A stretch of DNA of 64,000 bases, from sequence record PP449093.1, one strand, 5' to 3'. How positions within the stretch are numbered: the first letter of the stretch is position 1; the number at the start of each line of letters is the position of its first letter. Source of the DNA: Escherichia coli phage phiS. The translations under genes were made by a program, and so were the position numbers. This document shows positions 1 to 64,000 of the stretch, piece after piece. The notes below the pieces were generated by a model. That model was not told the origin of the DNA. It did no database searches and worked only from the letters and a program-made list of their open reading frames with translations.

Positions 1-88
1 CATTGGCCTATGATAAAGCCGTTAAAGAACTTCATGGAGAATTTGCGGTTTTAAATTTCCCAAATGACTGATAAATGAGGAAAATATT

Positions 89-1912
89 ATGACAGATTTT
101 TTGATCCTTTCAGATAGGGAACATGTGATTCGCAGACCTCATATGTACGTGGGGAGCACAACGTATGAGGCTCAAAAACGCTTTTTGTTTGGTAAATGGC
201 AGTCTGTATCATACGTTCCCGGACTAGTTAAAATCATTGATGAGATCATCGACAACTCTGTAGACGAGGCGATTCGCACTAATTTTGAATTTGCCAATGT
301 GATTAGCGTCGATATCCAAAACAATATTGTTACGGTAACAGACAACGGTCGCGGTATTCCTCAACATATGGTTACTACACCAGAGGGCACGCAGATTCCG
401 CAACCTGTAGCCGCATGGACACGAACAAAAGCAGGGTCTAACTTTGATGATACCAATCGATTAACGCAAGGGATGAACGGTGTTGGGTCGTCGTTGTCAA
501 ATTTCTTTAGCGATTGGTTTACTGGTGTGACCTGTGACGGTGAAACAGAAATGACCGTTCAATGCACAAACGGTGCTGAAAATATCACATGGTCATCAAA
601 ACCATCAAAATTGAAGGGAACGAAGGTTACATTTTGTCCAGACTTCGACCACTTCGAAGGTTATATGATGGACAACTCTGTTTTAGATATTGTTCATGAT
701 CGTCTGCAATCATTGAGCGTAATCTTTCCTAAGATCACGTTTAAGTTTAATGGTAAACGTATTGTTAGTAAGTTCAAGGATTATGCTAAACTATACAATG
801 ATGATCCGTTTGTCATTGAAGATAAAAACTTCTCACTTGCCCTAGTTCCTGCGGTCGAGGGAGAAGGTTTTAAATCAGTATCCTTTGCTAATGGTCTGTT
901 TACCAAAAACGGGGGAACACACGTAGACTACGTGACAGATGATCTTTGTGAAGAGATTGTAAAACGAATCAAGAAAGAATATAAGGTTGATGTTACTAAA
1001 GCTGCGGTTAAGTCTGGATTGACCTGTATTCTTATTGTTCGTGAATTGCCAAACCTCCGTTTTGATTCACAGACAAAAGAACGATTGACTAATCCAACTG
1101 GTGATATCAAGCGTCATATTGATCTTGATTTTAAAAAGCTGGCTAAAGTCATTGCGAAGAAAGAAAACATTATCATGCCTATTATTGCTGTAGTCCTGGC
1201 ACGCAAAGAGGCAGCAGATAAAGCGGCAGCGACTAAGGCAGCAAAGGCAGCAAAACGGGCTAAGGTAGCAAAACACGTTAAAGCTAACCTTATTGGAACT
1301 GACGCAGAAACTACCCTGTTTTTGACGGAAGGTGATTCCGCGATCAACTATCTGATCTCTGTACGTGATCAAGATTTACATGGAGGTTTCCCGTTGCGAG
1401 GCAAAACTCTTACAACGTGGGAACAACCGGAGGCAAAGATCGTTAAGAACGCCGAAATTTTTAACATCATGGCGATCACTGGCTTGCAATTTGGTGTTGA
1501 TGCATTGGAAGTTATGCAATACAAAAATATTGCGATTATGACCGACGCTGATACTGACGGGATCGGGTCTATTAAACCTAGTCTGATCTCTTTCTTTGCA
1601 CGTTGGCCTGAATTGTTCGAAGATGGACGAATCCGGTTTATCAAAACACCTATTATCATTGCTGAACCAAAGAAAGGTGATGATGTTCGATGGTATTATG
1701 ACCTAGAAGAGTTCGAGAACGACCGAGATAATATCAAAGGTTACAACATTCGATATATCAAAGGTTTAGCATCGCTCACAGAATCAGACTATCATCGCGT
1801 GATCAACGATCCTGTCATGGAGATCATCACGTTACCGGAAAACTATAAAGAGCTATTCGATTTGCTCTATAGTGAAGATGCAGATCAGCGCAAAATTTGG
1901 ATGCAATCATAA
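89..1912 (+). CDS. 39: DNA topoisomerase II large subunit (GyrB-like), unsplit gp39
   Basis: 607-aa ORF; N-terminal region resembles T4 gp39 from memory; length covers T4 gene 39 plus gene 60 as one frame. Confidence 0.9.
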   Translation: MTDFLILSDREHVIRRPHMYVGSTTYEAQKRFLFGKWQSVSYVPGLVKIIDEIIDNSVDEAIRTNFEFANVISVDIQNNIVTVTDNGRGIPQHMVTTPEGTQIPQPVAAWTRTKAGSNFDDTNRLTQGMNGVGSSLSNFFSDWFTGVTCDGETEMTVQCTNGAENITWSSKPSKLKGTKVTFCPDFDHFEGYMMDNSVLDIVHDRLQSLSVIFPKITFKFNGKRIVSKFKDYAKLYNDDPFVIEDKNFSLALVPAVEGEGFKSVSFANGLFTKNGGTHVDYVTDDLCEEIVKRIKKEYKVDVTKAAVKSGLTCILIVRELPNLRFDSQTKERLTNPTGDIKRHIDLDFKKLAKVIAKKENIIMPIIAVVLARKEAADKAAATKAAKAAKRAKVAKHVKANLIGTDAETTLFLTEGDSAINYLISVRDQDLHGGFPLRGKTLTTWEQPEAKIVKNAEIFNIMAITGLQFGVDALEVMQYKNIAIMTDADTDGIGSIKPSLISFFARWPELFEDGRIRFIKTPIIIAEPKKGDDVRWYYDLEEFENDRDNIKGYNIRYIKGLASLTESDYHRVINDPVMEIITLPENYKELFDLLYSEDADQRKIWMQS

Positions 1913-1915
1913 CAC

Positions 1916-1943
1916 TTGACATACAAGGGAGATTCTCTATAAT
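1916..1943 (+). promoter_or_regulatory. sigma70-like early promoter (TTGACA, 16 nt spacer, TATAAT) with GGGAGA/TCTCCC dyad around the -10
   Basis: TTGACA at 1916-1921, TATAAT at 1938-1943; inverted repeat flanks the -10. Confidence 0.6.
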
Positions 1944-1977
1944 GGGAGTCTCCCTTTTCTTTTATGAGGATTTAATA

Positions 1978-2277
1978 ATGAGCAAAAAGAATAACATGAT
2001 GATGAGTATGGCAAAGTTCATGGAAGCAGACCTGATCAAAAATACAGTACAGCATGAACGCCAGCGCGAAGCCGCAGTGATTGCAGAACAAGGTTTTCAG
2101 GTTATCCGCAATCCACCTAAAGACACGGTTAAATCGAAATACAGAGACGATCTGAAAGACCATGAAGTACGGGAACTGGTTAATGATCTGCGTGACATTG
2201 CCATCAAATATCATGGTTATCAGTGCTTACGAGAACTGATCGCAGAGCGAGTAATGGACGCACTGAAAAAAGATTAA
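1978..2277 (+). CDS. hypothetical early protein (99 aa)
   Basis: ATG 12 nt after GAGGA; in frame with ORF-track 1897..2277, whose start lies inside the promoter. Confidence 0.55.
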   Translation: MSKKNNMMMSMAKFMEADLIKNTVQHERQREAAVIAEQGFQVIRNPPKDTVKSKYRDDLKDHEVRELVNDLRDIAIKYHGYQCLRELIAERVMDALKKD

Positions 2278-2284
2278 AAATCTG

Positions 2285-2313
2285 TTGACACTGGATCGGG
2301 GATATATCATAAT
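2285..2313 (+). promoter_or_regulatory. sigma70-like early promoter (TTGACA, 17 nt spacer, CATAAT)
   Basis: TTGACA 2285-2290, CATAAT 2308-2313; GGGGA/TCCCC dyad flanks the -10. Confidence 0.6.
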
Positions 2314-2343
2314 GTCCCCATCAAAAACAAAAGGTTGACTTAT

Positions 2344-2538
2344 ATGAAACCGTTTAAGAATGAAGAAACTCAAAAATTTTGTGAAAAAATTGCAGAAATC
2401 TACTTGACAGGGGATAAGGAAAAAGCTAATATTATGTTCAAAGAGTCGGTTTCCATGATGAAAGTAGCACGCTGGGAACTGATCGCAATGCAAGACCAAA
2501 TTCGTTATCTAGTAACAAAGGAGAATCAAAATGCGTAA
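2344..2538 (+). CDS. hypothetical early protein (64 aa)
   Basis: ATG after AAAAGG; ORF-track start at 2335 is a TTG inside the promoter region. Confidence 0.5.
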   Translation: MKPFKNEETQKFCEKIAEIYLTGDKEKANIMFKESVSMMKVARWELIAMQDQIRYLVTKENQNA

Positions 2539-2725
2539 CCATTACATCTAACTGGCAAGCCGTAAAGTTTCAGACCTGAAAGGCGTAATTGCTTACTATG
2601 AAGAAGTCCTGAAAAACAAAATTGCTGATTGGGAACGTAAAGAATACAGCAAGTGCTTAGAGAAAAGCCGCGCTGAACTGGTTGACGCAGAAGCCCATCT
2701 GCAATGGGTGATTGAAAATGTATAA
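2531..2725 (+). pseudogene. small ORF with consensus SD+ATG, in-frame TAA at codon 7, then a 58-codon open frame
   Basis: GGAGAATCAAAATG at 2518-2533; TAA at 2549-2551; downstream frame open to 2725 with no ATG. Confidence 0.3.
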
Positions 2726-2735
2726 GGAGTAGAAA

Positions 2736-2993
2736 ATGAATAGAAGTTTTGATTTTATGTTCGCCAAGTATCATCGAGACAAGAAATCGATGGACCTGTT
2801 TATGAAATGTCTGAGGTATGAATATGCGCACCTTCGTAAACACAAAATTGACCCGCAAGTTTCCTACGAAAACATCAAGAAATATGCGAAAGAAGTGATT
2901 GACAACGATTGCACCGTGACATATAATGCGTTTATTGATTTATGGGCGTGGGATGTAATCTACGCAGAGATGGACAAAGAAGATTTTAATTAA
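2736..2993 (+). CDS. hypothetical early protein (85 aa)
   Basis: ORF with AAGGAG SD. Confidence 0.55.
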   Translation: MNRSFDFMFAKYHRDKKSMDLFMKCLRYEYAHLRKHKIDPQVSYENIKKYAKEVIDNDCTVTYNAFIDLWAWDVIYAEMDKEDFN

Positions 2994-3007
2994 GTGAGGA
3001 TTATATT

Positions 3008-5116
3008 ATGAAAATGCATATTGATAATGAAGAAGTATTTGGTAGTGACCTGAGCGGTGCGGTTGATTTTTCACTGAAAGCAAGTAGCAAGGCTTTTATG
3101 GTGCTTTCTAAGAATACCTATCAATATTGTGAGCGTGCTTGCGTCCGTGAATATTCATGTAATGCTACCGACACTCACAAAGAAGCCGGAACCTTAGACC
3201 GTCCGTTTGATATTCATTTACCGACTGCAATCGAACCGTATTTTTCTGTGCGTGATTATGGTACTGGTATTCCGTCTAAGAAAGAATTAGAACAACTGTT
3301 TACGGTTTACTTTGAATCAACAAAAGACCAGACTAATGACTATATCGGATCTTTTGGTTTAGGTGCGAAGTCTGCGTATAGCTATACCGACACCTTTACA
3401 ATCGTAAACTATTACAATGGTCGCGCTTATGGCTTTACAGCATTTGTGCAAAACTCTATGCCGAAAATGGTGCAGATTTTCGACGAACCGACCTATGAAG
3501 ACAATGGTCTGAAAATCACTATTCCGGTGAAAGAAAAAGACATTCAGACATGGCATCGAGAAGCGCAATTTGTACTGCGTCATTTTGGGGAACACAAACC
3601 TAATATCAATGCAATCGAAATTAATTATTTCCCTAGCTTTGATAATTATTATGTGTGTAATGGGCGTGATAACGATTCCTATGTAGTATATGCAATCATG
3701 GGTAAGATTCAGTATCCGATCCCGTATGAATATGTTCGCGGAACATGGTTAGAAGCTGTAAACCGCCAGCACCAGACCATTTACATTAATTTTGAGTTGG
3801 GTGATCTGGACCTGATGCCATCGCGTGAAGAAGTTCACTTGTCAATTGAGACTAAAGCGAACATCGAAAAACGTATTGCAGAAATCAATGAAATGATGTT
3901 GGAAAAGGTCAAAGAGAAGATCGCCAACATTAAAACAGAGCGTAAACTTGCGCAATTTATGAGCGAGTATTCATCGACTCAACGCAATATTATTAGCAAG
4001 ATGGGTAAGATCGGACAATGGGATGATCCGGTAGCAATCTATAATAAGTTTGTGAATGCGGGTAAAGATTCGCCTAATGACGTAGAAGGTCAGGTGTATA
4101 CTCTGTATCGTACTCGTCACACAATCAGTAAATTGCGCCCTGCTTTCGTTAGAAGTCAATACAACATTACGCATTTTGTATGGATGCATAAAGAAGATAT
4201 TCTGTGTGTAATTGATGATACCGATAAACCGAAACTGCGTGCACTGACTCTTAACGGCATGGTCCAGGAATACGGAATCAATAAAAAGGTACTTGTGTTC
4301 CGTCAGCGCAACGAAAAACATATGGAGACTTTCGAGTACATCAAACAGTATTATGATGATTCTGAAATGACCGTGATTAAAGTGTCTGAGGCCGATGATC
4401 TGCGTGCTAAAGCAGTTAAACCGGAGAAGACCGAGCGTACACAACATGAAGCGACTCCTAAGCTGCCTAACGTGTATATCATGGAAAAGATTGGTGACAG
4501 TTGGCATAAAACCAGCCATCACATGAAAGCGGCAGAGATTCGCGAGTTATCAGGCTTGCACATGTTCCGCGTAGGTGATGCATTCGAAAGCCGTAGTCGT
4601 AAATCGATCCATAGTGAAAATACATTACACACGGCGCTTGACTACTTCGGGGTAACAAAGTATATTATTACCCGTAACGAGACACAAAAATATCTCGTTG
4701 ACGAACAATTGGAATGTGCGCTAGAATTTGTTCGCGGTAAGCTGGCTGGTCTGGCTAAGAAGGTTAAGACCAATCATCTGGGGTATGGCGAATATCTGGG
4801 TGTGATCACTATGTTGTTTCATGACGATGAACTAGAACGCTGTGTTCCAGAATTTATTGACAGACTGTACGGTCGTCATTATAATAAAGAGGTTTCCAAG
4901 TTACTCCTTCGCACCCGTTGGATTATGGACGAAGAAACTAAAAAGATTTGTGATGAAAAATTCACGGCAGCAAACGAACGAATTAAAGCAGTTTGTGCGA
5001 AGTTTAAAGAGAATAGCCCGTTACTGTATGATATTGTAGATAACTGGTATCGTATTCTGCATAACGACAAACGCGCACAAGACTTTATGAAACTGGTTAA
5101 GAATGTTAAATTTTAA
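3008..5116 (+). CDS. rIIA: rIIA protector-from-prophage-exclusion protein (GHKL ATPase-like)
   Basis: 702-aa ORF; histidine-kinase-like ATPase motifs (DYGTGIP, GSFGLGAKS); sits between gp39 and rIIB as in T4. Confidence 0.85.
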   Translation: MKMHIDNEEVFGSDLSGAVDFSLKASSKAFMVLSKNTYQYCERACVREYSCNATDTHKEAGTLDRPFDIHLPTAIEPYFSVRDYGTGIPSKKELEQLFTVYFESTKDQTNDYIGSFGLGAKSAYSYTDTFTIVNYYNGRAYGFTAFVQNSMPKMVQIFDEPTYEDNGLKITIPVKEKDIQTWHREAQFVLRHFGEHKPNINAIEINYFPSFDNYYVCNGRDNDSYVVYAIMGKIQYPIPYEYVRGTWLEAVNRQHQTIYINFELGDLDLMPSREEVHLSIETKANIEKRIAEINEMMLEKVKEKIANIKTERKLAQFMSEYSSTQRNIISKMGKIGQWDDPVAIYNKFVNAGKDSPNDVEGQVYTLYRTRHTISKLRPAFVRSQYNITHFVWMHKEDILCVIDDTDKPKLRALTLNGMVQEYGINKKVLVFRQRNEKHMETFEYIKQYYDDSEMTVIKVSEADDLRAKAVKPEKTERTQHEATPKLPNVYIMEKIGDSWHKTSHHMKAAEIRELSGLHMFRVGDAFESRSRKSIHSENTLHTALDYFGVTKYIITRNETQKYLVDEQLECALEFVRGKLAGLAKKVKTNHLGYGEYLGVITMLFHDDELERCVPEFIDRLYGRHYNKEVSKLLLRTRWIMDEETKKICDEKFTAANERIKAVCAKFKENSPLLYDIVDNWYRILHNDKRAQDFMKLVKNVKF

Positions 5117-5127
5117 GAGGTGATATT

Positions 5128-5259
5128 ATGACTAAACTGACCGCTATCCAGAAAGAAACCATCCGTAAACAATACGCTCGCGGCTTGACTAAAGGCGAAC
5201 TGGCACGAATCTATAATGTATCAGACCGCACAATCCGCAAGGTTGTAGAAGCAAAATAA
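5128..5259 (+). CDS. small helix-turn-helix protein (43 aa)
   Basis: AGAGGTGA SD then ATG; LTKGELARIYNVSDRTIRKV resembles an HTH; below ORF-track length cutoff. Confidence 0.45.
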   Translation: MTKLTAIQKETIRKQYARGLTKGELARIYNVSDRTIRKVVEAK

Positions 5260-5312
5260 TTCTGGTATAATGATGTGAATCGGGCGGCGATAGTCGCCCA
5301 ACTAATAGAGGA

Positions 5313-6314
5313 ATGAATACTATGACTAAAGCAAAAATCACCGTCTCTGACCGTAACGTTCAATGCCTGGATTCTGCGAAACAAATCAAACTGGCTAAAC
5401 AGTGGGGCGAAGGTAAGTTTACTACCCGCGAAGCACTTGCGGCAGCATTTGGTGTATCTCGTCGTACTGCTTCCCGTGTATTACTGATTCAGAAAGACGC
5501 AGTAGCGGAAGGTCGCAAGGCACTAGAAAAACGTAAAGCACGCCGTAAAACAAGTAAAGGAAAAGGCGGTGAACGCGCAAAAAAGCCCGTGACTACTACC
5601 TCAAAAATCGTAGCCATAGCCTCAACTAAGTTTATTACTATTACATGCGGTGACATTGTTTATATTGCTGATCCATCACATGTTAACTTTAAGGAAGCAC
5701 TGGAAGCAGTTAAGCAGAATGATTTTATTAAAGCAATTACGCTGATTGACATTAAGAAAGCGGTTGAAGTATATTATCACGGCGCTTTCCGTATCGAAAA
5801 TGGTATTGTGTATTATCATAATATTGTTCTTGATAATAATCTGACTCGTCGAGTTGTTGAGTCTATTAAAGAGAATAAGCCATATACGCACTATCTGAAC
5901 TTCTTTGAGAAGTGCAAGAAAAACCCTAGCCGTAAGGCGGTAGATCGTCTGTTTGACTTCTTAGAACACAACGACATTGAGATCGGGGAAGATGGTTGTT
6001 TCTATGCATGGAAACGTGTTGATGTTGATTATAAAGATTTCTTTACGCATACGTTTGATAATAGCCCAGGGCGCACGGTTAAAATGAAGCGTAAAGACGT
6101 TGGCCCAGATGATGATCGCACTTGCTCTAATGGCCTCCACGTTGCAGCGAAACACTATATTCCACACTATGGCGGTGGACGAGGCCGAATCATTAAATGT
6201 AAAGTTGATCCGCGTCACGTTGTAAGTATCCCGAAAGATTATGCGAATGCCAAAATGCGCTGTCATCGTTACTATGTGGTTGAAGATGTAACCGAAGGTT
6301 TTAGCCATTACTAA
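5313..6314 (+). CDS. rIIB: rIIB protein
   Basis: C-terminal two thirds resemble T4 rIIB from memory (SRLFDFL..IEI.EDG.FYAWK, FDNSPG, VVSIP.DY.NAKMR); start may be the ATG at 5322. Confidence 0.85.
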   Translation: MNTMTKAKITVSDRNVQCLDSAKQIKLAKQWGEGKFTTREALAAAFGVSRRTASRVLLIQKDAVAEGRKALEKRKARRKTSKGKGGERAKKPVTTTSKIVAIASTKFITITCGDIVYIADPSHVNFKEALEAVKQNDFIKAITLIDIKKAVEVYYHGAFRIENGIVYYHNIVLDNNLTRRVVESIKENKPYTHYLNFFEKCKKNPSRKAVDRLFDFLEHNDIEIGEDGCFYAWKRVDVDYKDFFTHTFDNSPGRTVKMKRKDVGPDDDRTCSNGLHVAAKHYIPHYGGGRGRIIKCKVDPRHVVSIPKDYANAKMRCHRYYVVEDVTEGFSHY

Positions 6315-6328
6315 CAGAGGAATTAATT

Positions 6329-6655
6329 ATGGTTGATATGAAAGTTACTTGCGAAAGTGCACATGTTGAAGTTGAAAGTAGCCAATATTCATTGCGTCCG
6401 TCCGGTCGCGTTACTGTGACTATGGATGATGTTGATTTGGTTAATAATGTTAGTGTTGAAGATATCGTTAATGAGTATGATCATAGCGAACTGCTAGACG
6501 CAATTCCTGAACATGTTGTGATCCAGCACGTAGTAAGCAATAATGATCCATCGACTTTCATTAAAGAATATGGCGCTGATGAAATGCTCGATGAAATTGG
6601 CGAAAAGATTGTTATTGCATGGCTTGAAAACAACGGCTATACTGTAGAACAATAA
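6329..6655 (+). CDS. hypothetical strongly acidic protein (108 aa)
   Basis: ORF with SD; about 23 Asp/Glu against 5 Lys/Arg. Confidence 0.55.
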   Translation: MVDMKVTCESAHVEVESSQYSLRPSGRVTVTMDDVDLVNNVSVEDIVNEYDHSELLDAIPEHVVIQHVVSNNDPSTFIKEYGADEMLDEIGEKIVIAWLENNGYTVEQ

Positions 6656-6663
6656 TCAACATA

Positions 6664-6686
6664 GGCCGCTTTGCGCGGCCTTTCTT
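6664..6686 (+). terminator. rho-independent terminator-like hairpin
   Basis: GGCCGC-TTTGC-GCGGCC followed by TTTCTT. Confidence 0.5.
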
Positions 6687-6700
6687 AGAGGGAATACATT

Positions 6701-6994
6701 ATGACGGTCACGGTTATTACCAAATACGACGACGAAAATGTGATTTACGGTGACGTGGTTGTTGTTCACGGTCGTAGCATGAAAGTTACTGGTAATTGTA
6801 AAGATGGTGCTATTATTTGCGGTGAATTGGTGAGAACAGTCAATCCTATCACCGACGAACAAAAGCGAGTTATTATCAGAAAACTTAAAGACAGTGGATA
6901 TTGTAACGTCGTGGTGATTCAAGAAAAAATTGAAGTAGGCCAGTTATACACAAACCAGAAAACAATTCCAGTATCAATGATAAAAGGCGGTTAA
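6701..6994 (+). CDS. hypothetical protein (97 aa)
   Basis: ORF with GAGGGA SD. Confidence 0.55.
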   Translation: MTVTVITKYDDENVIYGDVVVVHGRSMKVTGNCKDGAIICGELVRTVNPITDEQKRVIIRKLKDSGYCNVVVIQEKIEVGQLYTNQKTIPVSMIKGG

Positions 6995-7023
6995 TTTCCA
7001 GTATCAATGATAAAAGGCGGTTA
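6966..7023 (+). repeat. perfect 29-bp tandem duplication (2 copies)
   Basis: TTCCAGTATCAATGATAAAAGGCGGTTAA at 6966-6994 and 6995-7023; spans the stop of the 6701 ORF and the RBS of the 7027 ORF. Confidence 0.9.
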
Positions 7024-7026
7024 ATA

Positions 7027-7389
7027 ATGCTAGGTCATTCTAAAATAGAAGATTGCTCATTCAGAGCAATGAAAGATGATTTTTCAGTCCTGTACGCGTC
7101 TATCCGAGAGTTGTTTGTAGATTTTAAGCAATTCAGAGAATACAAAGGCGTTAAGATGCGGGAGTGGGTATTCTGGCCTTTCTATATCATTACTCTGTTT
7201 TCTATGGTATTTTGTTTTGTCGGGATCACGATCGCTAGCTTTGTTACTTGCGCTTTCCTGATTATCCGGTGTATCATGTTTGCTTTGATTGCTGCCCCGT
7301 TTATTGTTTCAATCCTTCCGTTAAAATGGCTATTGGATTGGGCTGATAAATCTGATAAAGTAAAGAATGTGATTTGTAAGCGTGTATGA
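7027..7389 (+). CDS. hypothetical membrane protein (120 aa)
   Basis: ORF with long hydrophobic segments in the C-terminal half. Confidence 0.55.
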   Translation: MLGHSKIEDCSFRAMKDDFSVLYASIRELFVDFKQFREYKGVKMREWVFWPFYIITLFSMVFCFVGITIASFVTCAFLIIRCIMFALIAAPFIVSILPLKWLLDWADKSDKVKNVICKRV

Positions 7390-7396
7390 GGTGAAG

Positions 7397-8743
7397 ATGA
7401 ATAAATCAGTTACTTACCGTAGCCTTGAAAGCATTGTACATAATGAAGCTAAGGAATATGCGATCTATTCTGCCGAGGAACGCGGGATTCCTCAATTAGT
7501 TGATGGTCTTAAACCAGTGCAACGCTTTGTTATGGAATGTGCTTTGCAAAAGAGTAAAGGCGACCGTAAGAAATTCCGTAAGATGGCAGATATTGGATCT
7601 GGTGTTGCTGAGTTGGGTTATCACCACGGGGAAACTAATGCCGTAGAAGCCGGATCACTCATGGCGAATACATGGAGCAATAATACTCCACTGCTTGATG
7701 GTCAAGGTAACTTCGGATCGCGTTTAGTCCAGAAAGCAGGTGCGGCACGTTATATCTTTGCTCGTGTGCATGAAAACTTCTTTAAAATCTATAAAGATAT
7801 GAATTGCGCACCTAAGCACGAAGATCTGGAACACATCCCGCCAGCGTTCTACTTGCCAGTTGTTCCAATGGTATTGGCTAACGGTATTAGTGGTATTGCT
7901 ACAGGGTATAAAACTGACATTTTACCGCATTCACTGGAAAGCCTTATTGAATGCACAGAGCTAGCACTTGCCGGAAAACTGGATAAAGAACCTAGTGTTC
8001 AATTCCCGAAATTCACGGGTAAAGTTATCCCACGAGATGATCGCGATGGTGTGATTCTTGAGGGTACATATGAACTAAACGGCAAGACTAAACTGACAAT
8101 ATCAGAAGTTCCTTATAAGTTCGACCGTGAAGAATATGTAGCGGTACTGGATGCACTGGAAGAAAAAGATCTGATTGTCTCATATAATGACCGTTGCTCT
8201 AAGGACGGATTCAGATTTGAAGTAACACTGAAACGCGATTATTTCAAAAGCGAAGATGAATCCGCTCGACATGAGCAGATCATGAAGGATTTTAAACTAA
8301 CGCAGTTAGTAGCACAGAATATCGTAGTGGTTAATGAACGTGGTTTAGTCGAAGTATTCGAGAAAGCGAGCGATCTGATCCGTCGATTCGTCGAAATCCG
8401 CTTAGGCTATATAGACAAACGCATTGAATTGATGCAAGCGGAAACGCTAGAAGCATACAATTATGCAATGGCTAAAGCCGAATTTATCGACCGCGTAATT
8501 AAGGGCGAAATCGAGCTACAGGGCAAGAAAAAGGCCGAGGTAATGCAATCCATCAATGGACATGAAAAACTGCGTCCATACGCCGATAAGCTAGTTTCTA
8601 TGCCATTGTATAGCGTTACTCAAGAAGAGTATGAACGACTGGTCAAAGATGCCGATAAACATCATAGTGAATATGAGTATTGGACAAAGACGACCGCAAT
8701 GAAGGAATATAAGAAAGATCTTAAAGAACTTAAGAAGGGTTGA
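7397..8743 (+). CDS. 52: DNA topoisomerase II medium subunit (GyrA-like)
   Basis: Matches T4 gp52 from memory (GLKPVQRF, LLDGQGNFGSR, ARYIFARV); ORF-track start at 7382 is GTG, ATG at 7397 follows GAGGTGA. Confidence 0.9.
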   Translation: MNKSVTYRSLESIVHNEAKEYAIYSAEERGIPQLVDGLKPVQRFVMECALQKSKGDRKKFRKMADIGSGVAELGYHHGETNAVEAGSLMANTWSNNTPLLDGQGNFGSRLVQKAGAARYIFARVHENFFKIYKDMNCAPKHEDLEHIPPAFYLPVVPMVLANGISGIATGYKTDILPHSLESLIECTELALAGKLDKEPSVQFPKFTGKVIPRDDRDGVILEGTYELNGKTKLTISEVPYKFDREEYVAVLDALEEKDLIVSYNDRCSKDGFRFEVTLKRDYFKSEDESARHEQIMKDFKLTQLVAQNIVVVNERGLVEVFEKASDLIRRFVEIRLGYIDKRIELMQAETLEAYNYAMAKAEFIDRVIKGEIELQGKKKAEVMQSINGHEKLRPYADKLVSMPLYSVTQEEYERLVKDADKHHSEYEYWTKTTAMKEYKKDLKELKKG

Positions 8744-8745
8744 TT

Positions 8746-8949
8746 ATGAAAGAATATCCAGAAGGCGGTTATATTGCATTTGTGTACAACAATAAAAAGA
8801 TTGTGCCAATGGTCGTTGAGACTATGGAAGAAGCCAACCGGATCACTATTGAATCTCTGAATAAGTTAGCAGAGATAACAAACACACCAGAACACAGAGC
8901 AACGATAGACTATTTGATGAAAGAATTTTTGGAGGGAAAGTATGACTGA
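8746..8949 (+). CDS. hypothetical protein (67 aa)
   Basis: ORF directly after gp52; ATG at 8746. Confidence 0.5.
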   Translation: MKEYPEGGYIAFVYNNKKIVPMVVETMEEANRITIESLNKLAEITNTPEHRATIDYLMKEFLEGKYD

Positions 8950-9337
8950 ACGACGCATTACTTCAAGTAATTTAGGCAATCATCATGCATGGATGGTTGA
9001 TCCAGACAAAAATCCTTATAAACTGTACGACACAACAATTCAACCGTGGGATACTGGCGTATGGAAAACATCACCGACAACAGCACCTATTATGACCGAT
9101 CCGAAACCGATTAGCCCGATGGCGGAACCAGTACAGATTAAGCCGTTACCATACCAGATAACGACGAATAGCATCGCCAACAAGCAAGAAAATGATATTG
9201 ATATGATCTACGAGATGATCAAACTTTGGCGTGATGTTTATCTTGGTGTTCTTTGCAACACAGATAAAAGTGCACATGCGGCAGCGGTACTTGCATCTCA
9301 TGCGGTAGACGAAGCCAAAAAGAAATTTAGTAAGTAA
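8942..9337 (+). CDS. hypothetical protein (131 aa)
   Basis: ORF with GGAGGGA SD; ATGA overlap with upstream gene. Confidence 0.55.
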   Translation: MTERRITSSNLGNHHAWMVDPDKNPYKLYDTTIQPWDTGVWKTSPTTAPIMTDPKPISPMAEPVQIKPLPYQITTNSIANKQENDIDMIYEMIKLWRDVYLGVLCNTDKSAHAAAVLASHAVDEAKKKFSK

Positions 9338-9346
9338 CTGATTATT

Positions 9347-9376
9347 AAGCCGATCCTTGTGGTCGGCTTTTTTATT
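9347..9376 (+). terminator. rho-independent terminator
   Basis: AAGCCGATC-CTTGTG-GTCGGCTT followed by a T-run. Confidence 0.7.
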
Positions 9377-9387
9377 TTAAAAAGTTG

Positions 9388-9416
9388 TTGACTTACAGAA
9401 TCCAACATCGCATAAT
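9388..9416 (+). promoter_or_regulatory. early promoter cassette (TTGACT, 17 nt spacer, CATAAT)
   Basis: AAAAGTTGTTGACT upstream A-tract and -35, CATAAT -10, conserved ACACCCATACC leader. Confidence 0.65.
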
Positions 9417-9447
9417 ACACCCATACCAAACAAAAGGAGAATCAAAG

Positions 9448-9720
9448 ATGTGCAACGAAAACAGCAAAGTGTTGGCAATTGCAGATAAAGTAGGTTACTG
9501 GAAATGCTGGGATGATATGGAGAAATTAGGCGGTCGCTATCTCGATAACTTAGAGTTGCATTATTGCCAAGCGCGTAATGCAGAAGTTGCGGGAGTAGCA
9601 ATCGAAGATATTCCGTCTAAAGTCTTCGGATTCTCTAAAGATGATACTCTAGAGTATGTTTTTAAGGCTGTAATGGATCAAGCATGGGAAGACGCAGAGA
9701 CACGCGCTCTTGATTGGTGA
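9448..9720 (+). CDS. hypothetical early protein (90 aa)
   Basis: ATG after GGAGAATCAAAG; ORF-track start at 9385 is the TTG of the -35 element. Confidence 0.6.
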   Translation: MCNENSKVLAIADKVGYWKCWDDMEKLGGRYLDNLELHYCQARNAEVAGVAIEDIPSKVFGFSKDDTLEYVFKAVMDQAWEDAETRALDW

Positions 9721-9724
9721 TAAT

Positions 9725-9943
9725 ATGAACTGGTATAAAATTTGGAAAAATCAGGTGGAGGCTTATCTAGGGTATAAGCCCACCGACGAAGAATTACTCG
9801 ATGCAATGTACGAAGACGGACTAAATCCGAAAGTAGCCGCGCAAGAATACGCGGAATGGATGAAGGTCGAAAAGAACCTAGAGGCAACGAAAAATTTTCA
9901 CGAAAATAATAAAAAAGCAGTTGACGCCAAAGGTCATCGGTAG
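9725..9943 (+). CDS. hypothetical early protein (72 aa)
   Basis: First ATG of ORF-track 9710..9943. Confidence 0.5.
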   Translation: MNWYKIWKNQVEAYLGYKPTDEELLDAMYEDGLNPKVAAQEYAEWMKVEKNLEATKNFHENNKKAVDAKGHR

Positions 9944-9949
9944 TATTAT
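9921..9949 (+). promoter_or_regulatory. early promoter cassette (TTGACG, 17 nt spacer, TATTAT)
   Basis: Promoter lies in the 3 prime end of the preceding ORF; conserved CCCATACCGAAACGAA leader. Confidence 0.6.
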
Positions 9950-9983
9950 ACCCCCATACCGAAACGAAGTGGAGGAAATAAAA

Positions 9984-10226
9984 ATGGTTAAAGTTAATGT
10001 TATCGAAGTTGCACTGTACGACGCTGGAATCTTCCTGAATGAAAAAGAAGCTGCCGTCCTCGACGAACTGAAAACTGTTTTTGTTCCTGTAGTAGAAGAC
10101 GTAGAAGCAATCAAAATCGCTTCTCGTAAACTGTCCCGTGAAGCATTTGACATGATTGATCCGGTTTTCAAAGTTATGCACGAATGCGCGGTTATGATGA
10201 CCGAAGAAGAAGCGAAAAATTTCTAA
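9984..10226 (+). CDS. hypothetical early protein (80 aa)
   Basis: ATG after GGAGGAAATAAAA; ORF-track start at 9921 is inside the promoter. Confidence 0.6.
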   Translation: MVKVNVIEVALYDAGIFLNEKEAAVLDELKTVFVPVVEDVEAIKIASRKLSREAFDMIDPVFKVMHECAVMMTEEEAKNF

Positions 10227-10233
10227 AAACCAG

Positions 10234-10262
10234 TTGACGTAAAGAAACGGGAGTAGTAAGAT
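10234..10262 (+). promoter_or_regulatory. early promoter cassette with GGGAGTAGTAAGATACTCCC hairpin around the -10
   Basis: TTGACG, 17 nt spacer, TAAGAT; 7-bp stems GGGAGTA/TACTCCC flank the -10. Confidence 0.65.
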
Positions 10263-10291
10263 ACTCCCATACCAAACGAAAGGAGAATCAC

Positions 10292-10504
10292 ATGAAATCT
10301 ATCGAGCAAGTAGTAACAGAGTTTATGAGCTACGAAGGAAACCGCATCTTTGGACGTTCTCAAGTTCGCGAGATCGTGGAAGAGGTCTCTGGAGAGTTTG
10401 CGGAATCTGGTCACGTTACCACGCAAGAACGTAAAGAAGAAGCAGTAAACCAGATCATGGCTATGCAGAAAATGCGTATTAATGCACGAGCGGGTAAAAA
10501 TTAA
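10292..10504 (+). CDS. hypothetical early protein (70 aa)
   Basis: ATG after GGAGAATCAC. Confidence 0.6.
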   Translation: MKSIEQVVTEFMSYEGNRIFGRSQVREIVEEVSGEFAESGHVTTQERKEEAVNQIMAMQKMRINARAGKN

Positions 10505-10511
10505 AAAGTAG

Positions 10512-10540
10512 TTGACACCGGATTAAGGGAGTAGTAAGAT
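10512..10540 (+). promoter_or_regulatory. early promoter cassette with GGGAGTAGTAAGATACTCCC hairpin
   Basis: TTGACA, 17 nt spacer, TAAGAT inside the dyad. Confidence 0.65.
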
Positions 10541-10573
10541 ACTCCCATCAAGAAAAACATTGAGGAATATATT

Positions 10574-11332
10574 ATGAAAAACATTATCGCTGCTATCGTT
10601 CTTTCTGCTACTGCTTTCGGTGCTAACGCTGCGTCCTTTGATTGCGCTAAAGCGACTACCAAATCAGAGAAGTTTATTTGTGCTAACGAGTCTATCTCCG
10701 CGCTGGATTCGAAACTTCATGAAGTATATGTTAAGGCTGTTAAGATTGATCCGTCTCTTAAACAAGAGCAACGCAACTGGAATAAAACTGTTCGTGATAC
10801 AATGATCAATATCGGGCAGATTCAGCCACTGGAGGCTGTATACAACGCTCAAATCCAAAACTTGATGAATGCATTACCTAAAGAAGAAACCGCGTCAGAA
10901 AGCGATTCAGAGACTTCTGTGAAGGTTGACGAAGAACAACCGAAACAGGAAGAAAAAGTGGTGGAAGAACCGAAGGTCGAAACTTTTACCTATCAATGCA
11001 CCGTTCGTTATGAGTGGAGTATGAAAGATGGAATTTCCACAAAAATTAAAGAAGCGCCACTGTATGCCAAATATGGAAATCAACCAGGAGATCTTAAAGT
11101 AACCATTAAAAATGGGAAGATGGTTGATTTTGTATACATTGATGAATACAACGTACACAAAGCAAACGTACAAGAAACCGTTATGACTAAAGGCGGGTTT
11201 TATAAGAATGTTGGCAAGAAAGATCTATATGAATACTCCGTTTTCGAACCAAACGACGGAACTATTCGATTTGAAAAACGTCATCCTACATTCGGTGGCG
11301 CAATTGATGTAGATCAATACGTTTGCAAGTAA
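10574..11332 (+). CDS. secreted protein with N-terminal LprI/DUF1311-like (lysozyme-inhibitor family) domain
   Basis: Signal peptide MKNIIAAIVLSATAFGANA; CxxAxTxxExxIC..LD..L..Y motif; acidic linker; C-terminal domain of about 120 aa. Confidence 0.55.
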   Translation: MKNIIAAIVLSATAFGANAASFDCAKATTKSEKFICANESISALDSKLHEVYVKAVKIDPSLKQEQRNWNKTVRDTMINIGQIQPLEAVYNAQIQNLMNALPKEETASESDSETSVKVDEEQPKQEEKVVEEPKVETFTYQCTVRYEWSMKDGISTKIKEAPLYAKYGNQPGDLKVTIKNGKMVDFVYIDEYNVHKANVQETVMTKGGFYKNVGKKDLYEYSVFEPNDGTIRFEKRHPTFGGAIDVDQYVCK

Positions 11333-11343
11333 GAGGTTAAATT

Positions 11344-11631
11344 ATGCAATTCAATAACATGAAGATTACAAAAGATTGGTGGAAGGCGATGCAAGATACT
11401 CCAGAAACCAAATTAAGCGAGACAACAACCACGATACAAGTTGATTACGAAGATCCGAAAGACATATACAGGGAAATTTTAATCAGAGAGCTTATAAAAG
11501 CTGGTAATTATCAAACACCGGACGGTCTTATTGACATGATGGTTAAAGGTCTGTATAGTGGTAAAAATCCAGATGTTTTACCGTGGTACGAGGGATATTT
11601 TAAAACATATCGTGACCACAACCGAAAATAA
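11344..11631 (+). CDS. hypothetical protein (95 aa)
   Basis: ORF with GAGG SD. Confidence 0.55.
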   Translation: MQFNNMKITKDWWKAMQDTPETKLSETTTTIQVDYEDPKDIYREILIRELIKAGNYQTPDGLIDMMVKGLYSGKNPDVLPWYEGYFKTYRDHNRK

Positions 11632-11654
11632 GTTGTTGACGTGAGGATTATATT

Positions 11655-11846
11655 ATGGTAATTTTTAATCGCGATGGTATCATAGTTCGGCAACATCCAT
11701 TCCTTGAATACTATCAGGTTGAACAATGGGGATATGGGGATTGCTCGCGATCATACGGTCAAAGCTGGGGATACCGTACAGTTTTTGAATCAACTAATAT
11801 TGACAAAGTACGACAGAAAGTTTTAGAACTTCTTAACGATAAGTGA
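11655..11846 (+). CDS. hypothetical protein (63 aa)
   Basis: ORF after GTGAGGATTATATT SD motif. Confidence 0.55.
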   Translation: MVIFNRDGIIVRQHPFLEYYQVEQWGYGDCSRSYGQSWGYRTVFESTNIDKVRQKVLELLNDK

Positions 11847-11856
11847 GGATTACATC

Positions 11857-12225
11857 ATGGAAATTCAAAACAATTACGAAAAATGTGTTATTATCAATGA
11901 TTTGCAACGTCAATTGCATCATTACGAAACCGATTATAAAACATCAACAAAAACCGGAAAGTTGAAAGTGTGGGAAGTCTGGTATAACCGAAACTATCTG
12001 GGAAGCATCCACAAACTTGATCGCAGTGATGTTTATACAATGCATGTGGGCGCTTGTGGTGAATCGGATGTAGCATTTAATTTCATGGAAGCACTTGCAT
12101 TCTATGTAGAATATCTGGTAGACTATATCGAGTTGGAAGAGGAAGTGGTAGAATTGCTTCCTCCACCGGAAGAAGCGCCGGAAGCAACGATCCTGAAAGC
12201 ATTAAAGAAAATCTTTGTTAAGTGA
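11857..12225 (+). CDS. hypothetical protein (122 aa), acidic C-terminus
   Basis: ORF after AGTGAGGATTACATC SD motif. Confidence 0.55.
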   Translation: MEIQNNYEKCVIINDLQRQLHHYETDYKTSTKTGKLKVWEVWYNRNYLGSIHKLDRSDVYTMHVGACGESDVAFNFMEALAFYVEYLVDYIELEEEVVELLPPPEEAPEATILKALKKIFVK

Positions 12226-12233
12226 GGTGAACT

Positions 12234-12566
12234 ATGAAAAATGTACTGATTGTGTGGGAACTGATTCCAGAAACTACTGAATTATACATGGTACAGGTTG
12301 ACAATAAAGAATTTGAAATTCTGAAACGCGTCAACTGCAAATATATTAACATTGATGACATGACCCCAGAAATGGACTATGTAAACTATGCTCTCATGCA
12401 GCCTAGTTGGATTATGGATGAAACTAAAGCAGACGCCGAATCACTGGGTGTACCGGAAGAAGTATTAGCGAAATGGCATCAATTCAAAGTTGAAATAAAA
12501 GAGGGTGAACCGTTTATTCCTAGCGGTATGATCGATGCGGTGATTGTAACAGGTTTTCATCTGTAA
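12234..12566 (+). CDS. hypothetical protein (110 aa)
   Basis: ORF after AGTGAGGTGA SD. Confidence 0.55.
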   Translation: MKNVLIVWELIPETTELYMVQVDNKEFEILKRVNCKYINIDDMTPEMDYVNYALMQPSWIMDETKADAESLGVPEEVLAKWHQFKVEIKEGEPFIPSGMIDAVIVTGFHL

Positions 12567-12578
12567 GGACATTATACA

Positions 12579-12911
12579 ATGTTTAATTATGACAAATATG
12601 AATCATGGAAAGCAACCGAATTGAAAGAGGCAGCGCGGTTAATCACACCGCGTCTTTATCCGGTGTTGTTTAGCGCCGATAAAGTAACAAGGGAAGTAAA
12701 CGAGGCGCTATCGGTTTTAGGCTATCTGATCGATAAAGTAGAGAAAACATCGGTATTCACAAATAGCGTAGAATATACCAGATATCGAGTGTTTTTAGAT
12801 TCCTTGCTCGTTGTCATTAAGGCACTAAATGATCATAACTACACCATGAACATGACGAAAATAATCGACGAAGCAAGAATTATGACAGAGAATATTTTCG
12901 GTAAATTTTGA
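12579..12911 (+). CDS. hypothetical protein (110 aa), paralog of 13026..13349
   Basis: C-terminal ...DEARIMTENIFGKF resembles ...KDARKLAENVYGKF of the neighbour. Confidence 0.55.
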   Translation: MFNYDKYESWKATELKEAARLITPRLYPVLFSADKVTREVNEALSVLGYLIDKVEKTSVFTNSVEYTRYRVFLDSLLVVIKALNDHNYTMNMTKIIDEARIMTENIFGKF

Positions 12912-12913
12912 TT

Positions 12914-13039
12914 ATGAAAGATGATGAATCATTGAAAATTGCACTGGTTATGCTATTACAAGGTATAGAATTAGCAAACCACGAAAAAATGTTGAAACAA
13001 CAGCGTGAAATTATGAGAGGTGATTATGATCGAGTTTGA
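12914..13039 (+). CDS. possible small ORF (41 aa)
   Basis: ATG directly after the upstream stop; overlaps start of the next gene; weak. Confidence 0.3.
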   Translation: MKDDESLKIALVMLLQGIELANHEKMLKQQREIMRGDYDRV

Positions 13040-13349
13040 AATTGACAACTTTCACGAAAAAGCAGAAGACCTAACCAAAATTTTGATTAGTCGAGGTGCA
13101 TATAATACGAAAGATATTATAAAAGAAGTTAATGTAGCGATGGACGCGATCCGAAAGGAATTTAAACACATTTCAGCGATTGGAGAAAATGGTCATCTTG
13201 AAGATGTTGAGCTGGTAGCACTGCGACGCTATTACTTCTTTGTTGATTGTATCATTGATCTAGCTAAAAATTATAGTCATTACATGAAAGATATTGTAAA
13301 AGATGCACGTAAGCTGGCAGAGAATGTTTACGGGAAGTTTCCAGAATGA
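13026..13349 (+). CDS. hypothetical protein (107 aa), paralog of 12579..12911
   Basis: ATG after GAGAGGTGA; shared C-terminal motif. Confidence 0.55.
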   Translation: MIEFEIDNFHEKAEDLTKILISRGAYNTKDIIKEVNVAMDAIRKEFKHISAIGENGHLEDVELVALRRYYFFVDCIIDLAKNYSHYMKDIVKDARKLAENVYGKFPE

Positions 13350-13594
13350 AATTAGAGCAAGCGATTGTATACTTTGAGATGGGCTATGATATTGCTCGTG
13401 TAGAGTGGGAAGATGGTGATTTTGTCCGATTGATTGATCTTCCAGAAACAGCTATTGCACTGGTCAAAGTAGAAAACGGCATACAACGAAATTACGCGTT
13501 CTCTGACGAAGACAAACAAGCAGATGACTGGTACGCTACATGTTTTCATCATACAGCGTCAAAATGTGATTCAGGGGCTTCTATGCGCCAATAA
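13346..13594 (+). CDS. hypothetical protein (82 aa)
   Basis: ATGA overlap with upstream gene. Confidence 0.5.
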   Translation: MKLEQAIVYFEMGYDIARVEWEDGDFVRLIDLPETAIALVKVENGIQRNYAFSDEDKQADDWYATCFHHTASKCDSGASMRQ

Positions 13595-13597
13595 AAA

Positions 13598-13626
13598 GAA
13601 GGGGAGGCCGAAAGGCTTCCCCTTTA
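13598..13626. terminator. bidirectional terminator hairpin between convergent genes
   Basis: AAGGGGAGGCC-GAAA-GGCTTCCCCTT with A/T runs on both sides. Confidence 0.6.
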
Positions 13627-13628
13627 AG

Positions 13629-14285
13629 TTATCTAATCCTTCCGAGGATTCTGGCAGATTGATTGCAAAGAGTATCTAAATTCTCAATGTCAATATCCGG
13701 TTTATTCTTCCATGCAATGGAGATACTACCAGAATAGACATTATCGAGATTGAATATAGGACAAGAATACATAACCCCTATATCGATACTCTCTAATTTC
13801 TTTTCTCTTGATGGAATATACTGGAAATCTTTATCGGTAAAATAGGATTTACCTAAAAGATGTCTACGATATTCTTCACTCGTTTTATTGATAGGGAATC
13901 CGCCTAAATTTTTTTCATCGATTGTATGCGGTAGCTTTCCTTCATATGCCACCAAATCAACAAAATAGTTTAGGTTTTTCGGACGAAAACTAAAAACAGC
14001 AGAAAAATCGGCATCAGCCGACACATGAACTATCTGTAACTGCTCCTGTGCTGCATTATCAAAATTGCGGTCTTTCTCTACCTGGAGAACGTGAGCATAA
14101 GTCTCATAACGAGTCTCTTTATAAAGCGCAAATAACTCGTTTTTACTATAAACGACAAATGCTAATATAGACAACACGACGGCAGCAAAAACACGAAGTA
14201 CGAGCAACTCCGTGCTTTTAGTTGTGAAAATAGCGCGCAGGACATTTGAGATAGCAAAGTCTTTCCCTTTTTCAGAAACTTGCAT
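13629..14285 (-). CDS. t: holin
   Basis: 218 aa; resembles T4 holin T from memory (EQLQIVH.S.DADFSAVYSFRPKNLNYFVD..AYEGKLP, MYSCP.FNLDN.Y.G, ARILGR). Confidence 0.9.
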   Translation of the reverse strand: MQVSEKGKDFAISNVLRAIFTTKSTELLVLRVFAAVVLSILAFVVYSKNELFALYKETRYETYAHVLQVEKDRNFDNAAQEQLQIVHVSADADFSAVFSFRPKNLNYFVDLVAYEGKLPHTIDEKNLGGFPINKTSEEYRRHLLGKSYFTDKDFQYIPSREKKLESIDIGVMYSCPIFNLDNVYSGSISIAWKNKPDIDIENLDTLCNQSARILGRIR

Positions 14286-14318
14286 ATAATGCCCTAAGAT
14301 AACTATGACAGTGTACTC

Positions 14319-14558
14319 TTATTTAGGTAGTTGACTATCACTAGGTTTATCTTGCTCGTTGCTATCTTCTGACTGATCTTTATTAAACTCCTTATAAAGT
14401 TCTTCCACAAAACGATCATCAATTGGCGTATTGGTATAAGCCGCAAGACGACGAGCGCAATAGAAGAAAATTTTAGTGAGCATTTTTTCACTAATTAACT
14501 TTGACAATAATTTCATTCCGAAATTAGACAAAGCACCAATGACGATATTATAGACCAT
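14319..14558 (-). CDS. hypothetical small protein (79 aa), hydrophobic N-terminus, acidic C-terminus
   Basis: Minus-strand ORF with AAGGAG SD 7 nt upstream; between holin and gp38. Confidence 0.5.
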   Translation of the reverse strand: MVYNIVIGALSNFGMKLLSKLISEKMLTKIFFYCARRLAAYTNTPIDDRFVEELYKEFNKDQSEDSNEQDKPSDSQLPK

Positions 14559-14622
14559 AGCCGTTTCTCCTTAGTAGTTTCCCTTCCGTGGGAGTTTTCC
14601 TTAATTCTTTTTATAATTAAGT

Positions 14623-15405
14623 CTAAACAGCCGGTCCGTAAATGGCTCCGCGATTTTGCCACGTTGGGGCAGACCCTATAACAGCATAACCGGCATCGCC
14701 GCCATTGTATTCATATCCTTGACCACGAATATTACATCTACCTCCTGCGGCGCCTACCTCACCACCGCTTCCGCCATTATAGACATCGTTCATGGACCCC
14801 GAACCAGGCGCATAAAGAGTACCAGCAGTTGCGCCTGATTGCATGTTGGCAGATCCACCAGCAGCACCAAACGGACGACCGCCGCCACCACCAAAAGTTA
14901 ATTTCATTGGTTTCGTAGGAGAATAATACCCACCACCTCCACCGCCACCGCCGCCAGCGATAGCACCGCCATTATTAATTCTTAGCCTCCCACCAATATC
15001 ATTTTGAATACAATGACCCCCAGCTGATCCAGGACTATTGCTACCGCCATTCCCTCCACGACCATACATCGTTACGCCATGTATATTCAACTGAACATAT
15101 TCATTCGGTGTATCTCCATACATAAAGAATAAAGGAACATCTTTAGAATATGATACTAAATCTCCAGTGATATTAAACACTATAGGTGTACTACCTGCCT
15201 CAAAGCATCTATCACGGAACCACTGACCATTGAAGTTATGGTCTGCTCCAAGTGTATGAATAATTTCTCGCGAGCGACCTGCAAATTGACTCATCCAGCA
15301 AGGAACACCCAATCTTAATTGACCAGCCGCTTGACTCATCCATCGTTGTCCTGTTTCATTTACGGATGAACTACCAATCCAACCAGGAACACCAACTACT
15401 GCCAT
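14623..15405 (-). CDS. 38: T2-type receptor-recognising tail fibre adhesin gp38
   Basis: N-terminus [51 protein letters not shown] as recalled for T2-family gp38; glycine-rich motifs (GGGGGGGGG) separating variable segments. Confidence 0.9.
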
Positions 15406-15441
15406 AATTTATACTCCAAAGGGGGCATTGCCCCCTTGTTG

Positions 15442-18342
15442 TTAGAATTTAAAATATTTACTAATTTTGCGAGCAATTTTAGTGAAGAAAGGAGTTTTCA
15501 ATTCTTTAATTTCTTCACTCATTTCCTGAATAGCCTTAATTAAAAGAGCATTCACAGCAGAGTTAGAAATTGTCAGAACATCGTCTGGATTATCAAGATT
15601 GCCAACCTTTGAAGATTTTACAGCTTCCGGTAATATTTCTTGTAAATCCTGTGCGATAATGCCGATCTCGTGACCGATAATTTCACGGTCTTTAAGAGAT
15701 TTAACTTTATCGTAAGTTTTCACTTTCAGTTTGCCAATTAAACTTAACGCATTTCCTGTATAATCTTCTATATTGTCTTTAAGGCGACGATCTGAACGAA
15801 TATACACATCGTTAAAGCTACCGTTTCCGGTTGCGTTAAATTCACCGCTTGCGTGGAATTGGAACTCCCCAGCTTGAACATGAAGAACAGCGGCTGCGGT
15901 ATTATTACCATCACCGGGACAATGAACGTCCATAGCAGCGATATATTGACGCCCCCAATCAACCGCTTTCCAAACAGCATGAGCACTGTCAATACTTTTC
16001 TGGCAGTCAACCAACAAACCAGCAGGGCGGTCTCTCCATGAAACATATGCACCACCATCAACTTCACCACGGATAAGTCCTTGATCTGCGGCATAAGGAA
16101 CACGCCCTTCCAGTTGAATCATTGCGCCCTTAAAGTGATGACTAAATGGTCCACCGTGGTTATTGCGAATATGTAAAATACCCTCATCGGTCGCCCAAAT
16201 AACAGCCTTTTCTGTTTCGCTAGCATCTCTAAACCAGATATGGCGTGCACCAGTTGAGTTTTTGATGGTTATTCCATTAGGTCCACGCACGGTCAAAGCA
16301 CCGGATACATCAAATAAAACGGTGTCATCTGTTCTACGTTCCGTATAGAAGTGATAACCTTTGGAATCACCGATTTCCATTACTGCCGCGCGTCCAACTT
16401 CTGAATTTCCCCAATTGTTGATAGAGAATCGTTCAGAGCTATTATTCATCTGATTTAGGTATAATGTACCGTCAGTGAAGGTTTCGCCAAAGAATCTGGT
16501 TTTAACGCCGTTAGTACCCCCCACGCGTTCAAATTCAGCCAAGAAACCTTTGGAATCTCGCATACTCAAAACGTTATTGCGTCCTGTATTACTGTTACCC
16601 CAATGGATTAATTCAATATAGTCCATTGACTGACGAGACCCTGATCTAAACACCATATTATCTTCGATGCGGGTGCTACCATCAATTCCCAGATGTAAAC
16701 AGCGTGCGGTAGCTGTGCCACCTAGATCTAATCCACCTTCGGCGAAATCATAGCTGAATGGTCTACGAGTATTCCAATTTCCAAAAGAATCTTTTAAATC
16801 GGTAGTCAGTATATGGAAACTAGTACCATCATTTCTAAAAATTAAGCCATAATTGCCACCTTTAACAGCCAAACGAGCATTTTCAGATAATGCAACTTCG
16901 CTATTCATTACAATTTTCTGGCCTTTACCGCCAGTAATATGCAATTCACCGTTTTCGATCAAGTTTATTGAGTTTTGACCGTTATCGTTCCACCAAATAA
17001 AATCTTTGGTCGTCAAATCACCAAAACCAAACCAGCCATTACGAACATCTTGACCAGTGCGATAATCCATAAAATTAAAATGGCTTGCTTCGTTTGGTCC
17101 TCGACGAATATCAATACCAGCATTAGAACCGGAACCTAAGCCACCATCGATGGTCAATCTACGAATATGCAAACCGGTTACAGCCGAAAGCAATAATTGT
17201 TGGGTTACATCGGTATATCCAGTAGCAAGACGATAATTTTGGTCATCAACACTTTCGTGCCAGATAGTGGCAGGACCAGAGCTTCTAAACCGACGTAACA
17301 TCTTTTTAGCATTTGTCGGTTGTTCGTTCATATGCTCAATGTCATATTGTCCTTGATGGTTGCCAGCAAAATTTAATGTTCCACGGTTACTGAAACTGTT
17401 AAAAGAGCGTATTGTATATGCATCATAGATATGATCAGCTACAGGTTTTTCGCCTACATATTCAGGTCGATCAAGTACAGTTAAATTAACATCGCTGGAC
17501 GCTTGATATTCAGCCATTACCATATTAGTAAATTCGAAGTAACATGCATAGATATCATAAGTGTCATCACCTGTATTAATGGCACAAAATTGATTTTCGT
17601 AACCGGAAACATGATGATACGCAACAAAGTTAATTCCTTTAGGCGAACCGTTGCTAGTCCTTATAACAAGTTCAATAATATTACATTGTCCAGTTCGTCC
17701 TACGTTCCACCCATTTCCACCAATCAATCTAATTTTCAAGCCACGTCCGTCATTTTGCGGAATAAAGGCGGTAGCAATTTTAAACCATCCACTTTCTACA
17801 CCAAAGTTGATGGTCTTCTGGAACATCCGATCTACTTCTTGCTTGCTGTATACATTCAATTCCGACGGACTAGGCTTATCTCCTTCGTGATACATGCGAT
17901 ATGAATATGCTAATACACCATCGGCATTATAACCATAGGTTTTTACAGTAGGGACAATGCTAGAACCATAAGTAAAATCAAACCCACGAGCATGATTGAT
18001 ACCGCTAGGATGGGGAATATGCAAAGCAAGTGCTAGATGACCATCCATATCATTAGTGCGAAATGCCCCGAATTTGTCAAGATTTCGTGCGGTCGGATCA
18101 TCGAAATAGTTTGCGGTATTACTCCACACAAGGTCACCCACAACCACGCGACCGTTTACATTAAAGCCTTTGTCATAAACAGGAGGGCAGCTTAAATTAA
18201 CAATTTGCCCATCATCATTTTTTGTAAGCAGATATTGGTCTGCTAAGTTAATTGCCAACTCTCCCGGATTCATCGTACCAGCATCCGGTTTACGTCCGGC
18301 TGCGCTAGTGCGTTTAAACTGGATTCTGTTTAAATCTGCCAT
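15442..18342 (-). CDS. 37: long tail fibre distal subunit gp37 with C-terminal intramolecular-chaperone-like domain
   Basis: N-terminus matches T4 gp37 pattern (M.DL..IQFKR...G..P...GELAINL.D); C-terminal SDRRLKDNIED motif resembles peptidase S74 self-cleaving chaperone domains. Confidence 0.85.
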   Translation of the reverse strand: MADLNRIQFKRTSAAGRKPDAGTMNPGELAINLADQYLLTKNDDGQIVNLSCPPVYDKGFNVNGRVVVGDLVWSNTANYFDDPTARNLDKFGAFRTNDMDGHLALALHIPHPSGINHARGFDFTYGSSIVPTVKTYGYNADGVLAYSYRMYHEGDKPSPSELNVYSKQEVDRMFQKTINFGVESGWFKIATAFIPQNDGRGLKIRLIGGNGWNVGRTGQCNIIELVIRTSNGSPKGINFVAYHHVSGYENQFCAINTGDDTYDIYACYFEFTNMVMAEYQASSDVNLTVLDRPEYVGEKPVADHIYDAYTIRSFNSFSNRGTLNFAGNHQGQYDIEHMNEQPTNAKKMLRRFRSSGPATIWHESVDDQNYRLATGYTDVTQQLLLSAVTGLHIRRLTIDGGLGSGSNAGIDIRRGPNEASHFNFMDYRTGQDVRNGWFGFGDLTTKDFIWWNDNGQNSINLIENGELHITGGKGQKIVMNSEVALSENARLAVKGGNYGLIFRNDGTSFHILTTDLKDSFGNWNTRRPFSYDFAEGGLDLGGTATARCLHLGIDGSTRIEDNMVFRSGSRQSMDYIELIHWGNSNTGRNNVLSMRDSKGFLAEFERVGGTNGVKTRFFGETFTDGTLYLNQMNNSSERFSINNWGNSEVGRAAVMEIGDSKGYHFYTERRTDDTVLFDVSGALTVRGPNGITIKNSTGARHIWFRDASETEKAVIWATDEGILHIRNNHGGPFSHHFKGAMIQLEGRVPYAADQGLIRGEVDGGAYVSWRDRPAGLLVDCQKSIDSAHAVWKAVDWGRQYIAAMDVHCPGDGNNTAAAVLHVQAGEFQFHASGEFNATGNGSFNDVYIRSDRRLKDNIEDYTGNALSLIGKLKVKTYDKVKSLKDREIIGHEIGIIAQDLQEILPEAVKSSKVGNLDNPDDVLTISNSAVNALLIKAIQEMSEEIKELKTPFFTKIARKISKYFKF

Positions 18343-18410
18343 TTTATAAAATCCTTAAACGGTTATTAGAATAATATTATTTAGAAAAGCGGGGATTCTC
18401 CCCGCTAGAA

Positions 18411-19901
18411 TTAGAAAGTACCAAAATCAATTACCGCATTGAGCGGAACAGCGCCAACCTCATCAGGAGTTGGTTTATGTCCTTCGTGGTATAATTCAAA
18501 GGTATCGGTGTCCTGAGTATTGCCACGAGATTTAACGAAAATAATTTTAGAATCATGTGTGATTCCTAGTTTCTCGTGCGCTTTAATATCGCTAACACGA
18601 TGAATCATTGCTGTACCATTTAAGCTATTAAGTCCAGCGTAGCAATTATCACCATTATAGTTAGCTTCGGCTGTATGAACGCCGTTTGCAGCAGGAACCG
18701 TCAACGCACCTGTCATGGTATCGCCAGTCACATTAACATAGCGAGCATCAGCCAATTTACGGTGATCTACATAGTTCCATGCGGTCCACGAGTTACCGGA
18801 ACAAGAACGCCAGCAAACAGGATGATTAATTGATTCAGGGTAATAGACCTGAACAACTCGAACAGTACCAACCGCATCTTCCGGTCGATATACCATCAAA
18901 ACACCGTTATAATAGCTATCAGATGGTTTATTTTGTCCGGCTTCGGCATTCTCCACCCTGAACATACCGCGATTAATAAGGGTATTCCAATCAACATTTC
19001 CAATGATAGTTGGACTAGCTACCATTGCTTTTTTCTCAAAGTAGCTCAATCTAACCAGATCATTAGGTCCAGATGGATCGGTTGTCACAAGCATTTTGGG
19101 CGCTTGCAAATTACCTTCCATAATGTCACCAGCACGCTTAACTTGCGCGTCATTGGTGACATTACCCAATCCTACGTCGGCTTTAGTAGGCTTGTTGTTG
19201 GTATGATAAAAATTACCTTCACTACCGTTAACAAAAATTTTAGGCTCGTTCTTGCTACGAAATACTAAAGTATCAAGAACGTTTCCATAATAAATGTTTT
19301 CAGCATCGAAAGTAATAAAATCCCGATCCCTCGCAACCAGCTTAGAATCAACCGACAATTTAAAATTAACCGTGTTTAAATTATAAGTTCCGGTGATTGT
19401 ATCGCCTTGTCTGGAAACCAAATCCAAATCATTGTTTGTTGGCTTATTAACAGGACTATAGACGCGTTGACCAGTGTCTTTAATGGTTGTCCCTTCGATG
19501 GTCCCTTTAGTTTTAAAATCACCTGTGGTAGTGTCAATATAAGCCATGATAACATCATCACGAGCATTAACAAAACCAATAGATTTCCACGAATGCAGAC
19601 CCCAACTTACGCCATCAAAGTTAGCCGCATCACTATTTCCTTTAAAGATCCCGTTCTTTTTGGTTTCTCCACCGGATGCGCTACCTACGCTTAAACCTTC
19701 CTCAAAATGGACCTGCTTTTGAAATGTGCCACCGTCTTTAGCACTAACAGCATCAAAATCGGCAGCCGAAGGTTTATCAAAAGCGGTATAGATTTTATGA
19801 CCTTTGTAGAAAAGCTGATCCCCCGCTGGCTGGATCGTCAAGTTTCCTTGCGTCCAAATGGGAGATCCGCCTACAGTAGATCCATGTTTCAAATCTGCCA
19901 T
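18411..19901 (-). CDS. 36: long tail fibre distal connector gp36 (extended, 496 aa)
   Basis: N-terminus MADLKHGSTVGGSPIWTQGN resembles T4 gp36; position between gp35 and gp37. Confidence 0.8.
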   Translation of the reverse strand: MADLKHGSTVGGSPIWTQGNLTIQPAGDQLFYKGHKIYTAFDKPSAADFDAVSAKDGGTFQKQVHFEEGLSVGSASGGETKKNGIFKGNSDAANFDGVSWGLHSWKSIGFVNARDDVIMAYIDTTTGDFKTKGTIEGTTIKDTGQRVYSPVNKPTNNDLDLVSRQGDTITGTYNLNTVNFKLSVDSKLVARDRDFITFDAENIYYGNVLDTLVFRSKNEPKIFVNGSEGNFYHTNNKPTKADVGLGNVTNDAQVKRAGDIMEGNLQAPKMLVTTDPSGPNDLVRLSYFEKKAMVASPTIIGNVDWNTLINRGMFRVENAEAGQNKPSDSYYNGVLMVYRPEDAVGTVRVVQVYYPESINHPVCWRSCSGNSWTAWNYVDHRKLADARYVNVTGDTMTGALTVPAANGVHTAEANYNGDNCYAGLNSLNGTAMIHRVSDIKAHEKLGITHDSKIIFVKSRGNTQDTDTFELYHEGHKPTPDEVGAVPLNAVIDFGTF

Positions 19902-19934
19902 AAAGTAACCTCAAAAATTAGTTATAGTTCCGAG

Positions 19935-19942
19935 TATTTATA
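19935..19942 (-). promoter_or_regulatory. T4-type late promoter TATAAATA upstream of gp36
   Basis: Plus-strand TATTTATA = minus-strand TATAAATA, about 34 nt upstream of the gp36 ATG. Confidence 0.5.
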
Positions 19943-20059
19943 GAATGTTAACAAAATATCGCTTCGCGACGTGCCGTAGGCACTGACTATTTTTTAACCG
20001 AAACAAATTTTCTATTATTCTAAAGATCTTTCTTCGTTTTGGTTATGTTTTAACCAACT

Positions 20060-20093
20060 GTATAAAAATAAAGCCGACCACGAGGATCGGCTT
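20060..20093 (-). terminator. rho-independent terminator downstream of gp35 (minus strand)
   Basis: Reverse complement of the 9347 terminator (AAGCCGAYC..GRTCGGCTT) followed by a T-rich run on the minus strand. Confidence 0.55.
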
Positions 20094-20103
20094 GTTAAAA
20101 ATG

Positions 20104-21243
20104 TTAATCAACATCGAACTCTTTAAAGTTGTTGGATGTGATGTGTTTATTATCTCTAGGCAGTTTAAGAAGACTCATTACAGGGTTAGTAAAATCACCG
20201 TTATCCTGAATGTGAGTTGTTCTAACACCATTAACACCAAATGAAGTAGGACCAGTAGTTTTGACTACTCCACTGATCGGCGTTATTAGTATGTTTCTAA
20301 TTTTAACAATACCTTCATTTGAGTTGGTTGGATATCTGATACAACCAGTGGCAACACTATCAACTCCTTCAGGTACGGTATAGACGGCTTCAAACTTTTC
20401 CCATTGATCTTTCTGGCTGGCATTATAACGAACGCCAGTTTGATATTGTCCATCAGTGAAGTAGTTGTGATAGAAACGCGCTGTTACGTTGGCTGCGGCT
20501 GCGGCACTATCACGGAACAATTCAAAGGATATTGATAGTTTGTCACCTGCCTTTATGTTAAAATATTCAAGTGGTGCGCTGATCTCATCATGAGGCCATT
20601 GTATTAGCTCGAAATGTTCGGCATCTTCGCTAACATATTCAACCGGATTATCTAAAAATCGTTGTGGTGTTCCTGTTATTGCAAGATCGTCTATAGTATC
20701 ATAAACTTTCTCGATCTGTATAGACGAATCTTGACCTTCCCCGTTCGTTGCTTGCATCCCTTCGCACACAATTTTGCCCATTTTAGTAGAATAAATTGCT
20801 GCATAGGATACACGAGGCATTTGCTGTAACAAAATGTGATTCGGGAATGATACAGATCCCAGCTTAGAAAATATATCATCACTTATCGGATCTGCAAACA
20901 ATTCTCCATGCGTTGCCATCGCAATGATATAGTCACCTTTCAGCAAATAAAGATAATCACGCATTGCCAATACAGCACCACGACCATAGAATACCTTTTC
21001 TTCGTGCAATTGTCCAGTTGGAGTAAGAACTTTAAAGTTTAGGCCAGTCTCATAGCCAGCGCCAACGATCTCCACTCCATTAAATCTAATTCTTGCTGGT
21101 TTGGTAGAATCCGCATTAGATCCGCGCACTTCCAGCTTATACATCACAGAGTTGTTTTCTGAAATGCTTGTAAATGTCGCGGAGTCTTCGTCGAAATGCG
21201 CAAACTTAATTCCAGTATTGCGTAATTCTATCTCTTGTGTCAT
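20104..21243 (-). CDS. 35: long tail fibre hinge protein gp35
   Basis: 379-aa ORF between gp34 and gp36; size and position as T4 gp35 (372 aa). Confidence 0.7.
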   Translation of the reverse strand: MTQEIELRNTGIKFAHFDEDSATFTSISENNSVMYKLEVRGSNADSTKPARIRFNGVEIVGAGYETGLNFKVLTPTGQLHEEKVFYGRGAVLAMRDYLYLLKGDYIIAMATHGELFADPISDDIFSKLGSVSFPNHILLQQMPRVSYAAIYSTKMGKIVCEGMQATNGEGQDSSIQIEKVYDTIDDLAITGTPQRFLDNPVEYVSEDAEHFELIQWPHDEISAPLEYFNIKAGDKLSISFELFRDSAAAAANVTARFYHNYFTDGQYQTGVRYNASQKDQWEKFEAVYTVPEGVDSVATGCIRYPTNSNEGIVKIRNILITPISGVVKTTGPTSFGVNGVRTTHIQDNGDFTNPVMSLLKLPRDNKHITSNNFKEFDVD

Positions 21244-21276
21244 AATAACCCCATAGGGGGCTTTCGCCCCCTTTAA

Positions 21277-24200
21277 TTAGTCTTCCCAGATAAAATCTAC
21301 GGTACGAGTCAGATTATTGGCAATAATTTTAACATTACCAACCTTGATCCAGTCACGAACCGTCATAGAGTTCATTAAACCACCTTCGGCAACCACTGCC
21401 CCGATTTCCTGAGCGGTAGGCTTGTTCTGTTTGGTGTAAATTTCGCCCCATGCGGTCCATTGACCATCTGTACCGGAACGGATATAATGCTTATGAGTAC
21501 CATCAGGCGACCAGATTTGGGTAAGGCCGTTTTCATCAGTACCCCATTGCATCAATGTACCATTTTTCTTTTCTGGGTAGGTTTCTTTGATGTTCTGGGT
21601 AGTAACTCGCATATTCCAGAAACCGATGTTACCGATTGCAGGAGCGGTTGCCGCGCTAGCTTCATGCTTAACAGAAACAATAGGCGCATTATCCATAGTC
21701 AGCTTACCGACCATTGTATCGCCAGCATTCTTAACAAACTGACGGTTAAGAACTTCGTCGGCGTTTCCTGCGTGTACGATCTGATATTTCTGTCCGGCGA
21801 TCTCTGTAGTTAACGTTTGATAACCTGCCTTGATGTTAACACTTCCACCGTGACCGATATTCAACATACCGTCTGGAGAGCGAGTCATTGCCGGATTGGA
21901 GTGGTCTACAATATATAAACCGCCTTGCTTCGCATACAGGTTACGACCTGCTATGAAGTCTCTATATGCTAACGCATCGCCGTCACGTTCCATAGCAAAG
22001 GCATAATGTTCAACAGATCCAGAATCGTCAATCTTACAGAAAGCGATAGCATCACTATTAACTGCTTGCGCCGTTCCAGTGCCACCAACGATAATAGACC
22101 ATGAGTTTTCCATACCTTCTGACAAGGTTGTGCCATGCAGAGTAATTCCGGTGTGACCGTCAACTCCACGCTCACCCAATACCAGATGACCATTACTCGG
22201 ATCGTCAGTCGAGTTCTTAGTCACAAACAGAGTTTCAAAGGAACCGGATTTTAAGCACTCTAAATCGCCCTTCACGTTAACGTTTTTATTAAACGTGTAA
22301 TTGCTCTCAATGGTCTGGTCAATGTCTCTACGCGCCCATTTAGCGGCCTCTACGTTACCCAATTTCAAACTATTCTGAGCGGTTGCCATTTTAGGTAAGA
22401 AATTAGCAAGTGCGTAGTTTAATCCTTTCGGAGTTACCGCAATCCCATCATGCTGATATTCATCAAGCTCTTGAGTAGAACCTTGCAGATTATCACCAAC
22501 AAAACAGTTTTCCTGAGTAGCAACTTTCAAGAATCCACGACGCGCTTCGGTTGCTTTCCATGTATCCTCTGTATGGACAACATATTTGAAATTCTTCGGA
22601 GAAATTGCTACATTGTCCAGTGCACCAGCGACGGTTTCGGCTTGAGTACCAACTCTGATAATACCTTCTTTACCTTCGGTGGCCTTTTTGCCTTGCAGCT
22701 TTTTAGGAGTAATGATCGTGGCGTCATCTTCTCCCACATCGGTAAGCTGACTAGTAGCAACTTTCGCGACACCTTTTGTATCTTCGGTTGCATCAAGACC
22801 GCTGATCGTGATACCTTGCCATAAATCACCCGTAAGGTTAAGCCCCTGATTCGGATCTACTCTCAAACGCTGTGCTTTCTCAAAGAAGGTTTTAATCTTC
22901 AATGGAGTAGAAATGCGAGCATCGTCACGACCTGCGTCAAATTCCGGCTGAGTTGCAATTTCTGCTAAACCATGTAAAGTTTCAGTTGCGCGGCGAGTAT
23001 GCAGCTTTTTAGGCGTGATGATATGGTTATCACTCTGGCCTAAGTTAGTTTCTTCCTGCGTAGCAATTTCAGCGATACCAGTACGCGATTCGGTAGCAGT
23101 ACGCTTGGTTAACGTGCGAGTAGTGATCAGCATTGCATCTTGCGGGGTTGCTTCTGTAGCCCCTTGCACTTCCGCGTCAGTTGCCAGATAACCAACACCA
23201 CGGGAAGTTTCGGTCGCCTTAACTTCGTTGATGTTTTGTGGTGTAACGATTTTAGCATGGTCATTGATGTTATAGACCCCTGTACCAGCTTCGCCACGTC
23301 GAGCGGCAGCACTACCACCCATCTGAACAATTTCAGCGATACCAGCAAGGTCTTCCGACGCGCGACGTTCCTCTAATTTCTTAGGGGTGATTGCGCGTGT
23401 ATCGTCTAAACCTACGTTGGTTTCTTCCTGAGTTGCAATCTCCAACACGCCTCGATGTTCTTCGGAAGCAACACACGCATTTAGTTTTTTAGGAGTTACG
23501 ATCACATCATCAAGAAAATTTGCCCCTGTATGTTGGTGCGTTTCTTCTTGAGTAGCGATTCTAGCAATACCTCGACGCGTTTCGTTTGCAGTCTTATTGG
23601 CAAGCATTTTTGGCGTTACTGCAACTTCGTCGCTAGGATTATCTTCATGGTTTTTGTTGGTTTCGTCCTGTGTTGCAAGCGCAATAACACCAACACGCTC
23701 TTTACGAGTCGGATCTACTCGTTCTACGATCGGGTGAGCATGTGCTACCAACCAGTGTTTCTTACCATCATCACCTTCTGAATAAGAGAACTCCAGATAA
23801 GGTACATAATCATTTGCAGCGTTGAAAGACAATTCAGACACTTCCTTCCATGTATCGGTCCCATTGAACGGGTACTCGCTACGCTTAGGAAACTGAACCA
23901 TGTTTTTCTGCATAAGGATTTTTGTATCCTCTTCTGCGGTAACGATTCGGCAATTCTGGTTTCCGTGCATATACTGCATAGAAATTTGGATACGATCACC
24001 ATGCTCGACGCTGGTCGGTAAAGTCAAGGTAACATCACGATCACCAAATACTGCAACATAGCTATTGGGGGACAAGCGAGTATCACTAATGATAGGATTC
24101 AAGCGAACAGACTGATCACCATCCCACAAACGCCATAAGTTTTCCGGTTTGTCAAATATGAATACACCATGACCGCTACGCTTACCAACAATTTCTTTTA

Positions 24201-25017
24201 CCCCGAAAGTACCGATCGATTGTTCTTGCGCACCTTCATGCACTTTTACCGTAACATGGTTGGTTGCAGTCAATCCGTCAAGATCGGTAGTCTGGATCAT
24301 ATCACCGTTATTAGCAAACTTAGGAAGCATCAAAACAATGTTACCCAAAGAACTACGGCGGAATACCTGATCACCGTTTTGCATCTGGATCGGGTCGATA
24401 GATGGTTGTGCATATACCCCGCGTGGCTCCGTTCCCGTCTGGTAAACGTGCCAGCGATTGCGAACAAAAATGAAGTAGTTCATTGCATAAGGGGTAGTAC
24501 AGTACCATTTGCGGTTGTTTACCACACCATTATGATAGAACTCATGACCAACCGAAAGGAACGATAACTCATTAACACCGCACTTGCCACCGATATCTTT
24601 TACTGTTATAGTGTCGCCCTCTACCGGATTTGTAGGCATTGAGAATGTCAAGTTTGCAAACTGACAGTCCGCTGCGATATAATCACCGGACTTTAAAGGA
24701 GTATCGCCGGAAGTTGCTGCAACATAATCCCAACGTGGGTCCGTGCGCAGTGCTTGCCATTTAGTCGGGTCAAAATCACCTGCTGGTTTTGTGATATCTT
24801 CTTTTGCATAATACGGACGGTTTTGATAGATTGTAGTGCCGTATTGATCATAACCGCGAGTTGCGTCATACTGAGTAATACCATTATGGTAATTGAAAAA
24901 TTCAACGTTGACCGCATCGGTGTTGACATTCTTATCAGCCAATGCTACATTGACGACCTTTTCATTACCAGCGTCAAAGCCAAATGTGGCCTTGAAATGT
25001 TGAGAAAAATCTGCCAT
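21277..25017 (-). CDS. 34: long tail fibre proximal subunit gp34
   Basis: 1246 aa; N-terminus and internal repeats (..IATQ.E.N.G.DDT..ITPKKL..R.ATE..) resemble T4 gp34. Confidence 0.9.
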   Translation of the reverse strand: MADFSQHFKATFGFDAGNEKVVNVALADKNVNTDAVNVEFFNYHNGITQYDATRGYDQYGTTIYQNRPYYAKEDITKPAGDFDPTKWQALRTDPRWDYVAATSGDTPLKSGDYIAADCQFANLTFSMPTNPVEGDTITVKDIGGKCGVNELSFLSVGHEFYHNGVVNNRKWYCTTPYAMNYFIFVRNRWHVYQTGTEPRGVYAQPSIDPIQMQNGDQVFRRSSLGNIVLMLPKFANNGDMIQTTDLDGLTATNHVTVKVHEGAQEQSIGTFGVKEIVGKRSGHGVFIFDKPENLWRLWDGDQSVRLNPIISDTRLSPNSYVAVFGDRDVTLTLPTSVEHGDRIQISMQYMHGNQNCRIVTAEEDTKILMQKNMVQFPKRSEYPFNGTDTWKEVSELSFNAANDYVPYLEFSYSEGDDGKKHWLVAHAHPIVERVDPTRKERVGVIALATQDETNKNHEDNPSDEVAVTPKMLANKTANETRRGIARIATQEETHQHTGANFLDDVIVTPKKLNACVASEEHRGVLEIATQEETNVGLDDTRAITPKKLEERRASEDLAGIAEIVQMGGSAAARRGEAGTGVYNINDHAKIVTPQNINEVKATETSRGVGYLATDAEVQGATEATPQDAMLITTRTLTKRTATESRTGIAEIATQEETNLGQSDNHIITPKKLHTRRATETLHGLAEIATQPEFDAGRDDARISTPLKIKTFFEKAQRLRVDPNQGLNLTGDLWQGITISGLDATEDTKGVAKVATSQLTDVGEDDATIITPKKLQGKKATEGKEGIIRVGTQAETVAGALDNVAISPKNFKYVVHTEDTWKATEARRGFLKVATQENCFVGDNLQGSTQELDEYQHDGIAVTPKGLNYALANFLPKMATAQNSLKLGNVEAAKWARRDIDQTIESNYTFNKNVNVKGDLECLKSGSFETLFVTKNSTDDPSNGHLVLGERGVDGHTGITLHGTTLSEGMENSWSIIVGGTGTAQAVNSDAIAFCKIDDSGSVEHYAFAMERDGDALAYRDFIAGRNLYAKQGGLYIVDHSNPAMTRSPDGMLNIGHGGSVNIKAGYQTLTTEIAGQKYQIVHAGNADEVLNRQFVKNAGDTMVGKLTMDNAPIVSVKHEASAATAPAIGNIGFWNMRVTTQNIKETYPEKKNGTLMQWGTDENGLTQIWSPDGTHKHYIRSGTDGQWTAWGEIYTKQNKPTAQEIGAVVAEGGLMNSMTVRDWIKVGNVKIIANNLTRTVDFIWED

Positions 25018-25045
25018 TATTGGGTCTCCTTTTATAGTATGTTCA

Positions 25046-25053
25046 TATTTATA
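25046..25053 (-). promoter_or_regulatory. T4-type late promoter TATAAATA upstream of gp34
   Basis: Minus-strand TATAAATA about 28 nt upstream of the gp34 ATG; AGGAG SD in between. Confidence 0.55.
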
Positions 25054-25091
25054 AAATAAGGCTTGATAGAAACAAAAGAGGATGATATATT

Positions 25092-25277
25092 ATGGTTAAA
25101 TTTGATTTGTCAGATGGTGCAAAATGGGTAGTTGACAGAATCCCTGATAAGGATTACAATTATTTCCGTGCCGAATTAAACAATGCAATTCTGCGAGTTA
25201 TGGAGAAATACGGGTATGATCGTGAAGTATCTAACTCGTTTGGCGAATATGTTGTTGTGAGAGTGGAGAGAACTTAA
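25092..25277 (+). CDS. hypothetical protein (61 aa)
   Basis: ORF with AGAGGA SD. Confidence 0.5.
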   Translation: MVKFDLSDGAKWVVDRIPDKDYNYFRAELNNAILRVMEKYGYDREVSNSFGEYVVVRVERT

Positions 25278-25279
25278 TT

Positions 25280-26227
25280 ATGACGTATAACCCGTTTACA
25301 AAAACTACCGCTACACTTAATGATTTCTTCGATGATCCAGAAGATAAACTACCGGAAGGTGTGCATTTGATTGATATGTCACAGCTTATGATTGCTACTA
25401 TCTCTCATACATTTAAACCGGAAGATCCTATTAATGAAGGCATGATCCGTCATCTTATTCTTGACACCATGCGTTATAATATGACAAAATTCAAAGAGCA
25501 ATACCCAATAACGGTACTTGCATTCGATTCAAGCAAAGGTTACTGGCGACGTGATATCGCCCCTTACTATAAACGCAACCGTAAGGAAAAACGAGACGCA
25601 GATCCGCGTGATTGGGAGATGATCTTTGCTGCGATCAATAAGATCACCGAAGAGTTTAAAGAGAACATGCCTTATCACGTTATTAAGGTTGACAAAGTTG
25701 AGGCAGATGATATAATCGCTGTGTTAACTAAAAAGTTTTCTGTAGAAGGTCGTCAGGTGCTAATCAACTCCGGCGATGGTGACTACACACAGTTACACAA
25801 ATACAAAAATGTGAAACAGTGGGCGCCAGTACAGAAAGCATGGAAGAAATGCAAATATGGTAGCCCTTACAAAGACCTTATGGTAAAATGTGTTAAGGGT
25901 GACGCAAAAGACGGTGTGGCTTCTGTCAAGTGTCGTAGTGATTTCATTATCTCTCGACTGGAAGGGGAACGAGCTAAACCAATTGCAACCAAATGGTTAG
26001 AGCAAATTTTCGATGCCGAAGATCCAAAGTCTTTGATGACAGAGGAAGAAGCACGACGTTTTGACGAAAACCGCGAACTTATTGATTTCGATTACATCCC
26101 AGACAATATTCAGAATCAGATTCTGGAGTCATGGGAAAAATCTAAACCAGCACCACGCGGTAAAATTTATAACTATTTTGTAACAAATGCGTTAGTTAAA
26201 ATGTTGCAGAAAATTGGTGAGTTCTAA
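25280..26227 (+). CDS. rnh: RNase H (5 prime-3 prime exonuclease, FEN-1 family)
   Basis: Strong resemblance to T4 RNase H (GYWRRD, YKKNRK, DKVEADDIIAVLTKKFS, GDGDYTQLHKY.NVKQW, GKIYNYFV). Confidence 0.9.
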   Translation: MTYNPFTKTTATLNDFFDDPEDKLPEGVHLIDMSQLMIATISHTFKPEDPINEGMIRHLILDTMRYNMTKFKEQYPITVLAFDSSKGYWRRDIAPYYKRNRKEKRDADPRDWEMIFAAINKITEEFKENMPYHVIKVDKVEADDIIAVLTKKFSVEGRQVLINSGDGDYTQLHKYKNVKQWAPVQKAWKKCKYGSPYKDLMVKCVKGDAKDGVASVKCRSDFIISRLEGERAKPIATKWLEQIFDAEDPKSLMTEEEARRFDENRELIDFDYIPDNIQNQILESWEKSKPAPRGKIYNYFVTNALVKMLQKIGEF

Positions 26228-26237
26228 GGGTTGACAT

Positions 26238-26834
26238 ATGAAAGAACTTGAATTAAAATACTATGCACACTCACAAATTGGCGTCGAAACCATCTGTGAT
26301 TTGTGGGTAGCAATGTATGACGGGTACAATCTCGTAGACCGAGATAACATTCTAAAACACGAATTTTATTATGATACCGAAGATCATGCACTGCGTCGAA
26401 AAGGAATTTATGCTCGACTTGACGTTAATAGATCATTGATCATGGTCAAAATAGGTGATGGTGAATCTGGACCATTCAACCGAGAAGAAATTACTTTTTC
26501 AACAATGGATGATTTCTATCATTATGTTGATAGTCTGGGTGTTAACTCCGACCTTATCGTTCCTTTACTGCAAGTAAAGACATATCGCAAGTCATTGACA
26601 CTTGACCTTGAGGGTGCTATAGTGGAAATGTGCAAAGACACTTTCTATTATTGCATAGTCGGCGAAAGAATGGGAGAGGCTCACTATGAACTTGAGTTCG
26701 AGTTAAAATCAGGTGATGAAAAAGCACTTGGCATTATCCGAGAAATGATGCTAGAATATGTGGGTGACGATTTAAGTCCTAGCGAAATCTCAAAAGCTGA
26801 ACGTGGTTTTCAATTAATGACGAAAGAGGGTTAA
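26238..26834 (+). CDS. CYTH-like (triphosphate tunnel metalloenzyme / class IV adenylate cyclase-like) protein
   Basis: N-terminal ELELK (ExExK signature); conserved Arg/Lys/Glu pattern; C-terminal HYELEFELK strand; no T4 counterpart recalled at this locus. Confidence 0.5.
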   Translation: MKELELKYYAHSQIGVETICDLWVAMYDGYNLVDRDNILKHEFYYDTEDHALRRKGIYARLDVNRSLIMVKIGDGESGPFNREEITFSTMDDFYHYVDSLGVNSDLIVPLLQVKTYRKSLTLDLEGAIVEMCKDTFYYCIVGERMGEAHYELEFELKSGDEKALGIIREMMLEYVGDDLSPSEISKAERGFQLMTKEG

Positions 26835-26839
26835 ATATT

Positions 26840-27115
26840 ATGACTGAACAGAAAAAAGAAAAAGTAGTATTCGATGAAAATGTACACGGAAATACCCTGG
26901 CACAACTGATTAAAGAAGCCAGCGATCAGAAAACCATTCAAGAAGCATATGGCGATAAGATCAAAGAGATCAAACAGCGTGCTAAAGAAGAATTAGGCGT
27001 AGATGGTAAAATGTGGGGCATTCTGTTTAAACTGTATCACCAGCAACAGCGCGAAACCTTCGAAGCAGAACGCGATGAAGCAGTAGAACTCTATGATCGG
27101 GTGTTCAATGCTTAA
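26840..27115 (+). CDS. dsbA: double-stranded DNA-binding protein DsbA (late transcription)
   Basis: 91 aa; resembles T4 DsbA (DE..HG..LA..IKEASD, ELGVDGKM, FEAE..E.VELYD.VF). Confidence 0.8.
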   Translation: MTEQKKEKVVFDENVHGNTLAQLIKEASDQKTIQEAYGDKIKEIKQRAKEELGVDGKMWGILFKLYHQQQRETFEAERDEAVELYDRVFNA

Positions 27116-27362
27116 TGAACATGCGGTAAAAGCCGCGAACAAAACAGCAAACGGTCTTGCAATCGAAAAACTGGTTGTTGAAGAGGGATTGACTTATCTT
27201 GAAGCGACCACTCAGTTTGTAGAGGAAAACTCTATAGAATATGGTCACTATCAGAAGTATATTCCGGTGTCCATTATTGACAAGATCACACAAGAATGTA
27301 TAGTAAATAGAACACTCAGGAAGGGAGTGATCGACGAACCGACCAACACTCTCGATATTTAA
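27108..27362 (+). CDS. 33: late transcription co-activator gp33
   Basis: IEKLVVEEGLTYLEATTQFVEENSI resembles T4 gp33; start ATG uncertain (27093, 27108 or 27114). Confidence 0.7.
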   Translation: MLNEHAVKAANKTANGLAIEKLVVEEGLTYLEATTQFVEENSIEYGHYQKYIPVSIIDKITQECIVNRTLRKGVIDEPTNTLDI

Positions 27363-27371
27363 GGGGTATGT

Positions 27372-28052
27372 ATGATCAGAAACCGTCTTCCTCCAGATCC
27401 AGATATGCGAATTAATGCTAAATCTGTGTATATGTTATATTGCATGATGAAAGCTCATATGAACGGGCGTTATGATTGCGTAAAATATAATTGGAGGATG
27501 CGGTTATCTGATGCCGCATTCAATAAACGCAGAGATAAGTATTATTTCGCGAAATTAGCGGAAAAATACAATCTAAGAGAATTATACTTTCTATTCCTAA
27601 GCAATCTGGTAGCCAATACCGATGCATGGGTAGGTGAAATCACTGATGTTGACGCATACGGCTTTTATATGGAATACATAGGAAAGATAACCGATGCAGC
27701 AACACGATTTGACGATGACATTAAAAGTCTGGTATACTTCTCCGAGAAACGCGGGGTTACTCTTAAAGAGCTAATTACATACAATCCCGCAACCGAAACT
27801 AGCGGTATCTTTAAACTACTGCAAAATCGGATTATATCGTTTGAGTCGTTTATGTTGTTAGATAGCTTTCTAAATATAATCGACGAACACGACAAGGTAG
27901 CCAAAGACTTGATTTGGCAAACTTATAGTGTTAAAATGAAGGCGTACAAGAAACTACTTGTTATTGACGCCGCAAAAGCAAGAGCATTATTTGTTAAAGT
28001 AGTTAAAGAGTGTAAAGAAATATCTCAATTAAAAGCCGAAACAAATAGTTGA
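27372..28052 (+). CDS. 59: helicase loader / gp41 assembly protein gp59
   Basis: Resembles T4 gp59 (KSVY.LY.M.K.HMNG.YD..KYNW.MR.SDAA..KRRDKY.F.KL.EKY, FLSNLVAN.DAW.G.I.D.DA). Confidence 0.9.
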   Translation: MIRNRLPPDPDMRINAKSVYMLYCMMKAHMNGRYDCVKYNWRMRLSDAAFNKRRDKYYFAKLAEKYNLRELYFLFLSNLVANTDAWVGEITDVDAYGFYMEYIGKITDAATRFDDDIKSLVYFSEKRGVTLKELITYNPATETSGIFKLLQNRIISFESFMLLDSFLNIIDEHDKVAKDLIWQTYSVKMKAYKKLLVIDAAKARALFVKVVKECKEISQLKAETNS

Positions 28053-28076
28053 CAAGTAAACTTAAATCTGTATAAT
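28049..28076 (+). promoter_or_regulatory. sigma70-like promoter upstream of gene 32
   Basis: TTGACA, 16 nt spacer, TATAAT. Confidence 0.55.
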
Positions 28077-28118
28077 AGTCTAGCAAATTAATAGTTAATG
28101 TATAAAAGAGGTATAATT

Positions 28119-29066
28119 ATGAACATTTTTCGTCGTCAAGATTCTTCCAAACTGCAAGCTCAACTGGCAGCACTGAAAGGTAGCAACGGCTTCTCCAAAG
28201 AAGATCCGAAAGAGTGGAAGATTAAGACTGATGCAGCAGGTAACGGTGAAGCCCTGATTCGCTTCCTGCCGTCTAAGACAGAAGACGGTCTGCCGATTGT
28301 GAAACTGGTAAACCATTCCTTCAAAGTTAATGGCAAATGGTATTGGGAAAACTGCTCCAGCACCCACGGTGATTTTGATTCTTGCCCTGTGTGCAAATAT
28401 ATTAACGAAAAAGATCTGTACAATACCGATAAAACAGAATGGCAACTGATTAAGCGTAAAGCCTCTTACTACGCAAATATTCTGGTACTGAAAGATCCTC
28501 AAGCACCAGAAAATGAAGGTAATGTATTCAAATTCCGCTTCGGTCAGAAAATTTATGATAAGATCGTTGCAATGGTGAACGTGAATACCGACATGGGCGA
28601 AGTTCCGGTAGATGTAACTTGTGTGTTCTCCGGTGCTAACTTCCTCCTGAAAGCTAAGAAGGTTGATAAACACCAGAACTATGATGATTCTCGTTTCATG
28701 CAGCAATCACAGCTTCCGAAAATTGAAGACGAAGCATATCAGAAATATCTGATGGAAAACATGGTTGACCTGAGTGAGATTGTAGCGCCTAGCCAGTTTA
28801 AACCGTTCGATGAACTGGAAACCAAATTTAAGAAAACTATGGGCGTTTCTATGGTAGCTGGTGCTGCGGCTTCCAGTGCTGCGGCAGCGATTAACAGCCA
28901 GCTTGACGATTTTGACGCACAGATGAATGCATTCGATTCTGGTATAACCGCAGCTAGCACGGCGTTAGATTCTTCCGCTGATGACCTGATGGCATCTCTG
29001 GACCTGGGTGGCGGTACTTCCTCCGCTTCTGATCTGGATGATCTTGACGCTCTGTTAGGGATGTAA
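28119..29066 (+). CDS. 32: single-stranded DNA-binding protein gp32
   Basis: Resembles T4 gp32 (IRFLPSK, KWY.E.CSSTHGD.DS, CKYI...DLYNTD, PENEG.VFK.RFG.KI.DKI.AM, acidic Ala-rich C-terminus). Confidence 0.9.
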   Translation: MNIFRRQDSSKLQAQLAALKGSNGFSKEDPKEWKIKTDAAGNGEALIRFLPSKTEDGLPIVKLVNHSFKVNGKWYWENCSSTHGDFDSCPVCKYINEKDLYNTDKTEWQLIKRKASYYANILVLKDPQAPENEGNVFKFRFGQKIYDKIVAMVNVNTDMGEVPVDVTCVFSGANFLLKAKKVDKHQNYDDSRFMQQSQLPKIEDEAYQKYLMENMVDLSEIVAPSQFKPFDELETKFKKTMGVSMVAGAAASSAAAAINSQLDDFDAQMNAFDSGITAASTALDSSADDLMASLDLGGGTSSASDLDDLDALLGM

Positions 29067-29074
29067 TGAATTTT

Positions 29075-29104
29075 AAAGCCTTCCTTCGGGGAGGCTTTTT
29101 TATT
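29075..29104 (+). terminator. rho-independent terminator after gene 32
   Basis: GCCTTCC-TTCG-GGGAGGC followed by TTTTTTATT. Confidence 0.7.
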
Positions 29105-29128
29105 GCCTAAAATTTTATGAAAAAGGTG

Positions 29129-29156
29129 TTGACATGCTGATGTTAGGATGTATAAT
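29129..29156 (+). promoter_or_regulatory. sigma70-like early promoter
   Basis: AAAAAGGTGTTGACA, 16 nt spacer, TATAAT, ACAAACATCGAAAC leader. Confidence 0.6.
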
Positions 29157-29186
29157 ACAAACATCGAAACAAAGGAGGATAAAAAT

Positions 29187-30431
29187 ATGAAAACTTACTT
29201 TGCAAAAGATGTTTGTTATATTATCAAAAATAAATCCGTCTCAAAAACACCAGAACATTACGAGAATCTCTCAATAAGTTATGCATTGTCTCATGGTTTC
29301 GTTTATTTGGGGTTTATTGGAGAATATTCTGGATGCCAAACCCTGTCAAATTTTGAATGTAAAAGACATGGAACGTTTGCGGTCAGAGTAAAAAATCTAA
29401 ATCATGCTAAACATGGTTGCCCAAACTGTGCCCTTGAGAATAGGGCAGAAAAAAGAAAATTGAGTATAGAAAAGATTTATAACGACATAAATCGAATCTG
29501 TGATGAGAACGGAACCATAGAATTAACAGAAATTAAAGGTGGGTATAAAACAACAAAAACACGAAATTTATTTTTTAAATGTAAATTGTGTAATGGCATG
29601 TTTAATACATCACATGATCATTTAAAACGAGGTCAAGCATGTCCAAAATGTCGGTATAAAAAAATTTCTGTGTGTAATACTAGAAACCAACTTGATATTG
29701 AACTTGACATAAAAATAGAATGTAAAAAAAGAAAAACCGTTGAATTTGTAGAATTTGAAAATGGATATTGCAGATACAAGTCAAAAAATTTAATAATGAG
29801 ATGTTTGCGTGGACACGGAAATTACACAACAACAGCAAACGACTTTTTTAAGGGATGTGGTTGTCCTACATGCGGAGGAACGAAAAGACTAACAGAAAAA
29901 CAAGCATCTGAACAAATGATAAAAGAGTGTGAAATTAGAGGTTATGATTTTTTGGGATTTTTTAATGGGTATAAAAAGTCGGCAGAACCTAATGCAAAAT
30001 TAAAATGTAAACGCAGCGGGGTAAGTTTTTATACATCACACAACAATTTTATGAAAGGACAAAACTGTAAGTGTTGCTCTGAATTTGGATATAGAACAAC
30101 GAAATCTGGTGTTTTCTATGTACAGAAACTGTTAGAAAATAATATTTTTTGTGGTGTTAAATTTGGTGTAACCAATAGAACAACAAAAGAACGAATTGGA
30201 GGTCAATCTCGCCTTTCCAAATTCGACCACGAGATCTTTTATGAACTTACTTTACAAGACGGTCAAAAGATCTTAGACTTAGAGAACAAGATCAAGGAAG
30301 CGATGAAAGGTAAAACTTCCTATATCTCAAAAGAAGATATGCCGGATGGCTACACAGAGACAGTAGCACCGTCCGAATTGAGCACTATCATGTATATCGT
30401 AAAATCTTTTGAAAAAGAGTTGACAAAGTAA
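29187..30431 (+). CDS. Cys-rich protein: four tandem zinc-ribbon-like repeats plus C-terminal GIY-YIG-like domain
   Basis: Four repeats of about 28 aa ending in GCPxC / CPKC / CPTCGG / CKCC; C-terminal GVFYVQ...KFGVTNRTTKERI...EIFYEL; locus matches the T4 segG neighbourhood. Confidence 0.5.
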   Translation: MKTYFAKDVCYIIKNKSVSKTPEHYENLSISYALSHGFVYLGFIGEYSGCQTLSNFECKRHGTFAVRVKNLNHAKHGCPNCALENRAEKRKLSIEKIYNDINRICDENGTIELTEIKGGYKTTKTRNLFFKCKLCNGMFNTSHDHLKRGQACPKCRYKKISVCNTRNQLDIELDIKIECKKRKTVEFVEFENGYCRYKSKNLIMRCLRGHGNYTTTANDFFKGCGCPTCGGTKRLTEKQASEQMIKECEIRGYDFLGFFNGYKKSAEPNAKLKCKRSGVSFYTSHNNFMKGQNCKCCSEFGYRTTKSGVFYVQKLLENNIFCGVKFGVTNRTTKERIGGQSRLSKFDHEIFYELTLQDGQKILDLENKIKEAMKGKTSYISKEDMPDGYTETVAPSELSTIMYIVKSFEKELTK

Positions 30432-30447
30432 CATAGTATTGTATAAT
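30420..30447 (+). promoter_or_regulatory. sigma70-like early promoter
   Basis: TTGACA, 16 nt spacer, TATAAT, CGAACATCGAAAC leader; near-duplicate of the 29129 promoter. Confidence 0.6.
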
Positions 30448-30478
30448 ACGAACATCGAAACAAAGTGAGGATTACATT

Positions 30479-30808
30479 ATGTGGACTGTAGAACAAGAAG
30501 TTAACGGATCAATCGAAATTCTGTCTTGTGGTACTATTGAGGAATGTCTTAATACAGCCAACCGCAATTGTATTACAATTTATGAGTCTCGTCGCGGTGA
30601 TGGTAGTTTAATTCAAAGTGATTATCGTTACACTGCCGATAAAATTATCTTTCGTTTCTGGGAAAATGGTGTTAACGTTGGTGTCAGCCTACTGAAAAAG
30701 TATCGTGACTATTCAGAACGCTATTATGTTTGCCCTGATGATGGCACAGTGTTTAAAACAGAGATTAACGAAGAAAACGTTAACGAAAACTACCTTAAAA
30801 TGGTCTGA
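30479..30808 (+). CDS. hypothetical protein (109 aa)
   Basis: ORF after AGTGAGGATTACATT SD motif. Confidence 0.55.
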   Translation: MWTVEQEVNGSIEILSCGTIEECLNTANRNCITIYESRRGDGSLIQSDYRYTADKIIFRFWENGVNVGVSLLKKYRDYSERYYVCPDDGTVFKTEINEENVNENYLKMV

Positions 30809-30821
30809 TAGGAGATATATT

Positions 30822-31403
30822 ATGATTCAATGTGTATTTGCGATTGGTGACACTAAAATGTCGGATGAAAATTGGGCGTTTGGTTTTAAAGGCGGCTTAC
30901 CGTGGGGTCGTCCAATCAAAAAGGATATGGAAAACTTTAAAATGCGCACTATGGGAGATGTTGATCTTGCGGCGGTGGTAATGGGACGTAATACCTTTGA
31001 AAGTCTCCCTAAAGCACTGGAAGGTCGTGTGAATGTGGTTGTTAGCACCGATACCAGTAAGCCAGCACCGAAAGCAAAAAACGGCGACCAACCAGATGTG
31101 TATACCGCGATTACTAATGATGGTGGATTGAAGGAATTATTAGAAGTCATAGAGAAATTGCAAGGTTTGGTAAGCGTTATTGGTGGACCTTCCCTGATTG
31201 AAAAAGCAGTTGACTTTGCGGACCGTATTGTGTTAACGTATGTTCAACGTTCAGGGATCAACGATCCATTTGAATATGATGTTGGTATATCTAAGGAAAT
31301 GATTCAGGAATTGTATTTTGACTTTGTAACCAAAGAAGAACATAATTACTTCCTTGATAATTACCTGATCAGCGAACAAATTTTAGAACGTAAGAAGGCG
31401 TAA
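30822..31403 (+). CDS. frd: dihydrofolate reductase
   Basis: 193 aa; DHFR motifs (GLPWGRP.KKD...F...T, V.GR.TFESLP, VIGGPSL); ATG at 30822 after GGAGA, ORF-track start at 30705 is further upstream. Confidence 0.85.
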   Translation: MIQCVFAIGDTKMSDENWAFGFKGGLPWGRPIKKDMENFKMRTMGDVDLAAVVMGRNTFESLPKALEGRVNVVVSTDTSKPAPKAKNGDQPDVYTAITNDGGLKELLEVIEKLQGLVSVIGGPSLIEKAVDFADRIVLTYVQRSGINDPFEYDVGISKEMIQELYFDFVTKEEHNYFLDNYLISEQILERKKA

Positions 31404-31404
31404 C

Positions 31405-31497
31405 ATGAAAATTCTGACAGATTATGAGTGCAAACATTGTGGTGAATCTTTGATGTTTGCTGGTAGTCGGTGCTTACATTGCGGACGGGAGCAATAA
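31405..31497 (+). CDS. small zinc-ribbon peptide (30 aa)
   Basis: CKHCGE...CLHCG between frd and td; below ORF-track cutoff. Confidence 0.4.
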   Translation: MKILTDYECKHCGESLMFAGSRCLHCGREQ

Positions 31498-31766
31498 TGA
31501 AAGTCGGTATTATTCAATTATGGACGGCTACCAGTGAAAACTACGCAGTAGCCGTAGATTATTACGGGTTACAATATCTCTATGATGAAGCTAAAGCGTC
31601 ATGGCTTCCAGTACAGGAAAATAGCGACATTTCAAGACCTGTTACTGTATTCGATCCTGGAGTTGTCTTTATCGATATTGACGAGACAGTAGCAAAACTG
31701 CGTAAGAAAGCAATCAACAAGAAAAAGGTGATGTGGGATGAAAGAATATTTGAAACTGTTGCGTGA
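31497..31766 (+). CDS. hypothetical protein (89 aa)
   Basis: TAATG overlap with the upstream peptide; in frame with ORF-track 31470..31766. Confidence 0.5.
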   Translation: MKVGIIQLWTATSENYAVAVDYYGLQYLYDEAKASWLPVQENSDISRPVTVFDPGVVFIDIDETVAKLRKKAINKKKVMWDERIFETVA

Positions 31767-32958
31767 TGTTCTTGATAATGGCTGGCCTCGTGAAGACCGA
31801 ACTGGGGTAGGTACGCTCTCTAAATTCGGCGCAGAGATGCGAATTGATTTAAGCAAGGGTTTCCCATTACTGACCACTAAAAAGATGGCTACAGCCTCTG
31901 TAATTGGCGAATTGCTATGGTTTATGGAGGGATCACTTGACCGCCGTCGCTTACAGGAAATTACACGCGGCAAGTTTGACGAAGAAGCCTTCGACATTTG
32001 GCGCGGCAACTGTCTTGATATGAAAGAAAAGAATCCTTTGCGATTCAATGGTTATAATGTCGGCAATATGTATGGTATGGCGTGGCGACGCAAACCGATT
32101 CATCCACACGGTGAAATCAAAATTAAGCGCGTTAAGAGCAAATATACACATACATTTAAGCACCCGTGGGTAGAAGACTTTACGCCAACCAATGAAACAG
32201 AAGACCGTTTATGTGCTATCTGGCGTGGTATGCGTTATGAAGAGTTTGATTGTATTCTGGTAGCAGACCACTGGAAGACTCAATCTAATTTTGTTAATGA
32301 TGCATATTGCTTGTGGGGATTCCAGGAATGGGTAGATAGTGGTTATTTCGATTATCTGCTTGATAGTGATTATCTGGGCGGTGACATTTTAGCACCGGAT
32401 ACCACGATCTTTGTTAGTATGGACGTAGACACATCAAGCCCTAAAGACGATGAGGAATATGTATATCGCCAGAAGATTTGGGAAGACCAGTTACAAAACG
32501 TGATTGAACAAATTAAAAACAATCCAACAGATCGCCGGATCATTATTGACTCATGGAACGTACAAGGAACACATAATGCTGTATTAGGTGTATGTCATCC
32601 TTTCGTGCAATTCTATGTCAATGAAGGTAAACTGTCTTGTATGTGGTTTCAGCGAAGCGTAGACAGCTTTTTGGGCTTGCCCTTTAACGTCGCCAGCTAT
32701 GCGCTGTTAACTCACATCATAGCGAAAATGTGTGATCTTGAGGTAGGAGAACTGATTTTCTCTGGTGGAGATACTCACATTTACAAAAACCACTTTGATC
32801 AAGTTATGGAACAGTTAAGCCGTGTTCCGTTTGATAAACCAACAATTGAGTTGCCGGAATTTAAATCTTTAGATGAGATATTGACAAAGACTCCGAAAGA
32901 CTTTAAAATTCACAACTATCAAAGCCATCCAGCGATCACAGCTCAAATGGCAGTATAA
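31738..32958 (+). CDS. td: thymidylate synthase with about 130-aa insertion in the small domain, intron-less
   Basis: ThyA motifs (DRTGVGT, MYGMAWRR, DRRIIIDSWN, CHPFVQFYV, DSFLGLPFNVASYALLTHI, GGDTHIY); continuous 406-aa frame. Confidence 0.9.
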   Translation: MKEYLKLLRDVLDNGWPREDRTGVGTLSKFGAEMRIDLSKGFPLLTTKKMATASVIGELLWFMEGSLDRRRLQEITRGKFDEEAFDIWRGNCLDMKEKNPLRFNGYNVGNMYGMAWRRKPIHPHGEIKIKRVKSKYTHTFKHPWVEDFTPTNETEDRLCAIWRGMRYEEFDCILVADHWKTQSNFVNDAYCLWGFQEWVDSGYFDYLLDSDYLGGDILAPDTTIFVSMDVDTSSPKDDEEYVYRQKIWEDQLQNVIEQIKNNPTDRRIIIDSWNVQGTHNAVLGVCHPFVQFYVNEGKLSCMWFQRSVDSFLGLPFNVASYALLTHIIAKMCDLEVGELIFSGGDTHIYKNHFDQVMEQLSRVPFDKPTIELPEFKSLDEILTKTPKDFKIHNYQSHPAITAQMAV

Positions 32959-32962
32959 ACAA

Positions 32963-32985
32963 AGGGGGCGAAAGCCCCCCAAATA
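32963..32985 (+). terminator. GC-rich hairpin after td (weak terminator or RNA stability element)
   Basis: GGGGGC-GAAA-GCCCCC; no clear T-run. Confidence 0.35.
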
Positions 32986-33028
32986 TGGAGGATAAACTTG
33001 TTCCTGCTAAAATATGAAGTGAGGTAAT

Positions 33029-35272
33029 ATGATTAAAAATGTTGTTAAGTCTTCCGGTCTGACTGTTCCGTTTGAAAAAGAAAAAGTAATGAAAATTCTT
33101 GAAGCGGCAGCCGAAGGTCATAACGTTGATCCATATGAATTGTTTGATATGGTTGAACCACTTCTGACAGAAGGTATGTCTACCAATGATATCCAGAAAG
33201 TATTGATTAAGGTCGCAGCAGATAACATTACTGTAGAAACACCAGATTATCAATATGTAGCAAGTAACCTTGCAATGTTCGCGCTTCGCAAATCAGTATA
33301 CGGTCAATTCCAACCGATTGATTTTTATAGCCATATTGAGCGTAATATTGCAACCGGAAAATATGATCGCGAAATTCTGCAAAAGTATTCCCGCGAAGAA
33401 GTGGAATATCTGGAGAAATTCATCGATCATAAACTTGATTTTAAAATGACCTACGCTGGTGCGATGCAGTTAAAAGAGAAATATCTTGTTCAGGATCGCA
33501 GCACTAAGAAAATCATTGAAACACCGCAGTTTGCGTATATGCTGATCGGTATGTGCTTACATCAAGAAGAGACAGAAAATCGACTTGAACATGTGATTGA
33601 TTTTTATAATGCTGTTGCGAATAAGCAAATTTCTCTGCCTACTCCGATTATGGCGGGTGTGCGTACCCCGACACGACAATTTAGTTCGTGTGTGGTTATT
33701 GAAAGTGATGACTCATTGCAGGGCATCAACGAAACAGCAAATGCAATCATCAAGTATATTAGTAAGCGTGCTGGTATCGGTATCAATGCTGGTATGATTC
33801 GCGCGGAAGGATCTAAGATCGGGCATGGTGAAGTTCGTCATACTGGCGTTATCCCATTCTGGAAACATTTTCAGACTGCCGTTAAGTCATGCTCACAAGG
33901 CGGTATTCGTGGCGGGGCGGCGACTCTCTATTACCCAATGTGGCATTTAGAGTTTGAAAGTCTTATTGTGTTGAAGAACAACAAAGGGGTAGAAGATAAC
34001 CGCATTCGTCATCTTGATTACGGCGTACAGATTAATAACCTGATGGTAGAGCGATTCCTTAAACGGGATTACATTACTCTGTTTAGTCCAGATGTTGCAG
34101 GTGGCTTGTTGTGGGATCTGTACTTCCGAGATGAGGAAGGTTTCCGCCAGCTTTACGAAAAACTGGAAAAAGATCCGAGTGTTCGTAAAACTCGTGTTAA
34201 AGCCGAAGACCTGTTTTTAGCGGTAGCAATTGAACGTTTTAACACTGGTCGAATCTACCCAACATTCACAGACAACATGAACAATCACGGGGCGTTTATT
34301 CGTAATGTAGCACCAATTAAACAATCTAACCTGTGTTGTGAAATTGCTCTGCCAACAAAACCGATGGGTCGTGATGATTCAGAAATTAGCCTATGTACTT
34401 TGGCAGCATATGTTTTAGGTAATTTCGATATCGAAAATATGGAAGAAGTAGAACGCATTGCTATGGTTATGGTGCGTGCACTTGACAACCTGTTAGATTA
34501 TCAGGATTATCCTGTAGAACAAGCTCTGACAGCCAAAAAACGTCGCTCTCTGGGTGTTGGTGTTACTAACTTTGCATCATATCTAGCAGATAATTTCTTC
34601 ACATATGAAGACGCTAACGAGTTTACGCATAAAACGTTTGAACGCTTGCAATATGCTCTGATTAAGGCTAGTGTGCGACTGGCTAAAGAGAAGGGTGCTT
34701 GCGAACTGATGCACGAAACACGTTATGGTCGCGGTGAACTGCCTATCGACTGGTACAAAAAGACAGTAGATGAACTGGTTGATCCGGTGTATGAGATGGA
34801 TTGGGAAGAACTGCGCGAAGACCTGAAAAAATATGGCATTCGTAACAGTACACTTTCGGCGCTGATGCCGTGTGAGTCGTCTTCTCAGGTATCTAACAGC
34901 ACAAACGGTATTGAACCGCCTCGCGGGATTGTATCGGTTAAAGGATCGAAAGAAGGGCAATTTAATCAGGTTATTCCGAACGTAGAGAATAATGCTGATG
35001 TTATTGACCTGCTTTGGACACTGATCAAGAAAGGTAACAAGCCTTATCTGACACTGGCAGCGATCATGCAGAAGTTTGTAGATCAGGCGATTAGTTCCAA
35101 TACATCCTATGATCCAAGCACTTATAAGACTGGTAAAGTCGATATTGCTGATGTGTTAGATGATATGTTGTTCGCTCAACATTACGGTCTGAAAACCCTG
35201 TATTATGCGAACGTTCGCGACGGTGCAGATGGTACGGAAGACGCTAGCGAGTGCTCATCTTGCAAGCTGTAA
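33029..35272 (+). CDS. nrdA: aerobic ribonucleotide reductase large subunit
   Basis: 747 aa; class Ia RNR alpha motifs incl. catalytic NLCCEI and C-terminal CxxC. Confidence 0.95.
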   Translation: MIKNVVKSSGLTVPFEKEKVMKILEAAAEGHNVDPYELFDMVEPLLTEGMSTNDIQKVLIKVAADNITVETPDYQYVASNLAMFALRKSVYGQFQPIDFYSHIERNIATGKYDREILQKYSREEVEYLEKFIDHKLDFKMTYAGAMQLKEKYLVQDRSTKKIIETPQFAYMLIGMCLHQEETENRLEHVIDFYNAVANKQISLPTPIMAGVRTPTRQFSSCVVIESDDSLQGINETANAIIKYISKRAGIGINAGMIRAEGSKIGHGEVRHTGVIPFWKHFQTAVKSCSQGGIRGGAATLYYPMWHLEFESLIVLKNNKGVEDNRIRHLDYGVQINNLMVERFLKRDYITLFSPDVAGGLLWDLYFRDEEGFRQLYEKLEKDPSVRKTRVKAEDLFLAVAIERFNTGRIYPTFTDNMNNHGAFIRNVAPIKQSNLCCEIALPTKPMGRDDSEISLCTLAAYVLGNFDIENMEEVERIAMVMVRALDNLLDYQDYPVEQALTAKKRRSLGVGVTNFASYLADNFFTYEDANEFTHKTFERLQYALIKASVRLAKEKGACELMHETRYGRGELPIDWYKKTVDELVDPVYEMDWEELREDLKKYGIRNSTLSALMPCESSSQVSNSTNGIEPPRGIVSVKGSKEGQFNQVIPNVENNADVIDLLWTLIKKGNKPYLTLAAIMQKFVDQAISSNTSYDPSTYKTGKVDIADVLDDMLFAQHYGLKTLYYANVRDGADGTEDASECSSCKL

Positions 35273-35280
35273 AATAAGTG

Positions 35281-35309
35281 TTGACGCGGGGAGAAATCCC
35301 CGCTATAAT
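35281..35309 (+). promoter_or_regulatory. early promoter with palindromic GC-rich spacer
   Basis: TTGACG, spacer CGGGGAGAAATCCCCGC (17 nt dyad), TATAAT. Confidence 0.65.
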
Positions 35310-35341
35310 ACAACCATCAAAAACAAGTGAGGATTTTTATT

Positions 35342-35509
35342 ATGACCAAATTAAAATGTGTTGCTGTAGATTTTGAGCTAGCTGATAGCTTTGTTGTCGG
35401 TGATGTATATGATGCTCGACATGATGGGGCTTGCTACTACGTTGAGGATGAATATGGCGTAGAATGGGCTATTCTTCCTGATGATAAATGCTTTGAGGTT
35501 GTAGGATAA
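35342..35509 (+). CDS. hypothetical protein (55 aa)
   Basis: ATG after GTGAGGATTTTTATT; ORF-track start is a GTG in the SD. Confidence 0.5.
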   Translation: MTKLKCVAVDFELADSFVVGDVYDARHDGACYYVEDEYGVEWAILPDDKCFEVVG

Positions 35510-35682
35510 TGGCTACTGTATGGTTATTGATTGCAATCAGCAATTCAATGTATAATTACGGAAATATGTCAAGCATTGAGTTTGCAACAAAGCAGGATTG
35601 CGTTAAAGCTCGCGAGGTTATCCGCGAAGACAATAAACGCTTTATGAATCTGTACTGTGTTGAAAAGCAGAAGGTGAACTAA
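35509..35682 (+). CDS. small protein with hydrophobic N-terminus (57 aa), paralog 1
   Basis: TAATG coupling; MATVWLLIAISNSMY...; below ORF-track cutoff. Confidence 0.45.
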   Translation: MATVWLLIAISNSMYNYGNMSSIEFATKQDCVKAREVIREDNKRFMNLYCVEKQKVN

Positions 35683-35849
35683 TGGCTACATTATGGTTAT
35701 TGCTTTCCGTTAGTGTTGGTGTGTATAATAAAGGCACGGTCACTGGTGTAGAGTTTACATCTCATCAAAGTTGTTTTGAGGCTTTGCGGGAACTACAACA
35801 GGATAGCGAAATAAACAGAAATACTAAGTTCTTTTGTGTTAAAAAGTGA
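35682..35849 (+). CDS. small protein with hydrophobic N-terminus (55 aa), paralog 2
   Basis: TAATG coupling; MATLWLLLSVSVGVY...; tandem duplicate of the preceding gene. Confidence 0.45.
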   Translation: MATLWLLLSVSVGVYNKGTVTGVEFTSHQSCFEALRELQQDSEINRNTKFFCVKK

Positions 35850-35918
35850 TAGTGAGGTGAATTAATCCTTCTTCTGGATACCTGATAAATAATGGTATAC
35901 AGAAAAGAGGATTTATTC

Positions 35919-36566
35919 ATGAACTTACAAAAACTACACGACGCAATCATAGAAAAAGCAAAGATGAGAGGAACCGTTGAAGGATATAAGGAAACACATC
36001 ACATTTTACCGCGATCTATGGGTGGCAGTGATGAAGTCGATAACCTGATTGATTTGACAGCAAAAGAACATTTTGTTATTCATCACCTGCTAGCAAAAAT
36101 TCATGGTGGACCTATGGCGCAAGCATTTGGTATGATGTGTTTGGCAAAAAATGCTAAGACCAATAAAAGAGATTATGTTGTTTCGTCTAGGGTATATGAA
36201 CAAGCTAGGGTACTGATATCTGAACAAAGAAAGGGTAAGCCTATGAAAGAAGAAACGCGAAGAAAGATTAGCGAATCTTCAAAGGGTGTATTGAAATCAG
36301 AAGAAACAAAAGCTAAAATGCGTAAACCAAAAACAAAGGAGCACGCGTTAAACATTTCAAAAGCTAGAATGGGAAGTAAAAATCCTATGTTTGGTAAACC
36401 ATCACCAACTAAAGGAATACCACATAGCGAGGAAATGAGAAAGCTGATTGCACAAAGGACAAAGGAAGCAACGATGGCAGATCCTTGTCCGCATTGCGGT
36501 AAAATTACCAATAAAGGCAATGCTCTACGATGGCACTTTGATAACTGTAAAATGAGGAATATGTGA
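35919..36566 (+). CDS. mobE: HNH homing endonuclease (MobE-like) between nrdA and nrdB
   Basis: HNH motif ETHHILPRSMGGSDEVDNLIDLTAKEH; C-terminal NUMOD-like repeats; same location as T4 mobE. Confidence 0.75.
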   Translation: MNLQKLHDAIIEKAKMRGTVEGYKETHHILPRSMGGSDEVDNLIDLTAKEHFVIHHLLAKIHGGPMAQAFGMMCLAKNAKTNKRDYVVSSRVYEQARVLISEQRKGKPMKEETRRKISESSKGVLKSEETKAKMRKPKTKEHALNISKARMGSKNPMFGKPSPTKGIPHSEEMRKLIAQRTKEATMADPCPHCGKITNKGNALRWHFDNCKMRNM

Positions 36567-37760
36567 ATGGGAAATACGGTATTTAATCGTGAACATGTTG
36601 ATATTATGAATGAACCGATGTTTCTGGGTAGCGGTTTAGGTATCGCTCGTTATGATATTCAGCGTCATCAAGTATTTGAAGAATTAATTGAAAAATCTCT
36701 GTCATTTTTCTGGCGTCCAGAAGAGATTTCACTTGCAACTGACCGCATTCAATATCTTAATATGGGTGACGTTGAAAAGCGTTTCTTTACTGAAAACTTG
36801 AAGTATCAGACATTACTTGATTCTATTCAAGGTCGCGCACCGTCCGCAGCATTTGGTCCAATTGTATCTGATCCAACTCTCGATACATGGTTACAAACAT
36901 GGACATTCAGCGAAACGATTCATAGCCGCAGTTATACTCACATTATGCGTAACTGTTTTATTGATCCGGCTAGTGAGTTCGACCAGATCATCGATAACCC
37001 TGCTATCATGAAGCGAGCGGAATCTATCGGGAAATATTATGATGATGTTCTTTATTGGATTCGTAAGTATGAGAATGCAAAAGAAGATCTCCGCTATTGG
37101 GAAGAAGAAGTTCTCCACCACTATTGGGAAGAACGAGACGATCAGACAGAATTAGATGATGCAAGAAGATTTTTTGAAGATACAAAACGAGATCTGATGG
37201 CTTCGATTTATCTGTGTGCACACTGCGTAAATGCACTGGAAGCAATTCGTTTTTATGTGTCCTTTGCATGTACTTTCAGCTTTGCCGAACGTGGTTTACT
37301 GGAAGGTAACGCGAAGATCATGAAATTTATTGCGCGTGATGAACAACTTCACTTAAAAGGCACACAATACATTATTCGTCAATGGCAAACGGGGGTTGAT
37401 GGTGATGAGTGGAAACAGATTGCGGAAGAACTTGAAGGCGAAGCAACGAAAATCTTTCTGGATGTTGTCGAGCAAGAAAAAGAATGGGTAGACCACCTAT
37501 TCGCAATGGGGGCAATTCCTAACCTGTCACCGGAAATTCTGAAAACCTATGTAGAATACCTGGCAGATTCCCGTATGCGCGCCGCCGGACTGAAAAGCCC
37601 GTTTAGTGTTCGTCGTCATCCGTTACCGTGGATGCGTAAATGGTTGAACTCTGACGAAGTACAGAATGCAGCGCAGGAAGTAGAGATTATGTATCTGGTA
37701 TCTCAGGTTAATACCGATTTAACAGACGACGACTACAACCGATTCGGGAAATATCTATGA
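36567..37760 (+). CDS. nrdB: aerobic ribonucleotide reductase small subunit, intron-less
   Basis: 397 aa; class Ia beta motifs (FFWRPEE, NLKYQTLLDSIQGR, WTFSETIHSRSYTHI, NALEAIRFYVSFAC.F.FAERG). Confidence 0.95.
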   Translation: MGNTVFNREHVDIMNEPMFLGSGLGIARYDIQRHQVFEELIEKSLSFFWRPEEISLATDRIQYLNMGDVEKRFFTENLKYQTLLDSIQGRAPSAAFGPIVSDPTLDTWLQTWTFSETIHSRSYTHIMRNCFIDPASEFDQIIDNPAIMKRAESIGKYYDDVLYWIRKYENAKEDLRYWEEEVLHHYWEERDDQTELDDARRFFEDTKRDLMASIYLCAHCVNALEAIRFYVSFACTFSFAERGLLEGNAKIMKFIARDEQLHLKGTQYIIRQWQTGVDGDEWKQIAEELEGEATKIFLDVVEQEKEWVDHLFAMGAIPNLSPEILKTYVEYLADSRMRAAGLKSPFSVRRHPLPWMRKWLNSDEVQNAAQEVEIMYLVSQVNTDLTDDDYNRFGKYL

Positions 37761-38233
37761 TATATTTTGTCGATTTAGATTTTACGATCACAGATCCAAC
37801 GCATCGACTAGCAAAGATGCCAACCGAAAATCTTGATAAAGTCGAGTCGTGGATCGAATATAACAAGGCATGTGGGGGAGATTCCCCCATTTACGATGTA
37901 ATTCGTGTTATTAATGCTCTTTCCGACAACGGGCATTTGATTTACATCCTCACCGGACGAAGTTCACATGCTTACATGGAAACAATTGATTGGTTAATTT
38001 CTAACGGGGTGTGTTTTGATAAAATCTTTATGAGAGGCCGTACCGATTCCCGTAAAGACTATCACATCAAATTAGAGGTAATTAAATCCTTTGATAAAGA
38101 TGAAGTTGTCGGAGTCTTTGAGGATAACCCAGAAGTGATTAAAGTTTTGCGTGAAAATGGTTATCGTGTCTTTGACGTAGGAAATCACAAAGATAAGACG
38201 CGAGCGGATATTGCAAATCACGGTCATGATTAA
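37757..38233 (+). CDS. HAD-superfamily phosphatase (stand-alone, resembles the Pnk phosphatase domain)
   Basis: DLDFT (DxDxT), ILTGR, K, FEDNPEV motifs; aligns by eye with the C-terminal domain of the Pnk at 41735. Confidence 0.6.
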   Translation: MIYFVDLDFTITDPTHRLAKMPTENLDKVESWIEYNKACGGDSPIYDVIRVINALSDNGHLIYILTGRSSHAYMETIDWLISNGVCFDKIFMRGRTDSRKDYHIKLEVIKSFDKDEVVGVFEDNPEVIKVLRENGYRVFDVGNHKDKTRADIANHGHD

Positions 38234-38244
38234 TGTTTGTTCAA

Positions 38245-38270
38245 AGTCGCCCATAGTGGCGACTTTTTTT
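38245..38270 (+). terminator. rho-independent terminator
   Basis: AGTCGCC-CATAGTG-GCGACT followed by TTTTTTT. Confidence 0.7.
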
Positions 38271-38281
38271 GTTATTGGGTG

Positions 38282-38310
38282 TTGACAATCGGATCGTGGT
38301 ATAGCATAAT
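38282..38310 (+). promoter_or_regulatory. early promoter cassette (TTGACA, 17 nt spacer, CATAAT)
   Basis: Conserved GCACCCATCGAAACGGAGGA leader. Confidence 0.65.
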
Positions 38311-38334
38311 GCACCCATCGAAACGGAGGAACAT

Positions 38335-38553
38335 ATGGAAACAGAAGAACAAGTCATTGCATATTTTCATCGTAAAAAGATGAAACTTAGAATCGAAAAA
38401 CAGTACATCAATCACTACATTGACCAAGTTCACTTAACAAGTACACCTTACCTATTCCGGTTGATAAACCCTAGAAAACGGTGGGAGAAGTTGGATAGAA
38501 ACACAAAAATAATTGATAAGCTCACCCAATGGTGGAATGAATACAACAAGTAA
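38335..38553 (+). CDS. hypothetical early protein (72 aa)
   Basis: ORF after promoter cassette. Confidence 0.6.
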   Translation: METEEQVIAYFHRKKMKLRIEKQYINHYIDQVHLTSTPYLFRLINPRKRWEKLDRNTKIIDKLTQWWNEYNK

Positions 38554-38560
38554 AAAGTAG

Positions 38561-38589
38561 TTGACACTGAATAACGGGGGTAGTAAGAT
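38561..38589 (+). promoter_or_regulatory. early promoter cassette with GGGGGTAGTAAGATACTCCC hairpin
   Basis: TTGACA, 17 nt spacer, TAAGAT. Confidence 0.65.
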
Positions 38590-38622
38590 ACTCCCATCGA
38601 AACGAAACAAAGGAGAATCAAA

Positions 38623-38841
38623 ATGAAATTTACTTGCACCGACTCTATCAACAAACACTTTGTAGTGGGCGAAGTATACGAATCTACTACTATTCGTCAA
38701 CGTGACCTGATGGGTCGCCTTTACAATCAGCCAGTATTCATTATTGGTGAAGAATTGTTCTACATTGAAAACCGTCCGTGGGTTGCTTTCAATAAACGAG
38801 GACGCAAGGTAGCAAAATTCGAACTTGTCATTAAAAAGTAG
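38623..38841 (+). CDS. hypothetical early protein (72 aa)
   Basis: ORF after promoter cassette. Confidence 0.6.
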   Translation: MKFTCTDSINKHFVVGEVYESTTIRQRDLMGRLYNQPVFIIGEELFYIENRPWVAFNKRGRKVAKFELVIKK

Positions 38842-38870
38842 TTGACAGCATATCACGGGAGTAGTAAGAT
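38842..38870 (+). promoter_or_regulatory. early promoter cassette with GGGAGTAGTAAGATACTCCC hairpin
   Basis: TTGACA, 17 nt spacer, TAAGAT. Confidence 0.65.
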
Positions 38871-38903
38871 ACTCCCATACCAAAACAACTAAGGAGTATC
38901 AAG

Positions 38904-39302
38904 ATGATTAAATTTCAAACTCGCAAAGACGTTCTGGACTTCGTTAAAGTTTTCGGTTACGCTGCATTGCAACATGCAATGGACAAAATGACCATCTCCC
39001 CAGATCAGACTATGCTGATCCGTATGGTTAAAGCAACCGCCTACAAAAACGACATTACCCTCTCAGAAATCAACGACGGTAATACTGTCCGCGAGGTAAT
39101 TGTTTCTTTCGAATCACCGAAAATTGGCGGTTTTCATACCACGATGTTAGGTGAAATCACTGTCACTGTATACGGGCAAGGTGGCGGAGTGTTTACCGTC
39201 AAAGAAGCAATGGAAAATGGAACGCTGAACAAAGAAAAACTGGAATTTGTCCTGAAAATCATCAAGGAGCGTAACGAAGCTCGCGATATTCTGGAAAGTT
39301 AA
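38904..39302 (+). CDS. hypothetical early protein (132 aa)
   Basis: ORF after promoter cassette. Confidence 0.6.
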   Translation: MIKFQTRKDVLDFVKVFGYAALQHAMDKMTISPDQTMLIRMVKATAYKNDITLSEINDGNTVREVIVSFESPKIGGFHTTMLGEITVTVYGQGGGVFTVKEAMENGTLNKEKLEFVLKIIKERNEARDILES

Positions 39303-39309
39303 TAAGGTG

Positions 39310-39335
39310 GGCGGGAGAAATCCCGCCTTTGTTGT
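39310..39335 (+). terminator. terminator-like hairpin
   Basis: GGCGGGA-GAAA-TCCCGCC followed by TTTGTTGT. Confidence 0.55.
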
Positions 39336-39352
39336 GACGTGAGGAAAGGATA

Positions 39353-39814
39353 ATGATTAATGAGCTAATAGAAAACTATGGATTCGTTAAATATTCATGT
39401 TTAGAGTGTAAAGATGGTGATGTGATTCTACCGCCTCAGAAGAACCGTTTAAATGTTCTTTACGCTATTGTTGTTGATGATGAACTGGTATACATTGGTC
39501 AGACTGTTAATCTCAGAAAGCGGATCAATTATTACCGGACTAGCATTAACAGACAAACACCAACAGCGGATACTCGCAAGAGTAAGAATATTCATAAGGC
39601 GCTAGAGGAAGGTAAGACAGTAACATTCTATTACCGACAGTGCTTTGAGTTGTACATCGAGAATCCAACGGGTAAGGATATTATAAGCACTGCCGATATC
39701 GAAGAACCTGTTTTGATCACCAAATTTAAACCAGAATGGAACACAAATTATGTCAACAAAAGAAAACAACAAAAAAGTTTTAGCATTGTTCAAAAATCTG
39801 ATGGTACTATGTGA
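39353..39814 (+). CDS. denA: endonuclease II
   Basis: Resembles T4 DenA (YAI...DELVYIG.T.NLRKRINYYRT.INR, EG..V.FY.RQCF). Confidence 0.85.
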   Translation: MINELIENYGFVKYSCLECKDGDVILPPQKNRLNVLYAIVVDDELVYIGQTVNLRKRINYYRTSINRQTPTADTRKSKNIHKALEEGKTVTFYYRQCFELYIENPTGKDIISTADIEEPVLITKFKPEWNTNYVNKRKQQKSFSIVQKSDGTM

Positions 39815-40919
39815 CGGATCTGATACGTTCTATTACAAAGATGAAATTACGGCGATGCAAACCCGTATGCGCATTTTTAGCTATCTGTACTTGAGCAAAC
39901 CGGAAATGTGGAATAAACCAGATGCGTTAGAGTGTCGCGGGATCATGTTTGAAATTGACGATAAAGGTCGTCCGGTCCGCATCGCATCTCGTCCTATGGA
40001 GAAGTTTTTTAATTTGGGTGAGAATGATCGCGCTCGCTTTAAGCCGGAAGATGTGGAAATGGTCATGGACAAAATGGACGGTAGTCTAGTAAGTACATAC
40101 ATTGATAACGGCTATGTTCAGTTGAAGTCTAAAGCGGCCTTGTACTCAAGCCAGGCAGAGAGAGCAAACGGTCTTCTGTATTCAGAGAAGTATGCGGATC
40201 TACGCGCTAAGATTGCTGATATTGGGTCTGATTATACTTTCAACTTTGAATATACAGCGCCCAGCAACCGAATTGTTGTAGAATATTCTGAACCGTCGCT
40301 AACACTTCTGAATGTACGCCATAACGTCACAGGAGAGTATGTACCGCATCAAATGCTATTCGCTGATGCAATCCTACGTCCTCATCTGGTAAATGCGTTA
40401 CAGGTTGATTCAGCGCGTTTTAGCAATATTCTTGATGAAGTTCGGATCGCAGAAGGTATCGAAGGAATTGTTGCACGCACTAAAGACGGTCAAATGTTCA
40501 AAGTGAAGAGTGAATGGTATATTGGTGTGCATAACATTAAAAACACATCGATGTTTCCTAATAACCTGATCTACTATGTAGTAGAAAGTGAAACCGATGA
40601 TTTGCGTGCTGCATATGAAGGCGAACCGGAAGCACTGGAACGAATCGAGCTATTCGAGGAAGCATTCAGGTCTATTCTTCGCAATGCCTTCACGACAGCA
40701 ACAGAATTTTATAACGCACACGCGGGAGAAGACAGAAAGACATATGCATCCAATGCGACTATCGAATCACGTAAACATGGTGATGCACAAGCATATATTT
40801 TCATGTGTCTGATGATTGCATTTGATGGTCTTGATTATGACCGTATTCTGGATTCAATGAAAACTTACTATCTACGGAATTATAAGAAACTGATTCCGGC
40901 TGATAAGATTGATTGGTAA
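39750..40919 (+). CDS. rnlA: RNA ligase 1 (T4 gene 63 type)
   Basis: RIFSY.Y, PDALECRGIMFE, RIASRPMEKFFNL.EN, KxDGSLVSTY nucleotidyl-transferase motif; exact start uncertain, overlaps denA. Confidence 0.8.
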   Translation: MSTKENNKKVLALFKNLMVLCDGSDTFYYKDEITAMQTRMRIFSYLYLSKPEMWNKPDALECRGIMFEIDDKGRPVRIASRPMEKFFNLGENDRARFKPEDVEMVMDKMDGSLVSTYIDNGYVQLKSKAALYSSQAERANGLLYSEKYADLRAKIADIGSDYTFNFEYTAPSNRIVVEYSEPSLTLLNVRHNVTGEYVPHQMLFADAILRPHLVNALQVDSARFSNILDEVRIAEGIEGIVARTKDGQMFKVKSEWYIGVHNIKNTSMFPNNLIYYVVESETDDLRAAYEGEPEALERIELFEEAFRSILRNAFTTATEFYNAHAGEDRKTYASNATIESRKHGDAQAYIFMCLMIAFDGLDYDRILDSMKTYYLRNYKKLIPADKIDW

Positions 40920-40925
40920 TAATAA

Positions 40926-40948
40926 GCGGGGCTAGTTCCCGCCTTTTG
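40926..40948 (+). terminator. terminator-like hairpin
   Basis: GCGGG-GCTAGTT-CCCGC followed by CTTTTGTC. Confidence 0.5.
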
Positions 40949-40962
40949 TCGTTGGGGGTAAT

Positions 40963-41286
40963 ATGTCAAAGCTGATATACATTGTTATCATCTCTGTCTT
41001 GCTAGGGGTAGGTGGTAATATGTGGTGGGAAAATAAAAAGGAGGTAGATCGACTGAATCAGGAATTTACAGAGTATAAGAAAAAGACAGATGAAAAGATG
41101 AAGATTGTAGACTCGCTACAAAAGGAGATGTACGGAATAAGAACTAAGTTTGCAGAAGAACAAAACAAAGCAATGAAAGACGCTACACGAGGCTATGTAG
41201 TAGCACAAAAACCCAAGTTGGTAGAGAAACAGCTTAATGACTCATTTAAGGAGTTTACCGAAGAATTAAAGGAGGCTACTAAATGA
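40963..41286 (+). CDS. inner-membrane spanin candidate (Rz-like)
   Basis: N-terminal TM segment then coiled-coil-rich periplasmic region; immediately upstream of a lipoprotein ORF and pseT, as T4 pseT.3. Confidence 0.55.
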   Translation: MSKLIYIVIISVLLGVGGNMWWENKKEVDRLNQEFTEYKKKTDEKMKIVDSLQKEMYGIRTKFAEEQNKAMKDATRGYVVAQKPKLVEKQLNDSFKEFTEELKEATK

Positions 41287-41735
41287 GCATAGAAATATTG
41301 CATACACAAGATCAGATAAGCAATTTTAATCTGGTTGATTATCTGGGGATAGGTGCAAGCATTATTATCCTGATGGTGTTTTCAATTTTCGTGATACACT
41401 GGATGTTTAAGAAAGCACATAAGAATTTTCAGACCGCCATAATCCATGTCTTCGCTGTGCCTATTGTATTTGCGCTTTCTTCGTGTACACTGGACCATTA
41501 TTCACAGGAACCGAAATTACATCCTCCACTACCAGCACCAATAGAAAAAGTTGACATTGACCTGAAAGTGGATACAATAGACGGTAAACCTAGAGTTTCT
41601 ATGTCGTGGGAGGACTCCCAAAAATTCAGAGTCTGGCTTGCGGATATTAAGAGATATACACTTGAAAGTAAGTTGATCATGTGTTATTATCGAAAAGAAC
41701 TTAATGAGGAACGGTGCAAACCGAAGGAGAAATAA
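41283..41735 (+). CDS. outer-membrane spanin candidate (lipoprotein; alternative start 41403)
   Basis: Internal Met at 41403 gives signal peptide plus lipobox ALSSC and a Pro-rich mature region; the longer frame from 41283 adds an N-terminal TM segment. Confidence 0.5.
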   Translation: MSIEILHTQDQISNFNLVDYLGIGASIIILMVFSIFVIHWMFKKAHKNFQTAIIHVFAVPIVFALSSCTLDHYSQEPKLHPPLPAPIEKVDIDLKVDTIDGKPRVSMSWEDSQKFRVWLADIKRYTLESKLIMCYYRKELNEERCKPKEK

Positions 41736-42613
41736 TGCCGAAATGTGAAGTGATTTTAACCGTTGGTTGTTCTGGGTCCGGTAAAACTACATGGGCTATG
41801 GAAACGTGTAAACGGTTTAGTAATTATCGTAATGTGAATCGCGATGATCTTCGTCTTATGTTGTTTGGTGTTGACTCACATTTGAAATACAAGTATACTA
41901 AGGAAAAAGAAAAACTGGTAGAGTCTATTCAGAGAATGATTGCTCGTGAGACTCTATCACGCGGTTTGAGTATCATTATCTCCGATACCAACCTGAAAGA
42001 AAAACATCGTGTATTCTACAAAGAACTTGCAAAAGAATTTAACGCGGTGTATACTGAACAAGTGTTCAATGAACCGTTTGAGACACTAAAGAAACGTAAT
42101 TTCTATCGCGGCGAGAAAGCAATTCCACTTTCTCATTTGCGTAACCAATTTTATCTGATGCAGGAATATATGGGTCAAGAAGTATACAAACCGAATACCA
42201 TGCTGCCGAAGGCAGTGATCTTTGATATTGATGGAACATTAGCGGATAAGGGCGGTCGTCATCCGTTTGACTGGACAAAGGTCAAAGAAGATAAACCTCG
42301 TCCGCAAGTGATCGAAATGCTTAAACTGTATCGTGATAATGGCTATCGTATCATTACATGCTCAGGGCGTGAGGATGTTTGCGAAGAAGATACTCTGCAA
42401 TGGTTGCGTGAACAGGGTATTGAACCGAGTGATCACTTTCAACGTGAAACTAATGATCGTCGTCCTGATCATGAAGTGAAGAAAGAGATTTTCTTCTCTG
42501 AAATTGCACCGCGTTATCATGTTGTGTTGGCAGTAGATGATCGTGATCAAGTGGTTGACATGTACCGCTCAATTGGTGTAGAATGTTTTCAGGTTAACTA
42601 CGGAGACTTTTAA
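41735..42613 (+). CDS. pseT: polynucleotide 5 prime-kinase / 3 prime-phosphatase
   Basis: P-loop GCSGSGKTT, NRDD, then HAD domain AVIFDIDGTLA...SGRE...DDRDQVV; resembles T4 Pnk; ATG after AAGGAGA. Confidence 0.9.
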   Translation: MPKCEVILTVGCSGSGKTTWAMETCKRFSNYRNVNRDDLRLMLFGVDSHLKYKYTKEKEKLVESIQRMIARETLSRGLSIIISDTNLKEKHRVFYKELAKEFNAVYTEQVFNEPFETLKKRNFYRGEKAIPLSHLRNQFYLMQEYMGQEVYKPNTMLPKAVIFDIDGTLADKGGRHPFDWTKVKEDKPRPQVIEMLKLYRDNGYRIITCSGREDVCEEDTLQWLREQGIEPSDHFQRETNDRRPDHEVKKEIFFSEIAPRYHVVLAVDDRDQVVDMYRSIGVECFQVNYGDF

Positions 42614-42816
42614 TGTTTACCGATAAAATCAAGCAATTAGGCGAAGCACTTGCTAAACGTGGTTTTAGTGTTGATATTGAACCAGCGCCAGTTATGCCGT
42701 TTAGCGATGAACGTCGCAGTGTATATGTCATCATGAGAAATAATCATGGTGTGAATACATTCAATGTAAAACAGTATAGCGACGGATCAGTAGAATACTT
42801 TCGCGTATACGGTTAA
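42613..42816 (+). CDS. hypothetical protein (67 aa)
   Basis: TAATG overlap with pseT. Confidence 0.5.
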   Translation: MFTDKIKQLGEALAKRGFSVDIEPAPVMPFSDERRSVYVIMRNNHGVNTFNVKQYSDGSVEYFRVYG

Positions 42817-42837
42817 TTAATATGTGAGGATTATATT

Positions 42838-43344
42838 ATGTTGTCACAAACTTACATGCAGATCGCCTATCTGATCGCAAAGAACTCTAAATGTGTTTCG
42901 TGGAAGGTAGGCGCACTGATCGAAAAAGACGGGCGAATCATTTCTACTGGATTTAACGGAACTCCAGCAGGGCAAGTAAATTGTAGCTGTCATGCACATA
43001 AAAACGGTTGGCTGGATGATGACGGCAAAATGATCCCAGAAAAACGACCAGAGCATAGTGCATGGTCACAGAAAAACGAGATCCATGCTGAATTAAATGC
43101 TATTTTGTTTGCTGCCCGTAGCGGTGTATCGATTGAAGGCGCTAGTATGTGGTGTACTGCTTCACCGTGTCCAGATTGCGCTAAAGCAATTGCAAACAGT
43201 GGAATTAAACATTTATACTATTGCGACACATATGATCGAAATGGTGGGCGTGATTGGGCTGATATTTTGGATAAAGCCGACATTACGGTTACGCGTATTC
43301 CAAAAGCATTATTGGCTGATTTGAAGGGTATTGATAATGACTGA
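42838..43344 (+). CDS. cd: dCMP deaminase
   Basis: Resembles T4 Cd (SKC.SWKVGA.IEK.GRIISTG.NG.PAG, HAELNAILFAAR.G.SIEGA.M..T.SPCPDCAKAIA.SGIK). Confidence 0.9.
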   Translation: MLSQTYMQIAYLIAKNSKCVSWKVGALIEKDGRIISTGFNGTPAGQVNCSCHAHKNGWLDDDGKMIPEKRPEHSAWSQKNEIHAELNAILFAARSGVSIEGASMWCTASPCPDCAKAIANSGIKHLYYCDTYDRNGGRDWADILDKADITVTRIPKALLADLKGIDND

Positions 43345-43657
43345 ACAAATTGATAATATCGCACTTCGTGAAGCACTCAAGAAAATGTTTTCGGTCGGTA
43401 CTCACTCTTTGCAGTTTACTAAGAAAGATGGTACTGTCCGTGAGATGATCGCCACGCGAGATCCGGCACTGATGCCGTTTGAAACATACGAAAAGTGGTT
43501 AGTTCCTAATGTTGAAAAACCGCGTAAAGAATCAGAAACATCTTTGCCAGTATATGAAATTGCAGTTGAAGGTTTCCGTAGTTTTGGGCTTGATAGTCTG
43601 ATTAATGTAGATGGATTGACTCCAGCGCAGATCATCGAAATGTACGGTGGTAGTTGA
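43337..43657 (+). CDS. hypothetical protein (106 aa)
   Basis: ATG inside ORF-track 43331..43657 (track start TTG). Confidence 0.5.
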   Translation: MTEQIDNIALREALKKMFSVGTHSLQFTKKDGTVREMIATRDPALMPFETYEKWLVPNVEKPRKESETSLPVYEIAVEGFRSFGLDSLINVDGLTPAQIIEMYGGS

Positions 43658-43659
43658 CA

Positions 43660-44271
43660 ATGGAAATAAAAGATGATAATATCATATTACCAGCACCGGA
43701 AGAATGGAGACAAGCTGTAGGTTATCCGTGGTATGAAATCTCTAATTATGGTAGATTGAGATCTATTGACCGAAATATCGAATTTTATAGAGAAGTTTCT
43801 CCTGGTAATATTAAGCTAGTAAAACAAAAACGTGCTGGTAAAATAATAAAACCGATTTTAGACCGATATGGGTATTATTATTCAACACTGTCAAAACAAA
43901 AAGACAATGGTAAAATCTCAGTTAAAGCCGAAAAGATACATCGACTTGTAGCAAATGCATTTCTAGGAGACGTTACCGGACTGGAGGTTAACCACATCAA
44001 TGGTGTAAAAACCTGCAATTATGTGTGGAATTTAGAAATAGTAACCTTACTAGAAAATATGAGACATTCATTTAGAACTGGACTCAATAACAATGTTGGT
44101 GAAAACCACTCACGGGCAAAACTGACAAATGCGCAAGTCGAAGAAATAATGCGACTCAAAGGAAAGGTTAAGAAGCAAATTATAGCCGATATGTTTAATG
44201 TTTCTTATTGTTGTATAGCGCAAATACATTCTGGTCTGCGGCGAAATCCAAAGGTCGCTAAATATAAATAA
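43660..44271 (+). CDS. HNH homing endonuclease (NUMOD4/HNH_3-like)
   Basis: WYEISNYGRLRS and VNHINGVKTCNYVWNLEIVT motifs. Confidence 0.7.
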   Translation: MEIKDDNIILPAPEEWRQAVGYPWYEISNYGRLRSIDRNIEFYREVSPGNIKLVKQKRAGKIIKPILDRYGYYYSTLSKQKDNGKISVKAEKIHRLVANAFLGDVTGLEVNHINGVKTCNYVWNLEIVTLLENMRHSFRTGLNNNVGENHSRAKLTNAQVEEIMRLKGKVKKQIIADMFNVSYCCIAQIHSGLRRNPKVAKYK

Positions 44272-44307
44272 TTTACTATTGAACTGAATTGAAGAGGTAA
44301 GAAAATT

Positions 44308-44631
44308 ATGACCGTTAAAACTCCTAAAGCACTTGGTGACTATGTGATCATTGAAGCTAAAGCGGAAAGCGCAGGGACCGAAGTAAAGAGCGACTTTGGT
44401 ATTATCATCGAACAAAAACGAACTATGGGAGAGATTCCTTTAGTCGGTAAGATTATTGATATCGGTGATAACGTTGATAAAGAATTGCTGGGTAAGACTG
44501 TATTGCTTCCTCATGGGAAACTTAATAAAGTTCCTCATCCAGACGTTATTAACGGCGTTAAGAAGGAAGAAGAGATCGACCTGAAATGGACTGTAACACA
44601 CAAACAGAATATTGTGGTAGTTTACGGTTAA
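44308..44631 (+). CDS. 31: co-chaperonin GroES analog gp31
   Basis: 107-aa ORF at the T4 gene 31 locus (between cd and ligase); GroES-like pattern (GDYVII, mobile-loop-like segment). Confidence 0.65.
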   Translation: MTVKTPKALGDYVIIEAKAESAGTEVKSDFGIIIEQKRTMGEIPLVGKIIDIGDNVDKELLGKTVLLPHGKLNKVPHPDVINGVKKEEEIDLKWTVTHKQNIVVVYG

Positions 44632-44642
44632 TGATTTTAAAC

Positions 44643-44667
44643 GGCGGGAAATAATCCCGCCTATATT
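44643..44667 (+). terminator. terminator-like hairpin
   Basis: GGCGGGA-AATAA-TCCCGCC followed by TATATTTTG. Confidence 0.5.
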
Positions 44668-44713
44668 TTGGCTATATGATTTTGTAAGTTATTGATTATT
44701 AAGGAATTTTATT

Positions 44714-44878
44714 ATGAAAACTATGAATGTAAACATCCACGAAATCCATACCGAAGTATTCACCGATGAAGACCAGTTTGGTGTATGGGTAAATCCTCAT
44801 TCGATTACTATCGATATTCCTAATGACGATTATGATCCGTTCTCTCTGATTAGCGAGATTAGTTTCAATGACTTCTGA
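44714..44878 (+). CDS. hypothetical small protein (54 aa)
   Basis: ATG after AAGGAATTTTATT; below ORF-track cutoff. Confidence 0.4.
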   Translation: MKTMNVNIHEIHTEVFTDEDQFGVWVNPHSITIDIPNDDYDPFSLISEISFNDF

Positions 44879-45347
44879 AATTGATATCTATGCGGGTGGA
44901 CCTTATCCATCGGGTGAATTGAGTAATTTCAATAAAAGACCATTCCGTCTATTTGGTTGTGATATTAACAGCACAGAAGGATTTTTACAGGGGCTAAGAT
45001 TTAAGAACCCTCAGAGACAAAGAGAAATCTTTTTGATGCACGGTGGCAAAGCAAAAAGAACCGGAAGAACTGAAAAGATTGAGAATCACATGTTATATTT
45101 TCAGGGTCGCCAGATTCATCGAATGAGTGAGCATTATTACAGACTGGTACATCTGGCATTTGTTACGATGGCACGGAATAACCCAGAATTTTGTAAAGCA
45201 TTACTCGCTACAGGAAATAAGAAATTACGTCATAGCATAGGTGGAACTGATCCGTTAAAGACTATATTGACTGAATCGGAATTTTGTAGTATCCTCAATG
45301 ATATTCGTGAACGTTTAACAAAACGAGGTGAAAATGTCAATTCTTAA
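44868..45347 (+). CDS. NADAR (YbiA/DUF1768)-like protein
   Basis: GELSNF, STEGFLQGLRF and ALLATG...L.H segments resemble the NADAR fold family; by-eye assignment. Confidence 0.45.
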   Translation: MTSEIDIYAGGPYPSGELSNFNKRPFRLFGCDINSTEGFLQGLRFKNPQRQREIFLMHGGKAKRTGRTEKIENHMLYFQGRQIHRMSEHYYRLVHLAFVTMARNNPEFCKALLATGNKKLRHSIGGTDPLKTILTESEFCSILNDIRERLTKRGENVNS

Positions 45348-46830
45348 TATCATTAACCAGCTTGCAGCGACCGACAAAACATCGCTGAAAGAAAAGATCC
45401 TGAAAGAATCCGCAAGTAATGAAACTCTGAAAGAATGCTTTTATCTGGCATATTGCAAACAGGTTACGTTTGGCGTAAAGAAATACGATAAACCATCGCG
45501 TTATTCGTCTGTATTGTCTTTATCCGGTGCATTACAGGTCTTTAAAAATAAACTTGCCACGCGTCAAGTAACTGGTAATGCAGCATTACAGCTAGTTACC
45601 GATACTCTGACTTGCTTGTCAGAGGATGATGCTAAAGTTGCAATGATGGTCCTGAATCGTGATCTGGAGTGTGGTTGTTCCGCTACCACTGCAAACAAGG
45701 TATGGAAGAAACTGATCCCCCAGCAACCGTGCCACCTTGCATCGTCATGTTCTGATAAGACTATTGCCAATATCAAATATCCGGCGTATGCACAACTTAA
45801 AAGCGATGGCGCTCGTGGTATGGCTGATATTGACGGGGAAACATTAGCAATCTATACCCGCTCAGGTAATACCTATCAAGGGCTTGATGATTTGTTTGCG
45901 GTTTTAGAGCGTCTACGAGGCCGTGGAATTGTTCTAGATGGCGAATTGGTATATATGCCTACCCTTTCGCAAACACCAGCGCAGAACTTCGTTGAGAGCG
46001 TTTATGATGGTACTCTGTCATGGATATTTGAAGAAGAGGAAATGCCATTAACGCCAGTAGCGGAAGCAGTGAAAGAATCCGTTGTTGCAGATCGTCAGAC
46101 CGGAAATGGTATCCTCAACAAATCACTTAAAGGAACTATTCCAAAAGAAGAAGCCCAATGTATTGTTTACACTGTCTGGGATGTTATCGACCGTGATGTG
46201 TATTACGGAAACGAGAAAGCAACGAAGCAATATAAAGATCGATTCGAAGAACTAAAACAGATTGTTGAAGAACTTAACGATCCTCGTGTTCAGATAATCG
46301 AAAATACTGTAGTTAACAATATCGATGAAGCTCGCGAAGTATATCATCGCTATGTAAACATGGGATTAGAAGGCATTATCCTTAAAAATTTACATGGTGT
46401 ATTTGAAGATCGTCGCAGTAAAGATCAGGTTAAATTTAAAGAAGTGATTGACTTCGACGCGGAAATTGTTGATGTATATCCGCATAGTAAAGATCCTAAT
46501 AAGGTAGGCGGTTTTACTGTCCGTAGTGCGTGCGGACGAATGATGACTAACACCGGATCGGGATTGACCGACACCACAACCGAAAAAGGCGATGATGGTA
46601 TTGAACGTGTGATTCCGTTTGACCGTCGAAATGAACTTGACCGAGAAATGTTATGGGCTGACCGTCATAACCTGATTGGAAAAGTCATTGAGATGACATG
46701 CAACGGGTATATCCGCAGCAAATCACGTAAAGAAGATGAACCGGAGTTCTCTTTATTTCTCCCAATCATAAAACGTATTCGCTACGACAAGACCACTGCA
46801 AATACAGTAAAAGAGGTATTCGATGTGTGA
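45334..46830 (+). CDS. 30: ATP-dependent DNA ligase gp30
   Basis: Resembles T4 DNA ligase (AQLKSDGAR adenylation motif, LDGELVY, SLKGTI.KEEAQC, EGIILKN, KFKEVID.D, GGF). Confidence 0.9.
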   Translation: MSILNIINQLAATDKTSLKEKILKESASNETLKECFYLAYCKQVTFGVKKYDKPSRYSSVLSLSGALQVFKNKLATRQVTGNAALQLVTDTLTCLSEDDAKVAMMVLNRDLECGCSATTANKVWKKLIPQQPCHLASSCSDKTIANIKYPAYAQLKSDGARGMADIDGETLAIYTRSGNTYQGLDDLFAVLERLRGRGIVLDGELVYMPTLSQTPAQNFVESVYDGTLSWIFEEEEMPLTPVAEAVKESVVADRQTGNGILNKSLKGTIPKEEAQCIVYTVWDVIDRDVYYGNEKATKQYKDRFEELKQIVEELNDPRVQIIENTVVNNIDEAREVYHRYVNMGLEGIILKNLHGVFEDRRSKDQVKFKEVIDFDAEIVDVYPHSKDPNKVGGFTVRSACGRMMTNTGSGLTDTTTEKGDDGIERVIPFDRRNELDREMLWADRHNLIGKVIEMTCNGYIRSKSRKEDEPEFSLFLPIIKRIRYDKTTANTVKEVFDV

Positions 46831-47299
46831 TAATGAAGGGGCGAAAGCCCCTAAACCTAAAAAATTGTCAAAGAAAGAGCAACGCCAGATCCTGAAAATG
46901 AAATATGGTGGACGTTGTGCCTATTGTGGCGAGGAACTAGGGGATCGCTGGCACGCAGACCACATCAAACCAGTATTGCGACGCTCAAAGGTAGTCTATG
47001 ATGAAAATGGACGAATTGCCCGTAATGATGATGGATCGTGGAAGTATAAGGTTGTAGGAATGCATAAACCGGAGCATGATATACTTGATAACATGAATCC
47101 GGCGTGTGTGCAATGCAATCTTTACAAAAGCTGTATGGGCTTAGAATACTGGCGTAAGTGTATACGCGAGAACTTCCAGAAGTACATTCAGCACAATATG
47201 GGATTGCGAGCGGCTAAACGCTTTGGCTTGCTGTCAATTCATGACCAGCCAGTAGAATTTTATTTCGAAAAGTACGAGCGCGAGCATCAAGAAAAATAA
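46823..47299 (+). CDS. HNH endonuclease
   Basis: CAYCGEEL...HADHIKP...NMNPACVQCN. Confidence 0.7.
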   Translation: MCDNEGAKAPKPKKLSKKEQRQILKMKYGGRCAYCGEELGDRWHADHIKPVLRRSKVVYDENGRIARNDDGSWKYKVVGMHKPEHDILDNMNPACVQCNLYKSCMGLEYWRKCIRENFQKYIQHNMGLRAAKRFGLLSIHDQPVEFYFEKYEREHQEK

Positions 47300-47313
47300 T
47301 TCAAAAAAAGTTG

Positions 47314-47342
47314 TTGACAGGGGATCACCGATCCCCTATACT
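47314..47342 (+). promoter_or_regulatory. early promoter with palindromic spacer GGGGATCACCGATCCCC
   Basis: TTGACA, 17-nt perfect dyad spacer containing two GATC, TATACT. Confidence 0.65.
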
Positions 47343-47387
47343 ACACACATCAAAACGAAACACACTTTCTTAAACGGAGAATCAAAA

Positions 47388-47555
47388 ATGTTCCAGACTA
47401 AAGCAGAATGCGAAGCATACATTGTAGCAAACCACGGTGAAGACTACCTGAAATTCGATATCGTAGTAGCACAGAAGATCACCGGAATGGTTGCAAAATA
47501 TCTGGGTGTTAAAGAAGGTTACTATCCAAGCAACGCACCAGAAATTAACAAATAA
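47388..47555 (+). CDS. hypothetical early protein (55 aa), paralog of 50645..50812
   Basis: MFQTKAECEAYIVANHGEDYLKFDIVVAQKI... against MFETKAACEAYIIETYGEDYLKFDIVVAQKI... Confidence 0.55.
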   Translation: MFQTKAECEAYIVANHGEDYLKFDIVVAQKITGMVAKYLGVKEGYYPSNAPEINK

Positions 47556-47558
47556 TAG

Positions 47559-47587
47559 TTGACAATGATTAAAGGGAGTAGTAAGAT
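47559..47587 (+). promoter_or_regulatory. early promoter cassette with GGGAGTAGTAAGATACTCCC hairpin
   Basis: TTGACA, 17 nt spacer, TAAGAT. Confidence 0.65.
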
Positions 47588-47619
47588 ACTCCCATAAAGA
47601 CAACAAACGGAGAATCAAA

Positions 47620-47799
47620 ATGAAAGCTATCGAAGTTCAGAAGTACATGGAACTCATCATTGAAGGTAAAGCACATACAGTATTGACTACCCACGTAGGA
47701 TATGATAAAAATGTGCATATGCTGGTAGACAATATCGGTTGGATGAAGTTTAATCCTAACGAGAATGTACAAGCTCAAGAAATGACCATCCCTTTCTAA
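47620..47799 (+). CDS. hypothetical early protein (59 aa)
   Basis: ATG after GGAGAATCAAA; below ORF-track cutoff. Confidence 0.5.
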   Translation: MKAIEVQKYMELIIEGKAHTVLTTHVGYDKNVHMLVDNIGWMKFNPNENVQAQEMTIPF

Positions 47800-47811
47800 G
47801 AGGAATATATT

Positions 47812-48090
47812 ATGATGCGAATTACTGCAACGCTGGATAAGACACACAAAGAAAGATTTTTCGGTATGATCTTAAAAACGCCGATTTTCGATAATTACCT
47901 TTATGTTGACTATGACGGTCACATTAGCTATAAATGTAAAAATGATATTCGTGATTCCTTTGGTGATAAATCACAAGCCGATATTCATGACCACTGGTGG
48001 AACCATGACGAACCTTTACGAGTTATCGCAGTTGATGTAAAAACAACAAAAGAAGCTGATAAGGTAGTGAATGATTATGAGCAAATTTAA
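47812..48090 (+). CDS. hypothetical protein (92 aa), member of a 4-gene paralog family
   Basis: Shared Y.YVD..L.I.Y ... HW ... V.A.D pattern with 48491, 48816 and 49513 ORFs. Confidence 0.55.
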   Translation: MMRITATLDKTHKERFFGMILKTPIFDNYLYVDYDGHISYKCKNDIRDSFGDKSQADIHDHWWNHDEPLRVIAVDVKTTKEADKVVNDYEQI

Positions 48091-48286
48091 AGAATACAAA
48101 GCATATCAACAGATTTTGCGAGTATACGCACCAGAGTTCGCCGAAAAGATGATGGAAGATGCATCAAAATGCCCGTCCTTTTCTGGAAACAAAAACCATT
48201 ATTCGACTGGTATTGTGTCATGGAAAGAAACCGCATATACTCAACAATGGATAGAGGTTTTCTCAAAAACTCTTGATTGGTGTTAA
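48071..48286 (+). CDS. hypothetical protein (71 aa), MSKFK family paralog 1
   Basis: MSKFKEYKAY...MMEDA...GIVSWKETAY. Confidence 0.5.
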   Translation: MIMSKFKEYKAYQQILRVYAPEFAEKMMEDASKCPSFSGNKNHYSTGIVSWKETAYTQQWIEVFSKTLDWC

Positions 48287-48288
48287 TT

Positions 48289-48504
48289 ATGAGCAAATTT
48301 AAAGATTATCGAGCATATAAAGCGATCTGCGATATATTCGATGAAAAGACCGCTCATGCAATGATGGAAGATGCAGAACAATATGAATCATTCGTCAATT
48401 CCAAAGATTGCACAGTAAACGGGATTGTGTGCTGGAAAGATACAAAGTATGAAGAAAAATGGATTACTGTGTATTACGGAGAACTAGAATATGAAATTAA
48501 CTAA
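48289..48504 (+). CDS. hypothetical protein (71 aa), MSKFK family paralog 2
   Basis: MSKFKDYRAY...MMEDA...GIVCWKDTKY. Confidence 0.5.
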   Translation: MSKFKDYRAYKAICDIFDEKTAHAMMEDAEQYESFVNSKDCTVNGIVCWKDTKYEEKWITVYYGELEYEIN

Positions 48505-48811
48505 AAAGATTTTCCCAGAATTGCGTAACTGTCTGTTATTGGTTACTGAATATAAGCCGTATGCGATCTACTTGTATGTTGATGAAAATCTGAAAATCCG
48601 TTACTATGATTATACGTCTCCAGTGATGAAATCATTTGCTCACTCGATAGCAAATAACTGTATGAATCACAATCATTGGGTATCAGAAACGGATGACGAT
48701 GCGTCAGAAGTTGTAGTGGTTGCATGGAATCTATCACCAGCGGAAGCAGATCAAGCACGCATTAAGCATTATGCGAAAAACAATTGGTTTGACCTTATAA
48801 GTGAGGACTAA
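48491..48811 (+). CDS. hypothetical protein (106 aa), 4-gene paralog family
   Basis: YLYVDENLKIRYYDY...HNHW...VVAWN. Confidence 0.55.
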   Translation: MKLTKKIFPELRNCLLLVTEYKPYAIYLYVDENLKIRYYDYTSPVMKSFAHSIANNCMNHNHWVSETDDDASEVVVVAWNLSPAEADQARIKHYAKNNWFDLISED

Positions 48812-48815
48812 TATT

Positions 48816-49094
48816 ATGTTCAAAGTAGGTGATAAGTTTATTCTTAGTCGTGATATTCTACCTAATCTGAAAGGTTGTATCATCAATCCTAGTAAAAATT
48901 CATGGTTTTATCTGTTTATCGACGACAAACTGAATGTACGCGCCGAATATAAAGAAGGTCTTCGCACTGGCCTCGGTTTCTTTAACGATCACGATCATAG
49001 CCATTGGCTAAACGGTGGATTCGAAGCAACGGTGCTCGCGGTTGATGTGACCTACACAAACATCATAGAAAAATATCAAAAAATTATTTTATAA
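48816..49094 (+). CDS. hypothetical protein (92 aa), 4-gene paralog family
   Basis: FYLFIDDKLNVRAEY...HSHW...VLAVD; ATG after GTGAGGACTAATATT. Confidence 0.55.
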   Translation: MFKVGDKFILSRDILPNLKGCIINPSKNSWFYLFIDDKLNVRAEYKEGLRTGLGFFNDHDHSHWLNGGFEATVLAVDVTYTNIIEKYQKIIL

Positions 49095-49100
49095 AAAGTG

Positions 49101-49129
49101 TTGACATAAGATCGGGTGTATAGCATAAT
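49101..49129 (+). promoter_or_regulatory. early promoter cassette with GGGTGTAT..ATACACCC dyad around the -10
   Basis: TTGACA, 17 nt spacer, CATAAT. Confidence 0.65.
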
Positions 49130-49175
49130 ACACCCATCGAAACGAGATACACTTTCTAACTAGGAGAATCAAATT

Positions 49176-49463
49176 ATGGCATACATCACCATCACTCTGA
49201 AAGTTAACAAATTTGCTCACGCTGCACACGAAACCGATAATGCAATCCGTAACAACAAGTTCGCACGTCTGGTACGCGATGCGGTAGCTAAAGAGTTCAA
49301 CTTCAAATTTGCCGATGGTAAAGTTATCACTAAATGGACTCATGACGGCGAAACTAAAGTAGAACTTGCTGACAACTTCGCAAATCAGGAATATGCACAC
49401 CGTCGCATTAATGAAATTATCAGCGATGAACTCTACTACGGTGTACAGGAAGGACTGTTTTAA
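49176..49463 (+). CDS. hypothetical early protein (95 aa)
   Basis: ATG after GGAGAATCAAATT. Confidence 0.6.
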   Translation: MAYITITLKVNKFAHAAHETDNAIRNNKFARLVRDAVAKEFNFKFADGKVITKWTHDGETKVELADNFANQEYAHRRINEIISDELYYGVQEGLF

Positions 49464-49512
49464 TATATGGGGCGTTAAGCCACTTTTAATCTATCTGAAT
49501 GAGGATATCACT

Positions 49513-49821
49513 ATGAAAAATCTTGTAGTTGAATTTACCCGCGAGAATTTACCACAATTACGCAACTCTCTGCTTAAACTAGAGAACAGTAATTATGATG
49601 TATATTTTTACATCACAGAAGACCTAGAGATCCTTTACGCAGATTATCCAGGTCCGATCCGTACTTTCGAAACAGCATCAAAGTATAAAAATGTTTACGG
49701 TCATGAGCACTGGTTACGAGAAAACCCAGGTCGCAAGAAAGCACGCGTTAAAGTGCTGGCGATTGACATAACACCAGCATACGCCGACCGGATTGCACAG
49801 AATGATTATTTGTCTAAATGA
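49513..49821 (+). CDS. hypothetical protein (102 aa), 4-gene paralog family
   Basis: VYFYITEDLEILYADY...HEHW...VLAID; ATG after GAGGATATCACT. Confidence 0.55.
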   Translation: MKNLVVEFTRENLPQLRNSLLKLENSNYDVYFYITEDLEILYADYPGPIRTFETASKYKNVYGHEHWLRENPGRKKARVKVLAIDITPAYADRIAQNDYLSK

Positions 49822-49828
49822 TTTTATT

Positions 49829-49857
49829 AGCCGACCTTAGCGTCGGCTTTTTTATTG
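49829..49857 (+). terminator. rho-independent terminator
   Basis: AGCCGAC-CTTAGC-GTCGGCT followed by TTTTTTATT. Confidence 0.7.
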
Positions 49858-49877
49858 CATAAAATTTTAAAAAAGAA

Positions 49878-49906
49878 TTGACACCAGATCACGCCTATAG
49901 CATAAA
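49878..49906 (+). promoter_or_regulatory. early promoter cassette (TTGACA, 17 nt spacer, CATAAA)
   Basis: Conserved ATACACCCATCAAAACGAGATACC leader. Confidence 0.6.
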
Positions 49907-49947
49907 TACACCCATCAAAACGAGATACCACTTAGGAGAATCAAACA

Positions 49948-50217
49948 ATGGCACTGACTAAAACCACTACCAACTTTGCAAAACGTCACGGCTTCGACCT
50001 TGAAATCAATAGCTTTAACGATTACACCCTTCTGTGTGTATATGAAATCGAAAATGATTGCGAGTGGATGTTCAGCTATCGCGTAAACGAAGACGGATCT
50101 TTCACTTGGAACGGAAATATCTATCTTGCACAGGAAGTAAAAGAAGAACTTCCGGCGACCATCAAAGATGAGAAACATTTACGTCAAGTTTTAAAATTTA
50201 TTTCTGAAAATATCTAA
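49948..50217 (+). CDS. hypothetical early protein (89 aa)
   Basis: ATG after GGAGAATCAAACA. Confidence 0.6.
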   Translation: MALTKTTTNFAKRHGFDLEINSFNDYTLLCVYEIENDCEWMFSYRVNEDGSFTWNGNIYLAQEVKEELPATIKDEKHLRQVLKFISENI

Positions 50218-50225
50218 AAAAGTTG

Positions 50226-50254
50226 TTGACACTAAAGTAAGAACATAGCATAAT
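50226..50254 (+). promoter_or_regulatory. early promoter cassette (TTGACA, 17 nt spacer, CATAAT)
   Basis: AAAAAGTTGTTGACA ... CATAATACACCCATACCGAAACGAA. Confidence 0.65.
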
Positions 50255-50287
50255 ACACCCATACCGAAACGAACTGGAGAATCAAAA

Positions 50288-50569
50288 ATGAAATTCATCA
50301 AAGCAACCGAAATCCTGAAAAACAAAGAAGCATACATCGGAAACATCGTTGGTATGAACATTCGCGGCGCTGGTAGCCAGTGGACCAAACTGGTTGATGT
50401 TAAAGCTAAAGGCGATAAAATTGAGTTCACTGTAAAAATGCTTACGCATAACGCACATATGGGTATCAAGACAAAAACGATGGCAGCAGATAAAAGCATT
50501 AACTATCAGGATCTGGGTGATTGGCTGAACTGGTGCAAAATGCACAACATCGAAACTAATCACGAATAA
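50288..50569 (+). CDS. hypothetical early protein (93 aa)
   Basis: ATG after GGAGAATCAAAA. Confidence 0.6.
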   Translation: MKFIKATEILKNKEAYIGNIVGMNIRGAGSQWTKLVDVKAKGDKIEFTVKMLTHNAHMGIKTKTMAADKSINYQDLGDWLNWCKMHNIETNHE

Positions 50570-50582
50570 TTTAAAAAAGTTG

Positions 50583-50611
50583 TTGACGGGGATCGGGAGA
50601 TCCCCTATAAT
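50583..50611 (+). promoter_or_regulatory. early promoter with palindromic spacer GGGGATCGGGAGATCCCC
   Basis: TTGACG, 17 nt GC-rich dyad spacer with two GATC, TATAAT. Confidence 0.65.
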
Positions 50612-50644
50612 ACACACATACCGAAACGAAATAGGAGAATCAAA

Positions 50645-50812
50645 ATGTTCGAGACTAAAGCAGCATGTGAAGCATATATCATTGAAACCTACGGTGAAGA
50701 TTATCTGAAATTTGACATTGTAGTAGCACAGAAGATTGTAGGGATGGTTGCGAAATACCTGGGTGTTAAAGAAGGTTACTATCCTAGCAACGCACCAGAA
50801 ATTAACAAATAA
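50645..50812 (+). CDS. hypothetical early protein (55 aa), paralog of 47388..47555
   Basis: About 85 percent identical to the 47388 product by eye; same promoter class. Confidence 0.55.
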   Translation: MFETKAACEAYIIETYGEDYLKFDIVVAQKIVGMVAKYLGVKEGYYPSNAPEINK

Positions 50813-50826
50813 TTTTATAAAAAGTG

Positions 50827-50855
50827 TTGACAGGGGAGGATAACTCCCCTACAAT
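50827..50855 (+). promoter_or_regulatory. early promoter with palindromic spacer GGGGAGGATAACTCCCC
   Basis: TTGACA, 17 nt dyad spacer, TACAAT. Confidence 0.6.
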
Positions 50856-50895
50856 ACAACCATCAAAACGAGATACCACTTAGGAGAATCAAACA

Positions 50896-51147
50896 ATGGC
50901 TAACATCGAAACCGCAAAGAAAATCGCTAAAGACCTGAACGTTAAAGGCTTCCGTAAACTGAAATTACAGCGTGTACGCTACACCATCGGCAAACAGTGC
51001 TCTTTCATGAGCGAAGAAATTGCTAACAGCCTGATTGATAACCTGATTGCGGCTGGCTGGGAAGTTGCGGATCTGAAAACTTGCCGCGAACTGGCTAACA
51101 AAGGTCTTTTAGATTCTGTTACTATCAAACCAATGGGGGCAGCGTGA
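50896..51147 (+). CDS. hypothetical early protein (83 aa)
   Basis: ATG after GGAGAATCAAACA. Confidence 0.6.
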   Translation: MANIETAKKIAKDLNVKGFRKLKLQRVRYTIGKQCSFMSEEIANSLIDNLIAAGWEVADLKTCRELANKGLLDSVTIKPMGAA

Positions 51148-51680
51148 ACAATATAGACTGGAAGAAATACTTTAATTATGATCCTGATACTGGTATTCTT
51201 ACATGGAAGGAGAGAACAGATATACACCCATCAAGAATAAAACAATGGAATGCTGCATGGGCTGGAAAGGAGGTCGGGTCACTAGGAAGTGGTGGACGTT
51301 ATCTTGAATCGTCAATAAAAATTGACGGTAAAATTATTAACTACAAAGTTCATCGAGTATGTTATATTATCCACAATGGACCTATACCAGAAGGATATGA
51401 AGTAGACCATATTAATCACATTAAGACAGATAATAGAGCGGTGAATTTTGAACTTAAGACACATCAAGACAACATGAGGAATCAAACAAAATCTAAAAAG
51501 AATACAAGCGGACACAGTGGAATACATAAAAACAAATACAATAAATGGGTAGTTAGAATTGGCAGCGGTCGTCGTGGTGATAGAAAATATCTAGGATGCT
51601 TCGATACATTAGAAGAAGCTATAGAGGTTAGAACCAAAGCAGAAAGAGAGCATGGCTATCATGAAAACCACGGAAAGTAA
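51144..51680 (+). CDS. HNH homing endonuclease with AP2-like DNA-binding domain
   Basis: VDHINHIKTDNRAVN HNH motif; C-terminal SGHSGIHKNKYNKWVVRI...YLGCFDTLEEA; GTG start overlapping the upstream stop. Confidence 0.7.
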   Translation: MNNIDWKKYFNYDPDTGILTWKERTDIHPSRIKQWNAAWAGKEVGSLGSGGRYLESSIKIDGKIINYKVHRVCYIIHNGPIPEGYEVDHINHIKTDNRAVNFELKTHQDNMRNQTKSKKNTSGHSGIHKNKYNKWVVRIGSGRRGDRKYLGCFDTLEEAIEVRTKAEREHGYHENHGK

Positions 51681-52386
51681 ACTTATATTCTGTAATTTTG
51701 ATGGGTCCGGTATCATGGGTCTAGAATGGGCGAAAGCAGGTCATAAGGTGATCTGCTTTAACGCAGATGATGCGGATCATGGAACATATAAAAAATACAA
51801 CACTCGATTTGAGCATCCCAACCTAACATATGTTAATGCATGGATTGACCTAGATTGGTTGGAAAGGGCAATGGACCTTGAATGGGGCAAACCGGATATG
51901 ATCTTTGCGTTTCCTAGCTGTTCAAATTTAGCGGTTAGTGGCGCTGCACATTTTGAGCGTAAGCGAAAAACTCTAGGTCCACTCATTCAGCATAGAGATG
52001 TTCAAACAGCTAAAATAACCGCTTATTTGGGTGAATGGCTAGGAGTTCCCTACATGATAGAGAATCCTGTAAGCGTTATCTCTAGCATGTGGCGTAAGCC
52101 TGATTATATGTTCCATCCGTGGGAATATGGCGGTTATTTGCCGGAAGATGATAAACATCCTACTTTTCCTGAGTATATTGCCGCCCGTGATATGTACCCG
52201 AAAAGGACTTGCTTATGGACCGGACAAGGCTTTATAATGCCAGAAAAGAAACCGTTGCAGATTAATAAAGGGTACAGTAAACAGCATTCTAAGCTAGGCG
52301 GGAAAGGAACGAAAACAAAGACTATAAGGTCACTTACCCCGCGAGGATTCGCAAAGGCAGTATTTGAAGCAAATAAGGATCTATAA
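51652..52386 (+). CDS. compact C5-cytosine-methyltransferase-fold protein (244 aa, no obvious target-recognition domain)
   Basis: Motif I FCNFDGSGIMG; motif IV-like FAFPSCSNLAVSG (Cys kept, Ser where PC has Pro); motif VI ENP; C-terminal RSLTPRGFAKAV resembles motif IX. Confidence 0.5.
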   Translation: MAIMKTTESKLIFCNFDGSGIMGLEWAKAGHKVICFNADDADHGTYKKYNTRFEHPNLTYVNAWIDLDWLERAMDLEWGKPDMIFAFPSCSNLAVSGAAHFERKRKTLGPLIQHRDVQTAKITAYLGEWLGVPYMIENPVSVISSMWRKPDYMFHPWEYGGYLPEDDKHPTFPEYIAARDMYPKRTCLWTGQGFIMPEKKPLQINKGYSKQHSKLGGKGTKTKTIRSLTPRGFAKAVFEANKDL

Positions 52387-52715
52387 TGAGATTGTTTAAG
52401 TATTCGCTAACGTCAAATTACGATAAACAAGGTCATTGCATCCGTTGCCCTGATTGTCATAACCATAACATCGAAAGCAAGATCACCGATCATATTGATG
52501 GACTTTGGTCGCCAGCAAGTGAAATAGAATACTATTGCGCTGATTGTGGAATTGTAGTAGCATATTGGGCATACGGATCATATGATCCATACTTCCAGAT
52601 GGGAGAGCGTTCAATCCCTGCGCTTATCTGGAGAATTAAGAACAATATCCGCCATTCATGGGATGAGTTATTAAAAGATATTGATTTACGTGATGATCCA
52701 TTCAGGAGACTATAA
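52386..52715 (+). CDS. zinc-ribbon protein (109 aa)
   Basis: CIRCPDC and YCADCG cysteine clusters; start overlaps upstream stop. Confidence 0.5.
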   Translation: MRLFKYSLTSNYDKQGHCIRCPDCHNHNIESKITDHIDGLWSPASEIEYYCADCGIVVAYWAYGSYDPYFQMGERSIPALIWRIKNNIRHSWDELLKDIDLRDDPFRRL

Positions 52716-52716
52716 C

Positions 52717-53235
52717 ATGAACAGATTAACCCCTAAACGCCGTTACTATACCAATACTAAAAACTTTGTCATCTCTGTTTATGAGGCGTGGTTAGAAGAT
52801 GGCTATATCAACATGAACCCAGATTATCAGCGTCCTTTGGTATGGGACACCGAAAACAAACGTATGTTTATCGAAAACCTGATTAATGATTTTCCGGTTG
52901 GTGCTATCGCAATGGCTAAGATTGATGATGGCTCTCGATATGAGATCGAAATCGTGGACGGTAAACAGCGTTTAAACGCAATATTCTCCTTCATGAAGGA
53001 TGAGTTTAGCATTGCTGGTAATGATGATTCTATGCTGTATTACAGTGATTTTACGCCAGCAGAAAAGCGACGTTTCCGAAATCTCGGACTACCCGCGATA
53101 ATGATGGAAGAGAGCACACGAGAAGACCGATTAGAGTATTTCTACAAAACAAACTTTTTCGGTGTCCCTCAATCGGAAGAACATCGCCAGCATGTGATTT
53201 CCCTATTGCAAGATGAGCAATTAAAAAATAACTAA
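52717..53235 (+). CDS. DUF262 / ParB-like nuclease-domain protein (172 aa)
   Basis: YQRPLVW and IVDGKQRLNAI (DGQQR-type) motifs; ATG after AGGAGAC; ORF-track start 52681 is TTG. Confidence 0.55.
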   Translation: MNRLTPKRRYYTNTKNFVISVYEAWLEDGYINMNPDYQRPLVWDTENKRMFIENLINDFPVGAIAMAKIDDGSRYEIEIVDGKQRLNAIFSFMKDEFSIAGNDDSMLYYSDFTPAEKRRFRNLGLPAIMMEESTREDRLEYFYKTNFFGVPQSEEHRQHVISLLQDEQLKNN

Positions 53236-53242
53236 AAAGTTG

Positions 53243-53272
53243 TTGACAGGGGGATCGGTGATCCCCTATAAT
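53243..53272 (+). promoter_or_regulatory. early promoter with palindromic spacer GGGGGATCGGTGATCCCC
   Basis: TTGACA, 18 nt dyad spacer with two GATC, TATAAT. Confidence 0.65.
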
Positions 53273-53308
53273 GCACACATACCGAAACGAACTACTAAGG
53301 AGTATCAA

Positions 53309-53521
53309 ATGGCTAACATCGAAATCATCATTACCGACGTAACTTATGACCGCATTAACGAAATCGGTACTGCATTACTGGAAGATGAAACAACTCGTAC
53401 CATCAACTACGCAGAATACGTTGAAATGCGTGGCTGGATTAAACGAGTAGGAAAATATACCCTGATTGAAAAAGACTATTCAGGATATACCTTAGAGCAA
53501 TTGCTCGATGGTGCATTATAA
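53309..53521 (+). CDS. hypothetical early protein (70 aa)
   Basis: ATG after AAGGAGTATCAA; N-terminus MANIE shared with the 50896 product. Confidence 0.55.
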   Translation: MANIEIIITDVTYDRINEIGTALLEDETTRTINYAEYVEMRGWIKRVGKYTLIEKDYSGYTLEQLLDGAL

Positions 53522-53525
53522 TAAA

Positions 53526-53546
53526 GGGGGCGTTAAGCCCCGTTTT
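53526..53546 (+). terminator. terminator-like hairpin
   Basis: GGGGC-GTTAA-GCCCC followed by GTTTTC. Confidence 0.55.
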
Positions 53547-53587
53547 CATAAATATAGGTTTATAGGTTATCAACTAGAGGATATAAA

Positions 53588-55639
53588 ATGTTTAACTTAG
53601 AAATCGACGATCTAATGATTGAATCTTTCGAGAAATGGCTGTTGACGGAAGAGGAAGAAAACTTTGGTAGTATTGCCCCGGTACAGTGCTTAAAGCCTAA
53701 GCAGAATCCTAAACAGCTTTTTGCAGTACAGACACGCGATAAAGATGTGATTGTCCGTCTTTGTAACTTCACCAACAAAACACCTAAAATCATTCGTATG
53801 GGTGACAAGACAGCACATGTTGTACTGTGCGAAATGAACAAAAGCGGTCGTATTGTACAGCTTAAAAATGGTCTAGGCGATAACCCGATTGCAGTTATGG
53901 CAAGTGCTTTTGATGTGGTTATGGAAACAGCCCGTAAAGCGCAATTAGACGCTGTTATGTTCCGTTTTAACGTATCCCGCATGAAAGGTAAGACCGAACT
54001 GGTTAAGCGCGTTATAGAGCGTTTGGTGCGTCGTACACCGAAGTTTGAAGTATTCCAGCAGGAAGTAATGACCAGCAAAAAGATCGCTTTAGTTGTTGTC
54101 AAGCGTCGCGGTATGGCGATTGATAAGATTAAAGGGATTAAACTTGATGATTCCTTGTTCACTAAAGTAGAAAGTGATTTAGGTGATCGCTGGGTATCTA
54201 AGGCTACTGGTGAATCTCTGACTAAAGATGAGGCGTATGCGGCTAGTCTTGTGTCAGAAGAAGAACGAAACGCGGAAGCGGAACAACGCGTAGCGGCTAA
54301 ATCTCGTTTGACTAAAGAAGAAATGCTGAAAACTCAAGCGACCTATAACAGCGACTATGTGAATCATCCAGAAAAAATTAATCTTAAACCGGAAGAAGAT
54401 ATCACCGAAGCCGAACCTAAGAAACAGTTTAATACTCTGATTGATCGTCAAGCCTTAGAACGTTCAACCGCTCGTTCTCTGAATGAATGGACAAGTGATA
54501 TTATCACTCGCTATGGTTTCATGCGTACTATTTTTGAAAGCGAAGCCGATGCAAAATACGCAGTAAGCGAACTGGTAAAAGTTCAGGATCAATATGATCC
54601 GTTGTCTGCGGAAGTTATCGCAGCATCAATCAAACGCTTAAAAGAAATCATGAGCGAGGAAGTATTCGAAAACAAGATCACCGCCCTGGCAATGGATCGA
54701 GTAGACCAGTCTATGCCAGCAGATGTAAAAGCTGAAATGCTGCGTAGTCATATCACCCAGATTAAAACCGATGCCCTACGTAATGTTGCTTCCGGTATGT
54801 TTGAAGCAATTGCTAGCAACATGGGTGAAATGATGGCAGATATTGATCTTGATCTGCCGGGCGCGGAAGGTTTTGTATTGAGCGAATATGCCGATGCAGC
54901 ATACATCAATATGAACAACTTCCTAACCGACCGTAAGCTGGAAGAGTTTGAAGGCATCGCAGATCCAGAAGAATTGGTCAAGATGTGCGATGCACTGGAT
55001 AATGCCTTCTCTAACTATGGTGTTAAACTTGATCCGGGTACTATTCTGTATCGTGGTATGGACTTCCGGTCGCAAATGTGGGAAACTGCACGTAAGCAAA
55101 AAGCGTTTTACTTTAAAAACTATGTGAGCACTTCCCTTGCACCTAACATTTTTGGTGGCTGGAATGCAAACGTGGCTAGTGCCATTGCTGGTGTTGATTC
55201 TATGGCTGGCTCTCGCGGTGAAGGTGGCGCTAATGTTGCTTTCTCCATTGCTGGCGCGGAAAACATCCCTGTATTGCCAGTAGGTAACAAAGCATTTGCT
55301 TACAAAGAATGCGAGATTTTACTTCCTCGCGGTGTTGTGTTATCCTTTGATACGGTAACTCGTGCTACGGCATCGACGGATTCACAAGAAACATATTACA
55401 TTGAGGCACATATTATGAACAAAAGTGAACTGGCAGCATTACAAGAATCTGGCGAAATGATCGCGGACGGTGATGCATTCATCCGTGAAGGTGTTGTTAA
55501 ACCTGCTTCTGACCTGTCTTTCTCCAGCTTCATTAGCGAAGCTAAAACCGAACGTAAGAAAGCAGATAAGGCAACTCTACGTCAGCTTATCGCTGATCTG
55601 GTATCTGTAGACGCAATGCCAGATAAATTTAAAATGTAA
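53588..55639 (+). CDS. alt: Alt-like ADP-ribosyltransferase (head-packaged type)
   Basis: 683 aa; N-terminal region resembles T4 Alt (LCNFTN...MGDK..H, LFTKVES.LGD); C-terminal R (YRG) - STS (VSTSLA) - ExE (ECEILLPRG) motifs. Confidence 0.8.
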   Translation: MFNLEIDDLMIESFEKWLLTEEEENFGSIAPVQCLKPKQNPKQLFAVQTRDKDVIVRLCNFTNKTPKIIRMGDKTAHVVLCEMNKSGRIVQLKNGLGDNPIAVMASAFDVVMETARKAQLDAVMFRFNVSRMKGKTELVKRVIERLVRRTPKFEVFQQEVMTSKKIALVVVKRRGMAIDKIKGIKLDDSLFTKVESDLGDRWVSKATGESLTKDEAYAASLVSEEERNAEAEQRVAAKSRLTKEEMLKTQATYNSDYVNHPEKINLKPEEDITEAEPKKQFNTLIDRQALERSTARSLNEWTSDIITRYGFMRTIFESEADAKYAVSELVKVQDQYDPLSAEVIAASIKRLKEIMSEEVFENKITALAMDRVDQSMPADVKAEMLRSHITQIKTDALRNVASGMFEAIASNMGEMMADIDLDLPGAEGFVLSEYADAAYINMNNFLTDRKLEEFEGIADPEELVKMCDALDNAFSNYGVKLDPGTILYRGMDFRSQMWETARKQKAFYFKNYVSTSLAPNIFGGWNANVASAIAGVDSMAGSRGEGGANVAFSIAGAENIPVLPVGNKAFAYKECEILLPRGVVLSFDTVTRATASTDSQETYYIEAHIMNKSELAALQESGEMIADGDAFIREGVVKPASDLSFSSFISEAKTERKKADKATLRQLIADLVSVDAMPDKFKM

Positions 55640-55656
55640 TTTTTAAGAAATAATGG

Positions 55657-55685
55657 TTGACTCAAACGGGGACTAGTTTTATACT
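55657..55685 (+). promoter_or_regulatory. promoter-like element with hairpin (TTGACT, 17 nt spacer, TATACT)
   Basis: CGGGGACTAG..ACTAGCCCCG dyad around the -10; may also terminate alt transcripts. Confidence 0.5.
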
Positions 55686-55717
55686 AGCCCCGTTTTCTGT
55701 TATATGGGAGGTTTAAA

Positions 55718-56542
55718 ATGTTCAAGAAATTACAGGATTTTCGTCTTTCGGAAGAAGCACGCGAATCAATGATGGAACGTATGGATAATTACATCGAAAC
55801 ATATGGCATCGAGGGGATTAATGGTTACATGATCACTGAGATGATCAGCGATCAGATTAACTTTGATGATTATGTGAAGGTTATCCGCTTCCTTGAGCGT
55901 GAGACACAAGATTATGGATTTGTCAAGAAAATCATTAATGTGATGTATGAAGTACACTCCGAAGACTTTGGAGATAATGTATTCAAACATTACAAACATA
56001 ACAATATAACCCCAGCAGAATATAATGCAATCTGTGATTATGTGTCTGAACAATACGAATGGGTAAATGGTGCTCTCTTAGGGGAAGAAGACATGACCGA
56101 TGAGATATCAGAGATTGTTGATTTGATGGATTGTGTCATGGATAAAACCGAAAAGTTAAACGGTACTCTTTATCGCGGTCAACATCTTGACATTCAGACA
56201 ATAGAGCGTATTATTGAAGATAAGGAATTTACCTTTAAAAACTTTGTGTCGACCAGCATGACACCAATCATCTTTGGAGGCTGGCTTTCAAACAGCACTA
56301 GCCTTTATTGTGAGAATCGATATGAATCAATGACCGGAAAGATGCAACATTCTTGTAATGTATCGTGGGTAATTGACGTAAAAGATCATAAAGGTTTTGT
56401 CGTTGGGTCAATTGCATGGAACCCTTGCGAATGTGAAGTAATTTTACCGCGCGGGACTTGCGTCAAGGTAAACGACGTAGTAGAATCTTTCGGCGATGAG
56501 AATCGTAGACAATTTACAATTTTCGGTGAGGTGACTAAATGA
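55718..56542 (+). CDS. second ADP-ribosyltransferase (Alt C-terminal domain paralog / Mod-like)
   Basis: LYRG, VSTSMT and PCECEVILPRG motifs parallel the catalytic region of the upstream Alt-like protein. Confidence 0.65.
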   Translation: MFKKLQDFRLSEEARESMMERMDNYIETYGIEGINGYMITEMISDQINFDDYVKVIRFLERETQDYGFVKKIINVMYEVHSEDFGDNVFKHYKHNNITPAEYNAICDYVSEQYEWVNGALLGEEDMTDEISEIVDLMDCVMDKTEKLNGTLYRGQHLDIQTIERIIEDKEFTFKNFVSTSMTPIIFGGWLSNSTSLYCENRYESMTGKMQHSCNVSWVIDVKDHKGFVVGSIAWNPCECEVILPRGTCVKVNDVVESFGDENRRQFTIFGEVTK

Positions 56543-57024
56543 AAATGATTAAACTGATTGGTCTTGCGGCTGCATTCATGCTTACTGGTTGTGCCAACAT
56601 GGAAGCTATGATGAATGCTAAATCAGATCCGGTTTTCTTGCTTCGTGAATGTAAAGCAGCATATGCAAGTGATGGTCAGATCGAATCATGCTTTATTTCT
56701 AAAATGGAACGTCGAGACGTAGATCGAGTTAAAGTTGGTTTAGCACCACAAACTCAGATGTTCAAGGATGCAATCAAAGAAGCGCGGGAAGAGAAAGAAC
56801 AAGAAGAAAAGAAGCGTCAAGAAGAATTGCGCAAGCAGAAAGAAGAGTCTAAACAACTTGATAAGATGAAAGCACGGGATCGCTGTATCATCATGTCTGA
56901 CATGCAGATAGAGCAAGAAGCAAGAAAGGCAGCATTAAACGGTGATTATGACCGTTATGAAGAACTTAACAGCGCAGAATTTCAAACTAAGGCACTAAAA
57001 TATTGCAATGATTTAGCAAAATAA
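56539..57024 (+). CDS. lipoprotein with coiled-coil region
   Basis: Signal peptide with lipobox LTGC; Lys/Glu-rich helical segment. Confidence 0.6.
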   Translation: MKMIKLIGLAAAFMLTGCANMEAMMNAKSDPVFLLRECKAAYASDGQIESCFISKMERRDVDRVKVGLAPQTQMFKDAIKEAREEKEQEEKKRQEELRKQKEESKQLDKMKARDRCIIMSDMQIEQEARKAALNGDYDRYEELNSAEFQTKALKYCNDLAK

Positions 57025-57051
57025 AAAGGCGGGGGATAATCCCCGCCTTTC
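57025..57051. terminator. bidirectional terminator between convergent genes
   Basis: AAAGGCGGGGA-TAA-TCCCCGCCTTT. Confidence 0.7.
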
Positions 57052-57056
57052 GCTTA

Positions 57057-57989
57057 TCAGAACCAGTTAGTGACAGTATTCACCACACGCCCACCAACGC
57101 CATTTAGACGCGATAAAGCATTACCAGCAGCAGATAACCCACTATCAAGTAAATTATTGCCGAAAGTGTTTGTTATTGCGTTTATTGCCTTATCCTCAAT
57201 CCATTCTCGCGCGGCTTGCTCTCCTACAGCACCAGTTTGCATAGAACGATATGCGAAAGTAACATCGAATGTTGTGATTTCGTTGTTGTTTTCATAGTTT
57301 AATTCCGGTGCACTCACACCAACAGGAACACAACCATTAAACATCATGATCGTGTGAGGAACTCCCATTCGGTTATGTAAGTTGACCTGAATATCTGCTT
57401 CAACGTCAACAGGAAGCGCACGAAGCCCTGTAACGGGGTCTTCTACTGAGTTAACCCAATCCTGCATTGCTCTATAGTTTGATGCGCTAGAGTCCATTCT
57501 AAAGCTCAATACAAGCGGATCAAAATCACGTCCGGTAATTCGAATGTTTGGCGCATTGTGGTTACGGTCCATTTCATAATTCAATCTGTTTTCTGGAACC
57601 TTAACAGCATACACCAGAAGACCGCTTGTCTTATATGCCATATTGAACCAGTCAAGCGCATACGTACCAACATCAAATTGCCCCAGAAGAGATTGAACTA
57701 CGCGGGATGACATTGCACCTAAAAGATACTTTTTGACACCGGATGAATCAACAGCACGCCTAACACCCTGTACAGCAAGATTTGTTAATGCGTCAGTATA
57801 ATCACCACGAGTAATCCCGAAATAGTCATTTAATGCATTTGGTATAATATCATATACCGCACCGCCCATACTTTCTAGGATCGCTTGTGTCTTATTACTT
57901 GGAGTGGTGGCAAATGCCACGCTGAATAAGTTGGATCGCTGAAAGTCAAGGTTAGCGGCTTGTTCGTTAAAATCATTTAAATCAAACAT
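57057..57989 (-). CDS. 54: baseplate tail-tube initiator gp54
   Basis: Resembles T4 gp54 (NRLNYEMDRNHNAPNIRITGRDFDPLVLSFRMDS.A.NYRAMQDWVNSV.DPVTGLRALP.DVEADIQVNLH). Confidence 0.9.
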   Translation of the reverse strand: MFDLNDFNEQAANLDFQRSNLFSVAFATTPSNKTQAILESMGGAVYDIIPNALNDYFGITRGDYTDALTNLAVQGVRRAVDSSGVKKYLLGAMSSRVVQSLLGQFDVGTYALDWFNMAYKTSGLLVYAVKVPENRLNYEMDRNHNAPNIRITGRDFDPLVLSFRMDSSASNYRAMQDWVNSVEDPVTGLRALPVDVEADIQVNLHNRMGVPHTIMMFNGCVPVGVSAPELNYENNNEITTFDVTFAYRSMQTGAVGEQAAREWIEDKAINAITNTFGNNLLDSGLSAAGNALSRLNGVGGRVVNTVTNWF

Positions 57990-59047
57990 TATACCGCACT
58001 CCCAAATATAGTACCACGGGAAAGTGTCAAGATCTCTCTAAATGATACTTCCAGAACAAAGGTACTAGGCAAGTTAGGAGAAATAGCAAGGCCATTAAAC
58101 TTACCATCAGGCGACTTGTCCAGACGTACACTTGAGATCTGAGCGGGACCAAATGCATCGCTACGCCCTTCAAACGATGTACGCTTACCGAAGTTAGAGA
58201 TCATCCATATTGTCGGGTTAGATACAGTAATTGCGTTTGATAGAAAATCGGTGATCCCTTCAAACAGCGTATCATTTCTCTTTGCCTCGGCTGGAGTGGA
58301 TTTGCTCAATAGTGTATTTTTATACCACGCATCAACTTCCGCTTTTAATTCTTTTGCGGTGCTGGAAATACCACTAGAACCATAAGACAACTCTAAAAAC
58401 GTTTCGTATATGATCAGAATATTGCGAAGGTCTTCAATACTACGTGGGGTTAGATGCCATACGTAGTTTTTCGTTCGTGCGTCAGCACCCGCATACATGC
58501 TTCGCGCAGTATTATAAATCTGTTCACCGTGATCGGCAAGGTATCCACCAGTAATACTTTCGATACCACCAAAAACGGCAGTAGATGCCATATTAGAAAG
58601 AGCACCGCCTAAAGTACCACCGCCGCGAGAAATAACAGATTCACCAACATCATTAAACTTATGGCTGGCAGCGTCAACGTCAGATTGACTACGAGGAAGA
58701 AGAATATTAGCAATTGCCTCTCGGTCAAATGCAACATTTCTCCCACCCAAATTTAAATCAAAACCAGCGATATTAACACTACCGCCAAAACCGCTAGCAA
58801 CATTTTTCTTTTTCCTGAAATCACGCAACGATCCGGTAGTACGAGATGTATAATCGTATGCAGTGAATAACAGACCATTATTATATAAGTCGTTGATATA
58901 ATAACCGCTAGCATCATTACCGCTAGCACGTTCAGCGGGGAATTGAGCGGTTAATGTTTTCCCTTTATTTTTTGAGGTAAAACCAGCGGAGGTTTTAACC
59001 CCCGCTTTAAAGCTATCAACGACATCATTGATAACACTAATTTTCAT
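57989..59047 (-). CDS. 48: baseplate tail-tube cap gp48
   Basis: 352-aa ORF between gp54 and gp29; size and order as T4 gp48. Confidence 0.75.
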   Translation of the reverse strand: MKISVINDVVDSFKAGVKTSAGFTSKNKGKTLTAQFPAERASGNDASGYYINDLYNNGLLFTAYDYTSRTTGSLRDFRKKKNVASGFGGSVNIAGFDLNLGGRNVAFDREAIANILLPRSQSDVDAASHKFNDVGESVISRGGGTLGGALSNMASTAVFGGIESITGGYLADHGEQIYNTARSMYAGADARTKNYVWHLTPRSIEDLRNILIIYETFLELSYGSSGISSTAKELKAEVDAWYKNTLLSKSTPAEAKRNDTLFEGITDFLSNAITVSNPTIWMISNFGKRTSFEGRSDAFGPAQISSVRLDKSPDGKFNGLAISPNLPSTFVLEVSFREILTLSRGTIFGSAV

Positions 59048-60780
59048 TAAAAGTTCCCCATATTAATTGTACCCGGGGCATCAATTCTAGTTGTTGGTGC
59101 ACCCTGTTTAATAGTTCTATTGTTTGTTACAATTTGTGTATTATTTACGTTTGAGGTCTGGTTTGTCGTTTGTTGCTGGATTGCAGCTTGTTTCTGCATT
59201 TGTTCAGTACGTTCCGCTTGTTTTGCTGTTTCCGTTTCAGTTGCAGGAACCGGCTGTGTTTGCACAACACCCTTAGTTTTATCAGCATACATCTCATCAA
59301 ATTTTTCAATAAGACGCTCTAACTGAGAACGATCACTTTCAACTAATGTAGGATCTTGAACTTGCTCACGGTAAACATCAATATCCTTTTTCAACTCTCC
59401 CATTCTTTCTTTGTCATAGTCACCGCTCAAATTCTCCATAACTTCATTAATATTATTGATCGCGCCCTCGCTTTTAATTCTAAGTTTACGACTAGCAGAT
59501 CGTTGTTCAGCAGAAACAGACTTGTATTCCCCGCGTTTTAATTCTTCTTGTCGTTTCTCTGCGTCAACATCCTTTTGATCTCGCCAACCCAGACTAACAA
59601 GACCTTCGTTAACTTTATCCTTAATAGAATCCCCAATAGCTTCGCCAATATCACGGGCTTTTCCGGTCCAACCAGTACGCTCTCCATATTTGTCTTCTTC
59701 GTGTTCAGACTCGACCTTATCCATTAATTCGAGTTCTCTTTCATTTGGCGTATAGCCTTGAGCGACAGCAGATTTTAAAGCACCATATTCTAACTTATCG
59801 GCATAATCACCCATACCAGGGATCATACGAAGAATTTTAGCAATACCAGTAGTGATAATTCGATCAAGTTGGATAAAGGTTTTATAGAATGCATCACCAA
59901 TACCCATAACAAGAGATTTAATTAACTCTCCATATTCGCCTTTAGACCAATAATCTCGAACCTGACGAACAGTAGTTAAAATATCGCTAATAGGACCAGC
60001 CCATCCTCCGGCCTTATCCATAAATTCCTTGAATTTTGTTTCGAATAAATCACTCCAATATCTGAAATGAACCATCAGGGTATCAATGACAAAAACAATA
60101 CCCATCAAAATAGCACCCCATTTTGCGGCTTCTGCCATAGCGGTCAATGTGATCTTAAATAACATCCCTAAGACCTTATTAGAGATACCTATGGTTTCTT
60201 TAAATCCTCCACGAACAACTTTAAGAAGATTTTCCATAGAATCCGCATTACGCTTATCTGTGGCGTTCTTTTTCTTTCGGTCATCAACATCTGGTTTTTT
60301 CTTTGGAAGACCTTGATAGTTGTCATTGTTAGGCTGTTCCGGTACAGTAGGCAAAACTGGCTGAGGTGATGGCATTGTTTGCGGTTGTTCCGGTTTTTTC
60401 AATGCTTCTTCAATCGCACCAATACCACTAGCCATTTTACTGACAACACCAAATCTACGTTCCATCATAACACCAAAACCACGTAATTTCTCATTCATCT
60501 GAGAAGAGAAATTATTGAGTTTTTGCAATTCTTCATAAGTTTTTTGGGTATTGCCAGCGGTAGATTGTGTATTTTCTGCCGTCAATTCATTGGCTGCGGT
60601 GTTATCCTCTACCGCACCAACAACTTCATTAGATTTTTGTTCCACTGTCTCCGCCACCAATTCGGTAGCGGCTTGCAAATTATCAATAGAATCAAGTTTA
60701 TCTAATTTGTTAATTTTATCAATCGGGTTTTCTTCCGCTTCCTTGCGCATCCCGCGAAATGATGTTAATGCGTCATTCAT
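59047..60780 (-). CDS. 29: baseplate hub subunit / tail length determinator gp29
   Basis: 577-aa ORF in T4 gp29 position; coiled-coil-rich. Confidence 0.75.
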   Translation of the reverse strand: MNDALTSFRGMRKEAEENPIDKINKLDKLDSIDNLQAATELVAETVEQKSNEVVGAVEDNTAANELTAENTQSTAGNTQKTYEELQKLNNFSSQMNEKLRGFGVMMERRFGVVSKMASGIGAIEEALKKPEQPQTMPSPQPVLPTVPEQPNNDNYQGLPKKKPDVDDRKKKNATDKRNADSMENLLKVVRGGFKETIGISNKVLGMLFKITLTAMAEAAKWGAILMGIVFVIDTLMVHFRYWSDLFETKFKEFMDKAGGWAGPISDILTTVRQVRDYWSKGEYGELIKSLVMGIGDAFYKTFIQLDRIITTGIAKILRMIPGMGDYADKLEYGALKSAVAQGYTPNERELELMDKVESEHEEDKYGERTGWTGKARDIGEAIGDSIKDKVNEGLVSLGWRDQKDVDAEKRQEELKRGEYKSVSAEQRSASRKLRIKSEGAINNINEVMENLSGDYDKERMGELKKDIDVYREQVQDPTLVESDRSQLERLIEKFDEMYADKTKGVVQTQPVPATETETAKQAERTEQMQKQAAIQQQTTNQTSNVNNTQIVTNNRTIKQGAPTTRIDAPGTINMGNF

Positions 60781-61295
60781 GATAGGCGATCCAATATGTT
60801 AATTCCACCATAGATAGTACCTTCCGGTGTATCCAGTGCAATAGTTTTTCTTAATCCTGTAGCCCAATCCATAATAAAAGCTGGGAAATCATGGAAGTCT
60901 ACGCTAGGATCGTGATAATGATGACTCAAGAAATCAGCGTCATCGATAATGGGGTCAGAAGTATACATTGGATTTTTAAATTTAAAGACTTTACCATTTA
61001 AAGTAAATTCAGTCTCTGTACAAATATACACATCAGACAGCTTAAGACCATCTTTTTCTTCCAGACACTTACCATTAAACGCACAAAGGTTAAGCATAAC
61101 CAATTCCGACTCGGCAGCGTTTAACCCAGGACAGATTGAATCAAGAAGAATCTTTAATGTTTCATCACAGCTACGAACATCTTTTAATAATCGATGTTGC
61201 TTAATCCCCATTTTTGGGATCTTAATATGTTTCCCGTTTATCTCTAATTTTTTTACAGGAACAACAAATTTTAACATAGGTTTAGTTTCTGTCAT
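60777..61295 (-). CDS. 28: baseplate hub distal subunit gp28
   Basis: 172-aa ORF in T4 gp28 position. Confidence 0.7.
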   Translation of the reverse strand: MTETKPMLKFVVPVKKLEINGKHIKIPKMGIKQHRLLKDVRSCDETLKILLDSICPGLNAAESELVMLNLCAFNGKCLEEKDGLKLSDVYICTETEFTLNGKVFKFKNPMYTSDPIIDDADFLSHHYHDPSVDFHDFPAFIMDWATGLRKTIALDTPEGTIYGGINILDRLS

Positions 61296-62404
61296 TATAT
61301 CTTACCTTCAAATTTGACTTCCTGTAATTCTTCGCTGTTACCGATCATATACAGGTGAGTTAATGATTGCTCTCGGCTAATTTCATGCACAACTTCGTCA
61401 ACAATAAAATCATTGCGTGCTTGTTGTTTCTCATCAAAGAATCGAATAACCATGCCGGGGCGCAACGAAAAATTACCGTGACACACGGCGGTAGCATATG
61501 AATCATATTGTTCTATTGTGGCAAGTTTAGAACCTTCCAAAAACGCATTCTTATAAGTTAAATTACCATAAGCGCCACCATGAGCAAAGTGTGCAATATT
61601 ATCCCCATTACCAACAACAATTTTATTATACTGCTTAGTAACAAAATCAATAGTTGTGTATGTCACATTGCTAAATGAATTTTTAACTTTAGCATTGCTC
61701 TTAGTCTGCCACTCGAAATTAAAAACCATCAGATTAGGCGACATATCAATAAATTGCCCCATGAGTCTAGGCTCACAGATTATAGCTGGTATTGGCTCAT
61801 TTTTTAATATTGTATCGTATCCAGCAATCGTTATACCATCAAAATCTTCCCAGCAATACACGAAAGACTCGGTTTCTACGCTTTGCCCGTATGCCCTAAC
61901 AAAATCCATATAGTCATTTATGGTACTAACCCACGGACAACGAGGAATAACAACGTTATCACCCTTTATAGTAGGTTTCCATAAAGGAACTTCCTTATAG
62001 ATGGCATCAATCATGCTAGTTACGTTATTAACCGCGTTATTTGTCAATGAGCGAGAAAATTTAAGGTTTAATGTTTCGTGATAGCTCTTTAACTGGAATG
62101 TTAAAATATTGTCGGATTTTTGGTCAATTGTTACATTACTATGAGAGATCCCATAGATTCGGTTAAACACTTCATCTGTATTAGCAGTGGACAGCGAAAT
62201 CTGAATAATCTCTCGTCCGTTTAATTTTGTATGCATCGCTTTATTATCATAGAATTGCAACAATCCTTCATTGACCCCACGGATCGAATCACGCAGAGTC
62301 ATTGTAACAAAGGTAGCACCCAACTCTATAAAGCGATGATTTAGAAACGCCTCATAATCCTGATAAAGTTTTATTGAGACATTAGGAAACCCCGTTCTTT
62401 GCAT
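61295..62404 (-). CDS. 27: baseplate hub subunit gp27
   Basis: 369-aa ORF in T4 gp27 position. Confidence 0.75.
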   Translation of the reverse strand: MQRTGFPNVSIKLYQDYEAFLNHRFIELGATFVTMTLRDSIRGVNEGLLQFYDNKAMHTKLNGREIIQISLSTANTDEVFNRIYGISHSNVTIDQKSDNILTFQLKSYHETLNLKFSRSLTNNAVNNVTSMIDAIYKEVPLWKPTIKGDNVVIPRCPWVSTINDYMDFVRAYGQSVETESFVYCWEDFDGITIAGYDTILKNEPIPAIICEPRLMGQFIDMSPNLMVFNFEWQTKSNAKVKNSFSNVTYTTIDFVTKQYNKIVVGNGDNIAHFAHGGAYGNLTYKNAFLEGSKLATIEQYDSYATAVCHGNFSLRPGMVIRFFDEKQQARNDFIVDEVVHEISREQSLTHLYMIGNSEELQEVKFEGKI

Positions 62405-63152
62405 TATTTGCCTCTTTTACGTCTTTCTCGACCAGTGTCAGTGCAATGTTTCTCTCAATCGGTAACATATCCATAAGATCACTGATAGAATAATTTGATT
62501 TTGCCAATAGATGGTTTATTCGATAAAAGATGAATAACTCATCTGGATTCAACAACAATTTGAATAATGGAAGAAGACCTATGTATTTCAGGTCATGACT
62601 TTCACAACAAGATATCTTTTGTTCGATCTTGATTGTGTGCATCTGCTTAACAACTTCTTCAAATTCAGCAAATGAGATTGAATCGATAACCTGTTCTCTA
62701 ACTTCTTCCGGTAATTCAGTCCATAGATAATCATTAATACCATCAGATACACGCTCTATCGCATCCAGAAACGTTTTTGCATAGTCGGTTGATGGTTTAA
62801 CATACCGGAAAGTTATTTTAAGCCCTGCGGCCTCTAGAACGATTGGTTTTAGTGCTTCAACCTGTAAGTTAAGCAACATTTTTCTTTCTTTGTTGCAAGT
62901 CGGGCAAGTAAAACAAAGCGGTATCTTAGTTTTACCAATTGAACTAGTAAAGACATTCAGGAAAATATATTCACGAAATGCCGGATCTACTTCTGGATAT
63001 ATTTCTTCTAATAGCTCATCCAGAATCGTTTGTTCTTCTTCTGGATTCATCTTAATTTCAGTTGACACCAGAAGGAAATCTCTATAATCTTTTACCGTGA
63101 ATGGTTTAAATCTCTGCACACCTTCCGGTAGTTTTATTCGGATAATATTCAT
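62382..63152 (-). CDS. 51: baseplate hub assembly catalyst gp51
   Basis: 256-aa ORF in T4 gp51 position; late promoter upstream. Confidence 0.7.
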   Translation of the reverse strand: MNIIRIKLPEGVQRFKPFTVKDYRDFLLVSTEIKMNPEEEQTILDELLEEIYPEVDPAFREYIFLNVFTSSIGKTKIPLCFTCPTCNKERKMLLNLQVEALKPIVLEAAGLKITFRYVKPSTDYAKTFLDAIERVSDGINDYLWTELPEEVREQVIDSISFAEFEEVVKQMHTIKIEQKISCCESHDLKYIGLLPLFKLLLNPDELFIFYRINHLLAKSNYSISDLMDMLPIERNIALTLVEKDVKEANNAKNGVS

Positions 63153-63172
63153 GGTATAATCCCCCTTTCGGG

Positions 63173-63180
63173 TATTTATA
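63173..63180 (-). promoter_or_regulatory. T4-type late promoter TATAAATA upstream of gp51
   Basis: Minus-strand TATAAATA about 20 nt upstream of the ATG, AGGGGG SD between. Confidence 0.55.
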
Positions 63181-63222
63181 AAATACTAAATAATTCTATG
63201 TGTTTATAAAGGGTGTTTTATT

Positions 63223-63852
63223 ATGCAATACTTTTTCAAGATCCAATTAGGCGAAAAGTTGATACACGCCCGTGCTTTCACCTTCGGCGAATTTCAAAAA
63301 CTGGTAGCAGCAAAAGAGACTGGCAAGCTGTCAGAGGTTGTTATAGAGATCATACATGAATGTACGGGGATCAATGCATTAGAGCTAGAGAAATGCGAAG
63401 CAGAATATATTTTTCTTCTCTTATGGTGTCACAGCCTCAATAAGATGAAAATTGATGCTACTTGGGTGTGTGGTGTATGCAATAAAGAGAAAGTATACTC
63501 TCTTGATGTTTCACGCACACAGATACCAGAAGTTGAACCGTATATTCTGGACTTAGGACAAGTAAAAATCAAGTTTCGTCAACCTAAGTTTACAGAAGAT
63601 GTTGATATTATGCAGATGGTAATTGCATGTATCGAATATATCGTGATCGGCGATCAGCAATTCAATATAGACGACCTGAACGCACAGGACTTTGACCGCG
63701 TGCTGGATATGCTTACCACGGATAAAGTGGAAGAAGTGATCGACGAGCTAACAAGAAATCAAATCACGCTGGCAGTACCGATCAAGTGCGAATGCGGGGA
63801 ATCTGGTGTATATTCATTATCAGGTCTATCCAGTTTCCTTAAAATTCTTTGA
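63223..63852 (+). CDS. 26: baseplate hub subunit gp26
   Basis: 209-aa ORF divergent from gp51, as in T4. Confidence 0.7.
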   Translation: MQYFFKIQLGEKLIHARAFTFGEFQKLVAAKETGKLSEVVIEIIHECTGINALELEKCEAEYIFLLLWCHSLNKMKIDATWVCGVCNKEKVYSLDVSRTQIPEVEPYILDLGQVKIKFRQPKFTEDVDIMQMVIACIEYIVIGDQQFNIDDLNAQDFDRVLDMLTTDKVEEVIDELTRNQITLAVPIKCECGESGVYSLSGLSSFLKIL

Positions 63853-63860
63853 GGTATAAC

Positions 63861-64000
63861 ATGGCAACTATTAATCAGATGTATACTGATTTGGATCTCA
63901 ATATATCCAGATCGTGGAATAACGACGTTAAAAAGAACATAGGGATTAAAGCGGTTAAGGATTCTATTCTACTGATCGTGACTACTCGCAAGGGATCTCG
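63861..64000 (+). CDS. 25: baseplate wedge subunit gp25 (5 prime partial, continues past window end)
   Basis: N-terminus MATINQMYTDLDLNISRSWNNDVKKNIGIKAVKDSILLIVTTRKGS resembles T4 gp25. Confidence 0.75.
   Translation, partial: MATINQMYTDLDLNISRSWNNDVKKNIGIKAVKDSILLIVTTRKGS

Follow-up and report, generated by a model that had tools for sequence, protein, structure and literature searches.

We consider it likely that the region analysed here is one early Krischvirus transcription unit made up of independently acquired cargo genes, a mosaic orphan methylase gene included, and that it does not constitute a pathway. The region lies in a window of 64,000 nt from phage phiS, an RB49-like, T4-type coliphage of the genus Krischvirus, in which cytosine is normally unmodified. 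Three of its genes, here called P1, P2 and P3, were annotated in all relatives examined. Judged by its sequence, P1 is a member of a known and experimentally tested family of small phage DNA C5 methylases.

Layout of the early unit

The features of the unit are as follows, all on the + strand.

50827..50855, +, PeSL cassette, an early promoter with internal stem-loop (TTGACA-17-TACAAT, 11/12), start of the unit
50896..51147, +, 83-aa ORF, phrog_14908 (PHROG E 1.3e-58), first gene of the unit
51144..51680, +, free-standing HNH endonuclease gene (Pfam HNH_3 E 3e-17; phrog_99 E 2e-55)
51652..52386, +, P1, Dcm-like C5-methyltransferase (phrog_757 E 1.5e-88; predicted DNMT3-like minimal fold)
51679..52007, +, divergent 5' segment of P1, putative co-conversion tract, contains the Ser-Cys codons
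52386..52715, +, P2, 109 aa, four-cysteine zinc ribbon, phrog_2993 (E 1e-33)
52717..53235, +, P3, 172 aa, single ParB/DUF262 domain (Pfam GmrSD_N E 4e-20)
53243..53272, +, next PeSL cassette (TTGACA-18-TATAAT, 12/12), end of the unit

An earlier note on this DNA had described three tightly packed, coupled genes, preceded by an HNH endonuclease and flanked by promoter cassettes at 50827 and 53243, and each of these observations was confirmed. The ORFs of the trio were present (51652-52386, 244 aa; 52386-52715, 109 aa; 52681/52717-53235). The stop codon of P1 and the start codon of P2 overlap in TAATG, and the P3 ATG at 52717 has a ribosome-binding site upstream and stands one base after the P2 stop. 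P3 is likely to start at this ATG (172 aa) rather than at TTG 52681, and P1 may start at ATG 51661 instead of 51652. The two promoter-like sites had the highest consensus match scores of the region, and both fit the cassette pattern TTGACAGG-stem-loop-CCYAYAAT, for which the chance expectation was 0 matches. PeSL cassettes are known from RB49/phi1 (PMC2839356), and they bracket the phiS unit as they do in the PeSL-mediated gene shuffling of those phages. The trio therefore stands as described, but the transcription unit is larger than three genes, as it also contains the 83-aa ORF, which was 99% identical at the nucleotide level to other Krischvirus genomes, and the HNH gene, the 3' end of which overlaps the start of P1.

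P1, a small Dcm-like methyltransferase

The AlphaFold model of P1 (pLDDT 90) supported a real C5-methyltransferase fold, the target-recognition region of which is very small. Significant methyltransferase homology was found in two ways: P1 matched PHROG 757, 'DNA methyltransferase' (E 1.5e-88), and the Foldseek PDB top ten consisted of DNMT3A/3B (E 1.4e-7 to 4e-6), and DNMT1, DIM2 and MET1 ranked next. The Pfam search with P1 gave no family at E <= 1, PF00145 included, and a precomputed PF00145 match was present in only 3 of the 120 listed P1 homologues. Neither P1 nor P3 had a match in NCBIfam, and when the PDB was searched by sequence, no meaningful match was obtained for P1, for its family profile or for P2.

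The earlier note had stated that P1 retains C5-methyltransferase motifs on a chain too short for a normal target-recognition domain, and we observed both. Motif I is F16-D-G18-S19-G20, in which G18, S19 and G20 were invariant among 26 aligned sequences and, among 121, conserved to at least 90%. Motif IV is F87-P88-S89-C90 (51910-51921, with the S89-C90 codons at 51916-51921), and C90 was invariant in the family. Motif VI, E137-N138-P139 (codons 52060-52068), was invariant in the alignment. The total length is 238-244 aa, and approximately 75 residues (150-225) are available between the core motifs and RSLTPRGFA, less than a full-size target-recognition domain. More than 3,179 homologues of approximately 230 aa each were found, with the consensus FPPCTDL, ENP and RSLTPRGFA. 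To our knowledge, few C5 DNA methyltransferases are shorter than those of this family.

The catalytic domain of DNMT3A/DNMT3B was the best structural match of P1 (Foldseek E 1e-7). Both are predicted to share a Rossmann-type C5-methyltransferase core and an unusually small target-recognition region, although sequence identity was 10-16% and the TM-score only 0.4-0.5. In contrast to DNMT3A/3B, P1 comes from a bacteriophage and has neither regulatory domains nor a partner such as DNMT3L.

A much closer relative has been studied experimentally. P1 and the Dcm of phage KarlJaspers (bas06_0055) were 54% identical over the full length (BLASTP, E 7e-90), and the KarlJaspers residues C82, E128 and K175-K176 aligned with C90, E137 and K184-R185 of P1, the last being a conservative K-to-R change. 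Phage K42, the genome of which is 95.4% identical to that of KarlJaspers, has a 711-bp dcm. The K42 enzyme raised 5mC on msDNA, as measured by LC-MS, and triggered retron Ec86; its C82A/E128A/K175A/K176A mutant had neither effect, and expression of the wild type enzyme alone in E. coli was sufficient for msDNA 5mC (10.1101/2023.08.16.553469). The KarlJaspers/K42 enzymes and P1 have in common the length class (236 versus 238-244 aa), the positions of the catalytic Cys, Glu and Lys-Lys/Arg and a DNMT3A-like predicted fold, and all are encoded by early accessory genes. They differ in that P1 reads Pro-Ser-Cys, not Pro-Pro-Cys, and is mosaic in its 5' third. Their hosting genomes also differ, a T4-type myovirus for P1 and T1-type siphoviruses (Drexlerviridae) for KarlJaspers and K42.

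The target of P1 is probably CCWGG. The E. coli Dcm and EcoRII methylases resemble P1 in this presumed target and in 5mC chemistry. They are roughly twice as long as P1 and have a full target-recognition domain. Since P1 has no PF00145 match, any specificity shared with E. coli Dcm would be convergent. For K42 Dcm, the CCWGG target was assumed by analogy with E. coli Dcm, the sole support being mutation of the msDNA site (10.1101/2023.08.16.553469). We counted 22 CCWGG sites in the window, compared with 51.5 in shuffled sequences, an approximately 3-fold depletion (Markov O/E 0.33). CCSGG was depleted to the same degree, and the depletion of CCWGG is therefore not specific evidence for the target.

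We propose that P1 would act as an orphan Dcm-like methyltransferase, using SAM and Cys90, together with Glu137 and Lys184/Arg185, to methylate cytosine at C5. The substrate would be double-stranded DNA after replication. The likely benefit would be progeny DNA shielded from restriction enzymes that cut at the P1 target site, and the cost known for the family is the triggering of retron Ec86. Krischvirus phages may thus be guarded from restriction at the assumed CCWGG sites and may also be sensitive to this retron. A role in DNA C5 modification or anti-restriction, both among the candidates of the earlier note, therefore fits P1 by way of its 54% identical homologue.

The earlier note had also named a nucleotide C5-modification pathway. 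DNA of Krischvirus phage TB34 had only canonical cytosine by HPLC/MS, while 5-hydroxymethyl/glucosyl-cytosine was reported for Krischvirus phage SAP by a pathway stated to be unknown, the known synthases and glucosyltransferases being absent from Krischvirus genomes (PMC13390438). This gap leaves room for an explanation in which the trio underlies the SAP modification: P1 would methylate the cytosines, and oxidation and glycosylation would come after. We regard it as highly improbable. TB34 carries the intact trio, P1-P3 are identical in SAP and TB34, and neither a dioxygenase nor a glycosyltransferase was found in the unit by Pfam and PHROG searches. Moreover, a site-specific methylase cannot explain the replacement of all cytosines. 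A nucleotide-level or bulk hypermodification pathway run by the trio is thus unlikely, because TB34 is unmodified and identical to SAP across these genes. The nearby sequences of the two phages differed only in single-base homopolymer indels and in a 79-bp tandem duplication downstream of P3. We considered the 79-bp difference as a key to the SAP modification and rejected it, as it is a duplication of the promoter cassette beside an identical trio. No new biology is called for by P1, which is a further copy of a widespread phage Dcm family that has already been put to the test.

P2, P3 and the question of a working unit

P2 matched phrog_2993 (E 1e-33) and, weakly, Zn_Ribbon_TF; its four cysteines are arranged as CxxC...CxxC. 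Relatives of P2 occur in Nonagvirus (phage 9g) and Felixounavirus, with no methylase or DUF262 gene nearby.

P3 was identified as a DUF262/ParB-fold protein, as had been suggested from the sequence. It scored 73.3 bits with Pfam GmrSD_N/DUF262 (PF03235; cutoff 33.2, E 3.9e-20), its AlphaFold model (pLDDT 88) matched PadC, Noc, ParB-CTP and BrxU in Foldseek, and profile matches were obtained to the solved DUF262 chains 9jfl, 20yv and 7p9k. Its motifs are YQRPLVW, DGKQRL and NFFGVPQSEEH. The YQRxxVW signature ascribed to it earlier was therefore right, but the proposed DGQQR is in fact DGKQR, with K in place of the first Q. Both Y37-Q38-R39..V42-W43 and D81-G82-K83-Q84-R85 were invariant in the P3 clade.

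The domain stands bare. P3 (172 aa) gave no other Pfam match and has no C-terminal DUF1524 HNH-type nuclease domain. Its PADLOC match to NsnA (E 1e-20) covered profile positions 47-188 of 385 only, and that to PD-T4-2_A only the ParB-DUF262 part. As the NsnA match ends at position 188, P3 lacks the ParBDB DNA-binding domain, which follows ParB-DUF262 in the Menshen NsnA / DndB-type architecture (PMC12065111). A word-index search gave 7 relatives of P3, and an exhaustive profile search gave the clade. The nearest 150 cluster representatives were mostly 143-344 aa long, plus fragments of 92 and 128 aa. The clade consists of short proteins, most of which end right after the DUF262 domain, and many come from viral contigs or phage genomes. 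Relatives of approximately 280 aa have N-terminal extensions, in which no Pfam domain was found.

The N-terminal ParB/DUF262 domain with (Y)QR and DGxQR is common to P3 and to GmrSD/BrxU, SspE, DndB, Menshen NsnA and Dazbog DzbA. Unlike these proteins, P3 is phage-encoded, has the motif DGKQR and stops after DUF262, with no ParBDB, DUF1524 or other effector. Full-length DUF262 proteins have a central part in several defences by which modified DNA is sensed, and the P3 clade consists of the bare domain. P3 would most likely be an NTP-binding ParB-type switch that acts via protein partners rather than DNA, possibly directed against host defences; any such role of P3, or of P2, is one that we infer.

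One way in which P3 could act against host defences is as a decoy, pairing or competing with host DUF262 sensors of modified DNA (GmrSD/BrxU, DzbA, NsnA, SspE), which the 5mC made by P1 could otherwise trigger. The effector-less architecture of P3, the shortness of its clade and the viral origin of many relatives fit this idea. Expression of a phage C5 methylase renders Dazbog, which has DUF262 in its first protein, toxic (10.1101/2022.08.27.505566), and BrxU cleaves 5mC DNA, yet TB34, which bears the trio, escapes BrxU restriction (PMC13390438). However, the canonical cytosines of TB34 explain this escape more simply, and there are phages in which no P1-type gene could be detected near the P3 relative. 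We consider the decoy unlikely.

We also compared the loci of the three genes, since the earlier note had treated the trio as a functional module. This claim was not borne out, as relatives of P1, P2 and P3 occur without one another. P1 relatives were present in 1,536 phage records, P2 and P3 being missing in nearly all cases, and tblastn found no P2 or P3 relatives within 6 kb of P1 relatives in any of 78 non-Krischvirus viral loci. No neighbour gene recurred at 72 other viral loci with P3 relatives. Two neighbours were tried and rejected: as a P2 homologue, the 109-aa ORF that precedes the P3 relative in RB16 (E 0.92), and as a methylase, the 250-aa ORF that precedes the one in POP12 (hhalign probability 0.1, no methyltransferase Pfam match). 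Neighbours of the P3 relatives in Miro, ST64B and other phages belonged to no relevant family.

Within Krischvirus, the trio was strictly co-retained in approximately 56 genomes, which, together with the coupling, is compatible with cooperation. It could then be a working unit in which P3, perhaps with P2, loads, activates or targets the P1 enzyme, poor in target-recognition domain, on dsDNA. The stop and start codons overlap or abut, and the trio was complete in every Krischvirus record matched. In L095 a P3 relative overlaps an SPPY-type amino-methyltransferase gene, and an amino-methyltransferase-like motif was present within two genes in approximately 6 of the 72 P3-relative loci. A precedent is ParB176, which has no DNA-binding domain and activates 5mYOX176, of a thymine dioxygenase subclass, on dsDNA (PMC13229309). 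Like P3, ParB176-type activators have a phage ParB fold without a DNA-binding domain and are encoded beside a post-replicative base-modifying enzyme. They differ from P3 in belonging to Pfam PF02195, in having a C-terminal dimerisation domain and in their steady co-occurrence with the enzyme, while P3 has DUF262 and no conserved partner. Further evidence speaks against a working unit: P1-family enzymes stood alone in 78/78 non-Krischvirus loci, K42 Dcm by itself was enough in E. coli, and the neighbours of P3 relatives were heterogeneous. In phage kaaroe an extra ORF is interposed between P2 and P3. The Krischvirus-like contig L098 keeps P2, P3 and the 83-aa ORF homologue with no P1 at the locus, and the reading as a module is therefore only partly supported. 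We find it improbable that the trio works as one unit, and favour independent cargo, in which P2 and P3 would be separate early accessory proteins; nothing that we obtained ties P3 to P1.

The HNH gene and the Ser-Cys allele of P1

The HNH gene encodes an HNH catalytic domain and is, by sequence, likely to be a homing endonuclease gene. It was absent from 5/5 other Krischvirus genomes compared, which have an 81-aa ORF in its place. No high-identity match was found in any phage record, and an exact protein look-up gave no match. In Drexlerviridae (T1-like) phages, the gene immediately upstream of dcm is an orthologue with 65% aa identity, and the HNH-dcm unit occurs in Tempevirinae phages.

The P1 gene of phiS was divergent next to this insertion. 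Compared with other Krischvirus copies, 64 of the 79 phiS-specific nucleotide differences fell within 51679-52078, and the divergence broke off abruptly near 52007. The divergent tract (approximately 330 nt) differed from every other Krischvirus copy compared; its pS was 0.775 and pN 0.088, while pS in the rest of the gene was 0.089. The pN/pS of approximately 0.11 indicates strong purifying selection. The earlier note had pointed to Ser-Cys at the catalytic site. This is correct for phiS, but it is an allele of a single phage and not a trait of the family, the consensus of which is Pro-Pro-Cys, including all other Krischvirus copies.

We propose that the HNH gene was inserted just upstream of P1, presumably by homing, and that approximately 330 nt of P1 would have been imported with it from a diverged dcm allele encoding Pro-Ser-Cys. 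A T1-like donor was rejected: the segment was no closer to the Dcm of Poky, Bas05 or Bas06 than the standard Krischvirus allele is, so the donor would be a diverged Krischvirus-like allele. A source of the Ser-Cys allele was sought with a degenerate pattern, which had no match in IMG/VR, and with an exact 26-mer, which had none in metagenomes.

Descriptions of these enzymes usually present the proline that precedes the catalytic cysteine as invariant and needed (PMC2965745), and the Ser89 copy could be weak or inactive. P1 of phiS might then be a dead or crippled immunity allele, in which Pro-to-Ser was selected because it destroys the HNH target in the DNA of motif IV. Indeed, this proline was replaced in 4/4 HNH-linked alleles with intact motif IV (PSC in phiS; PDC in the T1-like alleles of Poky, PeterMerian and BEK12A), while PPC was present in 84 of the 86 alleles without HNH (Fisher p = 6e-6, with no phylogenetic correction), and in the GS71 dcm, which follows the same HNH gene, motif IV is lost to an internal deletion. 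However, the HNH-linked lineages comprise only two independent ones, and PSC and PQC were also found among the HNH-less alleles (L007, P0106). The strong purifying selection on the segment and the intact cysteine and other motifs also argue against a dead enzyme, and the hydrogen bonding to the substrate that is ascribed to the proline could come from the serine backbone. We regard an inactivated P1 as doubtful, and prefer an orphan methylase with a mosaic 5' segment.

Two of these ideas can be linked. P3 might activate or target the minimal Dcm on duplex DNA, or shield its 5mC from host DUF262 sensors (BrxU/GmrSD, Dazbog, Menshen); at the same time, an HNH homing endonuclease specialised on dcm might cut the DNA encoding Pro-Cys and repeatedly lead to replacement of the proline (by Ser in phiS and by Asp in Warwickvirus), so that the enzyme would be reshaped or disabled. 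We consider this linked pair rather unlikely. The loss of the pre-Cys proline from HNH-linked dcm alleles of two unrelated phage families would be a case, open to testing, in which a selfish endonuclease has shaped an active site.

Presence/absence polymorphism, as well as a neighbouring gene with a divergent segment of sharp limits, is shared by the HNH gene and the free-standing T4-type homing endonucleases (Seg/Mob-type intronless homing), cleavage and homing being predicted for the phiS gene. Unlike those systems, the HNH-dcm pairing spans two unrelated phage families.

Locus and phage identity

The phage of the window is a Krischvirus, a T4-type coliphage resembling RB49. In a nucleotide search, 63 phage records matched region 50800-53400 at approximately 95% identity, apart from a ~530-nt block. 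The earlier note had described three coupled genes flanked by promoters and preceded by an HNH endonuclease gene, and this anatomy was borne out by the ORF listing and the sequence.

Features of the locus (from the ORF listing and the sequence)
50827: strong promoter; sigma-70 match 11/12, PeSL pattern
between promoter 50827 and the HNH gene: 83-aa ORF
51144-51680: HNH gene
51652-52386 (+): P1, Dcm-like C5-methyltransferase
52386-52715 (+): P2, zinc-ribbon protein; start in a TAATG overlap with the P1 stop
52717-53235 (+): P3, single ParB/DUF262-domain protein; likely start is the ATG at 52717, which follows an RBS and lies one base past the P2 stop
53243: second promoter; sigma-70 match 12/12, PeSL pattern

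The two promoters were the top two sigma-70 matches within the region. Both fitted the pattern TTGACAGG-hairpin-CCYAYAAT, which is not expected by chance. They are PeSL cassettes (early promoters with an internal stem-loop) of the RB49/phi1 type, in which phages such cassettes are described as shuffling modules (PMC2839356). The same gene order, without the HNH gene, is annotated in GEC-3S, TB34, SAP, kaaroe and ELT3. Two small genes further downstream we observed an Alt-like RNA polymerase ADP-ribosyltransferase (53588-55639; phrog_802, E 3e-180), which confirmed the T4-type early-region context.

P1, its Ser-Cys allele and the HNH gene

P1 had no match in Pfam or NCBIfam and matched PHROG 757 'DNA methyltransferase' (E 1.5e-88). 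We found more than 3,179 homologues of ~230 aa each; 1,536 phage records carry the family, among them Drexlerviridae, Kagunavirus, rV5-like phages and Klebsiella siphoviruses. In an alignment of 121 sequences FDGSG, FPPCTDL, ENP and RSLTPRGFA were near-invariant. The AlphaFold model (pLDDT 90) was closest in Foldseek to the catalytic domains of DNMT3A/3B (E 1e-7); DNMT1, DIM2 and MET1 came next. Therefore the claim that P1 has a C5-methyltransferase fold with a minimal target-recognition domain was right.

A Dcm of this family was studied in phage K42, which shares 95.4% genome identity with KarlJaspers/Bas06. Escape mutants were mapped to its 711-bp dcm gene. Expressed by itself, this gene increased the 5mC on retron msDNA as measured by LC-MS, and it set off retron Ec86; the C82A/E128A/K175A/K176A mutant did neither; CCWGG was assumed as the target by analogy to E. 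coli Dcm, the support being mutation of the msDNA site only (10.1101/2023.08.16.553469). P1 is 54% identical to KarlJaspers Dcm (236 aa, E 7e-90), and C82, E128, K175 and K176 of the latter align with C90, E137, K184 and R185 of P1. The enzyme type of P1 is thus already known: by sequence, P1 is a further member, with an unusual mosaic allele, of this experimentally tested phage Dcm family.

The Ser-Cys reported in place of the catalytic Pro-Cys is present in motif IV of P1 (FPSC, S89-C90). It is not a family trait but the allele of one phage, located within a divergent segment. Pro-Pro-Cys stands in every other Krischvirus copy and, where the motif was readable, in 112 of 113 listed homologues. 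The proline before the catalytic Cys is generally held invariant (PMC2965745). The best identity of any database protein to phiS P1 was at most 92%; P2 and P3 reached 98-100% with their relatives. When compared with five Krischvirus genomes, 64 of 79 window-specific nucleotide differences were located in 51679-52078. Divergence began at the HNH junction and stopped abruptly near 52007. In this 5' tract synonymous sites were essentially saturated (pS 0.775, pN 0.088; pS 0.089 in the remainder of the gene), and purifying selection was clear in the tract that holds the Ser-Cys codons. The HNH gene takes the place of an 81-aa ORF found in the other Krischvirus genomes compared. We infer that the insertion and its divergent flank probably reflect a free-standing homing endonuclease gene that arrived with DNA of a diverged donor, as this is the pattern expected of such an event.

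The most interesting remainder is twofold: the HNH-dcm association, in which the Pro-Cys proline is lost, and the bare DUF262 clade, largely phage, described below. In Tempevirinae (T1-like) phages, a sensitive nucleotide search detected an HNH orthologue (65% aa identity) that immediately precedes dcm and overlaps it, with the match spanning the junction. Poky, PeterMerian/Bas05, BEK12A and the JLBYU phages are among them.

Tempevirinae loci in which the HNH gene overlaps the dcm start
L179: 1486-2689
L180: 1486-2689
L182: 1186-2389
L181: 1186-2116

Motif IV was Pro-Asp-Cys in all three HNH-linked Tempevirinae alleles read (Poky, PeterMerian, BEK12A). In Salmonella phage GS71, dcm downstream of HNH has an internal deletion and motif IV is gone. 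Among the alleles compared here, the proline before Cys was absent from 4/4 intact HNH-linked alleles versus 2/86 HNH-less ones (Fisher p 6e-6, with only two independent HNH-linked lineages). The HNH-less exceptions were Pro-Ser-Cys (locus L007) and Pro-Gln-Cys (protein P0106). One hypothesis is that the endonuclease cuts motif IV DNA, in which case the proline substitutions would give immunity.

The P1 relative in L007 (6001-6690, 62% identity, FAFPSCTDM) has no HNH gene directly upstream, so the Ser variant arose more than once.

P2 and P3 outside the trio

That the three genes form a conserved module was not borne out. No P2 or P3 relatives lay within 6 kb of P1 relatives in any of 78 non-Krischvirus viral loci. 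P2 (phrog_2993, zinc ribbon CxxC...CxxC) has relatives in Nonagvirus 9g and Felixounavirus, where genes for replication or nucleotide metabolism surround it and neither a methylase nor a DUF262 gene is close by. P3 has relatives in T4-type phages (RB16-like, Slopekvirus and POP12) and in prophage ST64B, among neighbours unrelated to P1 or P2, and in 72 more viral loci no neighbour family recurred. A more distant Krischvirus-like phage (metagenomic contig L098, 20-1528) carries the 83-aa gene, P2 (65% identity; 510-836, overlooked by the gene caller), a 46-aa ORF and P3 (56% identity), and this locus has neither P1 nor another methyltransferase gene; P1 can thus be separated from P2/P3. P2-P3 adjacency was observed in the Krischvirus-like lineage only and may be simply inherited gene order. 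Judged from these gene neighbourhoods, P2 and P3 appear to be independent accessory genes. What the earlier note observed is confirmed, and its interpretation is partly supported.

In kaaroe (L088, 3031-3210) an additional ORF of 59 aa, a homologue of the 46-aa one in L098, lies between P2 and P3, so their tight coupling is not genus-wide.

An amino-methyltransferase-like motif was present at most two genes from the P3 relative in ~6/72 viral loci. One of them is L095 (3953-5507), where a 357-aa SPPY methylase (SGYGG and SPPY motifs, weak N6_N4_Mtase match) overlaps the start of the P3 relative. In no other case did we see a DUF262-only gene and a DNA methylase of another class coupled.

The assignment of P3 to the DUF262/ParB fold held. 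P3 matched Pfam GmrSD_N/DUF262 (73 bits); its model (pLDDT 88) resembled PadC, Noc, CTP-bound ParB and the BrxU N-domain, and the family profile matched solved DUF262 structures including BrxU, and SspE weakly. In PADLOC it matched NsnA (E 1e-20) and PD-T4-2_A, over the N-terminal ParB-DUF262 portion of the profiles only. In DUF262 defence proteins, ParB-DUF262 is joined to effectors and to a ParBDB domain that binds DNA (PMC12065111); P3 has neither ParBDB domain nor effector. At E <= 1e-30, an exhaustive profile search gave 71 cluster representatives. The top 150 representatives were all short (nearly all ~165-190 or ~270-345 aa), shared DGKQRL and NFxGVPQSEEH motifs, and in almost all DUF262 extended to the C-terminal end. 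Many close relatives (P0144-P0275) were ~270-290 aa, with an N-terminal extension of ~110-140 aa; no Pfam domain was found in the extensions of the longer relatives. One phage ParB with no DNA-binding domain serves as the activator of a thymine dioxygenase, which acts on duplex DNA (PMC13229309). The first protein of Dazbog contains DUF262, and a phage C5 methylase triggers this system (10.1101/2022.08.27.505566). With these two precedents, P3 may have a link to DNA modification.

Cytosine modification and CCWGG sites

In the Durham Collection study, DNA of Krischvirus TB34 contained canonical cytosine only, and SAP, 99.96% identical to TB34, had unexplained hmC and glucosyl-hmC (PMC13390438). 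Both carry the trio, and P1-P3 were identical in an alignment of the 6.5-kb region; the only differences were an offset of two bases at the end, four upstream homopolymer indels of one base each and a 79-bp duplication. Bulk cytosine modification by the trio is unlikely. Site-specific 5mC would be a tiny share of cytosines and overlap host methylation on dcm-positive hosts, so the HPLC negative is compatible with P1 activity.

CCWGG was ~3-fold under-represented in the window (22 sites in 64 kb; 51.5 +/- 7.6 in shuffles). The most depleted palindromic pentamers by Markov O/E were GGSCC (0.11), CCSGG (0.29) and CCWGG (0.33), CCSGG being depleted alongside CCWGG.

The duplication in SAP (L003, 4140-4218; TB34, L002, ~4139) is a tandem copy of the PeSL cassette just downstream of P3, and corresponds to window ~53225-53305.

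Follow-up and report, generated by a model that had tools for sequence, protein, structure and literature searches.

An old Alt paralogue with a predicted early promoter and a variable lipoprotein gene in the alt locus of an RB49-like coliphage

The alt locus of Escherichia coli phage phiS appears to bring Alt-type enzymology to bear on the host at two different times, through Alt itself and through its smaller paralogue ART2, and to add an envelope protein to this attack; we assign this reading a probability of about 60%. The window, that is, the whole stretch of 64,000 nucleotides analysed here (PP449093.1), shares 98.4-98.7% nucleotide identity with RB49 and 57 other Krischvirus genomes (58 records), and the locus corresponds to the alt region known from T4-type coliphages of the RB49-like group (Krischvirus).

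Results

Organization of the alt locus

Three genes lie on the + strand, exactly where and as an initial annotation had described them: an alt orthologue of 683 aa (53588-55639; open reading frame (ORF) list, phrog_802 and PF03496), ART2 of the RB49p183/phi1 ORF183 type with 274 aa (55718-56542; phrog_15144 and PF03496), and a lipoprotein gene of 161 aa (56539-57024; ORF list and lipobox). The convergent gene that follows encodes the baseplate tail-tube initiator gp54 (57057-57989, - strand; PF06841, phrog_45 and RB49 annotation) and delimits the late structural module. The order from there on is gp54, gp48, gp29, gp28 and gp27, which confirms that the third gene precedes the baseplate hub genes.

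The annotations of Alt, of its paralogue ART2 and of the lipoprotein are already known and are not new, the same three genes being annotated in the Krischvirus records. RB49p183 is described in GenBank as 'similar to C-terminal part of T4 Alt', RB49ORF183c has been listed as a paralogous alt duplication (Nolan et al. 2006, Virol J 3:30), and the third gene is annotated as a lipoprotein in phage W115, via LipoP. ART2 and the lipoprotein are the same genes as RB49p183/phi1 ORF183 and RB49p182/phi1 ORF182 (NC_005066, EF437941), with 99.3% and 96.9% identity to their RB49 counterparts and no substantive difference. These sources contain no analysis of expression, activity or polymorphism, and in the searchable literature we found no expression, proteomic or enzymatic data on any Krischvirus ART2 or lipoprotein.

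Alt is 99% identical to RB49p184 and collinear from end to end with T4 Alt (27% identity, 4e-62), with profile matches to phrog_802 (3e-180) and PF03496 (1.5e-09). T4 Alt (gpAlt) is a head-packaged arginine mono-ADP-ribosyltransferase (ART), and the R/STS/ExE signature is common to it and the 683-aa protein, in which LYRG occupies aa 487-490, STS 514-516 and ECE 574-576, with R489, S514-T-S516 and E574-x-E576 as the catalytic residues. Adjacency to gene 54 and the layout of terminator and late promoter upstream of alt are also common to T4 and this locus.

ART2 is an old and intact paralogue of Alt

The motifs quoted for both proteins in the initial annotation are present at their translated positions, which in ART2 are aa 151-154 (LYRG), 178-180 (STS) and 238-240 (ECE). 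The corresponding residues are R153 (56174-56176), S178-T-S180 (56249-56257) and E238-x-E240 (56429-56437). The R, STS and ExE of Alt and ART2 fall in aligned columns that match those of T4 Alt, and the paralogy stands on proper alignment, with the glutamate pair E238/E240 retained opposite that of T4 Alt; the Mod proteins are aligned by the Alt-family profile only in fragments. The paralogy between Alt and ART2 is far beyond chance: BLASTP aligns them with 37% identity over 109 aa (2e-16, 66 bits), their STS regions are linked by a 66-nt DNA repeat of 71% identity, and ART2 matches the Alt profile phrog_802 over its residues 9-268 (1e-44), in addition to phrog_15144 (5e-197) and PF03496 (4.6e-16).

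ART2 is an old, intact Alt paralogue and not a recent tandem duplicate. Its age follows from its better match to the C-terminal part of T4 Alt (87 bits, 31% identity over 181 aa) than to its own neighbour Alt, and from the order Alt-ART2-lipoprotein-gp54, which is retained in metagenomic relatives with no more than 44-45% identity in ART2. Its description as a stand-alone paralogue of the Alt catalytic domain holds for the complete R-S-ExE set, but the protein extends beyond the catalytic core, with a profile alignment that spans Alt residues 346-612 and includes the helical lead-in. What ART2 lacks, in comparison with Alt here and in T4, are the N-terminal 345 or so residues and a C-terminal tail of about 70 residues, which bears conserved DGD...ETG and MPxKF motifs and is retained in the short Alt-like proteins P0007 and P0008. 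It further differs from T4 Alt in its promoter, which is of the sigma-70 early type and not late.

The reading frame of ART2 is intact in all 58 of 58 isolates (at least 97% identity), dN/dS is 0.03-0.05, and the catalytic triad is invariant in nine homologues ranging from 83% down to 23% identity. An AlphaFold2 model (pLDDT 82, pTM 0.80) has Vis, C3, Certhrax and CDTa/iota as its top Foldseek matches, at about 1e-10. The fold and the R-S-ExE arrangement are common to ART2 and to C3 exoenzyme, Vis, Certhrax and the iota/CDTa/C2-I toxins (PF03496), whereas identity to these bacterial toxins is 15-20% and ART2 adds an N-terminal helical region; the C3/Vis/iota-type proteins are secreted toxins, and ART2 would be a cytoplasmic enzyme of the phage. 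The ExE form of the ARTT motif is typical of arginine-specific members. Both an enzymatic activity of ART2 and its targets are predictions.

Duplications of alt, partial or full, likewise lie between alt and gene 54 in T4 (alt.-1/alt.-2) and in Aeromonas phage 44RR (ORF187c/188c). What T4 has are interrupted copies of the alt 5' part, whereas ART2 corresponds to the 3' part, is intact and evolves under purifying selection. Among Aeromonas phages in the phage records, L9-6 has the protein closest to ART2, with only about 28% identity; judged by this match, the Aeromonas-phage copies are probably not orthologues of ART2. The broken 5' duplicates of T4, together with the grouping of RB49ORF183c among alt duplications by Nolan 2006, would suit a view of ART2 as a decaying partial duplication without an enzymatic role. 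We regard that view as very improbable, given the intact frame, the low dN/dS, the confident fold model and catalytic residues that do not vary in Alt itself or in homologues of as little as 44% identity.

Transcription signals predict separate timing of alt and ART2

Upstream of alt, a terminator hairpin (GGGGCGTTAAGCCCC and then a T-run; 53527-53541, + strand) was identified by terminator scan and by RNA folding (-13.1 kcal/mol, z -2.8). A hairpin stands at the equivalent place in T4, and a terminator upstream of alt was reported in five of six T4-like genomes (Nolan 2006). The late-promoter-like CATAAATA (53547-53554, + strand), 34 nt from the alt ATG, matches T4 TATAAATA at 7 of 8 positions, its first position being C and not T. 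In T4, TATAAATA takes the equivalent position after the hairpin, and in L008, with an Alt of 45% identity, the site reads AATAAATA; ATAAATA occurs 7 times in the window, fewer than the 24 occurrences expected of this heptamer. Judged from its sequence, CATAAATA is the candidate late promoter of alt.

The putative alt terminator, a hairpin with a U-run (55664-55698, + strand; RNA fold -18.9 kcal/mol, z -5.45), shows two compensatory pairs in its stem with respect to L008/L011, T-A to C-G and C-G to A-T, and its loop and 3' arm contain the -10 hexamer of the ART2 promoter. This PeSL-type sigma-70 early promoter (55656-55685, + strand) consists of GTTGACT, a 17-nt spacer and TATACT, with an A-rich stretch upstream, and fits the RB49 early-promoter form of Nolan 2006 (G at -33, A-rich upstream). 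The promoter is annotated in GEC-3S and conserved in L008 and L011, and the promoter-in-terminator design is kept in relatives only 44% identical. Across the window, GTTGAC-N17-19-TATAMT has 11 matches against 0.04 expected, 10 of the 11 on the + strand.

PeSL cassettes of RB49 and phi1 (PMC2839356; Comeau et al. 2014, PMC4122927) combine a consensus sigma-70 promoter, an AT-rich upstream region and a GC stem-loop terminator, and they are intergenic and upstream of a non-core ORF, as at ART2. This class of element has been described, and promoter and terminator activity of other RB49/phi1 PeSLs shown, with lacZ reporters (Arbiol 2010, PMC2839356). At ART2 the -10 hexamer is overlapped by the stem-loop, which also serves as the alt terminator, whereas several other PeSL copies in the window have the hairpin within the spacer. 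Behind this promoter, ART2 and the lipoprotein gene form an operon with a 4-nt overlap. A bidirectional terminator (57024-57051; terminator scan, RNA folds of -19.2 kcal/mol on one strand and -20.4 kcal/mol on the other) separates the lipoprotein gene from the convergent gene 54, and is annotated on both strands in GEC-3S and kept in L008.

Since its promoter is of the sigma-70 type and lies inside the alt terminator, ART2 is probably made early and not packaged in the virion. In this respect the predicted ART2 resembles T4 ModA/ModB, early and non-packaged proteins that are likewise small ARTs of the R-S-E clade with a sigma-70-type early promoter, although no sequence relationship between ART2 and Mod is detectable (E 0.07). 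Krischvirus has one Mod homologue, in RB49 a modB-like gene adjoining srd, against two in T4.

The lipoprotein gene carries a variable cassette

The signal peptide runs through the lipobox Cys18 (56539-56592, + strand), its ATG overlapping the ART2 stop as ATGA, and the remainder encodes a mature lipoprotein of 143 aa (56593-57024, + strand; phrog_16112), which is the variable cassette. The N-terminus MKMIKLIGLAAAFMLTGC contains the lipobox L-T-G-C with Ala at +2, and the lipoprotein call is borne out by this lipobox and by the LipoP-based annotation in W115. The sequence predicts lipidation and, by the +2 rule (Ala), sorting to the outer membrane. The AlphaFold2 model (pLDDT 86.6) is all-helical, with one continuous helix at 72-133; within it, residues 80-112 are 82% E/K/R/D/Q and include only 3 hydrophobic residues. 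The coiled coil proposed in the initial annotation is thus better described as a single long, highly charged helix, and the charged segment looks like an ER/K-type helix. Cys38, Cys51, Cys116 and Cys156 are conserved, and the protein consists of two helical modules, probably disulfide-bonded, with a charged helix between them whose length varies. Its family comprises only 11 clusters among 1.84 billion representatives; we found no fold match outside this family in the PDB or BFVD, and no relative of known function by sequence or fold.

The mature lipoprotein is a cassette swapped by recombination between otherwise near-identical phages. G37-3 is 99.6% identical to the window in Alt, 99.3% in ART2 and 99.4% in gp54, against 24.3% in the mature lipoprotein, and the cassette interior (about 56580-57010) has about 40% nucleotide identity between flanks of 98-100%. 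The signal peptide is nearly invariant across classes: Whisky is identical through Cys18, with identity breaking at nt 56594, in the lipobox codon, and G37-3 through the first 11 codons. Compared with L014, dS is 0.97 in the lipoprotein and 0.20 in ART2. At least three allele classes occur (A, B1 and B2). The divergence of Whisky and L014 runs on into gp54/48, and G37-3, PHB13, 011D4 and E26 combine the B2 allele with RB49-type gp54/48. The RB49-type and the 82% type of the gp38 adhesin each occur with A, B1 and B2. The lipoprotein alleles consequently show no co-variation with gp38 and no consistent one with the gp54/48 alleles, and they point to no partner for an exclusion model.

Discussion

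The alternative to an early, non-packaged ART2 is a second packaged enzyme, made by late read-through from the alt promoter and delivered with the DNA and Alt. The gene lies directly downstream of alt, on the same strand and beside late structural genes, and it has been argued that ARTs in T4-like alt contexts are often head-packaged (Iyer et al. 2022). Intrinsic terminators are seldom complete; if the alt terminator leaks, late read-through could also yield ART2 for packaging. We nevertheless hold this to be unlikely, as the strong alt terminator and the separate consensus early promoter are kept together across about 55% protein divergence, and ART2 is co-translated with a secreted lipoprotein, a partner that is not of the virion type. 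The absence of the Alt N-terminal 345 aa and of the conserved tail that P0007/P0008 keep points the same way, but is no proof of exclusion from the head.

For the lipoprotein, a role in superinfection exclusion, as initially suggested, is plausible, but co-variation lends it no support. Cor (phi80/N15), Llp (T5) and T4 Spackle/Imm are comparable in being small phage proteins that are exported and made before lysis; among them, Cor and Llp are outer-membrane lipoproteins and Spackle is helical and disulfide-bonded, yet none has sequence or fold homology to the lipoprotein. A periplasmic action on the incoming tail tip (gp5 lysozyme or the gp27/gp29 hub and tape measure), analogous to Spackle/Imm, is doubtful. 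It would accord with a small, all-helical, Cys-paired, exported protein, with a gene that abuts the hub genes, with the Whisky/L014 divergence that extends into gp54/48, and with the failure to detect Sp/Imm homologues in the window and RB49 1-50,000 (syntenic sites included), a search that covered about 110 of 164 kb. However, the four phages that pair B2 with RB49-type gp54/48 make the linkage to hub alleles inconsistent, and the PDB search gave no similarity to the Spackle entries. Slightly less probable still is a Cor/Llp-type masker of the receptor of the phage's own adhesin, preventing superinfection and the inactivation of progeny on debris: the predicted outer-membrane location, early-type transcription, a weak match to the Cor PHROG (0.0025) and the strong allelic polymorphism typical of conflict genes fit it, but that match is limited to residues 1-54, mostly signal peptide, the gene is not beside receptor-binding genes, each allele class occurs with more than one gp38 type, and the fold resembles no known protein. 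Finally, the tight ATGA coupling and a pairing kept in distant relatives could suggest a toxin-immunity-like relation between ART2 and the lipoprotein, and o-spanins are outer-membrane lipoproteins too; both ideas are highly improbable. An exported lipoprotein has no way to neutralise an NAD-dependent enzyme located in the cytoplasm, and the occurrence of lipoprotein alleles of 24% identity next to an ART2 of 99% identity shows no co-evolution, whereas a spanin would be short and proline-rich and not a charged, helical protein of 143 aa, and we found neither an adjacent or embedded i-spanin gene nor a C-terminal transmembrane segment.

Under the two-time reading of the locus, alt would, by homology, be transcribed late, and its product packaged in the head and injected, so as to ADP-ribosylate arginine residues of host proteins just as infection begins. 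ART2 would be produced intracellularly, within minutes of infection, and not borne by the virion, and would act as a second-wave arginine mono-ADP-ribosyltransferase filling the role of T4 ModA/ModB. The lipoprotein, translationally coupled to ART2 via the ATGA overlap, would most likely act early in infection, at the outer membrane or within the periplasm, for instance against superinfecting phages or an envelope-based host function, and its early-type promoter and cassette polymorphism fit a role in envelope conflict. To what was already annotated in Krischvirus, these analyses add the age and intactness of ART2, its predicted separate timing and the lipoprotein as a variable gene.

A predicted Alt orthologue and its paralogue precede the baseplate genes

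The initial annotation placed an Alt-like ADP-ribosyltransferase (ART), a second ART repeating its catalytic region and a lipoprotein ahead of the baseplate cluster, and this reading is largely right. Three ORFs at the claimed positions encode Alt (53588-55639, +, 683 aa), its paralogue ART2 (55718-56542, +, 274 aa) and the lipoprotein (56539-57024, +, 161 aa), and the opposite-strand genes for gp54, gp48, gp29, gp28 and gp27 converge on the trio. The arrangement itself, however, is ordinary and already catalogued, having been both annotated and published. By megablast the segment belongs to Krischvirus, with 58 phage records covering it at 95-99% identity (98.3-98.7% for the best 25 of the 58), RB49, phi1/Phi1, JSE, GEC-3S and W115 among them. 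RefSeq names the RB49 genes alt (RB49p184), [quoted passage not shown] (RB49p183) and hypothetical (RB49p182); the phi1 counterparts are ORF184, ORF183 and ORF182. The third gene is a "putative lipoprotein" in the W115 annotation, via LipoP, and the KFS-EC copy is named "Lipoprotein" in UniRef. According to Nolan et al. 2006 (PMC1524935), RB49ORF183c, 44RRORF188c and T4 alt.-1/alt.-2 are paralogues duplicated from the alt gene beside them. The GC content of the locus (0.38-0.45) is that of its surroundings, and an Rfam scan of 53000-57500 gave no family above noise. The remaining interest lies in the apparent early rewiring of the Alt-derived enzyme and in the lipoprotein cassette.

Two genes upstream of the trio also deserve mention. 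A stand-alone DUF262/GmrSD_N (ParB-like) protein of 184 aa (52681-53235, +; PF03235 4.7e-20, PADLOC NsnA 1.3e-20) corresponds to the N-terminal half only of such defence nucleases, and is conserved in RB49 (RB49p187) and in the relative L014. An HNH_3 endonuclease ORF of 178 aa (51144-51680, +; PF13392 3e-17) is inserted between homologues of RB49p190 and of the DNA methyltransferase RB49p189, and the ORF of 81 aa that RB49 has at this site is unrelated. When 51100-51700 was compared by megablast with 50,697 phage records, only the ~50-nt flank matched, so that among sequenced Krischvirus the putative homing endonuclease seems to be particular to phiS.

The 683-aa protein is an Alt orthologue, matching phrog_802 over residues 16-683 (3e-180) and collinear with T4 Alt over residues 31-681 (27% identity, 4e-62), with the T4 gene order beside gene 54 retained. 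Its catalytic residues are R489, S514-T-S516 and E574-C-E576, and a sequence search for solved relatives gave no match. In comparisons of L008 and L014 with 53588-59047, the rate of evolution is much higher for Alt and ART2 than for the neighbouring structural genes; in L008 the two enzymes share 44-45% amino-acid identity with the window against 81% for the adjacent structural proteins. Such divergence is as expected for host-interaction proteins.

ART2 is a paralogue of the Alt catalytic region, as first proposed, with matches to PF03496 (4.6e-16; 59.2 bits against a cut-off of 23.4) and to the Alt PHROG over residues 9-268 (1e-44). An alignment with T4 Alt placed the complete catalytic set, including the glutamate pair on which the proposal depended. 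R153 lies in LYRG and aligns with LYRS of T4 Alt, S178-T179-S180 occupies the same columns in both Alt proteins, and the glutamates of E238-C-E240 align with E-M-E of T4 Alt and E-Q-E of T4 ModA, this ExE column being the only reliable one for ModA and ModB, whose R and S motifs MAFFT misplaces. The whole set is invariant across nine homologues, from 83% down to 23% identity. The AlphaFold2 model of ART2 (pLDDT 82.4, pTM 0.80) matches Vis, C3bot, Certhrax and CDTa/iota/C2-I with Foldseek E-values of ~1e-10 (probability 1.00 for Vis, C3 and iota). By sequence, solved relatives are marginal only (Tre1 at 0.06, SpvB, Vis), and NCBIfam and PADLOC searches returned no match. In the R-S-E clade, an ExE ARTT motif points to an arginine acceptor, and the acceptor of ART2 would by this motif be arginine. 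For both enzymes, the mechanism may be proposed by homology with T4 Alt.

The ART2-family profile aligns to Alt residues 346-612, and the copy thus consists of a helical lead-in plus the catalytic core. Absent from ART2 are the first ~345 residues of Alt and a C-terminal tail of ~70 aa with conserved "DGD..ETG" and "MPxKF" motifs, which is kept even in the short Alt-like proteins P0007 (415 aa) and P0008 (316 aa).

Three observations predict that ART2 is an old, functional paralogue. T4 Alt is its better match, at 87 bits (31% over 181 aa), the neighbouring Alt giving 66 bits (37% over 109 aa); gene order is kept in distant relatives; and the dN/dS of ART2 is 0.03-0.05. Full-length ART2 is confined to 58 Krischvirus isolates at >=97% identity and to metagenomic relatives at 83%, 63%, 48%, 45% and 44%; those with context keep the order Alt, ART2, ~160-aa lipoprotein and opposite-strand gp54. 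A recent tandem duplication is rejected, since ART2 is closer to T4 Alt than to the Alt beside it and the arrangement predates 55% protein divergence, as is a relic of the T4 alt.-1/alt.-2 kind. ART2 is likewise no orthologue of ModA or ModB: RB49 has a single modB-like gene of its own beside srd, at the T4-syntenic site, and ART2 does not match it (E 0.07 against this Mod homologue). Mod proteins obtained no score against the ART2/Alt profile. ART2 may work like the T4 Mod proteins, yet it is no member of their family. Krischvirus phages, like T4, encode at least three ARTs, but the set differs in composition, with Alt, ART2 and a single modB-like enzyme.

Promoters predict late alt and early ART2 and lipoprotein

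A terminator hairpin (53527-53541, +) precedes alt and is followed by a late-promoter-like motif, CATAAATA (53547-53554, +), a Shine-Dalgarno sequence and the ATG. The layout before T4 alt is the same, with a canonical late promoter, TATAAATA, at the equivalent position, and AATAAATA stands at this place in a relative with no more than 45% identity in Alt. ATAAATA, the core heptamer of the late promoter, is strongly depleted in the window (7 occurrences against 24 expected, with at least as many in 100/100 shuffles), and the full T4-type motif occurs only 4 times in the whole window. Given the rarity of ATAAATA, its occurrence before alt is unlikely to be idle.

The 78-nt gap between alt and ART2 reads aataatgGTTGACTcaaACGGGGACTAGTTTTATACTAGCCCCGTTTTCTg...ggaggtttaaaATG and holds a predicted early promoter (+) with a -35 of GTTGACT, a 17-nt spacer and a -10 of TATACT. 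This agrees with the RB49 early-promoter form, which has G at -33 and A-rich sequence ahead of it (Nolan 2006, PMC1524935), and the GEC-3S annotation predicts the same promoter. The pattern GTTGAC-N17-19-TATAMT has 11 matches in the window against 0.04 expected, 10/11 of them on the + strand. The gap also folds into a hairpin with a U-run behind it (-18.9 kcal/mol, z -5.45), the -10 hexamer lying in the loop and 3' arm. The promoter-hairpin composite is kept in the relatives L008 and L011, whose proteins are 44-45% identical, with two stem pairs changed on both sides.

Arbiol 2010 (PMC2839356) describes the promoter-early stem-loop (PeSL) of RB49 and phi1 as a sigma-70 promoter combined with a stem-loop terminator, and reports promoter and terminator activities for other copies in lacZ reporters. 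The element before ART2 is predicted to be of this design, combining a consensus sigma-70 promoter, AT-rich upstream sequence and a GC stem-loop in an intergenic position before a non-core ORF. Elsewhere in the window, PeSL elements at 35280-35309, 47313-47342, 50582-50611 and 53242-53272 (all +) carry consensus early promoters (GTTGAC...TATAAT/TATACT) whose spacers are the GC-rich palindrome GGGGATC...GATCCCC, as in the same study. The terminators before alt (53536-53558, +) and before ART2 (55686-55708, +) resemble each other, their 3' arms and U-runs being 78% identical over 23 nt, AGCCCCGTTTTC..., a likeness that fits a shared PeSL-like origin and is a possible recombination substrate.

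The ART2 stop codon overlaps the lipoprotein start in an ATGA, with a GAGG Shine-Dalgarno sequence upstream, and a bidirectional terminator located by terminator scan and RNA folding (57024-57051, both strands) ends the operon. In this layout alt would be expressed late and its product packaged, and ART2 and the lipoprotein would be early products. The searchable literature yielded no Krischvirus transcript or proteome data and, in a search that was in part poorly targeted, no virion proteomics.

The predicted lipoprotein belongs to a narrow family

The lipoprotein assignment proposed initially holds at the sequence level: the signal peptide MKMIKLIGLAAAFM-LTGC has a positively charged n-region, a hydrophobic h-region and a lipobox of the form [LVI][ASTVI][GAS]C, the lipobox cysteine being shared by all family members. 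Position +2 is occupied by Ala or Ser across the family, never by Asp, and under the Lol rule of E. coli the Ala of the window copy predicts an outer-membrane destination. The mature protein has 143 aa, and Cys38, Cys51, Cys116 and Cys156 are conserved in all relatives, which suggests two disulfides.

The description as a coiled coil fared less well. The AlphaFold2 model (pLDDT 86.6) consists of helices only, one of which runs from residue 72 to 133, and residues 80-112 are 82% charged or polar with 3 hydrophobic residues; this charge-rich segment and single long helix look ER/K-type rather than like a heptad coiled coil. Full-length members at >=78% identity range from 146 to 172 aa, with indels mainly in the central charged segment, where alignments exist.

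No Pfam, NCBIfam or PADLOC family matched the lipoprotein, and fold searches gave no match in the PDB and only its own family in BFVD. A profile search of 1.84 billion representatives recovered 11 clusters only, all of them lipobox proteins of ~155-175 aa apart from a fragment and a coiled-coil false positive, and no homologues were found in PLSDB plasmids or GTDB genome representatives. T4 alt.-3, considered as a counterpart, is unrelated and has no signal peptide.

The lipoprotein is exchanged as an allelic cassette

Diversity at the locus is concentrated in the lipoprotein. Measured as amino-acid identity to the window, with the lipoprotein taken as its mature part, RB49 is close throughout (Alt 99.0%, ART2 99.3%, lipoprotein 97.2%, gp54 99.7%, gp48 98.0%). 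Phage G37-3 combines 99.6%, 99.3%, 99.4% and 98.3% for Alt, ART2, gp54 and gp48 with 24.3% for the lipoprotein, and phage Whisky (L006) has 99.3% for Alt, 98.9% for ART2, 26.3% for the lipoprotein, 86.5% for gp54 and 74.7% for gp48. In L014 the five values, in gene order, are 98.5%, 97.4%, 79.2%, 94.5% and 88.6%; in L008 they are 45.4%, 43.6%, 41.0%, 81.0% and 81.0%. At the DNA level G37-3 is 98-100% identical to the window up to ~56580 and from ~57010 on, and ~40% identical between; in Whisky the identity breaks at 56594, the lipobox codon. Between L014 and the window, dS is 0.20 for ART2 but jumps to 0.97 for the lipoprotein.

At least three allele classes occur: A, in about 50 isolates including phi1 and RB49; B1, in Whisky and JK32; and B2, in G37-3, PHB13, E26, 011D4, AV108 and PTE-Eco09. 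B1 and B2 proteins are 48% identical, and purifying selection acts within a class (dN/dS 0.12). The allele of a phage with 44%-identical ARTs is nearer to the window allele than the class-B alleles are, which argues that class B was imported rather than evolved in place.

Linkage to gp54/48, seen in Whisky and JK32, is broken in G37-3, PHB13, 011D4 and E26, and B2 is found with both RB49-type and Whisky-like gp54/48 alleles. Linkage to gp38 is absent, each of the three classes being found alongside at least two gp38 adhesin types. The cassette is therefore exchanged independently of both hub and adhesin genes. We found no description of this polymorphism in the searchable literature; the 2010 comparison would miss it, since phi1 and RB49 are both class A.

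The hub region of Whisky shows a separate peculiarity, with two annotated ORFs at 6017-7501 in place of the one 577-aa gp29 tape-measure/hub gene of the window (59047-60780). They encode 178 aa and, by record coordinates, ~370 aa, the latter extending beyond the stretch compared, and the DNA is only ~73% identical. A split gp29, a mis-annotation of it or a real rearrangement may lie behind this.

Possible roles of the lipoprotein and ART2

Superinfection exclusion is our best guess for the lipoprotein, a tentative one on circumstantial grounds: an early-type promoter, predicted export and outer-membrane sorting, and allelic replacement. Exclusion by receptor masking, as by Cor/Llp-type lipoproteins, is not supported. 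The sole match to these proteins (phrog_1119, 0.0025) covers residues 1-54, the signal peptide, PDB and BFVD searches gave no Cor/Llp fold, and the gene stands beside gp54 rather than gp37/38, with its classes spread over gp38 types. A Spackle-like periplasmic form would be compatible with one negative result, that no Sp/Imm homologue was detected in the ~110 kb searched. A toxin-immunity pair with ART2 is disfavoured. A spanin (o-spanin or u-spanin) is disfavoured too, there being no partner ORF and no C-terminal hydrophobic segment in a protein ending in ...KYCNDLAK.

The most far-reaching interpretation, at a probability of roughly 30%, is that the lipoprotein is the founding member of a narrow family, restricted to phages, of helical proteins that are made early, disulfide-bonded and anchored in the outer membrane, and whose mature domain is exchanged as a cassette between Krischvirus genomes otherwise 98-100% identical. 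It would be a new T4-type superinfection-exclusion or envelope-conflict factor with allele-specific targets, and its partner ART2 an early, non-packaged enzyme of the Alt clade with targets distinct from those of injected Alt.

The three ADP-ribosyltransferases of T4 are an active topic, as with RNAylation by ModB (PMC10468400), and the temporal staging of host modification by phages is still under study. A natural variant is available in the RB49-type phages, with one injected Alt, one apparently early-rewired Alt-derived enzyme and a single Mod, and their unmodified cytosine DNA makes engineering easier. A comparison between Alt and ART2 targets would reveal whether substrate choice depends on the route of delivery or on divergence of the catalytic domain. 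The lipoprotein cassette, with identical flanks and 24%-identical alleles, is a clean natural experiment usable to find the envelope function that drives diversification in therapeutic Krischvirus phages.
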